From positions 5,270,001-5,334,000 of the forward strand of contig OZ024752.1 in the NCBI GenBank assembly GCA_964016885.1: DNA of 64,000 bases, in the 5' to 3' direction. The notes beneath the pieces are model-generated. The model searched no databases, was not told the origin of the DNA, and was given only the letters and a program-made list of their open reading frames with translations. This DNA is from Eledone cirrhosa (Eukaryota). Numbering within the stretch: position 1 is the first letter of the stretch; each line of letters opens with the position of its first letter. This document shows positions 1 to 64,000 of the stretch, in pieces. The position numbers and the translations under genes are program-made.

Positions 1-897
1 TTAGGTCTTTCCATTCCATGACGACATGAAGGCTTGGGTTAATGTCGGAGGTAACATGTCGGAGCCTATCTCTGTAAAAGATGGAGTGAAACAGGGGGAT
101 ATTCTAGTACCGACCCTGTTTGCCATATACTTTGCAATGGTTTTTCTATATTGCATTCAGGAATTGCGAGCATGGTGTTTACATCTGATATCGAACCTCA
201 GGCAGCATATTTAGCATCAGGTACTTTGCTGCAAAAACAAAAGTATTTACATCAATCATAAGAGACCTCTTGTATGTAGATGATTGTGATCTTATAGTGC
301 TCACAGAGAGTGATATGCAGCACATTTTGAATGCATTTTCTGATGTTTGCACTGCCCTAGGATTGACTGTCAGTCTCAAGAAAACAGTTGTCATGTACCA
401 ACCTGCCCCTGATAAGCAGTACAGTGAACCAAATATCTATGTGTATGGTAAACGACTTGGAGTGGTTGATCAGTTTGTCTACCTGGGAAGCACTGTCAAT
501 CGATACAACAACCTTGATAATGAAATCCCACTCAGGATTAGGAAAGCAAGTTATGCTTTGGGAAAGCTAGAAAGGCGACTCTGGGGTCGGCGAGACATAT
601 GCAAGGAGACAAAGGTAAAGGTGTACAAGGCATGTGTGCTCTCTTCTCTTCTTTATGCCTGTGAGACCTGAGTCACATATCGACACTACCTTAACAAATG
701 GAGCGTTTCCATCAGATGTGTGTCAGACAGATCCATGGCGTTCACTGGAGGGACCACATCAGTGATGACGAGATTTTGGAAAGCTCTCTGTGTGACAGTA
801 TAGAAGCACTTGTGCTTAAGCAACGTCTCCGTTGGAGTGGTAACCTTGCCAGGATGAAGGATTCTAGAATACCAAAACAACTCTTTTATGGAGAGTG
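1..897 (+). mobile_element. Degenerate RTE (BovB/RTE-1-like) LINE reverse transcriptase fragment
   Basis: Broken ORFs 26-214, 270-671 and 698-~897 give GVKQGDILVPTLF, YVDD, FVYLGS, LLYACET and RWSGNLARMKDSRIPKQLFYGE. Stops and frameshifts are present. A possible 3' terminal stem-loop lies at ~1463-1510. Confidence 0.9.
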
Positions 898-932
898 TGT
901 AGATATGTTTACGTGTGTGCGCGTGTGTGTGT

Positions 933-1392
933 ATCATCATCATCATCATCATCAACGTTTAACGTCCGTGTTCCACGCTTGCATGGGTTTGGACGGGGGT
1001 AGTCCCACTTGAGGCTAGAGTGATTGTCTTGCTCGCATAGGACTGTCTGGCAGGTTTTCTACAGCTGGATGCCCTTCCTAACACCAACCACATTTACAGT
1101 GTGGGTCTGGGAGGTTTTTACCGTGTTGCCTACACGGCCACATTACAGCGTGGACTGTGTGTTTTTTTGTCGTGACACCTACACGATCTCATTTGTTTCG
1201 GCCTGGATGGTGTGGCACCAACATAACTTTACATAGAACGAGGTGGTGTGGATGGGGTGGAGGTGGTGGGACGGGGGGGGGGGGGTATTTTGTTCGAGAT
1301 GCCTACTGGCTGTAGTAGGTTTTACTATGTATTTAGGTAAGGCGGGTCTTCTCTGTTACTGAGTACCGCCAAAGGTCTCGGTCCAGTGACAT
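933..1392 (-). mobile_element. RTE LINE 3' end (family C, same as 58347-59706)
   Basis: Reverse complement of the ORF end TMSLDRDLWRYSVTEKTRLT*, the 3' UTR and the (TGA)n tail seen at 59260-59706. Confidence 0.9.
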
Positions 1393-1507
1393 TGTTGTTT
1401 TTGTTGTCGTTATTATTATTGTTGTTATTATTATTATGGGGGGTTGGGGTTGGGGGGGGGGGGAGTTTCTCGTGCAATGGCTATACTCGATAACGAGGGG
1501 GCAGCCA

Positions 1508-1757
1508 TCATATATATATATATATATATATATGTGTGTATATGTGTGTATATATATATATAGGCATATATATATGTATATGTGTATGTATGTATGTTCG
1601 TAAGTATGTATGTATGGATATGCATGTATGTGTGTGTATGTATGTATTTGTATGTGTATATGTATGTATGTGTACGTATGTGTGTGTGTATGTATGTATA
1701 TATATATATACATATATGTATGTGTGTGTAGATATGTATATATATATGTATATGTAT
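1508..1757. repeat. (TA)n/(TG)n compound microsatellite
   Basis: Read directly from the sequence. Confidence 0.95.
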
Positions 1758-1852
1758 GACCTAAATAGAAGCCGACACTCAAGTCTGAGGAATGGGCAAA
1801 AATGCAAACCCTGTTTATAAACTGAGACTGTTAATCAGCTCATTATGTTTAG

Positions 1853-2040
1853 ATGGATTGGCAGTATCGGTAAAGGGTCAGATGCCATGCTTTGCAGCAA
1901 AGAGTTACTTCCCTTTACGGACTGAGTTCAAATCCCGCCGTGGTTAACTTTGCCTTTCATCCTTACGGGGTCGATAAAATAAAGTACCAGTAATACACTG
2001 GGATAATTGCTGGCCTTGTGCCTAAAGTAGAAACAATTAT
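1853..2040 (+). mobile_element. tRNA-derived SINE, family A (short subfamily)
   Basis: A-box-like TGGCAGTATCGG, B-box GAGTTCAAATCC and body GCCTTTCATCCTTACGGGGTCGATAAAATAAAGTACCAG. More than 10 copies in the window. Confidence 0.9.
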
Positions 2041-2102
2041 GTTTAGATAACATGGTTTTGAAATTCTCGTGAGTATAAAATGTATTTATGAAGTTTTAAT
2101 AT

Positions 2103-2314
2103 TTTAATGTATTTAAACTGGCCGTACCCAGCGAGAATTCTCTCACCTCTTTTTTGTTCAAACCAATCGTAACCAGTCGTATATACCAATATTAAGGTAT
2201 TGTTCTCGCAATAAGTAATATCAAAATCTCATCAATTTGATATTATGTGAGATAAAGCCTTCTCTGTAAAAATACAATAGTAAATATAGAATAATGTGAA
2301 TGCTAAAGGGTTAA
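2103..2314 (+). mobile_element. piggyBac-type MITE (~220 bp family)
   Basis: Ends ATGCTAAAGGG-TTAA; homologous to 24736-24956. Confidence 0.75.
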
Positions 2315-5056
2315 TATGTTTTAAGTGCTATTTAGAATATAGCTTTTGTTTCACAACTCGATTACATAATGATTTTCCCTTATGTTAAGTTTCAACAAGT
2401 TTCTCGAATTTTTGTTTACTTTTGGTCACTCACATGTTGGCAGTATTTTGAAAGCAAATGATAGAATAAGAGAACTTTGTATAGGGATTCATAGAGTAGA
2501 GAGGGAGGGAGAGACGGCAAGTGAGAGTGAGAAGGAAGCAAGAGCATTAAAAATAAAATCAGAAGTAAGATTGAAAGAAAAATTATTGTCAGAGACAAAC
2601 GTGTTTGTGTGGATGCATGTGAGTGTATGTGTATGGGATATTTATGTATTAAAAAGTTCAAATTATAAAACATTTGTTGGAAATATTTTCACGGGCATAA
2701 CACCAGTTAGTGTGTAGTAAACACCAGTTAGTGTGTAGTAAATGTAGAAAAACAGTGTTTCATGCTAAAATAATCACTCTAGATATTTTAGCACTTTATT
2801 TACATAGGATTTGAAGTTGGTAAAACTCATCAAAATATTGGGCCCTAATATAGGCCAAGCCCCCACCAGTTTACCATTCATTTTCTGGTCATATATTTCT
2901 CGGCTTATATTTGCATATATAGGGTAATTATTTAATTTCTTTAAAATTTTAAAATCAATTATAATAGATTTTTTTAATCTACATGATTTGTAAATATTCC
3001 AAAATGTTTCAATTGCACAATGACTTTACAATGAACCAGTGTAGTATATGATTCTCAATAATCATTCTTTCTAACATTGGCACTAGGACAGCAATTTGGG
3101 GGAAAGAGTACGTTAGTTTATCGACCCTGTAAGGATAAAATCAAAGATGACCTTGGTGGAATTTGAACTGAGAACATAAAGGAGCATAACTAAATATCAC
3201 AAAGCATTTTGTCCGATGATCTAATGATTCTGCCAATCTGCAAATCCTTTTAATAGTAATGATACTGGTAACCCTATAGGAAAATTTGTGAATAAGTGGT
3301 TGACCTATTAGAAAAAGCAACAAAATTTGCTGAAATCACTATACCATCTACAAAACAGGAAGCTACCATCTCTAAAACAGGAAGCACCCTTTAGATTATG
3401 TAGTCAGATGTGTGAAAAGATGAGATTGGTCAATACTAGAATGATTTTTGGACATAGGTCTGCCCAGTCAAGGTTGACCCGGTGCTAAACAACAAAAACA
3501 ATGGAACTTGTGACTTGAATGTGCTTCACAAATGTTGACCCTACACAATTCTAGTTCTATGTCAGTACAAGAAAACAATGTTTCTAATATATGATAAAAT
3601 GTTAGGAATAGTTAGCCTGATTTAAACACTTAAGATTGTTTACTTACACACTCACCAGATAGTCTGTTGTATCCAACATATATATGAAGTATACTTAAAT
3701 CTTAAACATTTCTGTATATCCAGTTTATTAGTCATAATCTATTACAGCAAACATTCACATTCTTAGCATTCCTTCACACCCTCTCATATCAAACTAAGAG
3801 GCACACAGACACTCTAAACACTTCATCATATCTAATCTATGTGCTACACTCTCATACTCTGAAAGAAAATTCATTGTATCAAAGCTAAGAGACATCCTTC
3901 ATGTGGAAATCATTCTTTGTGCCTAACATATGGACTATACTCCTATTCAAAACAATTCAACAGCACCCAATATCTTAACCTTTTCATGACAATATTTCTA
4001 ATGAAATACAGTTTATGTGTATCAATTAATTTTCAAAATAATAAAAATGTTTCTTTTTCATTTATTAATATATCAAACTGTTATTTGGATCATAATCCTA
4101 ATTTAAATAAATTTAAATTTAAATATGGGCACTTTAAAATGGAAGATTTTTATCATGAATGAAACTATAGGCAATCTATGGTGGATTGGCATCAAAAGGG
4201 TTAAAGTTTTCATTATGTATTTCTTTAAAACATGCACTTACATGCCAAACCTTTCCCCACATCCTTTCTGGTAACAATGGTTTCACCACTATACAATTTA
4301 TATGATTTATAACTGGAATCTTAAAAGGCAAAATCAGTTGAATGGAATAACAAAACATAATGAAAATTATATATGAAAAAAAAAAAAAATTAATTAACTG
4401 AAAGATTTAAATATTAACTACTAAAAGATAGAATCAAAGCAATTTTCATTGTTTCTTCAATCAAACTTCACAATTTCTCAATTTCTTTTCAAATCCTACA
4501 TTTTCTCATATTTTGCACTACTTCCCTATCCCACGTGAATTTTCTTTGTTCATGTTTAATGGCTTGTTAGCTTGTGCTGTAACAATTTTTTCAACCCTCC
4601 ATTTTTGTTTGATTGTTTTTTGTTATGGTTTATTCTTCCTTTTTTTTTTTTTTGCATGCTACATGTTATGAAAATGTTGAAATAAATCAGCAAACTTTTT
4701 GATCCTAACTATTTTTTTTAATGTGAATATCAAAATTGAATTCAATTAGTTTGTGTTTCAATTAGTATTTTGCATGCAAAAACACACATACATATGACCA
4801 ACAGAATTGAGCAACCATTAAAAAATGTTTAGTTATTAATCATATTTTTTTTTATATAAAGCAAACTTTTTATACTCTATGAGGTGCACAATGATCAAAG
4901 TATATATTTTTCATCTAAAAACAAAACTTCAAAACAAAACAAAATAGCAAATAAAAACAAGATAAAGCTTTCTATTACCAGTAGCAGACATTATAGTGTT
5001 TTGTTTCTAGGACAAAATATTCAATTCTGCTTACCTAAAGCTATATCATACACTAT

Positions 5057-5352
5057 CAACCCTTTAGCATTTAAACCGGCTGTATCAGGCCAGAATTCTC
5101 TCACGTCTTTTGATTCAAGCCGGTCATAACCAGCTGTTCATACTTATGTTAAGGTATTCGTCTCAAAATAAATATGAAAATCTCGTAGATTCGATATTAT
5201 GTGAAATAAAGTGTTTACTCTGAAAATACAATAGTATATATAGAGTAATGTAAATGCTTCTTCTTCTGTGCCCACTTATTCCTGAGAGGAGTGTGGGGGC
5301 AGAGTCCTCAAACACTCCTTCCAGCGGGTCCTGTCAGAAGCTAAAGAGTTAA
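5057..5352 (+). mobile_element. piggyBac-type MITE with a short retroposon 3' end (5256-5340) inserted in its right TIR
   Basis: Starts CCCTTTAGCATTTAAACCGG. The right TIR is split by a (CTT)n-tailed 85-bp insert also seen at ~11045-11110. Confidence 0.75.
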
Positions 5353-6727
5353 ATAATTATTATATTCTAGGTAGAACAGTTGTAAACTTTAAACAAGACA
5401 AGGAAATTATGTACTGGTGTTTGCCAATGGTATTTCACAATTCCTTTAAGTACTCTTGAAAAAGGCAGTAATGTCATCTCAAATTTATAAGAAATACAGT
5501 GATATCGTTTACTATAAATTCATATGTAGCAGCAGTAACCACAAGTTTTGTAGGGTATTTTCCCAGTTAAAGCAAGGGTTGACCTTGGAGATCCCATTAA
5601 AAGCTTCATACTTATCCTATGGTAGTTTTTGAAGCAATGTTTTACTGTTGTATGCCCTGGTGCCAACTCTCTCAGTCACCTCTTATGACATGTAGTCTAT
5701 TTGAAACCAGATGCATACAATCCTTAACATACATTCATATGATGAATAAAACATTCATTTAGTCTGAATTCCCTTTCTAGCAGCAACTCTTTTAATTGCC
5801 TCTTATGTCACACAGGGACATGGTGTACCTATTTCTAAACTAGAAATATATAAAGTTGTACTCAACAAGTATTTATTTCTTATTTTATTGACCCAGGAAG
5901 GATGAAAAAGTAAACTTGACCTTATCATGATTTGAACTCATAATGTAAAGAACGATGGCAATGCTTTTTTTCCCCGTGTTTTTCTGATTCTGCCAATCAT
6001 TCGTTGATATTGATACTAAATATTGATTGATTGATTTCTGTCCTTTGGCTGAAGTAATAATTATTTTTTATCATAAATATTTTTTCACATCAGTCATTAA
6101 TCACATAAGTACCTGTATCCAAGGTATGCACTCACAAGAGGTACCAACCTTTAGCTTACAATTAAAGTGAATCATTTATTCGGCTATATGTTCTGTTTTA
6201 TTTCTCAATGCAGTCTCAACACTTCACATAAATTATATATTAATGCTAAGAGTTAAATGCAAGCCAACAACAGAATTATTTTTAGCAGCCAAATCACACT
6301 CAAATCATACCCTGCGATTTAAAAAAAAAAAGAAACGAAAAAAGCACATTTGCAATATAGTCTGGGATAGTTTTACAAACAAGATGAGATGATCGCTCTT
6401 AAGACATTTTAAATCCTAAGTCTTATTGATTTAGGTTGACCTGGGACTAAATAAAAACAAAGAGAGCTGAACATCATATCACAACTACATTACCATCACT
6501 ATCCCCATCATCCCCACCATCTCCTACATTGCTGTATGCTGCCCAAATCTCAGCAAAATATTCTTCATTAAACTGCACTAACATTCTGTAAAACTCTATA
6601 CAGTATAGTTACCAACAGCTTACTATGTGAAAGCATATTTATATATTTACTACATTACTTATTTCTGGCTTAGTTTTTGGGGGGTGTTGGGTCAAAAATA
6701 GTAAGGTTGTGAATTTGATTTCCAGAA

Positions 6728-7420
6728 ACCGGCCATATCCAGCTACAATTCTCACTTCAAAGCAGTCATAACCGGCCATATCCAGCTACAATTCTCACTT
6801 CAAAGCAGTCATAACCGGCCATATCCAGCTACAATTCTCACTTCAAAGCAGTCATAACCGGCCATATCCAGCTACAATTCTCACTTCAAAGCAGTCATAA
6901 CCGGCCATATCCAGCTACAATTCTCACTTCAAAGCAGTCATAACCGGCCATATCCAGCTACAATTCTCACTTCAAAGCAGTCATAACCGGCCATATCCAG
7001 CTACAATTCTCACTTCAAAGCAGTCATAACCGGCCATATCCAGCTACAATTCTCACTTCAAAGCAGTCATAACCGGCCATATCCAGCTACAATTCTCACT
7101 TCAAAGCAGTCATAACCGGCCATATCCAGCTACAATTCTCACTTCAAAGCAGTCATAACCGGCCATATCCAGCTACAATTCTCACTTCAAAGCAGTCATA
7201 ACCGGCCATATCCAGCTACAATTCTCACTTCAAAGCAGTCATAACCGGCCATATCCAGCTACAATTCTCACTTCAAAGCAGTCATAACCGGCCATATCCA
7301 GCTACAATTCTCACTTCAAAGCAGTCATAACCGGCCATATCCAGCTACAATTCTCACTTCAAAGCAGTCATAACCGGCCATATCCAGCTACAATTCTCAC
7401 TTCAAAGCAGTCATAACCGG
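6728..7420. repeat. 43-bp minisatellite, 16 identical units, inside a piggyBac-type MITE (MITE continues to ~7553)
   Basis: Unit ACCGGCCATATCCAGCTACAATTCTCACTTCAAAGCAGTCATA; CCGG recurs from 6729 to 7417 (16 x 43). Confidence 0.97.
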
Positions 7421-7739
7421 CAGCTCATTCAACATTAAGGCACTCTCAAAATAAATAATATTAAAATTTCATAGATTCGATATTATGTGAGATGAAGCCT
7501 TTACAGTGAAAATACAATAGTAAATATAGAGTAATGTAAATATTAAAGGGTTGAATAGCACACTTTATTTCATGTTATTTCAGTCCAATCAGCTGAAAAA
7601 AGTGTGTACCAGCAGCAGCTGGGATTAACCCTATGACAAGCTGCCATCCCATCCACAAGAGAGAGTCTTTTGCTCTCAGTCACAATGAAAACAGGAGAAG
7701 CTTTGTCTAGATAAGCTTTTCTGTTATGGGCAGACTTTG

Positions 7740-8001
7740 TGTAAATGGTGGAGCATTCCACAGACACATGTATTCTTATTGTAGCTCTCAGGAAGATTCA
7801 GAATGACACAATGTGTGACAAGGCTGACCCTTGATTTACGGATACCATCCATTTTTTATCTTTTTTGTCAGCTGAGTGGAGTGGAGCAACGAGAAACAAA
7901 GAATCTTCTTGGTCAGGGATATAATGTACTGTCCAGTCCAGGAATTGAACTCACAACCTTACAATCATGAGCCCAACACCCTAACCATTAAGCCACATAC
8001 C
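7740..8001 (-). mobile_element. Old tRNA-head/CORE-like SINE
   Basis: Reverse complement gives GGTATGTGGCTTAATGGTTAGGG...GAGTTCAATTCC, a pol III A/B-box head. Confidence 0.6.
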
Positions 8002-8281
8002 TTGACATTACTGACAGTAAAGTCGAACATAGAAACATATTCTTTTTTTAATGTTTTCTGAATTTTAAAGTGAATTTGTTGTTAAATCATTCATTTATTT
8101 CAGTTATTTGTTTTTGTGAATCCCTCTACTCTCTTAATAATAAAACTATTTTTTTAGAAAATAAATCTGTAATGTGACCCTATTCTAGTCGCAAACTTAG
8201 AAAATGTCATACCTTGTAAATCCTTTACATAATAAAAAGTATTAAAAACTAATTTCCTTGTCTTATATATTGTTTCTACAG

Positions 8282-8416
8282 GTAAGAAGCACCATCCACG
8301 TCGACATCACCGAGCAGCTCGTCCCACAAGTCCATATAGCACTGACAGTAACTTTAGTGCTGTGGTTCATAAACCTTACCCAAAGTCACAGCGCAAGAAG
8401 CAGCTCATGGAGCAAG
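8282..8416 (+). CDS. robo: Roundabout-type receptor, cytoplasmic-tail exon (phase 1-1)
   Basis: tttctacAG|...|GTcagt, 135 nt. Encodes GKKHHPRRHHRAARPTSPYSTDSNFSAVVHKPYPKSQRKKQLMEQ, matching the recalled vertebrate ROBO1 tail motif RPTSPVSTDSNMSAAVMQK. Confidence 0.85.
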
Positions 8417-9569
8417 GTCAGTATTCATTATATGCTTCATGACATAGAGTTACGGCCCTTTATGTTCTGAGGTCAAGTTCTGCCAAAGTTAGCTTTGCTT
8501 TTCATCGTTATGAGGTTGCTAAAATAAAGTACCAGTAATGCACTGGGGGCTGATGTAATCGCCTCCCCCCTTCCCTGTTTTGTTTTCGTCATGTCAGGGG
8601 TGTAGCCATACTCACCACGCTTGGCCAATTGCAGGTTGGTGAGGTTATTTAACCCTTAGTTGGGGTGGATGGCTGTTGTTATTTGTGCTGCTAGAGGTCC
8701 AGGGTCTGGTGAGGGAGCCAGTTTAGTCGAAAGCCATTCCACTACTTATCCATATCTGAATACAGCAGATTTCTTCCAGAGAAGAATTGAGAGAGAGTGT
8801 GAGAATTGAAATGAGAAAGAGATATAAAGGAAGAATCGATCCATTTACTAGACTGGTTCTTTTTTTATCAACCTTGTCTTATTAAATAGGGAGATTAAAA
8901 AAGTATTAGGGTTGGGTATAACTACAAAAAAATTTTAAGGTAGTGCTTGGCCACTGTCCAATGACTGAAACCAGAAAAAGAATAAAATAATAAATTTTTT
9001 AAATTTCATTATAAAATATTTTCATGAATAGGATATTTTCTTTAGTAAAACCACTTGTGTCAGGTAGCATGTGTTAAATATGTTCCATCAGTTCTTATCT
9101 TGAAAACATGACACAATTACTGTTTATCTTAAGAGAAGAGAGCTGTAATAAATGTATCCAGAGCCAAGATTCCGACAATGATTATACTGTAAAATTGATT
9201 AGTAATTATCAGAAAAGACCAGATTAAATTAATGATACAATAATATTCCTAATGTCATTTACATCTTATCAAACTAGGAAGTGGTAGAAGCTGCTTCTAA
9301 TTAGGAAGGGCTGTGTGATCCAAGACCTGATTCTAATTCTTCTCAATTAAAAGATAAATGGATTTGGTAGACTGGAATTAAATTTCATGGAAATAAAATT
9401 GGAATCTGGAGCAACTCAATCAAATATTTAGCATTTGATTGAATTGTAACTTTCTTCATTTTTTTTCTTTTGTCATTAACTATTGTATTTTTGTGGTAAA
9501 CACTTTATCTTACATAATTATCTCACATAATATCTTGGTCAAGGAATAATATATTGCTCAAGGAAACAA

Positions 9570-9862
9570 CAATTCTCAGACCGGGTGATGTGTTGTTTCC
9601 TTGAGCAAGACACTTTATTTCACATTGCTCCAGTTTACTCAGCTATAGAAATGAGATGATAGGGACTGGGGTCCCTATCATTCCACTGCAAAGTGGTCGT
9701 GGAGGTGCCACGGCAAAAAAGCACCCAGCACTCACTGTAAATGAGGTTGGTGTTAGGAAGGGCATCCAGCTGTAGAAATCAAGCCACAATCAGTTCCCGT
9801 CCCACCCTTGCAAGCAGGGAAAAGCGGACGTAAAGTGATGATGATGATGATGATGATGATGA
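9570..9862 (+). mobile_element. SINE family B (CORE-like body + RTE-derived tail), 5'-truncated
   Basis: Near-identical to 27340-27620; ends GCGGACGTAAAG(TGA)n. Confidence 0.9.
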
Positions 9863-10554
9863 ATATCAAATCTGTGAGATTTTGATATTATTCATTTTGA
9901 GAACAATACCTCAATGTCAGTATGAGCTGCAAGTTATGGCCGGTTTGAAAAGAAAGAGGTAAGAGAATTCTGGCTGGATATGGCCAGTTGTGCATCTGTT
10001 TGGTTGACAGTCATATTACAGATTTTGATGTGTCACACAATGAGATCAAACATAGAACTACATAACTGTGAAATGAACTTCTTAACTCTATTTTGACAGG
10101 AACTGATTGAGGAAATTTAGCTATTTTTAATCCCTTTGATTCCAAGCTACCTGAGACTCAAAAATGCAGGGAAATCTTTTAATGTATGTAACATCTGGTG
10201 TGGTAAATAAATATATACATATACATCAGTTCCGAACACAATGGAACCAAACTCCCACTCCATGCCTCCATCTCTCCCACTCTCCCCATCTCTTAAAGCA
10301 AATATGGGCCCACGTGCTGGTCACCCTGTGGCTCCTGTAGACAGATTAGAGAAGGGATTTTTCCAGAGGATGGCGAGGGAGACATGCTGGAAGAAGCATT
10401 CCATCTCACGAGGTTCACATGTGTGGGTAGCTAACTCTGTGCCGATGGTGGTGAGAAGCACCCGAAACTACCCTTAGTTCTACAACACAAAGCTGTTTGT
10501 TTTATCTTCAACCTTCCATCATAATTCTATGTTATGTTTCAAACACCAACTTAA

Positions 10555-10710
10555 TAATGGTTTCTGATCTAAGCACAAAGCCAACAATTTTAGGGGAGGG
10601 AAGTCAATTAAATTGACCCCAGTACATTACTGGTTCTTTATTTTATCAACCTTGTAAGGATGAAAGACAAAGCTAACCTCGGTGGGATTTGAACTCACAA
10701 TGCAAAGGGG
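10555..10710 (-). mobile_element. SINE family A copy
   Basis: Reverse complement of the family A body and B-box. Confidence 0.8.
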
Positions 10711-10750
10711 CAAAGTCCTCAATATTTCTATTATTATTTGTTGGGAGTCT

Positions 10751-10989
10751 CAGTCATTGATGTTATTTAACTGGAAAGTTTGATCAAATGAACATCAAGT
10801 CGCTACCTGCAGCCTCAGATATTCAGGATGTATCGGAGGGTTCTTGCTGTTCCCAGCAAGCATGCCTTTTGAAGTGTTCCAAAAAAAGGGGGCTGGACTA
10901 ATGTTCTTTAACCATCCTTAAAAACTCTTTGAGATAGTACCTAGTGCTCCTATGACAATCGGACGACCTTGATGTCATGACAGTCCCAA

Positions 10990-10990
<1 letters not shown>
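10751..10990 (-). mobile_element. R4/Dong-like (RLE endonuclease) LINE 3' fragment beside (TAT)n
   Basis: Minus strand reads PIVIGALGTISKSF...GTLQKACLLGTARTLRYILNI*. Near-identical to 31190-31470. Confidence 0.8.
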
Positions 10991-11048
<58 letters not shown>

Positions 11049-11210
11049 CTGCGAGGGTTGTAGGGGCAGAGTCCTCAAGCATGCCTTTCAGTGGGTCCTG
11101 TCAGAAGCAACCATCTCCAATTGTTCTGGCTGATTCCCCCAAACAAGACCAGCTAATCTCATTGATGTTATTTCTCTATATATTTATATATTTATTTACT
11201 TCTTTGGCAG

Positions 11211-11393
11211 GTAATAAGAAATTGTCCTCTAACCGACACCACCACCATCACCACCACCATCATCAGACCGGGCATCAACAGCCAAATCCCGAGCAGGAAC
11301 CTCTCTTAGCACAGGAATTATCAGCACCACCCCCTGGTATAGAAACTGATGTATCTAGGTATACCCCAACTCATAATCCATATGCAACAGGTG
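11211..11393 (+). CDS. robo: Roundabout-type receptor, cytoplasmic-tail exon (phase 1-1)
   Basis: tctttggcAG|...|GTaagt, 183 nt. Encodes [61 protein letters not shown]. Phase is compatible with both neighbouring exons. Confidence 0.8.
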
Positions 11394-11571
11394 GTAAGTT
11401 GTCGTGTTATTTGTAATGTTGAGATTATTAAATACATTTGAATTTTTTTTTTTTGTAATGTCATTGTTCCTGTTTTCATTTAGTATCAGCATACAGTGGT
11501 TACAGTGGGCAGAAAATAAATAAATAAACAAATAATGTATGAAGCCGAACTTTTTACTTTTGAAGGGCTGA

Positions 11572-13437
11572 GCGGGGAAGGCAACCAGTCCATCGGATAT
11601 AGCTGCCGAGATGCTGAAGGCTTCTGGGTCGGTATGTCACACTATAACCACACATATTGTTAACCAGGTAATACTAGGTGTCACACCAAAGGATTGGTGC
11701 AGCAGCATCATTGTCAACTACTACAAAGGTAAAGGAGATGCATTAGATAGAGGAAACTATAGAGGTATAAAGCTGATGGACCAGGTCATGAAAGTAACAG
11801 AAAGAGTTATAGCACAGTTGATTAGGGACCGGGTGAAACTAGATGAGATGCAATTTGGGTTTGTGCCAGGAAGAGGCACCACTGATGCCCTCTTCCTTGT
11901 GAGGCAGTTACAGGAAAAGTACCTAGCTAAAAGTAAGCCACTCTACCTGGCATTCATCGATCTCAAGAAAGCCTTTGACAGAGTTCCCCGTGCTGGTGGG
12001 GTCTTAGAAATCTAGGAGTAGTTGAATGGCTTGTGAAAGCTGTACAAGCCATGTATAGGGGAGCAGTCAGCAAAGTTAGGATTAGCAATGAGTATAGCGA
12101 GGAATTTAGCGTACAGGTTGGGGTCCACCAGGGCTCTGTTCTTAGCCCCCTCCTGTTCATCATAGTCCTGCAGGCAATAACAGAGGAGTTTAAGACCGGA
12201 TGCCCATGGGAACTCCTGTATGCTGATGACCTCACACTTATAACTGAATCTATGGTAGAACTAGAGAAGAAATGCCAAACTGGGAAGCAGGGACTAGAAA
12301 GATAGGGTCTCAAAGTCAACCTGACAAAGACTAAGGCCCTTGTAAGTAGACGAGAAAACAGAACCCAGATCCCCTCAGGGAAATGACCTTCCTCAGTATG
12401 TAGGAAAGGTGTAGGTAGGAACTCCATTCTCTGCCCCAAATGCAAACAATGGGTACACAAGAGATGTAGCGGGATCTCAGGAGGCTTAACTAGGAATGTA
12501 GGCTTCACATGCAGCAGCTGTGCTGGGACAGCAATCAGCAAACAGCCACAGGAAACAAGTACCACCAATCTCTGGGAGGGCTCTGTAGAAACAGTAGACA
12601 GCTTCTACTACCTAGGTGACCAAATTAGCAGCGAAGGTGGGTGTTCAGAAAGTACAGTAACTAGGGTAAGAACGGGATGGAAGAAGTTCAGGGAGCTACT
12701 GCCACTGCTAGCTGCAAAAGGCTTTTCCCTCAAAATGAAAGGCAGACTGTATGATGCGTGTATACGAACAGCAATGTTACATGGTAGTGAGACCTGGGCA
12801 CTGACTGTGGAAGACTTACGTAGATTAGAAAGAAACAAAGCCTGCATGCTCCGATGGATATGTAATAGTAATATATGCGAACGGAAAAGCATAAACGAAT
12901 TGAGGGAGAGATTGAGCATAAGAGGAATCAAATGCTGTGTGCAGGAGAGGCGATTGCGTTGGTATGGTCATGTGATGCGTATGAAGGATGACAGCTGCAT
13001 AAAAAGGCGCAGAGCACTAGAAGTCGATGGAAACTGCGGAGTGGGGAGACCCAAGAAGACCTGGGATGAGGTGATAAAAGCCGACCTTACCCAATTACAC
13101 CTCTCAAAGGCAATGACACATGACCGTGACTTCTGGCATCACGCAGTAATACAGAAGACCCGACCCCCCCACGAGTACAAGCTGAAGCATATAGACAATA
13201 CGCCCCCACACCCTCCCACTGCAAAGTGGTCGTGGAGGTGCCATGGCAAAAAACCACCCAGCACTCACTGTATGTTGGATGTGGAGGCGCCACGGAAAAA
13301 AAGCACCCAGCACTCACTGTAAATGAGGTTGGTGTTAGGAAGGGCATCCAGCTGTAGAAATCAAGCCAGAATCAGTTCCCGTCCCACCCTTGCAAGCAGG
13401 GAAAAGCGGACGTAAAAATGATGATGATGATGATGAT
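11572..13437 (+). mobile_element. RTE LINE (family A), 5'-truncated RT plus 3' UTR, frameshifted
   Basis: [65 protein letters not shown]; (TGA)n tail. Confidence 0.95.
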
Positions 13438-13831
13438 AGCTTATAAAATAGGGTGAAGACCCTTAAAAGACAGAAAAAGAAGTTGCCATCGGCCACTGTC
13501 TTTATACTCATATATATATATAAATAAATGATATATTATGAACAGTGGCTTATAAGTAACAGGACAGTCAATGCATTATTATTGCAAGGGTCACAATTTA
13601 ATGAGGAATGGCGTCAGCTTTTCAAAGACTTACTTTAATTATATTTTTATTTTTTCAACAATTTTTGTTTGATGTATTTATAATTTCTTACTGTATGGCC
13701 AGAATTTTAGTAAATACTATCATTCATACACTGTTCACTTTCCTGACATTTGTACATTATTCTATGTACTACATATGCATCTTAAATAAATAAAGAAAGA
13801 AATCATTATTATTATTATTTGTAATTATAAA

Positions 13832-14001
13832 TGTTGGACTGCTTGGTTACTTATGATTCCCCCTGTATAATGAAGTCCCAGAAGGCAGTGCAGTTGGACT
13901 GCTTGGTTACTTATGATTCCCCCTGTATAATGAAGTCCCAGAAGGCAGTGCAGTTGGGCTGCTTGGTTACTTATGATTCCCCCTGTATAATTAAGTCCCA
14001 G
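13832..14001. repeat. 60-bp tandem repeat, ~2.8 copies
   Basis: Unit GTTGGACTGCTTGGTTACTTATGATTCCCCCTGTATAATGAAGTCCCAGAAGGCAGTGCA. Confidence 0.9.
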
Positions 14002-14099
14002 TGTATTGTTGTTGTTGTCAGTGATCACCATATCAAGGAACTCTGAAAAGAAACCCATCATCCAATTTGCTCTTTTTTTAAAGATATTTTTGTTTGTGA

Positions 14100-15570
14100 T
14101 TTATAATACATTAAAGGTCTCATTATATTGTTATCTATCCATTACTGAATAAAATATAAGTAAGCTATAGAAAAAATGTATAGTTGTTTACAGGTCTAAT
14201 TAGTTAAATCTCTTGTGTTATTAATATACATTATACTATGTTATAAGTGAATCCCTTATATATAATGCTATTAATTTATATATTTAATTATAAATATAAT
14301 TTATTTTCCTATAATACATTAAAGGTCTCATTATATTATTATCTATCCATTACTGAATATAATATTGGTAAGCTATAGTGGTTATATGAAATGGTGGTAA
14401 TTTTATGTTTATTTCTAATAGTTATTGTAGAGTATAAAGTTAGAGATAAATAGGAGTTAAGTAGAGGAATGAGCTGATCATAGAGTGTGATGGTATAGGG
14501 GTAATTATATGCTGATAAGACCTAGAGGTGAAGTGTTAATGGTGGTGAGGAATTCAGATCTGACATTCTTATGTACTAGTAGCTATGTTTAAAGCTATGG
14601 AAAGAGTGTCGGGGGTAGTGCTGGCACATGGAAAAAACCTCTGATTTCCTATTTAGGAGGTCTAGTTTAGAATAGATTATAGTGTGGGTCTCTAGAAGAC
14701 AGAGGTTACACAATTTATTCGGTAGTTTATACAATGCGGCCCTATCTATTACTTCCCATTGAAGTATATATCTATTCCTAGTTTTCAAAGAGTGTATGTA
14801 GCTAGATGAAGAAGTGGAGTTGGCTAGATTGCGATTTTTGAAAGTGTGGAGATGCGAGTTATATCTCGTCTTGAAGCAGTTCGAAGTTGAACCGATATAT
14901 GTTTTAGAAGAGTTGTTTGTGTTGACCGTGCATGAGTAAATGATTTCTTTGATTAAGCAATTTCTACCTAAGGGGCAAGTTCTATTTGTTATACAGTTAC
15001 AGTTATTCTGGTTGTTTGCTTGCCGGTTACTATGTTGTGTAGATGTCTGGTTGCTAGGGATAGCATTAGGGTAATGATGGTTGTCGTTCCCATTGTTATT
15101 AATTTCATTAGTGCTATTACCATTATTATTATTGCTACTAGAATTTTCTGGTACTATGTTGCTCTGTACGTTTACCCCCCTGCTGTGATTTAATTAGTTA
15201 GAAATAATTATTAATCTTCCTTTTATTACTACTAGCTATATGGTATGCGATGTGAGGTGTGGTAGGGTAATAGATTTTAATGGTATTTTTATTGATAAGA
15301 TTATGGTATTTGTGGCCGGCTGGGAAGTTTTTTTCCAGTATTGAGAAGAAAACCCTAGGCAAGTTGGTAGAGATGTTTAGATTGAAAGGGGGATTGAAGA
15401 ATGTATTAGTTCTTCTATTTTTGTTTTTTGTAATGTTATTTGAGGTATTTGTATTTCTATTTATATTATTATTTTGGTGTTTATTCTGGTGCGAGTTAAG
15501 TTTGATGTTACCCTTGGTATTAGAGTTAGAGTGGCTAGTACTTTTATTATTTTTCCTCATTTTTCCTATA
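14100..15570 (-). mobile_element. Penelope-like element (Neptune-type), linker + GIY-YIG endonuclease + 3' region, 5'-truncated
   Basis: Minus strand reads FFNPPFNLNISTN...NKNTIKIYY, then CNCITNRTCPLGRNCLIKEIIYSCTV...KTYIGSTSNCFKTRYNSH...CNLCLLE...LLNRKSEVFSMCQH. Confidence 0.9.
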
Positions 15571-15706
15571 GTGGTGGATTGACAGTATCGGTAGAGGGTC
15601 GGATGCCATGCTTTGACACATAGAGTTACGGCCCTTGCCATTATGAGTTCAAATCCCGCCGAGGTTAACTTTGCCTTTCATCTTAAAGGGTCGATAAAAT
15701 AAAGTA
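15570..15706 (+). mobile_element. SINE family A, 5' half
   Basis: A/B boxes and the start of the family A body. Confidence 0.8.
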
Positions 15707-16171
15707 TATTTACTATTCTGAAACATCAAAATACAACAATTACTCTATATTTACTATTCTGAAACATCAAAATACAACAAATTTTTGCTCACTGGACTCG
15801 GGAATGTCATGACAGAAGTTTGTGGAAGTTACACAAATATTTTCGTATATTTTGCCAGAGCAATCCTTATTTATATTTTACATTTTACATTTACTTACAT
15901 CTCAATATAACATGGCTAAAATTCAAATTTTGCAAAGAGAAGAAAATGGACAAATGAACTAGATACATCTCACTGCCCCCCACACCATAATAACGTCTAC
16001 ACTCTCTCCCCACCACCACATTTACATTTACACATGTCATTACCCTTGTAGACTAAAGTCACTGACCTGTTGTCAAGCTCTCTACTCTGTGTTGAATGTG
16101 AGTGTGTATATATATATATATATGTATGTATATGTGTGTATATACATCACTCAGTCAAACGACCAGATTTC

Positions 16172-16792
16172 AACCCCAACATCTATGGTGGATAGCTTCC
16201 GGTACCTAGGAGATCAGATTAGCTAGGGAGAGGGGTGTTCCGAGGCCATAGTATCTAGAATAAGGACGGGTTGGAAGAAGTTTAGGGAGCTGCTTCCTCT
16301 GTTGACGAAGAAGGGTTTCTCCCTGCGTACGAAAGGCCGGTTATATGATGCCTGTGTGAGGAGCGCGATGCTGCATGGTAGTGAGACATGGGCAGCAACC
16401 GCAGAGGATATGTGACGGCTTGAGAGAAAGGAGGCAAGCATGCTCCGTTGGATGTGCAGTGTCAATGTGCGTGAACGACCCAGCATGGATGTGTTGAGAG
16501 GGATAGAATGTAGTGTACAGGAGAGGAGACTGAGGTGGTATGGACATGTGATGCACATGGAGGATGACTGATGGGTGAAGAAGTGCCAGGAAATGCCAGT
16601 TGAAGGAAGATGTGGTAGAAGTAGACCACGAAAAACATGGGCGGAGGTGGTGAGAACAGACCTCAGATCGCTGAAGATCACGGTGGAGATGATGAAGGAC
16701 CGTGACAAGTGGAGAGATGGTGTGCTGAATAAGACCCGTCCCACCCTTGCAAGCAGGGAAAAGTGGACGTAAAATGATGATGATGATGATGA
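16172..16792 (+). mobile_element. RTE LINE (family B) 3' fragment
   Basis: SFRYLGDQI, LHGSETW, RWYGHV; ORF end [13 protein letters not shown] followed by (TGA)n and then (TA)n. Confidence 0.93.
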
Positions 16793-16793
16793 T

Positions 16794-16827
<34 letters not shown>

Positions 16828-16970
16828 TATACACACACATATATATATATATATACATATATATACATATATATATATACACATATATATATATATATAC
16901 ACATATATATATATACATATATATACATATATATATATACATATATATACATATATATATATATATATAC

Positions 16971-17252
<282 letters not shown>

Positions 17253-17648
17253 TATATGTAATATACACACACACACATATATGTATATTTATATATACAT
17301 ATTTATATATATAGTAACAAAGCTATATATAGGAAGCCAAAGTAATTGTATTTCTTTTGAATGTGTCCCAGATATCTTATTATTGAAATTAATGAATTCA
17401 GGTTACTGTTTAACTTGAAACTATTGTACTGTTCTGACAAAATTAGTAATAATTCCCAAATAAAAATTGAAAAGATTATACGCATAAATGAGAAAAAAAG
17501 TCTATGGGGTTTAAAGCCGTAACAATGAATGAATTGAATTCTAAGTGAAGTTTCCTGGGTGGATGTATGGATGGATAAATTGATATTAGAATCCTTGTAA
17601 ATATGTCATTAAGATATTTAGAGACTAATATTATATTTGTCTGAGCAA

Positions 17649-18170
17649 CATCATCATCATCATCATCGTTTAACATCCATATTCCACGCTTGCATGGGTT
17701 TGGACGGGAATTTTCCCACTTGAGGCAAGATTGGTTGTCTTGCTCGCATAGGACTGTCTGGCGGGTTTTCTACGGCTGGATGCCCTTCCTAACACCAACC
17801 ACGTTTACAGTGTGGACTGGGAGGTTTTTACCGTGTTACCTACACGGCCACATTAGAGCGTGGACTGTGTGTTTTTTTGTCGTGAGACCTACACGACCTC
17901 ATTTATTTCGGACTGGATGTTGTGGTACCAACATAACTTTACATCGAAAGGGGTGGTGTGGATGGGGTGGGGGTGTATTTTTGTTAAGAGGTGCCTACTG
18001 ACTGTAGGTTTCGCTTTGTACTTAGGCAAGGCGGGTCTTCTGTATTACTGTGTATCGCCAAAGATCTCGGTCCAGTGACATTATCTTGGAGAGGTGTAAG
18101 TGTGTGAGGTCGGAATTTATCAAGTCGTCCCAGGTTTTTCTGGGTCTGCCTACTCCGTGGCTACCGTCTA
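17649..18170 (-). mobile_element. RTE family C 3' fragment
   Basis: Reverse complement of ~59170-59706 ([15 protein letters not shown]...). Confidence 0.9.
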
Positions 18171-18648
18171 TTTAGTTAATGTAATGCTGGATCAAATATA
18201 TTTAGTTAATGTAATGCTGGATCAAATATATTTAGTTAATGTAATGCTGGATCAAATATATTTAGTTAATGTAATGCTGGATCAAATATATTTAGTTAAT
18301 ATAATGCTGGATCACATATATTTAGTTAATGTAATGCTGGATCAAATATATTTAGTTAATGTAATGCTGGATCAAATATATTTAGTTAATGTAATGCTGG
18401 ATCAAATATATTTAGTTAATGTAATGCTGGATCAAATATATTTAGTTAATGTAATGCTGGATCAAATATATTTAGTTAATGTAATGCTGGATCAAATATA
18501 TTTAGTTAATGTAATGCTGGATCAAATATATTTAGTTAATGTAATGCTGGATCAAATATATTTAGTTAATGTAATGCTGGATCAAATATATTTAGTTAAT
18601 GTAATGCTGGATCAAATATATTTAGTTAATGTAATGCTGGATCAAATA
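18169..18648. repeat. 30-bp minisatellite, 16 units
   Basis: Unit TATTTAGTTAATGTAATGCTGGATCAAATA; only one unit (~18300) carries substitutions. Confidence 0.97.
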
Positions 18649-18889
18649 AACCTACTTTCTCTCTCTCTCCCTCTCTTTCTCTCCCCTCCTCTCTCTCAGC
18701 ACAGTGTCTATGAGGAACAGGGAGGAAGGATTTGTTTGTAAAGTCATATGAGTGAGAAAAGAGGAAGAAAAAAGAGAAAAATAGATAACAAGAAAGTGAG
18801 AGATAAAAAGTTATACTCATGAAATAAATATATGTACTTAAAGATACGCAATAAACATTATTATAATGGATATTATGTTATCAACCCTG

Positions 18890-19085
18890 GCAGCGGATTG
18901 GCAGTATCGGTAGAGAGTCGGATGCCATGCTTTGCAGTATAGAGTTACGGCCCTTTATGATCTGAGTTCAAATTCCGCCGAGGTTAACATTGCCTTTCAT
19001 CCTTACGGGGTCGATAAAATAAAGTACCAGTAATGTACTGGAATAATTGCTGGCCTTGTGCCAAAATTAGAAAGAATTATATTAT
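18890..19085 (+). mobile_element. SINE family A (short subfamily)
   Basis: Full head and body with an (ATT)n tail. Confidence 0.9.
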
Positions 19086-19313
19086 CAACCCTTTAGCATT
19101 TATATTACTCTATATTTACTATTGTATTTTCATGGTAAAGGCTTTATGATACATAATATCTCACATAATATTGAATCTATTTTGATATTATTTATTTTGA
19201 GAACATCATCATCATCATACCTTAATATCAGTATGAGTGGCCAGTTATGGCCGGTTTGAAGAGAAAGAGGTGAGAGAATTCTGGCCAGCTGCAGCTAGTT
19301 TAAATGCTAAAGG
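19086..19313 (-). mobile_element. piggyBac-type MITE copy
   Basis: TIRs CCCTTTAGCATTTA ... TAAATGCTAAGGG. Confidence 0.8.
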
Positions 19314-19692
19314 GCTATGGTCATTTTCCCTGTTTAAGCATGGTTTAGCCTTGTAAGCCATGTGACAAGCTTCATATTCACCATGTGGTCTTTTTTTAGG
19401 CAATATTTCATGGCCAGATGCCTTTCCTGGTGCCAACCACCCTATTATTTGCCTAATATAACATGCAGGGATATGGTGCAGCTAATCTAAACCAGATTAG
19501 AATGATATAGAAATGAAAATATAAATAGCTGGTTGAAATAGTTAATACCTCTCACATTCCAATCGATAAAATAAAAAGAAATAAAAACAAAATTTCTGTT
19601 TTTATTCTAGAAGTAATTAGAATGAAAAAGAAACTTAAAAGAAAGTGACAGATGCCATTGCCAGGAATGTGGCATAAGTTAATACAAAGAAT

Positions 19693-19915
19693 TAATAATA
19701 ATAATAATGGTTTCTTGTATAGGCACAAGGCCAGTAATTTGGTGGCAGGGGAAAGTCGATTAAATCAACCCCAGTGCGTGACTGGTACTTTATTTTATCG
19801 ACCCCGTAAGGATGAAAGGCAAAGTTAACCTCGACGGGATTTGAACTCAGACCGTAAAAGGACGTAACTATTCTGGAAAGCATGGCGTCCGACCCTCTAC
19901 CGATACTGTCAATTC
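19693..19915 (-). mobile_element. SINE family A (long subfamily)
   Basis: Reverse complement of 27055-27278. Confidence 0.9.
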
Positions 19916-20702
19916 ACATAATGATGATAATGATGATGATGATGATTGCAATTATTTTATATTCTAATGAATTTCCAAAATAACAAGAATTTGAAGGGAT
20001 TTAATAGAATAACTAGCTCATTGAACAATGATGACAAAGGAGAAAAAAGAGGGAGAGGGCAATTCACCACCAAGTACGCCAGTCGGCCACACCTCACACC
20101 TTAGGGGTTAACAAAACACTTTGAGGCAAGCCAACATGCTCATAGCATTACGACGGGTGATGGCGATGCTAAGGTGCTGAAATAACCAGACACCCTCACG
20201 GGCATCACCTGACACCTCAGTAAGGTGAGCCACCAGTGTTGACAACAACTTCACTGTCAGCGGCCCAACTCCACCAAACTGTTTTGTTACACAAAATGTT
20301 TCTTACATAAAATTATAGTGGAAGGTTTTCAGATCATTATAAACATTTTAACAAACTGTTTTGTATCCTAGAACCAGAGGTAGCTTTTTAGATGTTTGAT
20401 ATCAGAAGAGTTAAACATTTAGTTCCACAAAATGAATCAAAAGACAAGCTATCCAGAAACAGACAGGAAACCTCCAAATAGGTATGATCTAGAAAATGCA
20501 TGGCTCTGACCACCTTCTGCTCCAATCAGTTTATGTAGATTAGACGTTCCAGACTTGTACAATACATACCTCAATATGAATATAAAGTTGTTTTTTTTTT
20601 AAACTTTTATAAAGTTATTTACATATTGAGCATTTTTTTTAATTGTAAATAGAATCGGATGATTTTTTTTTAATACATCCTGTATACATACATACATATA
20701 TT

Positions 20703-20732
<30 letters not shown>

Positions 20733-20734
<2 letters not shown>

Positions 20735-23040
20735 TGATGATGGGGATGGTGGAGGCGGTGGCGGCGTCTTTTACATCCACTTTTCCTTATTTGTAAGGGT
20801 GGGACGGGTCCTTTACAGCTCAGCATCTCTCCATTTGTCACGGTTCTTCGTCATCTCCTCTGTGAGCTTCAGCAATCTGGGGCCAGCTCTCATCACCTCC
20901 GCCCATATTTTTTGTCGTCTTCCTCTACTGCATTTTCCTTCCACCGGGATTTCTTGGCACTTCTTCACCCAGTGGTCATCTTCCATGCAGATCACATGGC
21001 CATACCAATTCAATCTTCTCTCCCACACACTACAGTTTATCACTCTTACACACAGTTTCACTCTCAACTCGTTTATGCTTGGTCGTTCATGCACATTGAC
21101 ATTGCACATCTATCGGAGCATGCTTGCTTCATTTCTCTCCAGCCGTCGCATATCCTCCGCAGTTGCTGCCCGTGTCTCACTACCATCCAGCATCGTGCAT
21201 CTCACACAGGCATCATATAACCAACCTTTCGTTCATAGGGTGAAACCCTTCATTGTCAACAGAGGAAGCAGCTCCCTAAACTTCTTTTATCCTGTCCTTA
21301 TTCTAGACACTATGGCCTCGGAGCATCCCCCTCCCTTGTTAATCTGATCACCTAGGTATCGGAAGCTATCAACCACATCTATAGATCCTACCTGCATTTG
21401 AAAAATGTGTCTATCACTGACACCTCTATCAAATTTCCCTGAACATCTACTGCATATGAAGTTTTCCCTTCCTGTTAGTTTGCCTGCTATCCCACTACAT
21501 CTCTTGTGTACCCAAGATCTGCATTGTGTACATTCTATAGAGTGTATGCCAACTTCTTTTCTACATATCAAACATGGCCATTTTCCTGATGGAATCAGAG
21601 TTTTGTCCTCTTTCCTACTTGTCAACACTTTAGTCTTTGCTAGGTTCACTCTCAGTCCTTTAGATTCCAACTGCTGTTTCCATAGCCAGAATTTATTCTC
21701 TAGCTCCTCTACTAATTCTGCTATAAGTATGAGGTCATCAGCACAGAGAAGTTCCCATGAGCATCCAGTCTTAAACTCCTCTGTTATGGCTTGGAGAACT
21801 ATAATGAATAAGAGTGGGCTGAGGACCGAACCCTGATGAACTCCTACTTGTATCTGGAATGCCTCAATAAACTCCATTCCTACACTCACTTTACTGACAG
21901 CTCCTCTGTACATAGCTTGCACTGTCCTCACAAGCCATTCCTCTACACCTAGTTTCCTTAGGGACCACCAGATGACAGTTCGGAGTACTCTATCAAAGAC
22001 CTTCCCTAGGTCAACAAAAGCTAAGTATAGTGGCTTATTCTTCTCTAAGAATCTCTTTTGTAGTTGTCCTCTTCTTAGTGAGACATCTGTTGTACTTTTC
22101 CCAGGCACAAAACTGCATCTCATCTAATTCAACTCTTTCCCTAATTAGTTGTGCTAGCATTCTTTCTGTCACTTTCATAACCTGATCCATCAGTTTTATA
22201 CCCCTATAATTGCTCCTCTCCAGAGCATCCCCTTTACCTATGTAGCAATTTACAAGAATACTGCTGCACCAGTCTTTGGGTATGACTCCGCCATATATAG
22301 CTTGATTGAGGATGCGTACAACCAGTTTAGTTCCTACTTTTCCTGATGCCTTTAGCATCTTAGCAACTATCCCTGACAGTTCAGAGGCCTTACCACTTTT
22401 CATTTCCTTAATTGCATCTTTGACCCTATAGTTGTCAATCCCAATAGCTGGTCCCTCTGTTGGGGGTAGTTTCTCACCAGCATCATTTCGGACACACTTA
22501 TCTCCAACAACATCCTGATTTACACTGACACACTGCCTTGCAATGTGGAACACCTCACATCTCTGATCCTCTCATTGCAGAACATTGACAAACCTCCTAC
22601 TTTCAGCTTCCCTGCGTGCTAAATATACCTGATGTCTAGCCTCTCTTTTAGCAGCTGAGTATCGGTCTCTACTCCCCCCATTCTTCCAATCCTTCCATGC
22701 TTGTCTTTTATCTTCAATGGCTCTATCTACCGTGCTGTACCACCACCAAGTCACTTCCTGTCTAGCTGGAGCTTTACTCAAGCCACAAGTCTCTTCAGTT
22801 GTGTGCAGTAGGTTGTCACGTAAGAACTTCCAGTTATCTTCTATGTCATACAATTCTAATTCGTCTTCTTTCTCGTCATACACATCTTAAAGGGCTTTCC
22901 TAAATTTATATTTAAGTGAAAGGTCTTTTAGCTTTCAGACCTTCCTTTCCCATACCTTCCTGTGTGTCCCATTTTGTCTCTTGCTTATTGAGATGTCAGT
23001 AACGACTAACCTATGTTGGGGTACATTCTTCCCCACGGTA
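20733..23040 (-). mobile_element. RTE LINE (family B-like), older degenerate copy, endonuclease end through RT to 3' end
   Basis: PQHRLVVTDI, TWWW, NYRGIKLMDQVMKV, GVHQGSVLSPLLF, LCADD, RLNWYGHV; several frameshifts. Confidence 0.93.
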
Positions 23041-23744
23041 TGCCTTAGTATTTGACACCATCTGTCTGTCTCGTTGAGATGTGACATCTTTCGTTGATTT
23101 TTTCCTTTTCTGCAAAGAAAAATATTTAGAATCATTAATTGTTGTTGTTATGCGATTGCTTGATGACGGTCAGGGGTTTCTCGCACATGGCCGCACCAGC
23201 CACCCCACTACTTGCTGTTTATGCAGTTATTGCAATACTTGTCTGTTGTGCTCATAATTTTTTAGCATTAATATACTGATTGGATGCCCTTCCTATCACC
23301 AGCACCACTTTACAGCATGGACTGGGTGCTTTTATTCATGCCACCAGCACTAAGGAAGTCATCTTACTGGACTTAGGGGGCTTCTCCACCCCACACCAAT
23401 TTATTTGAAGTGGTAGCTCTCCTAGACGGGTTGCCCTGTAACTGCTCTGAGTGGATCTGGGTTTAAGGTGCTATATGCATTATATATATATATATATAAT
23501 GAATAAATGATGATTAACATGGATAAGCGATGCAATAGGGTTCTATTCCAAGCATTAACATATGTTTCATTGCTTAGTATGCAATCAAATATGTCTTAAA
23601 ATTGCTTTCAACAATGTTATTGTGAAACTTGGTTTTAGATACTGCACATTAAAATCTTCCATGGTACAGATTACTCATAACCTTACCTTAGATAACCCTA
23701 AACGATATCTCATTTACTTTGATATATATATATATATATATATT

Positions 23745-23793
23745 GTTTCAGAAGATCCCGTTAAGGGTGAAAGCAGCGATTCTTTGCTTAAAC
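23745..23793 (+). ncRNA. Type-I hammerhead-like motif with CAGAAGA core (family H, copy 1)
   Basis: GTTT-CAGAAGA-TCCC gttaa GGGT-GAAA-GCA gcgattctt TGC-T-T-AAAC. Stems I, II and III pair; U4 is replaced by A. Confidence 0.6.
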
Positions 23794-24735
23794 TTTAATC
23801 CGTTATTTTAATAAATATATCATATATATATTATATATATTATTTATATATATATATAATATATATATTTGCTTCTGCTGGACACCACCAGAGGGCAATA
23901 GTCCCAGTGTTTTGCATAGCAACGGCTTTTTAAATGTTTACCTGTAAACATACCATATTTCTTTAGAAATATGAAATTCTAATACATATCTGTATACAGC
24001 TATGCATGAAGCTAAATCCTAATTCTATAATATATATATATTATAAGTGTATGTGTATGTGTGTGTGTGTATCATCTGCTACAGTCATATTATGTAGATT
24101 ATAGACTCCATACTTTGGCTAAATTTCAAAGTTTCCCATATCTTTTGAATAGCCCATATTTAGCCACTGATAAGCTCCTGGTGTGGTTTTTCAAAACTAA
24201 TTTTTATGTTTTGTGTAATTCTTGGCCATCTCCTTTGCAATTATCATAATATTCTCCTGGCTCAAGTGACCTTTATTATCACACACGTAGCAGCTGAGCC
24301 TTCTGTTCTTCACCCCTAATCTGATAGACTTCCTCTCTCCTCCCTCAGTGAGGATACAGCTCTAGTATAGCTTTCTGTAATTGAGGGAAGGGGGTCATCT
24401 GGAGTTGGAGGCCAGAGCTTCTTCCGAATTCTCTTTCAAGAACAAATGGAACTCCACACCCTTTCTGACAGAACAAGGTTATGTCAACTTTCTCTTTGCT
24501 TTTTCATGAGTACATTCTTCAGGCAAGGTATGTCTTTTAAGACATACCTCTTCCATGCATCTTCCTTTGTCTAGAATTAACTATTGTCCAGTGTTTTTCT
24601 TTGGCTTACAATACTAACAAAAGAGGAGTTGCTGTTGTTGTTAGTGGGGCATTTATTATTACCATTTTGCCATTTAAGTTTGTGCTTTCATTTGTCAAAT
24701 TGTAATTGGTTGTGTCTAAAATTGTGTCTGTTTAA

Positions 24736-24956
24736 CCCTTAAGCATTTAAACCAGCCACATCCATCCAGACTTCTCTCACCACTTTCCGTTCAAAATGAC
24801 TCTAATTGGCTGCTCATACTGATGTTAAGGTATTGTTCTCAACATAAATAATATCAAAATTTCATAGATTCAATATTATGTGAGATAATTATGTGAGATA
24901 AAGCCTTTACCGGAAAGATATAATAGTAAATATAGAGTAATGTAAATGCTAAATGG
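24736..24956 (+). mobile_element. piggyBac-type MITE, complete
   Basis: TTAA-CCCTTAAGCATTTA ... TAAATGCTAAATGG-TTAA: TIRs plus a TTAA target duplication. Confidence 0.85.
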
Positions 24957-25063
24957 TTAATTGTTCCTTTTCTCATCCTCTAATCTGTTCTCTGTTTCTA
25001 CATTTTTACTAAATAATATATGTTGCTGAGAGATCAGACATTTAAGCACCGAGAATATAGATA

Positions 25064-25323
25064 TATAAGTATAAAGAATGGTGTAATCATATGTAGAGAT
25101 GCTATAAAATAGGGTGACGATCCTTAAAGACAAGAAAAAGAAGTTGCCATCAGCTGCTATGAGGAATTGAGCCCCATATCTCCCAGATACCAGCTATCTG
25201 GGGTTCAAATCCTCATAGCAGCTGATGGCAACTTCTTTTTCCATCTTTTAAGGGTTTTCACCCTATTTTATAAGCTATTTTATAGCATCTCTACACATGA
25301 GCACACCATCCTTTATACTTATA
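25064..25323. repeat. 260-bp foldback element with tRNA B-box-like arms
   Basis: 25064-~25175 is the reverse complement of ~25195-25323. Contains GGGGTTCAAATCC. A related arm lies at 13437-13500. Confidence 0.85.
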
Positions 25324-25597
25324 CAGTTAATCCTTCGTTCATCAATGCCTCTCATTATCAACAAATCAGTTCATGAACAATTTTTCTAAATATAAAACGT
25401 TTACCTGTAAACATACCGTATTTCTTTAGAAATATGAAATTCTAATACATATCTGTATACAGGTTCACAAATGGTGTCTCAAGTAACAAACACACAGGCC
25501 AGCAACAATGGTTGACAAACTTGGAGTATCAGTGGGAAAGTGTCACTTATTATTTCATTATAATTTTATTATTATTTCATAATTAATATTGTCAGGG

Positions 25598-25825
25598 TTG
25601 TGGATTGGCAGAATCAGTAGAGTGTCAGACAATATGCTTTGCAGCATATAATTACGATCCTTTACGTTCTGAGTTCAAATCCTGCCAAGTTTAGATATGC
25701 CTTTCATCCTTACAAGATTGATAAAATAAAGTACCAGTAATGCACTGGGGTCAATTTAATCGACTCTCCCTCCACCCCGCCAAAAAAGAAAATTGTTGGC
25801 CTTGTGCCTGAATCAGAAACCATTA
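25598..25825 (+). mobile_element. SINE family A (long subfamily)
   Basis: Head, body and tail all present. Confidence 0.88.
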
Positions 25826-26013
25826 TTTTTTTTTTTTATTAATGTTGTCGTTGTTGTGGTTATTATTATTTATAAAACTTTATTACTGATTTTTTCTTAA
25901 TTTTTCATTCTTTTCCCCCATTGTTTTCTAAATTATTATCATTATTATTATTATTATTATTATTATTTTCTTTTTTCTATTTTTTCTTTTTCTATTCTGC
26001 CCTCCTCTTTCAG

Positions 26014-26315
26014 TTGCTGACCTCCCCGTTTGTAACAAACCTAACTACCCCACTCCTTCCAATCCAAACACCACCACTACTGCCACCACTACCACCACCA
26101 CTACCACCAACACCACCAGCCCCCATGGAAAAGATCACTCTACAACTCCATCATCCATCGCTTCTGAGAAAGCTAAGACAACAGCTGCAATTGAAGCTGC
26201 AGATGTTGGTTGTAGCATATCGTCCTTGGGGTCAACCATACATGGTAATCGAGGTGGTAATGACAATGATGCTACTCAGATAACAGAGATTAACTGCTTC
26301 AATTCAAAGCACACT
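26014..26315 (+). CDS. robo: Roundabout-type receptor, penultimate coding exon (phase 1-0)
   Basis: Long pyrimidine tract, tttcAG|...|GTgagt. Encodes VADLPVCNKPNYPTPSNPNTTTT...INCFNSKHT. The start resembles the recalled ROBO1 motif DILPYCRPTFPTSNNP. Confidence 0.82.
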
Positions 26316-26644
26316 GTGAGTATATTGCCTCTTGAAAAACTGAGCAGAAAGCATTCACATTATCACCCCATTCATTCACTAGTCCATTCAAATTCAAACT
26401 ATCTCCTCCCTTGTTTTCTATAATTCTCATCTTGCTTCATTCTCACAACCGTTGCACCATTTAGCTGCATCTTTCTTAACACCACTGCCTTCTTATGCAT
26501 AATTCACACTCAAGCTAGCTTTCAAGATTAACTTATTCTGCACATATTTCTAACTATAAAATAAAAAATAAAACCTTTCTAGATTATTATTGTTTTCATT
26601 GGCAGGGTCATAACGAAAAGGGTGATAACTTTATGCTGCAGAGC

Positions 26645-27278
26645 AGACACCATGCTTTGCAGCATAGAGTTATGGCCCTTTAAGTTCTGAGTTCAAATCC
26701 TGCCGAGGTTAATTTTGCCTTTCATCCTTACAGGGTCGATAAAATAAAATACCAGTAATGCACTGGGGTCAATTTAATCAACTTTCTCCTTTCTCCAAAT
26801 TGCCTAAAGTAGAAATCATGATTATTATTATTATAAGAGCAGTGGATTGGCAGTATCGGTAGAGAGACGCCATGCTTTGCAGCATAGAGTTACGGCCCTT
26901 TACGGTCTGAGTTCAAATCCCGCCGAGGCTAACTTTGCCTTTCAACCTTACGGGGTCGATAAGATAAAGTACCAGTAATGCACTGGGGTCAATTTAATCG
27001 ATTTTCCCCTCCTCCAAAAATTGATGGCCTAGTGCCTAAATCATAATCAATTATCTGGCAGAATTAGTAGAGGGTCGGACGCCATGCTTTGCAGCATAGA
27101 GTTACGTCCCTTTACAGTCTGAGTTCAAATCCTGCCGAGGTTAGTTTTGCCTTTCATCCTTACGGGATCGATAATATAAAGTACCAGTAATGCACTGGGG
27201 TCAATTTAATCGACTTTGCCCTCCCCCAAAATTGCTGGCCTTGTGCCTATATAAGAAACCATTATTATTATTATTATT
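26645..27278 (+). mobile_element. Three head-to-tail SINE family A copies
   Basis: Body repeats at ~26645, ~26836 and ~27055. Confidence 0.9.
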
Positions 27279-27281
27279 GAT

Positions 27282-27620
27282 GGAGGTACATGGCTTAGTG
27301 GTTAGAGCATTGGCCTTGCAATCGAAAGGTTGTGAGTTCAATTCTCAGACCGAGTGATGTGTTGTTTCCTTGAGCAAGACACTTTATTTCACATTGCTCC
27401 AGTTTACTCAGCTGTAGAAATGAGATGATAGGGAGTGGGGTCCATATCATTCCACTGCAAAGTGGTCGTGGAGGTGCCACGGCAAAAAAGCACCCAGCAC
27501 TCACTGTAAATGAGGTTGGTGTTAGGAAGGGCATCCAGCTGTAGAAATCAAGCCAGAATCAGTTCCCGTCCCACCCTGGCAAGCAGGGAAAAGCGGACGT
27601 AAAATGATGATGATGATGAT
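27282..27620 (+). mobile_element. SINE family B, full length
   Basis: tRNA head (TGGCTTAGTGG ... GAGTTCAATTC), CORE-like CCTTGAGCAAGACACTTT...CAGTTTACTCAGCTGTAGAAATG, and a 3' ~170 bp shared with the RTE 3' UTR at 13216-13437. Confidence 0.92.
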
Positions 27621-27937
27621 TGACCCAGGGAGATTGAATAACAATGTTAACCAATGCAAGATATAAATTCAGAAGATAAAGATGTAACTTAATGTTTACA
27701 TGTTTAGCTGTGTTCCTTTATTTTGTGAGTTTAAATCCCACCAAATTTCTGGAAATAAATAGGAATAATCTACTGGAATGGATTTAGTTGACTGTCATCC
27801 CATCTTTGTGGCATGATGCTTTAGTAAAAAATCTTTAGAAGTAGTAGTATACATATACACACACTTTATATATAATGTGTGTGTGTGTATATGTGTATAT
27901 ATGTATATGTATATATGTGTGTGTGTATGTATATATA

Positions 27938-27995
<58 letters not shown>

Positions 27996-30255
27996 TGTAT
28001 ATATGTATATATATGTGTGTGTGAATATCATCATATCCTTCAAATATTATCAACATTTCTATTGATCAGACCTATGACCAAAGAACATCATGGATAATAC
28101 AACAACCGAAAGAACCGAATTCTCACTTTAAATACTTCTCTAAAATAAATAACTAAATACATTAGTACACATACATTTCCATATATAAACTGAGCTTGGC
28201 TTAGTTTTAAGCCAAAATCTGCTGCTATAACTAACTGCATAAAACATAGCAATCGCGGAATTTAGGAGCTAAATCTTTTGACTAAATGTTTACAATAAAG
28301 ATAGGTGGTTCTCAATGATAGGGACGACGTGACATTAACCCAAGGAACACAGTTGTCTCTGCCACATAAATGCAAGTCATCAAAAACAAAAATAATAGAA
28401 AGTATACAAGGGAAATAACTTTGCAAATAATTTCTGCTGTCAAAGAAATTTTTATTAAAAGTTATTTCCCTTTATCTTTAAGGTAATTGTTGAAGATTGT
28501 TTTGGAATAGATAAACAAAACCCATCAAATAATTATCTCCCTTAAACTTGTTTTACACTCACACAAAAAAAAGACTACACTACACTCACAAAAAAAAAAA
28601 GAAACGCTCACCACAGTTTATAATATATTTTTCCTTGTAGTTTAAAAAAAACCCAGTAATGTTGAAAATTGTTGACACACTCGCCTTTACATTTGATTTA
28701 TAGCAGATTCAACAGGCATTAGAATTTCAGATACTAAATATAAATTTACGAGATTGCTTTGCTGTCTATTTCAGTCTGAACAGAGTGTAGATTAGGATTT
28801 AGATAGAAAAATCAGAATAAAAGAATTTTAATGTGTTTAAATATAAATCTCTTTTAAGCTGCAGCATAAGAGGGGAGATAAAGTTGGCGCCAGCTTGTGT
28901 GATAGGTGAAGGAGAGACAAATGGTCCCCTGGATAATGTACATGTCAATTGAAATAAGCCATACCTTGTCTCTTTGTAAATAGGGGTACTTTATATATAA
29001 TGTAATGGGTCATTGAGATATAACTAAAGACATTCTAGTAAGGTACAGTGGATTTACTCTTCCAGTATCTTCCAGTACTGCTAGAGAGTTTGAGCTCAGC
29101 TCTCTAAGCTAGCCAAATGCTAATCAATTAAGTCTGGAAAATGTACATAAAAGGATATATAAATATATATATATATATAAAGTTGTAGTTCCTGTCAGTT
29201 TACATTTTACATTGAGTAATATAGAAATGCAGAGTTTTTCTCCATAAATAATATCACTGATTTAAAATCAATCATCATTTTCTTACAAAAAAAAATGTGT
29301 GAAACGCAGCAACGTCCATGTAATTCGGCTAGTATATATATAGTTCAAGGAAATGACAAAACAGAGGTACAAAAAGTCTTATTAGTTTCACACTTTAATA
29401 GTAAAAACATGGGCACCACCAACAACAGAGCCTCTAAATGGTCACTCAAACTGCTAGAGATAACAGACAAATCTCCCTCAAATAACATCCCAGTGTCTAA
29501 AACAACCCCACCAAAAACGTCATAGGAGATACGATCCTATTTCAAGCTGTAAAAAAAGATGGTACAATCACAGCTAAAAATCTTTTGATCACAAAGCCAC
29601 TTGATCACAGCTGAACTGAGGCTAAACAACAACAACCAGTATCTGGTTGTAAGCAAGCAAGGGATGATGAACTGTAACAAAGGTGAACTGCATGCATCCT
29701 CTACTCTTATACCGATGTTGAGGTAGTTATAACATGATCACAGCTTAAGATATTCACAGTAATATTAAATATAAGTTTATAGTGTGTAAACATATTGTAT
29801 GTTGGTTCATATGTGCTTTTATTTGGAGTCATGCTGTGTATATACGCATATATATGTCATATGCATCTTGGTTAACTGGTAATCATGTTTAGCCAAGCTA
29901 ATGATTCTAATACCAGTCAACCAAAATACATAAAATAAATATGACTTTGCAACATATATCAAGTCAGACCTTCAGTACATGTTTGTTGTTATCTTTATAT
30001 TTATAAATCTACACTGCAATGTTAACATTAATCTTTTGCTCCCTTCTGTGTCTTTCTATCTATTCCTCTCCCCTCTATTGACCTGATGCACCAACACGGC
30101 ACTCTATCTCACTCAACTGCTAACCTCTGTAGCATCTACCTCATAATGTTGTTTCATCTCACAATTAACATCCAAAATTTTTCTCGATATATTTTTCCTT
30201 GGTTAAGTTATTTTGCATACTTTATTTCATCACTCTTTGTTTCCAGGTAGAAGTA

Positions 30256-30429
30256 CAGGTAAAATTCCATTATAACAAATTTTTCAGTATAATGAAATTT
30301 TTTCAAATCCCCAAGGTAATAACAAACAAATGCTCGATTTGTTTCGGTCGATCCGATTATAAAGAATTTTTCATTACAACAAATTCTTTTTTTATATCCT
30401 GTGAATTTCGTTATAACGGAATTTCACTG
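30256..30429. mobile_element. pogo/Tigger-type MITE
   Basis: TA-CAGGTAAAATTCCATTATAAC ... GTTATAACGGAATTTCACTG-TA. Confidence 0.8.
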
Positions 30430-30839
30430 TATTCTGGTTTGTACATACATCTTTTTCCTTTTATATATATATTTAGTGAAAATGACACATTCTGTCTTAT
30501 GATACTGTTTTATTTTGTTATGTTGCAATCCTGTATGCACTGGTGGGAATGATAATAACTTTTATGCACTGAAATCATAGTGATCTCTAGTAGCTGACTA
30601 GAAGGGATATGTCTGCATTTTTTCTGTTGTCCATCTTTATCACATGAGCCAGTATATGGAATTATATTTAATACTGCTTAGCTATGCAGGCTTCATATGA
30701 CTTCTGTCTAAAAAAAATAGGCTACACACCACTTATGACCATTTTTTCTCTTCTTCTTACCTATTTATATATTGATCTAATCGACTTTCCCCTCCCCAAA
30801 AATTGTTGGTCTTGTACCTAAATCAGAAATCATTATTAT

Positions 30840-31075
30840 TATCATTTTGCACAATATTACTGCATTACTGAGCACAGCTCTGTGCACCATGGATATGTGC
30901 AGTGTGGTTTTTGGTGGTGTTGTTTCTATTGTATTGAGGCTACTCTTCATAATATGTATAAGGTGCCTAGTTGTGCTGCTTTTTGTGTGCTGTATATATT
31001 TATAAGTCCTGGGATTTTTGTTATGTAGCTGTCTGTGTGTTTTTTTTATCATTTCCAGAACACCTATTATCATAG
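30840..31075 (-). mobile_element. R4/Dong-like LINE 3' fragment (second family)
   Basis: IIGVLEMIKK..., a degenerate RLE C-terminus with a (TAA)n tail. Confidence 0.6.
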
Positions 31076-31189
31076 ATATTGTTTACTATTATTGTTATTA
31101 TTTGAGACTTCCATTCAATTCTGCTTCTTTCCTAAACCATGCAGAGAGTCAACCTGATTATTATTATTATTATTATTATTGTTCTTTAA

Positions 31190-31470
31190 GTCTAGTCATT
31201 GATGTTATTTAACTGGAAAGTTTGTTGAAATGAATATCAAGCCACTACCTGCAGCCTCAAATATTCAGGACGTATCGGAGGGTTCTTGCTGTTCCCAGCA
31301 AGCATGCCTTTTGAAGTGTTCCAAAAAGCGGGGCGGGACCATGTTTCTTTAACCATCCTTGGAAACTCTTTGAGATAGTACCTAGTGCTTCTATCACAAT
31401 CGGGACCACTTTGACTTCATGGCAGTTCCAAATCCTTTTTACCTCCTACCTTAAGTCCTGGTAACGGTTA
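31190..31470 (-). mobile_element. R4/Dong-like LINE 3' fragment between (TAT)n runs
   Basis: RYQDLR*EVKRIWNCHEVKVVPIVIEALGTISK...LQKACLLGTARTLRYVLNI*. Confidence 0.85.
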
Positions 31471-31471
31471 A

Positions 31472-31504
<33 letters not shown>

Positions 31505-31516
<12 letters not shown>

Positions 31517-34500
31517 GTTGTTTCTTCGCTCAACTTCTAATGCTTGAGATGTATTACAGTGTTAGCTGTTCACTACCAGTATCACAGTGTTGTTCACTAC
31601 CAGTATTACAGTGTTAGCTGTTCACTACCAGTATTACAGTGTTAGCTGTTCACTACCAGTATTACAGTGTTAGCTGTTCACTACCAGTATTACAGTGTTA
31701 GCTGTTCACTACCAGTGTTACAGTGTTAGCTGTTCACTACCAGTGTTACAGTGTTAGCTGTTCACTACCAGTGTTACAGTGTTAGCTGTTCACTACCAGT
31801 ATTACAGTGTTAGCTGTTCACTACCAGTATTACAGTGTTAGCTGTTCACTACCAGTGTTACAGTGTTAGCTGTTCACTACCAGTATTACAGTGTTAGCTG
31901 TTCACTACCAGTATTACAGTGTTAGCTGTTCACTACCAGTATTACAGTGTTGTTCACTGCCAGTATTACAGTGTTAGCTGTTCATTACCAGTATTACAGT
32001 GTTGTTCACTGCCAGTATTACAGTGTTAGCTGTTCACTACCAGTATTACAGTGTTAGCTGTTCACTACTAGTATTACAGTGTTAGCTGTTCACTACCAGT
32101 ATTACAGTGTTGTTCACTGCCAGTATTACAGTGTTAGCTGTTCACTACCAGTATTACAGTGTTAGCTGTTCACTACCAGTATTACAGTGTTAGCTGTTCA
32201 CTACCAGTATTACAGTGTTGTTCACTGCCAGTATTACAGTGTTAGCTGTTCACTACCAGTATTACAGTGTTGTTCACTGCCAGTATTACAGTGTTAGCTG
32301 TTCACTGCCAGTATTACAGTGTTAGCTGTTCACTACCAGTATTACAGTGTTAGCTGTTCACTACCAGTATTACAGTGTTAGCTGTTCACTACCAGTATTA
32401 CAGTGTTGTTCACTACCAGTGTTACAGTGTTAGCTGTTCACTACCAGTATTACAGTGTTAGCTGTTCACTACCAGTATTACAGTGTTGTTCACTACCAGT
32501 GTTACAGTGTTAGCTGTTCACTACCAGTGTTACAGTGTTAGCTGTTCACTACCAGTATTACAGTGTTAGCTGTTCACTACCAGTATTACAGTGTTAGCTG
32601 TTCACTACCAATATTACAGTGTTAGCTGTTCACTACCAGTATTACAGTGTTGTTCACTACCAGTATTACAGTGTTAGCTGTTCACTACCAGTGTTACAGT
32701 GTTAGCTGTTCACTACCAGTGTTACAGTGTTAGCTGTTCACTACCAGTGTTACAGTGTTAGCTGTTCACTACCAGCATTACAGTGTTAGCTGTTCACTAC
32801 CAGTGTTACAGTGTTAGCTGTTCACTACCAGTATTACAGTGTTAGCTGTTCACTACCAGTATTACAGTGTTATCTGTTCACTACCAGTATTACAGTGTTA
32901 GCTGTTCACTACCAGTATTACAGTGTTAGCTGTTCACTACCAGTATTACAGTGTTAGCTGTTCACTACCAATATTACAGTGTTAGCTGTTCACTACCAGT
33001 ATTACAGTGTTGTTCACTACCAGTATTACAGTGTTAGCTGTTCACTACCAGTGTTACAGTGTTAGCTGTTCACTACCAGTATTACAGTGTTAGCTGTTCA
33101 CTACCAGTGTTACAGTGTTAGCTGTTCACTACCAATATTACAGTGTTGTTCACTACCAGTATTACAGTGTTAGCTGTTCACTACCAGTATTACAGTGTTA
33201 GCTGTTCACTACCAGTATTACAGTGTTAGCTGTTCACTACCAGTGTTACAGTGTTAGCTGTTCACTACCAGTATTACAGTGTTAGCTGTTCACTACCAGT
33301 ATTACAGTGTTAGCTGTTCACTACCAGTGTTACAGTGTTAGCTGTTCACTACCAGTATTACAATGTTAGCTGTTCACTACCAGTATTACAGTGTTATCTG
33401 TTCACTACCAGTATTACAGTGTTAGCTGTTCACTACCAGTATTACAGTGTTAGCTGTTCACTACCAGTATTACAGTGTTAGCTGTTCACTACCAATATTA
33501 CAGTGTTAGCTGTTCACTACCAGTATTACAGTGTTGTTCACTACCAGTATTACAGTGTTAGCTGTTCACTACCAGTGTTACAGTGTTAGCTGTTCACTAC
33601 CAGTATTACAGTGTTAGCTGTTCACTACCAGTGTTACAGTGTTAGCTGTTCACTACCAGTATTACAGTGTTGTTCACTACCAGTATTACAGTGTTAGCTG
33701 TTCACTACCAGTATTACAGTGTTAGCTGTTCACTACCAGTATTACAGTGTTAGCTGTTCACTACCAGTGTTACAGTGTTAGCTGTTCACTACCAGTATTA
33801 CAGTGTTAGCTGTTCACTACCAGTATTACAGTGTTAGCTGTTCACTACCAGTGTTACAGTGTTAGCTGTTCACTACCAGTATTACAGTGTTGTTCACTAC
33901 CAGTGTTACAGTGTTAGCTGTTCACTACCAGTATTACAGTGTTAGCTGTTCACTACCAGTATTACAGTGTTAGCTGTTCACTACCAGTATTACAGTGTTA
34001 GCTGTTCACTACCAGTATTACAGTGTTAGCTGTTCACTACCAGTGTTACAGTGTTAGCTGTTCACTACCAGTGTTACAGTGTTGTTCACTACCAGTATTA
34101 CAGTGTTGTTCACTACCAGTATTACAGTGTTAGCTGTTCACTACCAGTATTACAGTGTTAGCTGTTCACTACCAGTATTACAGTGTTGTTCACTACCAGT
34201 ATTACAGTGTTAGCTGTTCACTACCAGTATTACAGTGTTAGCTGTTCACTACCAGTATTACAGTGTTAGCTGTTCACTACCAGTATTACAGTGTTAGCTG
34301 TTCACTACCAGTATTACAGTGTTAGCTGTTCACTACCAGTGTTACAGTGTTAGCTGTTCACTACCAGTGTTACAGTGTTGTTCACTACCAGTATTACAGT
34401 GTTGTTCACTACCAGTATTACAGTGTTAGCTGTTCACTACCAGTATTACAGTGTTAGCTGTTCACTACCAGTATTACAGTGTTGTTCACTACCAGTATTA

Positions 34501-37215
34501 CAGTGTTAGCTGTTCACTACCAGTATTACAGTGTTAGCTGTTCACTACCAGTATTACAGTGTTAGCTGTTCACTACCAGTGTTACAGTGTTAGCTGTTCA
34601 CTACCAGTATTACAGTGTTAGCTGTTCACTACCAGTGTTACAGTGTTAGCTGTTCACTACCAGTATTACAGTGTTGTTCACTACCAGTGTTACAGTGTTA
34701 GCTGTTCACTACCAGTATTACAGTGTTAGCTGTTCACTACCAGTATTACAGTGTTAGCTGTTCACTACCAGTATTACAGTGTTAGCTGTTCACTACCAGT
34801 ATTACAGTGTTAGCTGTTCACTACCAGTGTTACAGTGTTAGCTGTTCACTACCAGTGTTACAGTGTTAGCTGTTCACTACCAGTATTACAGTGTTAGCTG
34901 TTCACTACCAGTATTACAGTGTTAGCTGTTCACTACCAGTATTACAGTGTTAGCTGTTCACTACCAGTGTTACAGTGTTAGCTGTTCACTACCAGTGTTA
35001 CAGTGTTAGCTGTTCACTACCAGTGTTACAGTGTTAGCTGTTCACTACCAGTGTTACAGTGTTAGCTGTTCACTACCAGTATTACAGTGTTAGCTGTTCA
35101 CTACCAGTGTTACAGTGTTAGCTGTTCACTACCAGTGTTACAGTGTTAGCTGTTCACTACCAGTATTACAGTGTTAGCTGTTCACTACCAGTATTACAGT
35201 GTTAGCTGTTCACTACCAGTGTTACAGTGTTAGCTGTTCACTACCAGTGTTACAGTGTTAGCTGTTCACTACCAGTGTTACAGTGTTAGCTGTTCACTAC
35301 CAGTGTTACAGTGTTAGCTGTTCACTACCAGTGTTACAGTGTTAGCTGTTCACTACCAGTATTACAGTGTTAGCTGTTCACTACCAGTATTACAGTGTTA
35401 GCTGTTCACTACCAGTGTTACAGTGTTAGCTGTTCACTACCAGTGTTACAGTGTTAGCTGTTCACTACCAGTGTTACAGTGTTAGCTGTTCACTACCAGT
35501 ATTACAGTGTTAGCTGTTCACTACCAGTATTACAGTGTTAGCTGTTCACTACCAGTATTACAGTGTTAGCTGTTCACTACCAGTATTACAGTGTTAGCTG
35601 TTCACTACCAGTATTACAGTGTTGTTCACTACCAGTATTACAGTGTTAGCTGTTCACTACCAGTATTACAGTGTTAGCTGTTCACTACCAGTGTTACAGT
35701 GTTAGCTGTTCACTACCAGTGTTACAGTGTTAGCTGTTCACTACCAGTATTACAGTGTTAGCTGTTCACTACCAATATTACAGTGTTAGCTGTTCACTAC
35801 CAGTATTACAGTGTTAGCTGTTCACTACCAATATTACAGTGTTAGCTGTTCACTACCAGTATTACAGTGTTAGCTGTTCACTACCAGTATTACAGTGTTA
35901 GCTGTTCACTACCAATATTACAGTGTTAGCTGTTCACTACCAGTATTACAGTGTTAGCTGTTCACTACCAATATTACAGTGTTAGCTGTTCACTACCAGT
36001 ATTACAGTGTTAGCTGTTCACTACCAATATTACAGTGTTAGCTGTTCACTACCAGTATTACAGTGTTAGCTGTTCACTACCAGTATTACAGTGTTAGCTG
36101 TTCACTACCAATATTACAGTGTTAGCTGTTCACTACCAGTGTTACAGTGTTAGCTGTTCACTACCAGTATTACAGTGTTAGCTGTTCACTACCAGTATTA
36201 CAGTGTTAGCTGTTCACTACCAGTATTACAGTGTTGTTCACTACCAGTATTACAGTGTTAGCTGTTCACTACCAGTATTACAGTGTTAGCTGTTCACTAC
36301 CAGTGTTACAGTGTTAGCTGTTCACTACCAGTGTTACAGTGTTAGCTGTTCACTACCAGTATTACAGTGTTAGCTGTTCACTACCAATATTACAGTGTTA
36401 GCTGTTCACTACCAGTATTACAGTGTTAGCTGTTCACTACCAGTGTTACAGTGTTAGCTGTTCACTACCAGTGTTACAGTGTTAGCTGTTCACTACCAGT
36501 ATTACAGTGTTAGCTGTTCACTACCAGTATTACAGTGTTAGCTGTTCACTACCAGTGTTACAGTGTTAGCTGTTCACTACCAGTGTTACAGTGTTAGCTG
36601 TTCACTACCAGTGTTACAGTGTTAGCTGTTCACTACCAGTATTACAGTGTTAGCTGTTCACTACCAGTATTACAGTGTTAGCTGTTCACTACCAATATTA
36701 CAGTGTTAGCTGTTCACTACCAGTGTTACAGTGTTAGCTGTTCACTACCAGTATTACAGTGTTAGCTGTTCACTACCAGTATTACAGTGTTAGCTGTTCA
36801 CTACCAATATTACAGTGTTAGCTGTTCACTACCAGTGTTACAGTGTTAGCTGTTCACTACCAGTGTTACAGTGTTAGCTGTTCACTACCAGTATTACAGT
36901 GTTAGCTGTTCACTACCAGTATTACAGTGTTAGCTGTTCACTACCAGTATTACAGTGTTAGCTGTTCACTACCAGTGAACTGAGGTAACAACCCCTTATT
37001 TTTCGAGTACCTTCAGAGTACTCGAGCTGTTCCAAGCAATACTGTTTTTGTGTTCCAATCCATACTGCAATCCCAATTTGTTTAATCTTCTTCTCAACAT
37101 CTCTATTCACTGTTCCCAACACTCCAACTATTATTGGTATTACCAACAACTGTTTCAGTCACCACTACTGCTTAATCTGCCAAGCTAACCTGTCATATCT
37201 ATCATTTTTTTTCTT
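31505..37215 (-). mobile_element. R4/Dong-like LINE 3' fragment (third family) whose 3' UTR is expanded into a 5.4-kb minisatellite
   Basis: 36977-37215 encodes DRYDRLAWQIKQ...VIPIIVGVLGTV. The UTR resumes at 31517-31550 and ends in (TAA)n. Confidence 0.75.
31551..36976. repeat. 28-bp minisatellite (~195 units, with 24-bp deletion variants)
   Basis: Unit GT(A/G)TTACAGTGTTAGCTGTTCACTACCA; some units lack AGCT. Confidence 0.98.
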
Positions 37216-37287
37216 TCTTTATCGCCCTGTACAATCCTATGCTGTCATTAATATATTTTTTGTAAACTCTTTGTGGTTAATAAAGAA

Positions 37288-37317
<30 letters not shown>

Positions 37318-37319
<2 letters not shown>

Positions 37320-37525
37320 GCAGTATCACTAGAGCATCGGACACCATGCTTTGCAGCATGGAGTTACGGCCCTTTACAGTCTGAGTTCAAATCCTGCCGA
37401 TATTAGCTTTTCATTTCATCAATACGGGATTGATCAAATAAAGCACCAGTAATGCATAGGAGTGGATTTAATCGACTTCCCCTCCCCTTCATATTGTTGT
37501 CCTTCAGCGTTAAGTAGAAGCAGTC
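37318..37525 (+). mobile_element. SINE family A copy
   Basis: Diverged head and body following (ATT)n. Confidence 0.8.
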
Positions 37526-37604
37526 ATTATATATATAAGTTTATATGTGCCAACATCTTTATACATCATTTTATTCTAACAATTTTCTTTTCTATTTTTT
37601 TCAG

Positions 37605-37619
37605 GAACCAGAAGTATAG
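37605..37619 (+). CDS. robo: Probable terminal coding exon of the Robo-type gene (EPEV-stop)
   Basis: Branch point ttCTAAC, pyrimidine tract, tcAG|GAA CCA GAA GTA TAG. Phase 0 matches the donor at 26316. AATAAA follows at 37693. Confidence 0.6.
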   Translation, partial: EPEV

Positions 37620-37692
37620 TAAATGACCAGAATTAAATCCCTCTTCTCCAAATCCTGAATAATTTATCATAGAATCATCATTTTTAGTGGTC

Positions 37693-37698
37693 AATAAA
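37693..37698 (+). promoter_or_regulatory. Candidate proximal polyadenylation signal
   Basis: AATAAA shortly after the stop codon; weak evidence in AT-rich DNA. Confidence 0.35.
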
Positions 37699-37906
37699 GA
37701 ATACCAGTCTATATACATACTAACACACATATACACACATGTATATAAATATATATATATTATAATTATATACATATATGTGTGTGTCTGAGTGCATGTT
37801 TATGTATGTATATATAAATAAATACATATATATGTATATATATATATATGTCTATATGTATATATATATATATACATATAAAAATAAATATATATATATA
37901 TGTGTG

Positions 37907-37945
<39 letters not shown>

Positions 37946-37952
37946 GTATATG

Positions 37953-38034
<82 letters not shown>

Positions 38035-38038
38035 ATAA

Positions 38039-38117
38039 ATTGGGTTGTAAGTAACTTCCCCTGTTTTTATAGTTTCTTTGTTTTCAAAAACGGCGGGCAT
38101 TTATGTTACAATCTAAT
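38039..38117. mobile_element. ~80-bp mariner-type MITE
   Basis: Imperfect TIRs ATTGGGTTGTAAGTAACTTCCC / GGGCATTTATGTTACAATCTAAT in a TA context. Confidence 0.55.
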
Positions 38118-38245
38118 ATATGTATATGTATATATATATATATATTTATATATATATTTATATATATAAATATATACATATATATTTATATACATATATA
38201 TATAAATATATATATATATGTTTATATATATATATATATATATAT

Positions 38246-38280
<35 letters not shown>

Positions 38281-38401
38281 TATATATATATATATATATA
38301 TGTTTATATATATATATGTTTATATATATATATATATGTTCATATATATATATATATGTTGATATATATATATATATATATGTTTATATATATATATCTG
38401 T

Positions 38402-38461
<60 letters not shown>

Positions 38462-38533
38462 ATATTTATATATATATATATATATATAACATATATATAT
38501 ATAAATATATATATATATGTTTATATATATATT

Positions 38534-38600
<67 letters not shown>

Positions 38601-38602
38601 TC

Positions 38603-38634
<32 letters not shown>

Positions 38635-38698
38635 GTTATATATATATATATATATCATCATCATCATCATTTAACGTCCATTTTCCATGCTAGCATGG

Positions 38699-38743
<45 letters not shown>

Positions 38744-38895
38744 TATATATAGATATATATATGTTTATATATATATGTGTTTATATATATATATATATGT
38801 TTATATATATATATATGTTTATATATATATGTTTATATATATATATGTTTATATATATATATTTATATATATATATATATATGTTTATATATATA

Positions 38896-38984
<89 letters not shown>

Positions 38985-38989
38985 ATATG

Positions 38990-39020
<31 letters not shown>

Positions 39021-39153
39021 GTATATATTTATATATATATATATATATATATCTATGTATGTATATATATATATATATATTTATATATATCTATATATAT
39101 ATATTTATATATATATATGTATATATATATTTATATATATATATGTATATATT

Positions 39154-39207
<54 letters not shown>

Positions 39208-39277
39208 TTTGTATATATATATATATGTATATATATATGTATATATATATATATAGATATATGTATATATATATGTG

Positions 39278-39326
<49 letters not shown>

Positions 39327-39327
39327 G

Positions 39328-39386
<59 letters not shown>

Positions 39387-39403
39387 ATATATATATGTAT
39401 ATA

Positions 39404-39478
<75 letters not shown>

Positions 39479-39533
39479 GTGTGTATATATATATGTATAT
39501 ATGTATATATATATATATGTATATATATATATG

Positions 39534-39564
<31 letters not shown>

Positions 39565-39621
39565 GTATAAATATATATATGTATATATATATATATATGT
39601 ATATATTTATATATATGTATA

Positions 39622-39672
<51 letters not shown>

Positions 39673-39739
39673 TTATATATATGTATATATATATATATAT
39701 GTATATATTTATACATGTATGTATATATATATATGTATG

Positions 39740-39778
<39 letters not shown>

Positions 39779-39887
39779 TTAAATATATATATATATATAT
39801 GTAAATATTTATATATCTATATGTAAATATATATATCAATATATATAGATGTAAATATCTATATCTATATATATGTATATATCTATA

Positions 39888-39938
<51 letters not shown>

Positions 39939-40117
39939 TTGATGATGATGATATGTATATATATGTGTAGATATATATATGTAGATATATAAAGATATGT
40001 ATATATATATATATATGTAAATATATATATGTAAATATATATGTGTAAATAAGTATATGGAAATATATATATGTATATATATATATATACATATAAATAT
40101 ATGTAAATCTATATATG

Positions 40118-40195
<78 letters not shown>

Positions 40196-40483
40196 TATAT
40201 ATACATATATATATATATAGTAATAATAATAAATTTGAAGACTAAAATCCAAAGAGGGCTTGATAAGGATAAATATATATCAAATATATAAGAACCATTA
40301 TATAAGAACTATTATATAAGAATCTGTTATTTTAATAAATATATATATTTATATATATATGTGTGTATATATATATTTAAATATATATATATATTTATAT
40401 ATGTAAATATATATGTAAATATATATATAGATATTTATATATATATATATATATATAAATATATATGTAAATATATATATAGA

Positions 40484-40530
<47 letters not shown>

Positions 40531-40547
40531 GTAAATATATATATATA

Positions 40548-40595
<48 letters not shown>

Positions 40596-40667
40596 AATAT
40601 ATATATATATATGTAAATATATATATATTGTAAATATATATGTATTGTAAATATATATATATATATG

Positions 40668-40714
<47 letters not shown>

Positions 40715-40824
40715 GTGTATATATATATATATATATGTAAATATATATATATAAATAAATATATATATATATATAAATATAAATATATATATATATGTAA
40801 ATATATTTATATATATATATGTAA

Positions 40825-40901
<77 letters not shown>

Positions 40902-41040
40902 AATATATATCTATATATATATATGTAAATATATACATATATAAATATATATATATATATGTAAATATATATATATATGTAAATATATATATATATGTAA
41001 ATATATATATATATATGTAAATATATCTATCTATATATAT

Positions 41041-41095
<55 letters not shown>

Positions 41096-41096
41096 A

Positions 41097-41165
<69 letters not shown>

Positions 41166-41190
41166 AATATATAAATATATATATATTTAA

Positions 41191-41285
<95 letters not shown>

Positions 41286-41310
41286 AATATATAAATATAT
41301 ATATATTTAA

Positions 41311-41373
<63 letters not shown>

Positions 41374-41396
41374 AATATATATATATATAAATATAA

Positions 41397-41477
<81 letters not shown>

Positions 41478-41480
<3 letters not shown>

Positions 41481-41735
41481 TCATCATTTTACGTCCGCTT
41501 ATTCCCTGCTTGCAAGGGTTGGACGGGAACTGATTCTGCCTTGATTTCTACAGCTGGATGCCCTTCCTAACACCAACCTAATTTACAGTGTGTACAGGAT
41601 GCCTTCTTGCCGTGGGGCCTCAACGACCGCTTTGCAGTGGAATGATAGGGACCCATTCCCTATCATCTCATTTCTACAGCTGAGTAAACTGGAGCTATGT
41701 GAGATAAAGTGTTTTGCTCAAGGAAACAACACATC
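41478..41735 (-). mobile_element. SINE family B, 5'-truncated, in (TA)n
   Basis: Reverse complement of 27355-27620. Confidence 0.9.
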
Positions 41736-41753
41736 ATATATATATATATATGT

Positions 41754-42072
41754 GTGTTGAGAGAGAAACTGTATCTGAGAGGGATAGAATGTAGTGTACG
41801 GGTGAGGAGACTGAGGTGGTATGGACATGTGATGTGTATGGTGCATGACTGATGGGTGAAGAAGTGCCAGGAAATGCTCGTTGAAGGAAGACATGGTAGG
41901 CGTATACCACAAAAAACATAGGCGGAGGTGGTGAGAACAGACCTGAGATCGCTGAAGCTCACGGTGGAGATGACGAAGGACTGTGACAAGTGGAGAGATG
42001 CTGTGCTGAATAAGACCCGTTCCACCCTTGCAAGCAGGGAAGAGCGGACGTAAAATGATGATAATGATGATG
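41754..42072 (+). mobile_element. RTE family B 3' fragment in (TA)n
   Basis: Homologous to 16490-16792. Confidence 0.9.
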
Positions 42073-42126
42073 ATATATATGTATATATATATCAATATAT
42101 ATAAATATACATATATAAATATATAT

Positions 42127-42192
<66 letters not shown>

Positions 42193-42198
42193 CTAAAT

Positions 42199-42231
<33 letters not shown>

Positions 42232-42254
42232 AATATATATATATATAAATAAAT

Positions 42255-42287
<33 letters not shown>

Positions 42288-42302
42288 AATATATATAAAT
42301 AT

Positions 42303-42333
<31 letters not shown>

Positions 42334-42406
42334 AAAATATAAATATATATATATATAAATATATATATATATAAAAATATAAATATATATATAAAAATAT
42401 AAATAT

Positions 42407-42437
<31 letters not shown>

Positions 42438-42617
42438 AATATATATATATATAAATATATATATATATTAAATTGTTAAATAATATTCAATGATTATGTC
42501 AAAGAATGAGTTTTACAGTAGATTGGAAGCACTCAACGGCAAATAATTTTCAGGAGTTATTATTAAATAAAATAAGTATTAAGTATTAATAAAATAGATG
42601 TTCTTTTGATCAATTAC

Positions 42618-42670
42618 ATTTTATTATACATATTTTGGATGTACAACTGTACGTCCTCATCAGACAAAAT
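42618..42670 (-). ncRNA. Decayed minimal hammerhead (G12->A)
   Basis: ATTTTGT-CTGATGA-GGACGTAC agtt GTACATCC-AAAA-TATGTA-T-A-ATAAAAT. Confidence 0.65.
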
Positions 42671-42887
42671 ATAATGATACATGACATATCCTGAGATGTT
42701 AAATGGTTAAGATTTAATCAAGAACATCTATTTTATTAATACTTATATTTAATCAATATACTTATACTTTAATCAATTTATATATATATATATATATATA
42801 AATATATATATATATTTGACACAACAAAAACAAGATGGCGTAGAACAGAAAAAAGGAGAGGCACAAAAACAAAGAAAAGTATCCCCA

Positions 42888-42930
42888 GTCGCTGAAGAGG
42901 TCACAGAATGTGTGACGAAAGAACTTTGAC
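42888..42930 (+). ncRNA. Partly decayed minimal hammerhead
   Basis: GTCG-CTGAAGA-g-GTCACA gaatg TGTGAC-GAAA-GAAC-T-T-TGAC. Confidence 0.55.
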
Positions 42931-43220
42931 AATATATGAACAATCGTCTGGTTGTGGAACCAACCAACCAACCGGAAATTTATAAATTCCTAAATTTATA
43001 AATTTAATTCATAGTAAATTGAAGTGAGAGCAACTGGTGCGTGTGTTTCTTATTGGCAACATGACCCTCCCAAAGCATAACAATATCGGTTTCAACACAC
43101 GTTTTCAGATAAAGAATCTTGCTAAACAAATTCAGAAACGAAATATATATATATATATATACATGTATATATATGTAAATATATATGTATGTAAATATAT
43201 ATATATATATATATATGTAA

Positions 43221-43258
<38 letters not shown>

Positions 43259-43265
43259 GTACATG

Positions 43266-43328
<63 letters not shown>

Positions 43329-43353
43329 ATATATATTAAAATAACAGATTAAA

Positions 43354-43401
43354 GTTTAAGCAAAGAATCGCTGCTTTCATCCTTAACGTGATCTTCTGAA
43401 A
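43354..43401 (-). ncRNA. Hammerhead-like family H, copy 2
   Basis: Reverse complement of the 23745-23793 motif; stem II weakened. Confidence 0.5.
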
Positions 43402-43755
43402 TATTTGCCCTACGGTTCTTATATATCTGATATATATTTATCCTTATCAAGCCCTCTTTGGATTTTAGTCTTCAAATTTATTATTATTACTATATATATA
43501 TATATGTAAATATATATATTTATATATGTAAATATATATATCCAAAATTAATTTAATTAAATTAAATTAAGGGAGTCATGTTATTTTAAATATATATTTG
43601 TCAATCAATTTCTTTTTGATATATATATATAAATTTATATATATATATATATATATATATTTAAATATATATATATATATAAATATATATGTAAATATAT
43701 ATATATATGTAAATATATATATATGTAAATATATATATATATATGTAAATATATG

Positions 43756-43829
<74 letters not shown>

Positions 43830-44676
43830 GTATATATATATGTATATATATATATATATATATATTTATACACACACATAAATGCATATGCATGTACATA
43901 TACACAAACATACTGAGTAACATCAATGTATACAAGTATGCATACATAATATTTACAGAAACACATAAGCAAATACACGCATGCATGCATACATTCATAC
44001 ACATACCAACATAATTTGGTGATGAGCTTCATACTTTCTTTTGCCAAGGTGTAAAAAGGCTGCAATTGCAGCAATTCTTGCAAATTTTAAAAAAACCTTC
44101 CCTACTCAATGCTTTAATTTGTAGATTTAAACATTTCTTATTTTCTTTCCTTTTTTTTTTCCTTAATAAAAAAAATCCTTTGGGGGCTAACTGTTTGGTG
44201 AGACGGGATGTGATAGGATGAGTGGTTGTGGCGGGTTTGGGTTAATTCTGTTGCTTTTACCAAAAATGGTAATTATCATTTAAATAATACATTTTTTTCA
44301 AAATTTGATTTGTTTGTTTGTTTTTGTGTTTTATTTTTTATTTATTTGTTTACTATATTCTTTTAGATTTACCCTTTTTCACATCTTTTCCCAATTTAGG
44401 GATTCCATTTCCTTCCCCATCCCCTACCAACTCTACTATTTTGTTTTAGTTTTCTTTTTAATATCCAATGTCCTTTATCCAAAAATTTTGAGATGTTATG
44501 TCTTCATTCTCTCCCTCCCTTTTTTCCCCACTTAAATTCCTCCAACCATCTGATCCCTTCTTCTTCACCCACATATTTCTGAGAGGGTCCTGGGGGCAGA
44601 GGTGGATTGTTTGAATTGTTAGAGTGTTTGATGAGATACTTTGGAGTATTTCTTCCAGCTCTTTGCATTCCAAGTT

Positions 44677-47600
44677 CTTGAGTAGTAGAATTAATGTTAC
44701 CTGGTTTAACCCCACCACCTGGCCCTTGTGTAGTAGAATTAATGTTACCAGGTTTAACCCCACCACCTGGCCCTTGGGTAGTAGAATTAATGTTACCAGG
44801 TTTAACCCCACCACCTGGCCCTTGAGTAGTAGAATTAATGTTACCTGGTTTAACCCCACCACCTGGCCCTTGGGTAGTAGAATTAATGTTACCAGGTTTA
44901 ACCCCACCACCTGGCCCTTGGGTAGTAGAATTAATGTTACCAGGTTTAACCCCACCACCTGGCCCTTGGGTAGTAGAATTAATGTTACCAGGTTTAACCC
45001 CACCACCTGGCCCTTGGGTAGTAGAATTAATGTTACCAGGTTTAACCCCACGACCTGGCCCTTGGGTAGTAGAATTAATGTTACCAGGTTTAACCCCACC
45101 ACCTGGCCCTTGGGTAGTAGAATTAATGTTACCAGGTTTAACCCCACCACCTGGCCCTTGAGTAGTAGAATTAATGTTACCAGGTTTAACCCCACCACCT
45201 GGCCCTTGAGTAGTAGAATTAATGTTACCAGGTTTAACCCCACCACCTGGCCCTTGGGTAGTAGAATTAATGTTACCAGGTTTAACCCCACGACCTGGCC
45301 CTTGTGTAGTAGAATTAATGTTACCAGGTTTAACCCCACGACCTGGCCCTTGGGTAGTAGAATTAATGTTACCAGGTTTAACCCCACGACCTGGCCCTTG
45401 GGTAGTAGAATTAATGTTACCAGGTTTAACCCCACCACCTGGCCCTTGGGTAGTAGAATTAATGTTACCAGGTTTAACCCCACCACCTGGCCCTTGGGTA
45501 GTAGAATTAATGTTACCAGGTTTAACCCCACGACCTGGCCCTTGTGTAGTAGAATTAATGTTACCAGGTTTAACCCCACGACCTGGCCCTTGGGTAGTAG
45601 AATTAATGTTACCAGGTTTAATCCCACGACCTGGCCCTTGGGTAGTAGAATTAATGTTACCAGGTTTAACCCCACCACCTGGCCCTTGGGTAGTAGAATT
45701 AATGTTACCAGGTTTAACCCCACCACCTGGCCCTTGGGTAGTAGAATTAATGTTACCAGGTTTAACCCCACGACCTGGCCTTTGGGTAGTAGAATTAATG
45801 TTACCAGGTTTAACCCCACCACCTGGCCCTTGGGTAGTAGAATTAATGTTACCAGGTTTAACCCCACCAACTGGCCCTTGGGTAGTAGAATTAATGTTAC
45901 CAGGTTTAACCCCACCACCTGGCCCTTGGGTAGTAGAATTAATGTTACCAGGTTTAACCCCACCACCTGGCCCTTGTGTAGTAGAATTAATGTTACCAGG
46001 TTTAACCCCACCACCTGGCCCTTGGGTAGTAGAATTAATGTTACCAGGTTTAACCCCACCACCTGGCCCTTGTGTAGTAGAATTAATGTTACCAGGTTTA
46101 ACCCCACCACCTGGCCCTTGGGTAGTAGAATTAATGTTACCTGGTTTAACCCCACCACCTGGCCCTTGGGTAGTAGAATTAATGTTACCTGGTTTAACCC
46201 CACCACTTGGCCCTTGGGTAGTAGAATTAATGTTACCTGGTTTAACCCCACCACTTGGCCCTTGGGTAGTAGAATTAATGTTACCTGGTTTAACCCCACC
46301 ACTTGGCCCTTGGGTAGTAGAATTAATGTTACCTGGTTTAACCCCACCAATTGGCCTTTGGGGAGTAGAATTAATGTTACCTGGTTTAACCCCACCACTT
46401 GGCCCTTGGGTAGTAGAATTAATGTTACCTGGTTTAACCCCACCACTTGGCCCTTGGGTAGTAGAATTAATGTTACCTGGTTTAACCCCACCAATTGGCC
46501 TTTGGGTAGTAGAATTAATGTTACCTGGTTTAACCCCACCACTTGGCCCTTGGGTAGTAGAATTAATGTTACCTGGTTTAACCCCACCACTTGGCCCTTG
46601 GGTAGTAGAATTAATGTTACCTGGTTTAACCCCACCACTTGGCCCTTGGGTAGTAGAATTAATGTTACCTGGTTTAACCCCACCACTTGGCCCTTGGGTA
46701 GTAGAATTAATGTTACCTGGTTTAACCCCACCACTTGGCCCTTGGGTAGTAGAATTAATGTTACCTGGTTTAACCCCACTACCTGGTCCTTGGGTAGTAG
46801 AATTAATGTTACCTGGTTTAACCCCACTATTTGGCCCTTGGATGGTAGAATTAATGTTACCTGGTTTAACCCCACTACCTGGTCCTTGGGTAGTAGAATT
46901 AATGTTACCTGGTTTAACCCCACCACTTGGCCCTTGGGTAGTAGAATTAATGTTACCTGGTTTAACCCCACTACTTGGCCCTTGGGTAGTAGAATTAATG
47001 TTACCTGGTTTAACCCCACTACCTGGTCCTTGGGTAGTAGAATTAATGTTACCTGGTTTAACCCCACTATTTGGCCCTTGGATGGTAGAATTAATGTTAC
47101 CTGGTTTAACCCCACCACTTGGCCCTTGGGTAGTAGAATTAATGTTACCTGGTTTAACCCCACCACCTGGCCCTTGGGTAGTAGAATTAATGTTACCTGG
47201 TTTAACCCCACCACTTGGCCCTTGGGTAGTAGAATTAATGTTACCGGGTTAACCCCACCACTTGGCCCTTGGGTAGTAGAATTAATGTTACCTGGTTTAA
47301 CCCCACCACCTGGCCCTTGGGTAGTAGAATTAATGTTACCTGGTTTAACCCCACCACTTGGCCCTTGGGTAGTAGAATTAATGTTACCTGGTTTAACCCC
47401 ACTACTTTGCCCTTGGCTAGTAGAATTAATGTTACCTGGTTTAAACCCACTACTTGGCCCTTGGGTAGTAGAATTAATTGTTTCTACTTTTGGCACAAGG
47501 CCAGCAATTACCCAGTGCATTACTGGTACTTTATTTTATCGACCTTGTAAGGATGAAAGGCAAAGTTAACCTCGGCGGGATTTGAACTCAGAATGACAAG

Positions 47601-50600
47601 GGCTGTAACTCTATGAGTCAAAGCATGGCGTCCGACCCTCTACAGATACTGCCAATCCACCGGTTACCTGGTTTAACCCCACCACTTGGCCCTTGGGTAG
47701 TAGAATTAATGTTACCGGGTTTAACCCCACACTTGGCCCTTGGGTAGTAGAATTAATGTTACCTGGTTTAACCCCACCACTTGGCCCTTGGGTAGTAGAA
47801 TTAATGTTACCTGGTTTAACCCCACCACTTGGCCCTTGGGTAGTAGAATTAATGTTACCGGGTTTAACCCCACCACTTGGCCCTTGGGTAGTAGAATTAA
47901 TGTTACCTGGTTTAACCCCACCACTTGGCCCTTGGGTAGTAGAATTAATGTTACCTGGTTTAACCCCACCACTTGGCCCTTGGGTAGTAGAATTAATGTT
48001 ACCGGGTTTAACCCCACCACTTGGCCCTTGGGTAGTAGAATTAATGTTACCTGGTTTAACCCCACCACCTGGCCCTTGGGTAGTAGAATTAATGTTACCT
48101 GGTTTAAACCCACTACTTGGCCCTTGGGTAGTAGAATTAATGTTACCGGGTTTAACCCCACTACCTGGCCCTTGGGTAGTAGAATTAATGTTACCTGGTT
48201 TAACTCCACTACCTGGCCCTTGGGTAGTAGAATTAATGTTACCTGGTTTAACCCCACCACCTGGCCCTTGGGTAGTAGAATTAATGTTACCTGGTTTAAC
48301 CCCACTACCTGGCCCTTGGGTAGTAGAATTAATGTTACCGGGTTTAACCCCACTACCTGGCCCTTGGGTAGTAGAATTAATGTTACCTGGTTTAACCCCT
48401 TTACCTGGCCCTTGGGTAGTAGAATTAATGTTACCTGGTTTAACCCCACTACCTGGCCCTTGGGTAGTAGAATTAATGTTACCTGGTTTAACCCCACCAC
48501 TTGGCCCTTGGGTAGTAGAATTAATGTTACCTGGTTTAACCCCACCACTTGGCCCTTGGGTAGTAGAATTAATGTTACCTGGTTTAACCCCTTTACCTGG
48601 CCCTTGGGTAGTAGAATTAATGTTACCTGGTTTAACCCCACCACCTGGCCCTTGGGTAGTAGAATTAATGTTACCTGGTTTAACCCCACTACCTGGCCCT
48701 TGGGTAGTAGAATTAATGTTACCGGGTTTAACCCCACTACCTGGCCCTTGGGTAGTAGAATTAATGTTACCTGGTTTAACCCCACTACCTGGCCCTTGGG
48801 TAGTAGAATTAATGTTACCGGGTTTAACCCCACTACCTGGCCCTTGGGTAGTAGAATTAATGTTACCTGGTTTAACCCCTTTACCTGGCCCTTGGGTAGT
48901 AGAATTAATGTTACCTGGTTTAACCCCTTTACCTGGCCCTTGGGTAGTAGAATTAATGTTACCTGGTTTAACCCCACTACCTGGCCCTTGGATGGTAGAA
49001 TTAATGTTACCTGGTTTAACCCCACCACCTGGCCCTTGGGTAGTTGAATTAATGTTACCTGGTTTAACCCCACTACCTGGCCCTTGGGTGGTAGAATTAA
49101 TGTTACCTGGTTTAACCCCACCACCTGGCCCTTGGATGGTAGAATTAATGTTACCTGGTTTAACCCCACTACCTGGCCCTTGGGTAGTAGAATTAATGTT
49201 ACCTGGTTTAACCCCACGACCTGGCCCTTGGGTAGTAGAATTAATGTTTCCTGGTTTAACCCCACTACCTGGCCCTTGGGTGGTAGAATTAATGTTACCT
49301 GGTTTAACCCCACCACTTGGCCCTTGGGTAGTAGAATTAATGTTACCTGGTTTAACCCCACCACTTGGCCCTTGGGTAGTAGAATTAATGTTACCTGGTT
49401 TAACCCCACCACTTGGCCCTTGGGTAGTAGAATTAATGTTACCTGGTTTAACCCCACCACTTGGCCCTTGGGTAGTAGAATTAATGTTACCTGGTTTAAC
49501 CCCACTACCTGGCCCTTGGGTAGTAGAATTAATGTTACCGGGTTTAACCCCACTACCTGGCCCTTGGGTAGTAGAATTAATGTTACCGGGTTTAACCCCA
49601 CTACCTGGCCCTTGGGTAGTAGAATTAATGTTACCTGGTTTAACCCCACTACCTGGCCCTTGGGTAGTAGAATTAATGTTACCGGGTTTAACCCCACCAC
49701 CTGGCCCTTGGGTAGTAGAATTAATGTTACCTGGTTTAACCCCTATACCTGGCCCTTGGGTAGTAGAATTAATGTTACCAGGTTTAACCCCACTACCTGG
49801 CCCTTGGGTAGTAGAATTAGTGTTACCAGGTTTAACCCCACCACTTGGCCTTGGGTCGTAGAATTAATGTTACCTGGTTTAACCCCACCACTTGGCCTTG
49901 GGTCGTAGAATTAATGTTACCTGGTTTAACCCCACCACTTGGCCTTGGGTCGTAGAATTAATGTTACCTGGTTTAACCCCACCACCTGGCCCTTGGGTAG
50001 TAGAATTAATGTTACCAGGTTCAACCCCACCACTTGGCCCTTGGGTAGTAGAATTAATGTTACCAGGTTTAACCCCACCACTTGGCCCTTGGGTAGTAGA
50101 ATTAATGTTACCTGGTTTAACCCCACTACTTGGCCCTTGAGTAGTAGAATTAATTTTACCTGGTTTAACCCCACCACCTGGCCCTTGGGTAGTAGAATTA
50201 ATGTTACCTGGTTTAACCCCACTACCTGGCCCTTGGGTAGTAGAATTAATGTTACCTGGTTTAACCCCACCACTTGGCCTTAGGTAGTAGAATTAATGTT
50301 ACCTGGTTTAACCCCACTACCTGGCCCTTGGGTAGTAGAATTAATGTTACCTGGTTTAACCCCACCACTTGGCCTTGGGTAGTAGAATTAATGTTACCTG
50401 GTTTAACCCCACTACCTGGCCCTTGGGTAGTAGAATTAATGTTACCTGGTTTAACCCCACCACTTGGCCTTGGGTAGTAGAATTAATGTTACCTGGTTTA
50501 ACCCCACCACTTGGCCTTGGGTAGTAGAATTAATTTTACCTGGTTTAACCCCACCACCTGGCCCTTGGGTAGTAGAATTAATTTTACCTGGTTTAACCCC

Positions 50601-50939
50601 ACCACCTGGCCCTTGGGTAGTAGAATTAATGTTACCTGGTTTAACCCCACCACCTGGCCCTTGGATGATAGAATTAATGTTACCTGGTTTAACCCCACTA
50701 CCTGGCCCTTGGGTAGTAGAATTAATGTTACCTGGTTTAACCCCACTACTTGGCCCTTGGGTAGTAGAATTAATGTTACCTGGTTTAACCCCACCACCTG
50801 GCCCTTGGGTAGTAGAATTAATGTTACCTGGTTTAACCCCACTACCTGGCCCTTGGGTAGTAGAATTAATGTTACCTGGTTTAACCCCACCACTTGGCCT
50901 TGGGTAGTAGAATTAATGTTACCTGGTTTAACCCCACCA
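44677..50939. repeat. 48-bp minisatellite (~125 units) interrupted by a SINE
   Basis: Unit CTTGGGTAGTAGAATTAATGTTACC(A/T/G)GGTTTAACCCCACCAC(C/T)TGGCC; several 47-bp variants. Confidence 0.98.
47479..47662 (-). mobile_element. SINE family A (short subfamily) inserted in the 48-bp array
   Basis: Splits one unit between AATTAAT and GTTACC. Confidence 0.93.
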
Positions 50940-51994
50940 TCTTGGTCTTGGGTGTCTCTGGCAGACTTTCACTCTGTTGCAAGTATTCATACTAGGTTTC
51001 CTGTTTAAGGATAGCTTTCTCCCTCCTTACGACCACCATCATCAGAGACCCAGAAAATGCTAAAGAGTACTGCCTTCCCCTTCTTCACTAAACAGTAAAA
51101 AATTAAAAAAGATAAACCTTAACGCACCTACATTCACCAGCCCCCTAATCCTTATTGCATGAATACCATATTGTGCATATGAATGAAAAACATCAATCTT
51201 ATAGATGTGCATCTTCCTATGTATAAATAAGAATGTAAAGATGAGCTGCTGCTGCTACTGTTGATGCTGCTGGTGCTGATAGTGAGCAGAAAGGAACCTC
51301 AGAGCTGATCCCAAATATTTCTTAATGTAACTGTGATTTTCTTTTGTTTCTTCTCCCGACCCGCCTTTTTTTTTTTGTAATACCCACTTTTTTTTTTACC
51401 TGGAAGCCTCTCTTTTAAATTCCTTCCATGAAATCTCAGATTGACAACTTCAATGTCACAGCAGGCCGACATTCAGAGTCACTTGAGCAAAATGATTTCA
51501 TAATGATGATAATAATAATAATAATGATGATGATGATGATGCAGGTGGTAACAATGATGATGGTGATGATGATGATGATGGTGATGCTGGTGATGATCAT
51601 GATGATGACCGTGATAAAAATCAATTTTAGATGAGGAACAAAGGTGAAAATGAAGGCAGCCAGGAAAAAAAAAGAATAAAAGAGTTGAAAAAGAATCTAT
51701 GGAAAATTTCCTGCACTTCAGCTTATTTTTTACAATAAATTAAACCAGTAAGATATTGTATATGTCTTTCTATACACACATACACACATACATATTGTAT
51801 ATGTCTTTCTATACACACATACACACATACATATGAATATATATATATATGGAAAAGAAATTGTAAATGCAGCTGGAGTCTTTTAAGAATATTTATTTAT
51901 TTTACTGGTTTCACAGTAAAAGTAAAATTGAGATGGAGGTGGATGTGTTTCTGTTGTGGTTTATCTCGCATCTATTATATATATATATATATAT

Positions 51995-52119
51995 ATACAA
52001 TATATAGAGGGGAAAGACACAGAAGAGTGTGTTTTTCTTTACAGGAATTTCAAACCACCAGCGTGAAAAGAATAAAGAAAAACACACTCTTCTGTGTCTT
52101 TCCCTTCTATATATTGTAT
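51995..52119. repeat. Hairpin, 47-bp arms, 31-nt loop
   Basis: 51995-52041 pairs with 52073-52119, with a single G-T. Confidence 0.9.
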
Positions 52120-52375
52120 TTTAAAGTGCCCAGGAAAACTCTTTCCTTTGAGCTCATTTAATTACAGGATTATACGCGAGTCCTTTGCTCCGTTATTTAA
52201 CTATATATATATGATGGACTCTCCTATCGTGTATTGATGTATGAGGATTCAACAGTTTTCTCGGTTCAAATTTTTTGTGGTTATGCCTTAAATGGCACTT
52301 TAGTCCAGTTGCTGATTTACACATCAAACCACATTTAGTGCAGATGTTAGGATTTTAAGCAGAGCAGGATCGAAT

Positions 52376-53108
52376 GTGTGTGCAGAGGATCTGTGCAGAT
52401 TGGAAAGGAATGAAGCATGCATGCTTCGATGGAGGTGTAATAGTAATATACATAAACAGCAAAGCATAAATGAACTAAGTAAGAAATTAGGCTTAAGAGG
52501 GATCAGATGCAGTTTTACTAGAGAGGAGATTACATTGGTATGGTCATGTGATGCGCATGAAAGATGACAGCTGTATAAAAAAGTGCAGGGTGATCAAAAT
52601 TGATGGAAGCTACAGAGCAGGTAGACCCAGAAAGATCTGGGACGTGGTGATAAAAGCTGACCTTGCACACTTGCACCACTCTAAGACAATGTTACAGGAT
52701 TGAGATCTGTGGCACTATGCAGTAATACAGAAAACCTGCCTGCCCTTACATATGAACTTAAACGTACAGTCAGTATGCACCTCTTAATCCAATATACACC
52801 CACACACCCTACACCTTACTCCCACTTCCACCCACACCGCCCTTTCTCTGTAAAGTTATGTTGGTACTGCAAAACATCCAGCCCACACTGTAAAGTTGTC
52901 ATGTAGGAGACACAGCAAAAAGCACCCACCACACACTGTTAATGTGAGTGGCATTAGGAAGGGCATCCAGCCGTAGAAAACCAGCCAGAAACAGTCCTAT
53001 ACGAGTGAGTCACGGTCACCTAACTCAATTTGCCTCAAGTGGAACAAACCCGTCTAACCCATGCTAGCGTGGAAGATAGACATTAAACGGTGATGATGAT
53101 GATGATGA
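52376..53108 (+). mobile_element. RTE LINE 3' fragment (family C-like, diverged)
   Basis: [18 protein letters not shown]..., GRPRKIWD, 3' UTR and (TGA)n tail. Confidence 0.9.
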
Positions 53109-53698
53109 ATTCATTCAAATTCCATGGCTGATAATGCACCATGATGTCAGACAATATATCAATCAAAGGTGTTTGTTTAAAATACATATTTAGTAAAAGG
53201 TCTCCTTTTTCTTTCCATTGATTGTGGTATTGAGCTGGAACAACAACAAACCAATCCTTATACACCCCTCTTTATCCCTCAAACACCCACAACTACCACC
53301 ACCTCCACAAACTCCCCAGCAACAACCACTAAAACCACAGTTACAAGCTTCAGCAACCAAACCATCCACTACCCACAGACATAGTTTAAACTCTGAATCC
53401 TTAAAAAAATGAAAAATGGAAGAAAACAACTCTGAGAATGAAAGAAGTAAATAAGAAAAAATAATCATAAAATTATAAAACAAAAAGGAGACTTTTTGTT
53501 TGCTTATTTGCTTTCATATTTTTTTTTCTTTCTAATATTTGTTTTATTTTTTGATTTATCGATTTCATTCTTTCTTAAGCAAGGGGTGTATAGTGGGTAC
53601 AATTTTGAAATGTCCTATATATATATATATATATATGTATAGGACTCATATATATATATATATATATATAGGACTTTTATATATATATATATATAGGA

Positions 53699-53750
<52 letters not shown>

Positions 53751-54288
53751 TACATCAGATACAAGTGAATGACAGTTGTTTTAAGAAACTATTTCTGAAC
53801 ACAATATAGAGCAGGCATGCCAAACATGCAGGTTGCATGTGGCCCTTTACAAGCACACATGCAGCTCGTTCAAAGATTTTTACAGCATGACATTGTTTTA
53901 TTTTATATAAATAATATATAATATATATATATGCATGTATATATATATATATACATATGTAAATATATATATCGAAAGAATTGTGATAAGAAACCAGGTG
54001 GACCATAATGCACCAGAATACTCGATACTTAGGGTAGTAGAGTGGGTAATAGTAAAGGAGTCAGGGCCCTGACACTTTTCTTATATATATATATTTTGAC
54101 AACAGCTGATGATATACATGTAAGTAAATATATTCCTTATCTGATATTTTGTAACTAACCCTACATAGATCGATAACAAAATATGCGTATGATGTATTAT
54201 TATCACCTAGAATCGATCGTAAAGCAGTGAAGTATATTTCTAATGACTTGAATTTTCATTTCATTGTTTTAACTTATATATATACATA

Positions 54289-54341
<53 letters not shown>

Positions 54342-54835
54342 TCATCATCGTTTAACGTCCATGTTCCACGCTTGCATATATATATGTATATATATATATG
54401 TATATATATATATAAGATAGATTAGATAGATAAATTCTGTCCTTGGGAACCCAGCAAGGTTTATTTTATACTTGCGATCAGATGGGGGGGGGGGGGTATG
54501 AGAGAAGGAGCAAAGTGTTTACAAAGTTAGCGAGCGAGATGCAGGAAGGTTCTAGAATAATTAATTAATAATAATACTAGAAGGTTAGTTTTTAGGAAGG
54601 GTCCAACAGAATGAGACATATTATTAAAAATACATAAAATATTAATTGAAAATCCGAGAGAAAAACGGAGAATTTGAATTCTAGACTGGCATAAATAGAA
54701 GTTTAAAACACTGCTTATTGAGTCAACTTTATGGGTAACTTTGGGAGAAGGTTAATTTTTAGGAAGGGTCCAACAGAATGTATATACATATGTATGTATA
54801 TATATATATATATATATATTAAAATAACAGATTAA

Positions 54836-54886
54836 AGTTTAAGCAAAGAATCGCTGCTTTCACTCTTAACGGGATCTTCTGAAACT
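54836..54886 (-). ncRNA. Hammerhead-like family H, copy 3 (within a ~275-bp insert, 54819-55095)
   Basis: AGTTT-CAGAAGA-TCCC gttaa GAGT-GAAA-GCA..TGC-TT-AAACT. Confidence 0.55.
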
Positions 54887-55100
54887 AAAAAAATCAATCT
54901 GTGAACGCAGAAGTAAATATTTCGAAAAACGTTGCAACCGAAGGAGACCAGAAGGACGATACTTTGGTTCGTGGAACGTTCCCTGGCAATGAACGGGAAA
55001 AAAAACGAAGATAATACGTCATTATGTGGAGCGATGAGAACAATTACACACAAAGACAAAACCACGTTTATGGTATAAATGAAGTCGTAGACTAAAATAC

Positions 55101-55131
<31 letters not shown>

Positions 55132-55645
55132 GTGTATGTATGTATGTGTGTATATATATGTATATAAGGTTGGGCGTAGGTATGTGTGTATGTTTGCGTG
55201 GGTCGTGCGTGTCGGACCGGATATATGGCGCGACTTAGGCAGGCGCTAATAGGCTTGAGCGGTCGGTGTCTGGAAGTGGGTGTGCCTGGGTCAGTGGAAG
55301 AGAGGGAGAGTGTGTGCGTGTATATATATGTGTGGGGGTGTCTGTGTCTATGCATGTATGCGTACATATGTGTATGCACGCATTTGCCTGTGTGTGTATA
55401 TGTATGTGTGGGTACATACTCAGGAGTGTGAACAGACGTGTGAGATACCGAACCCAGCATGACTCCATTGAAGTGTGTTGGACGGAAATGGCTGATGACC
55501 CGTGTAGCAGTAAATAGTGACCAGAACTTAAGATGACGTGGAGTAACAACAGCCAATGGCATGACAAGAGTGGAAGAGGTTTTTTGAAGGTGTTTTTTTT
55601 TTATGATAACACCCCAGTGATAAAATTTGCTCCGAACGAACTACC

Positions 55646-55736
55646 CGTGTCTGGAGGAACCTGCAGCCGTAGAATCAGCCAGATCCATGCAGTGATCATG
55701 TCTCGAGCTACCTGCCGGCGAAACAATTGTAACACG
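55646..55736 (+). ncRNA. Hammerhead-like motif with altered core and enlarged stem II
   Basis: CGTGT-CTGGAGGA-(~60 nt)-GAAA-CAATTG-T-A-ACACG, then AATAAA at 55738. Confidence 0.5.
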
Positions 55737-55887
55737 CAATAAACTGAGTCCAGATGCATCGCTGATTTTTCGTTTTTTTATACTATATATATATACATAC
55801 ATATGTACGTATATATATATACATATGTACATATATATATATATATATATGTACGTATAAATATATATATATATATATGTATATATA

Positions 55888-56042
55888 TCATCATCATCAT
55901 CATCATCGTTTAACGTCCGTGTTCCCTGCTTGCATGGGTTTGGATGGGAGATTTCCCACTTGAGGCAAGAGTGGTTGTCTTGCTCGCATAGGACTGTCTG
56001 GCGGGTTTTCTACGGCTTGATGCCGTTCCTAACACCAACCAC
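55888..56042 (-). mobile_element. RTE family C 3' terminus
   Basis: Reverse complement of 59555-59706. Confidence 0.88.
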
Positions 56043-56063
56043 ATATATGTACATATACATACA

Positions 56064-57039
56064 TATTCTTTTACTCTTTTACCTGTTCCAGCCATCCAGC
56101 TGAGGCCATGCTGGGGCACCACCCTTATTTCTACACATTTTATCTCCAGCCCGTATTGGTTGGCCACTGGTGTAAGAGGGAGTTTGTTGCTGCTGCCCTT
56201 AGGTTTCTCTCATGTCTTGCTGTGGGCTCATCCGGGATCCTGGATAGCAAGGTGTTGAGATGTTTCTTGAAGACATCCACCTCCACACTGTACAAATCTC
56301 TCAGATCCCTCAGCAGCTTGTTGAAGAGTTGAGGGCCGTTGAACCCCAGAATATTGCAATATCTGCTCCTTATTCTAGATGTGGAAGACGGGTCCTTTGG
56401 CACCACACAGTGACGTCCTGTTCGGGGGTTTTTTCAGCTCCCAATGCCAAAGTTTGGGGCTAGTCCCTCCACGATTTTCCACATGTAGATCACTGCGTAT
56501 CTCTCCCGTCTTCGCTCCAAGGAGTAGAGGTTCAGTTCCTTTAGCCTCTCCCAGTAGATTGTCTCCTTCATCATGGCAATCCTCTTAGTGTAGCTCTGCT
56601 GGATTGCCTCGAGGTCTGTGGTTAGTTTGACACTATGGGGTGACCACAACTGGGAGCAATAGTCCAGGCGGTTTAGTACAAATGTCCTCCAGCGAGTCAT
56701 CTGCATATTGTCACCACTTTCATGATGTGTGAGGAAAAAGATGCATCATCGCTCATGTCTATGCCCAGGTCTCGTATCGATTTTGACATGGGGATATCGG
56801 TCCCTCCTGCACCTGCGTAACTGTATTTGTGTTTGCAGGTTTGTATTGTAGGGCTTGCAATTTGCCAGCATTAAACTGCATGTTGTCTTCTTCCGCCCAT
56901 CTGTATATGGCATCCAAATCTTGTTGCAAAAGGGCAGCGTCAGCCAGGTTTTTGATTGCCTGTGCTACCTTACTGTCATCAGCATAGCTAGTGAGGATGT
57001 TGCTGTATGCACTACAGAGGGCATGTCTGAGAGAGCCAC

Positions 57040-57040
<1 letters not shown>
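56064..57040 (-). mobile_element. CR1-group LINE, RT C-terminal half and 3' end
   Basis: [69 protein letters not shown]; (GTAAAAGA)n-like tail. Confidence 0.88.
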
Positions 57041-57957
<917 letters not shown>

Positions 57958-57958
<1 letters not shown>

Positions 57959-58158
57959 GTGTAGGCAACACGGTAAAAATCTCCCAGCCCCACACTGTAA
58001 ATGTGGTGTTAGGAAGGGCATCCAACTGTAGAAAACCCGCCAGACAGTCCTATGCGAGCAAGACAACCACTCTTGCCTCAAGTGGGAAAACTCCCGTCCA
58101 AACCCATTCAAGCGTGGAACATGGACGTTAAACGATGATGATGATGATGATGATGATG
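57958..58158 (+). mobile_element. RTE family C 3' terminus
   Basis: Matches 59511-59706. Confidence 0.88.
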
Positions 58159-58165
58159 AGATATA

Positions 58166-58215
<50 letters not shown>

Positions 58216-58233
58216 CATATATATATATATACT

Positions 58234-58306
<73 letters not shown>

Positions 58307-58346
58307 ACATACATATATATATATACGTATATATATATATGTATGT

Positions 58347-59706
58347 ATCCATGGGAACTCCTATACGCAGATGATCTAACACTCATAGCTGAATCAATGT
58401 CCGAGCTAGAGAAGAAATTCGAAACATGGAAGCACGGCCTAGAATCAAAAGGCCTTAAAATTAACCTGGCTAAGACTAAAGTTCTAGTTTGTAAGAAAGA
58501 AAATAAGGCGCCGGTCCCTTCCGGGAAGTGGCCATGCTCAGTGTGTAGGAAAGGAGTAGGTAGAAACTCCATTTTGTGTCCCAAATGCAAAGTATGGGTG
58601 CATAAAAGATGTAGTGGGATCACAGGTAAGCTAACTAAGAACATAGATTTTACATGTGGCCGGTGCTCTGGTGCAATAAGTAGCAGCAAGTGCCCACGGA
58701 ATACTAGCTCTTTCAACTGCGCAGAGGGTTCTATAGAAATAGTGGACAGCTTCCATTACCTGGGTGACAAAATCAGCAGTGGGGGAGGGTGCTCTGAAAG
58801 TACAGTAGCTAGAGTCAGAACTGGATGGAAAAAGTTCAGAGAGCTTATACCACTATTAACCGCTAAAGGGTTCTCCCTAAAAATGAAAGGCAGGTTGTAT
58901 GATGCCTGCATACGAACAGCAATGTTGCATGGCAGTGAGACCTGGGCATTGTGTGCAGAGGATATACGCAGACTAGAGAGGAACGAAGCTTGCATGCTTC
59001 GCTGGATGTGTAATAGTAATATACGTGAACTGCAAAGCATAAACGAAGTAAGGAAAAAATTAGAAATAAGAGGGATCAGATGTTGTTTACTCGAGAGAAG
59101 GCTACGTTGGTATGGTCACGTGATGCGCATGAAAGACGATAGCTGTATAACCAAGTGCAGGGCAATAAAGATAGACGGTAGCCACGGAATAGGCAGACCC
59201 AGAAAAACCTGGGACGAGCTGATAAATTCCGACCTCACACACTTACACCTCTCCAAGACAATGTCACTGGACCAAGACCTTTGGCGGTACTCAGTAATAG
59301 AGAAGACCCGCCTTACCTAAATACATAGTAAAACCTACTACAGTCAGTAGGCATCTCTAACAAAATACACCCCGTCCCACCACCCCCACCCATCCACACT
59401 GCCCCTTTCAATGTAAAGTTATGTTGGTGCCACAACATCCAGGCCGAAACAAATGAGATCGTGTAGGTGTCACAACAAAAAAAACACACAGTCCACGCTA
59501 TAATGTGGCCGTGTAGGCAACACGGTAAAAACCTCCCAGCCCCACACTGTAAATGTGGTTGGTGTTAGGAAGGGCATTCAGCTGTAGAAAACCCGCCAGA
59601 TAGTCCTATGCGAGCAAGATAATCACTCTTGCCTCAAGTGGGAAAACCCCCGTCCAAACCCATGCAAGCGTGGAACACGGACGTTAAACGTTGATGATGA
59701 TGATGA
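58347..59706 (+). mobile_element. RTE LINE (family C), young 5'-truncated copy with an uninterrupted frame
   Basis: Open from PWELLYADD to EKTRLT* (59320), then 3' UTR and (TGA)n; flanked by (TA)n on both sides. Confidence 0.95.
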
Positions 59707-59917
59707 TATATGTATATGTATATATATATATGTGTATATATATATATATATGTATGTCTATATATATATATATATGTATGTATGTGTATATATATATATA
59801 TGTATGTATGTGTATATGTATATATATATGTATGTATGTGTATATATATATATATGTATGTATGTGTATATATATATGTATGTATGTGTATATATATATA
59901 AATATATATGTATGTGA

Positions 59918-59950
<33 letters not shown>

Positions 59951-60041
59951 CACATATATATATACATATATATATATATATGTATGTATGTGAATGTATA
60001 TATACATAAATATCATCATCATATATGTATATATATACACA

Positions 60042-60072
<31 letters not shown>

Positions 60073-60303
60073 GTATGTATGTGAATGTATATATATATGT
60101 ATATATATACACATACATATATATATATGTACATATATATATATGTATATATATATATATATGTATGTATGTATGTGTATATATATAATATATATATATA
60201 TATGTATATATGTATGTGTATATATATAATATATATATACTGATTATTACTGGAATTCTATAAGAATCCAACACACATAATTTTCAGCAATCAGGAGGAG
60301 TAA

Positions 60304-60352
60304 TGAGCTTTGATAAGTACCAAAAAGTACGAAACAGAGCTCTGTCAGTTTA
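60304..60352 (+). ncRNA. Type-I hammerhead ribozyme with U3-A8 covariant core and GUC cleavage triplet
   Basis: TGAGCT-TTGATAA-GTAC caaaaa GTAC-GAAA-CAGAGCTCTG-T-C-AGTTTA. Outer helix 60279-60290 pairs with 60362-60373. Confidence 0.78.
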
Positions 60353-60379
60353 TCTCCCCTTTTGCTGAAAATTAAAATA

Positions 60380-60624
60380 AGTGACATTGTCACTATTTTA
60401 AAACGATAGCGTATGGTCTTCAAAATGCTTTTAGCATACAGTGTATTGCAAAATACTTATAGCTATCTAATGCTGTCCCTAGGACATTGAAAATTTGTAA
60501 TATTTTTGCTCAAAACACTCACACTACCATAACTATTACATGTGTAAATTTAAAAAAAAATCGGTTGGGTGGTTTTAGGGAGTCAGACGGACAGACAGAC
60601 ATTCTCTGTTTTAGATATATAGAT
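60380..60624 (+). mobile_element. Non-autonomous Helitron/Helentron-like (DINE/HINE-type) 3' portion
   Basis: ...TGTAAATTT..AAATCGGTTGGGTGGTTTT...CGGACAGACAGACATTCTC..TTTAGATATATAGAT architecture. Confidence 0.55.
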
Positions 60625-60635
60625 ATATATATTCA

Positions 60636-60693
60636 TTAAAATAACAGAGCGAAGAATTGCTGCTTTCAGCCTTAACAGGATCTTCTGAAACTA
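60636..60693 (-). ncRNA. Hammerhead-like family H, copy 4 (3' strand of stem I deleted)
   Basis: AGTTT-CAGAAGA-TCCT gttaa GGCT-GAAA-GCAGCAATTCTTCGC-TC. Confidence 0.45.
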
Positions 60694-60702
60694 GTTTATA
60701 TA

Positions 60703-60767
<65 letters not shown>

Positions 60768-61651
60768 ATGTGTTTCTTAGGTTTTGCTGTCAAAACCAGC
60801 CAGAACCAATAAGATAACAGTGATTAGTGTGATACTGAGATTGATGTAATCAAATAAAAATCTTTTCCCTATAAAAATTGGACAGCTGCCACAGTAAACC
60901 ATCATTATTATCATATGAATGATCAATTATTATCATTAATTGTTTGGCCATTAAGAATTAATGAGCAAAAGCAATTTGCTTTCAATTTCTACATCAAACC
61001 GGATTATTCTGGATTAGTTTCTGAATATTTATAAGCAATGGTTATTCATTTGTATACAATAAATGAACACATAGTTGTGAACATGAGGTAATTGGCAAAT
61101 ATACAGAATGCTGCATGCAGCTTAAAATCCCATGGTGTATGCTTGCTTTTTATATATATATATATATATATAATTTTGTTTGCTTTTGGTGCTTTTTTTT
61201 TCTTTCTTTTGCTGCATGCCTATATCTATGTATACATATGTACAAATAAACACATATGCTCACATACACACACATATTTCCCTTTCTTTCTCTCTCTCTC
61301 CTCCTCTCTCTGTCTCTGTTTCTCTCTGTCTCTTTCTGTATATATATATATATATATGTGTGTATATATCTCTCTCTCTTTCTTAGTATGTTTTGTTTGT
61401 ACACATGCATACATGTGTGTGTGTGTGTGTGTGTGCGTACGTATAACAATAGTTTGAATAATCTGCAATGTAAGACAGAAAATAATCATTCACAAAGATT
61501 CCCATCCCTATATATATATATATATATGTAGGAGGTGAGTTTGATTGTAGTACAATAAAGCAATGCAGATATCGGATAAGAAGCACTCTACAGTTTGTAG
61601 GACTGGAGTATGCATAATATAAGATCAAAAGATGGTTAAAGGAGTTCCATG

Positions 61652-61722
61652 TATTTTATTATGCGCATTTCAAAGACAAACATCATCATGCAATAACATT
61701 TGTGTTTTCATCAGATAAAACA
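61652..61722 (-). ncRNA. Canonical type-I hammerhead ribozyme (left arm)
   Basis: Reverse complement of 62793-62863. Confidence 0.82.
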
Positions 61723-62792
61723 GGAGAACATGATATGAAGGCTAAAAAACACTTGTGGAGTGCAGTTTTAAATCAACATATGAAAAGTGGTTTTAGATTG
61801 ATGTGTGATATTGGGAAAAAAAATATATATATTTTATTTAGAGAGGGGGGTGGGTGGAAAGGATGAAAGGGAAGGAGATGAGAGGGAGATATGGGTGATA
61901 GAGAGAAAGAGATAGTTTTTATAACTGAGAGGAGATATATTTTTTACATAGAGAGGTTGAAAACCGTTGGAAGATACTGTATAAATTAAAAATTTTGAAA
62001 ATTAACGAAGGGAGGATATGTGCGAGGAAAAAATATTTTATTTAGGGAGGGGGGGGATGAAAAAAGGGGGAGGAGATGAGAGTGAAGGTGGAGAGGGAGA
62101 GATGGGTGATAGAGAGAAAGAGATAGTTTTTATAACTGAGAAAAAGATATATTGTTTTAACATAGAGAGGTTGGGAACCGTTGGAAGATAATGTATAAAT
62201 TAAAGGAATTTGAAAATTAACGAAGGGAAATTATGTATGAAGATAGAGAGAATATTCATCCACAATTATTATTTTTTTCTCTCTATCTTCATACATAATT
62301 TCCCTTCGTTAATTTTCAAATTCCTTTAATTTATACATTATCTTCCAACGGTTCCCAACCTCTCTATGTTAAAACAATATATCTTTTTCTCAGTTATAAA
62401 AACTATCTCTTTCTCTCTATCACCCATCTCTCCCTCTCCACCTTCACTCTCATTTCCACCCCCACCCCCCTCCCTAAATAAAATATTTTTTCCTCGCACA
62501 TATCCTCCCTTCGTTAATTTTCAAAATTTTTAATTTATACAGTATCTTCCAACGGTTTTCAACCTCTCTATGTAAAAAATATATCTCCTCTCAGTTATAA
62601 AAACTATCTCTTTCTCTCTATCACCCATCTCTCCCTCTCATCTCCTTCCCTTTCATCCTTTCCACCCCCCCCCCCCTCTCTAAATAAAATATTTTTTCCC
62701 AATATCACACATCAATCTAAAACCACTTTTCATATGTTGATTTAAAACTGCACTATCAACAAGTGTTTTTTAGCCTTCATATCATGTTCTCC

Positions 62793-62863
62793 TGTTTTAT
62801 CTGATGAAAACACAAATGTTATTGCATGATGATGTTTGTCTTTGAAATGCGCATAATAAAATA
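62793..62863 (+). ncRNA. Canonical type-I hammerhead ribozyme (right arm)
   Basis: TGTTTTAT-CTGATGA-(36-nt stem II)-GAAA-TGCGCA-T-A-ATAAAATA; palindromic stem III ATGCGCAT. Confidence 0.82.
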
Positions 62864-63017
62864 CATGGAACTCCTTTAACCATCTTTTGATCTTATATTA
62901 TATATATATATATGTATACCCCACTCCTACAAACTGTAGAGTGCTTCTTATCCGATATCTGCATTGCTTTATTGTACTACAATAAAACTCACCTCCTACA
63001 TATATATATATATATAT

Positions 63018-63340
63018 ACTCCTTTACTCTTTTACCTATTCCAGCCACCTGGCTGAGGCCATGCTGGGGCACCGCCCTTGTTGCTACATATTCTATCTCC
63101 AGCATGTATTGGCTAGCCATTGGTGCAAGAGGGAGTTCGTTGCTGCAGCCTTTGGTTTACATTCATACCTGTGCTGTGCTGTGGGCTCATCCTGGATCAC
63201 AGAGTGTCAAGATGTTTCTTGTAAATATCCACGTCCACACCATGCAGATCCCTTAAATTTCTTGGCAGCTTGTTGAAGATTTGAGGATCTTTAAACCCCA
63301 GGCTATTGCAATATCTGCTCCAATATTGCTTGTACAGGAT
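63018..63340 (-). mobile_element. CR1-group LINE 3' fragment
   Basis: Diverged homologue of 56064-56370. Confidence 0.8.
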
Positions 63341-63518
63341 ATGTTACAGGTTTGTATATATATATATGTGTATATATATATATGTGTATATATATATATA
63401 CATATATATGTATATATATATGTATGTATATATGTATATATACATATATATGTATGTATATATGTATATATACATATATATGTATGTATATATGTATATA
63501 TGCATATATATGTATATA

Positions 63519-63572
<54 letters not shown>

Positions 63573-63644
63573 TATGTATGTATATATATATATATATGTA
63601 TATATATGTATATATATATATGTATACATATATATATATATATA

Positions 63645-63682
63645 TGATGATTTCTAATGAATGAAACAGTTCTAGTCCTGTA
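63645..63682 (+). ncRNA. 5'-truncated hammerhead motif at a (TA)n junction
   Basis: (ta)n-TGATGA-TTTC taat GAAT-GAAA-CAG ttctagtc CTG-T-A; C3 and the 5' strand of stem I are missing. Confidence 0.5.
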
Positions 63683-63770
63683 GAATCTCATCTATATTAA
63701 AACTTTTATACTCTGCTATGTATTGAGTACCTTACTTACTGTGGTTACCTCCGATTCAACCCGGAATAAC

Positions 63771-63830
<60 letters not shown>

Positions 63831-63928
63831 GTATACATATATATATATATATATACATATATATGTATACATATATATGTATATATATATATGTATATAT
63901 ATATATGTATATATATATATATGTATAC

Positions 63929-63981
<53 letters not shown>

Positions 63982-64000
63982 CATATATATACATATATAT

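Follow-up and report, generated by a model that had tools for sequence, protein, structure and literature searches.

How does an almost perfect inverted repeat of 1.47 kb, with the same hammerhead motif in each arm, come to lie in a run of TA? The sequence-only reading of the window (the whole 64,000-nt stretch of DNA analysed here) had taken it for a foldback element, that is, a unit of its own. Our analysis points instead to what is probably one insertion of the 3′ end of a Penelope-like element (PLE), in which a 748-nt 5′-truncated copy and a 726-nt inverted copy stand head to head in (TA)n. The parts of the locus are collected in Table 1.

Alignment of the left arm with the right arm (62277-63000, 724 nt) gave 698 matches, 10 substitutions and five gap runs of 2, 2, 8, 10 and 12 nt; with other gap settings nine substitutions were counted, and BLAST gave 94% over 742 columns. 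The near-identical arms of about 725 bp with a 24-bp spacer, the tandem duplication of about 205 bp inside each arm, the (TA)9 runs on both sides and the lack of an ORF, all described earlier, were borne out, the stop-to-stop frames inside the palindrome being only 40-82 aa long. The arm differences had been put down to slips and a few substitutions. The few substitutions stood, but the 10-nt indel and two substitutions at 62454-62465 seem to stem from conversion to the sequence of the adjacent repeat unit (family D12) and not from simple slippage. Both arms end alike, and the length of any target duplication is unreadable inside (TA)n. The flanks outside the palindrome are not mirrored, and no further copy of the arm was found elsewhere in the 64-kb window. 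The G content of the region 62253-62731 is 3%.

Table 1. Features of the palindrome locus and their proposed identity (positions in the window)
Feature	Position	Strand	Basis or remark
(TA)9 left flank, target microsatellite	61509-61526		sequence
Left arm, inverted 5′-truncated copy (726 nt), 3′ end outward	61527-62252	-	arm alignment
Left-arm hammerhead, identical to right	61652-61722	-	core CUGAUGA from 61714, predicted cut after A61660
Spacer, 24 bp, family sequence extending the right copy 5′-ward	62253-62276	+	run contigs
Right copy including spacer (748 nt), 3′ end outward	62253-63000	+	alignment, run contigs
Two tandem units of about 205 bp, pyrimidine-rich, 88% identical, mirrored at 61829-62236	62292-62699	+	likely 3′ UTR
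Terminal module of about 270 bp, likely pseudo-LTR	62732-63000	+	depth step; 5′ boundary common to short members at about 62730
Type I hammerhead	62786-62871	+	descriptor match, computed fold
3′-terminal 30 nt or so, 9-bp A/T hairpin, AC-rich end; candidate PLE 'tail'	62968-63000	+	D18, X22 reads
(TA)9 right flank, then unrelated multi-copy repeat	63001-63018		sequence, run contigs

Elsewhere in the window, an older palindrome of about 260 bp (25064-25323; 76% by BLAST) belongs to another repeat family, and the sequence of one of its arms recurs singly near 13430-13490; an imperfect palindrome of about 125 bp (51995-52119) adjoins a TA run. Long and highly homogeneous minisatellites were observed at 6727-7421 (43 bp), 31551-36976 (28 bp) and 44677-50953 (48 bp), amid many LINE-like reverse-transcriptase fragments.

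We then turned to the hammerhead. The type I descriptor matched only twice within the 64-kb window, with the core CUGAUGA at +62801 and -61714; the two motifs were identical and faced outward, as had been noted before. Among 3000 random arms generated by a first-order Markov model, any descriptor match occurred in two, and a hammerhead with a stem I of at least 8 bp and a stem III of at least 3 bp in none (0/3000). In the right arm, stem I (62793-62800/62856-62863) has 8 bp and a 5-bp outer helix, and the core (62801-62807 and 62844-62847) keeps the conserved CUGANGA, GAAA and UH intact. Stem II (62808-62843) consists of three A-U pairs, a C62811-C62840 mismatch and 12 more pairs, while the stem III region is a palindromic 8 nt (62847-62854). 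Cleavage is predicted after A62855, in agreement with the position proposed earlier. Stem II pairing is kept in two common family alleles, G62818A and G62834A, each of which replaces a G-U pair by A-U.

The motif had been called canonical. This held for the conserved core, but not for the pair 10.1-11.1, which is A10.1-U11.1 and not G-C, nor for the mismatch in stem II, nor for stem III, which is absent in the monomer: the two stem III pairs had a probability of 0.00 in the monomer ensemble, without any stable helix III. When two copies were co-folded, the minimum-energy structure was a double hammerhead with an 8-bp intermolecular stem III, and the energy computed for this duplex was -10.5 kcal/mol. 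Folding of the 101-nt hammerhead region was no better than that of shuffles (z -0.65). Rfam gave no match, and thus no hammerhead, for the 64-kb window at the gathering score; up to E=10 there were 35 matches across 61400-63100, none of them a hammerhead, and the best was miRNA-like and lay at the hairpin centre. These computed structures make the hammerhead one of the dimer type, with an unusual 10.1-11.1 pair; cleavage is predicted only for two sense copies joined by the palindromic stem III. Since the two hammerheads of the palindrome lie on opposite strands, they cannot complete each other in one RNA. Related animal PLE motifs show weak or no cleavage alone (PMC4209133), and one PLE hammerhead requires the element's own protein (PMC11167929). 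We propose that the hammerhead is cargo of the terminal repeat.

At 42600-42950 of the window there are also two unrelated, outward-facing hammerhead-like motifs with TA-rich DNA between them; the core at +42892 has an extra base, G10.1-C11.1 and a weak stem I, and the core at -42663 has a long stem I, with GAAA changed to AAAA.

The arm was also traced in public sequencing runs. Its sequence was present in part in 20 of 24 listed runs, and at least half of the arm words occurred in four. Four of the 24 runs, from three organisms, were aligned to 62200-63340, a range from the inner end of the left arm into the right flank; 62902-63018 was masked, so that the 3′ end was outside view. The family is highly repeated in the three organisms, with 5658 contigs in run X1 matching 62200-63340, flank repeat included. 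In all four runs, depth over the hammerhead region was 4.7-22-fold above that of the sequence just upstream, and the step fell at 62716-62735 in five depth columns. The spacer was found in other copies: an X5 contig covered 62260-62319 with no differences, X1 had a summed contig depth (which is no copy number) of 22,187 across 62239-62277, and X4 and X5 had depth over the spacer and none over 62200-62238. The spacer is therefore ordinary family sequence, and two copies make up the insert, one of 748 nt and an inverted one of 726 nt. At 62269-62308, other copies carry a 40-nt tandem repeat (a joint that 'goes back 40' in 4/4 runs), part of whose unit the spacer resembles. The right flank at 63019-63330 is a multi-copy repeat in all four runs, presumably akin to a common octopus short repeat that it resembles.

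Single positions tied the two arms to each other and to the family. Both carry C at 62840, where the family letter is T in 1,163,539 of 1,166,475 (99.7%) of the X1 depth, in all X4 and X5 depth and in 1190 of 1267 X22 reads, the other 77 being without T. Judging from this shared rare letter, the arms would come from one subfamily and likely from one template, or were converted later. At 62454, 62458 and 62758 the left arm has the family letter and the right arm differs, so the arm differences are genuine changes. In X22, a RAD run, 249 reads had a loose end before 62732 (median 39 nt, agreement 0.6), which resembles the reverse complement of the last 28 nt or so of the element. This suggests a common family form of about 300 bp with inverted ends of about 28 bp, as seen in one RAD library whose reads may come from few loci.

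Taken together, the geometry, the identical 3′ ends, the spacer belonging to the right copy, the shared rare variant and the 3′-heavy depth support one PLE insertion. The locus bears the marks of EN+ PLEs, namely a hammerhead with palindromic helix III near the 3′ end, 5′ truncation and an inverted 5′-truncated copy, as well as the (TA)n target, the last seen at this locus only. The type I hammerhead sits about 200 nt inside a 3′ end adjoining (TA)n, as in Hydra-clade PLEs. The earlier description of a non-coding, PLE-type inverted structure was apt. Membership in the PLEs is read from these non-coding marks. Against it stand a hammerhead without G10.1-C11.1 and without an extra base after A9, both of them usual in the hammerheads of animal PLEs, and ends that also fit Ginger2. 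As depth is 3′-heavy and the spacer continues the family sequence of the right copy, the palindrome likely arose in the course of insertion, rather than moving as a unit of its own. Ten substitutions among 708 aligned positions (1.4%) mark the insertion as recent but not new; its age would be about 2 My if the host is an octopus and the calibration quoted in PMC13282606 (distance 0.09 = 25 My) applies.

We propose the following course for this insertion. A PLE RT/GIY-YIG protein made elsewhere (in trans) would nick the TA run, and cDNA would be primed at the fixed 3′ start of the element, the AC-rich end at 63000. After a halt of synthesis at 62253, the 3′ end of the cDNA would fold back across the 24-nt loop and be extended on itself to the TA run, which in this proposal accounts for the equal length of the TA runs on both sides; the new end would then join the other side by TA pairing. 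Within the PLE insertion, fold-back is the likelier route; twin priming, in which one RNA would be copied from both target strands, is less likely but realistic. The arms are near-equal at a length that few family members reach, suggesting that the second arm began where the first cDNA had ended. However, complementarity at the junction is only about 4 nt of A/T with no further stem, a thin basis for fold-back.

No PLE ORF could be linked to the family. A PLE relic of the window, a decayed 3′ part at 14060-15560 (-), has no DNA similarity to the arm. It contains a GIY-YIG endonuclease frame (14576-15025) with 38% identity over 141 aa to P0005 and a Pfam GIY-YIG match below the cut-off (E=0.009). 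It is preceded by an asparagine-rich stretch like that known from rotifer PLEs; the 3′ region behind it is poor in G and includes a duplicated block of about 70 bp. This remnant at 14.6 kb appears to be of another family than the palindrome; as the P0005 motifs resemble Hydra-clade proteins in the available supplement of PMC8557442, Hydra-like seems a better label for it than Neptune-type.

Among the consensus sequences in the available part of that supplement, no motif match to the palindrome element was found. A Naiad origin, considered from the 'half-core' spacing of 35-50 nt, was rejected, as the 3′ ends of Naiad_Obim, Naiad_Ovul and Naiad_Omin given there were unlike the arm by eye and in a motif search; the 3′ end of Hydra-1_Obim was likewise unlike it by eye or motif search. 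The repeat library in PMC13282606 may already contain the family. A sequence-pattern scan of metagenomes gave three loci, which matched the 21-mer only; it gave no viral loci, and two bacterial genome loci were taken as chance.

Of the other explanations, the one that survives best, although unlikely, is a non-autonomous DNA transposon, Ginger2-like or another TA-targeting element with terminal inverted repeats (TIRs). The form of about 300 bp would then be a MITE with TIRs of about 28 bp, the locus a foldback derivative of two right ends, and the hammerhead captured or a relic. Foldback elements typically have long TIRs with inner tandem repeats, and the 249 X22 reads carry the inverted terminal 28 nt or so immediately before 62732, but their loose-end consensus (agreement 0.6) stems from one RAD library. 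At both ends of the palindrome TGTAG, consistent with TGTNR, lies within ATATAT, a sequence compatible with the Ginger2 target RTATAY and its 4-bp duplication (PMC2836005); yet the end is ambiguous within (TA)n, and only about three informative letters match. The Ginger2 TIRs described in the same text are 45-297 bp long, compared with arms of 726 nt here and about 28 nt in the short form. Moreover, a structurally conserved dimer-type hammerhead in the 3′ position is a PLE trait, and an inverted piece and a tail of 30-40 nt are among the PLE by-products known from PMC8557442.

A related idea, for which we see only a slim chance, concerns the family as a whole. Its main form would be a fixed element of about 300 bp, with TIRs of about 28 bp and a dimer-type hammerhead, that multiplied as a unit in several related species until its copy number was very high, as either a PLE parasite with both identical ends serving as RT starts or the terminal repeat of a PLE now moved by a Ginger2-type cut-and-paste transposase. 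In a narrow literature search, none of the matches listed was a hammerhead-bearing non-autonomous TIR or MITE element.

It is improbable that the 1.47-kb palindrome itself moves, as a foldback family copied whole through RNA. The symmetric ends, the equal TA runs and the intact motifs in both arms would suit it; however, the 5′ two thirds of the arm are 4.7-22-fold shallower than the last 270 bp or so, and no strand change occurred among the best 15 of 24 joints. The depth of X4 and X5 over the spacer with none over 62200-62238 also speaks against it, the spacer being family sequence of the right copy, and a 700-bp hairpin would presumably be a poor RT template. The foldback element of the earlier reading was not supported. 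No more credible, and quite unlikely, is a single copy that was inserted first and made into a palindrome later, through break repair or inverted duplication, with gene conversion between the arms. The shared rare variant and the signs of conversion at 62454-62465 agree with such a history, but the mirror ends exactly at the element end and the TA run with no flank included, and the layout is routine for PLEs. The weakest alternative, an assembly or long-read fold-back artefact, can be dismissed almost entirely, the arm differences having been named before as an argument against it: no independent contig among those listed crosses the palindrome centre into the left arm, but the flanks are unmirrored, the arms differ by multi-base indels, and it is the left arm that holds the family letters at 62454, 62458 and 62758.

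The RNA of the locus was also modelled. In the computed fold of a full-length read-through transcript, 701 pairs formed between the arms and the ribozyme core was paired with the other arm, consistent with the earlier suggestion that such an RNA could form about 700 bp of dsRNA and bury the ribozyme. If the host is a cephalopod, hairpins of about 700 bp could feed its heavy A-to-I editing. As a single locus the palindrome carries little weight, being a clean example of a known PLE insertion layout. A family of such high copy number, whose arms are near-equal and which has subfamily markers and a sharp 5′ boundary, would be suited to separating fold-back from twin priming, and the origin of inverted PLE copies is named as a next task in PMC8557442. 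A ribozyme-bearing MITE, if true, would be a surprise bridging class I and class II; its basis is one RAD library.

Finally, we compared the locus with known systems. Ginger2 DNA transposons (Bao et al. 2010, PMC2836005) share the TGTNR ends and the TATA-type target, but the TIR length of the palindrome is out of their range, and it has no transposase and carries a hammerhead. Animal non-LTR retrozymes (PMC7229834; bioRxiv 10.64898/2026.07.22.740005) are likewise non-coding and AT-rich with a type I hammerhead, and their size range includes the short family form (about 270-300 bp). However, they are head-to-tail arrays with at least two sense ribozymes, whereas the palindrome has one hammerhead per strand and none in the 205-bp units, so a retrozyme array at this locus was ruled out. 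The minimal and dimeric type I hammerheads of animal PLEs (Cervera and de la Pena 2014, PMC4209133) have the same intact core, short palindromic helix III and predicted dimer activity, and dual motifs on opposite strands, 100-700 bp apart in Schistosoma; here, by contrast, there is no G10.1-C11.1 and no extra base after A9, and helices I and II are longer.

The closest likeness was found in the insertions of EN+ PLEs, especially those of the Hydra clade (Craig et al. 2021, PMC8557442; Arkhipova et al. 2013, PMC3846280). PLE insertions often lie in (TA)n and possess a tail of 30-40 bp, with an inverted 5′-truncated copy at their 5′ end (PMC8557442), and head-to-head copies are their most frequent arrangement, read as self-priming (PMC3846280). 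A purified PLE protein cuts AT-rich DNA, for which it has a preference; its synthesis begins in an AC-rich stem-loop, and both strands are extended from one internal start (PMC11167929). The supplement of PMC8557442 includes octopus PLEs of the Hydra clade and of Naiad with (TA)n targets. In most table rows of that supplement the hammerhead core of Hydra-clade PLEs lies about 100-200 nt from the end, and Penelope-13_HM, which has a (TA)n target, contains a 966-nt inverted copy and an identical hammerhead on either strand. The layout of the palindrome, including twin opposite-strand hammerheads in (TA)n, is thus already published for PLEs. The locus shares with these insertions the head-to-head copies, the identical outward hammerheads 100-200 nt from the 3′ end, the (TA)n target and the 5′ truncation. 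It differs from them in its much longer stem II of 15 bp, whose first pair is A-U, and in that both copies are truncated before any ORF and almost equal, which makes the whole insert palindromic.
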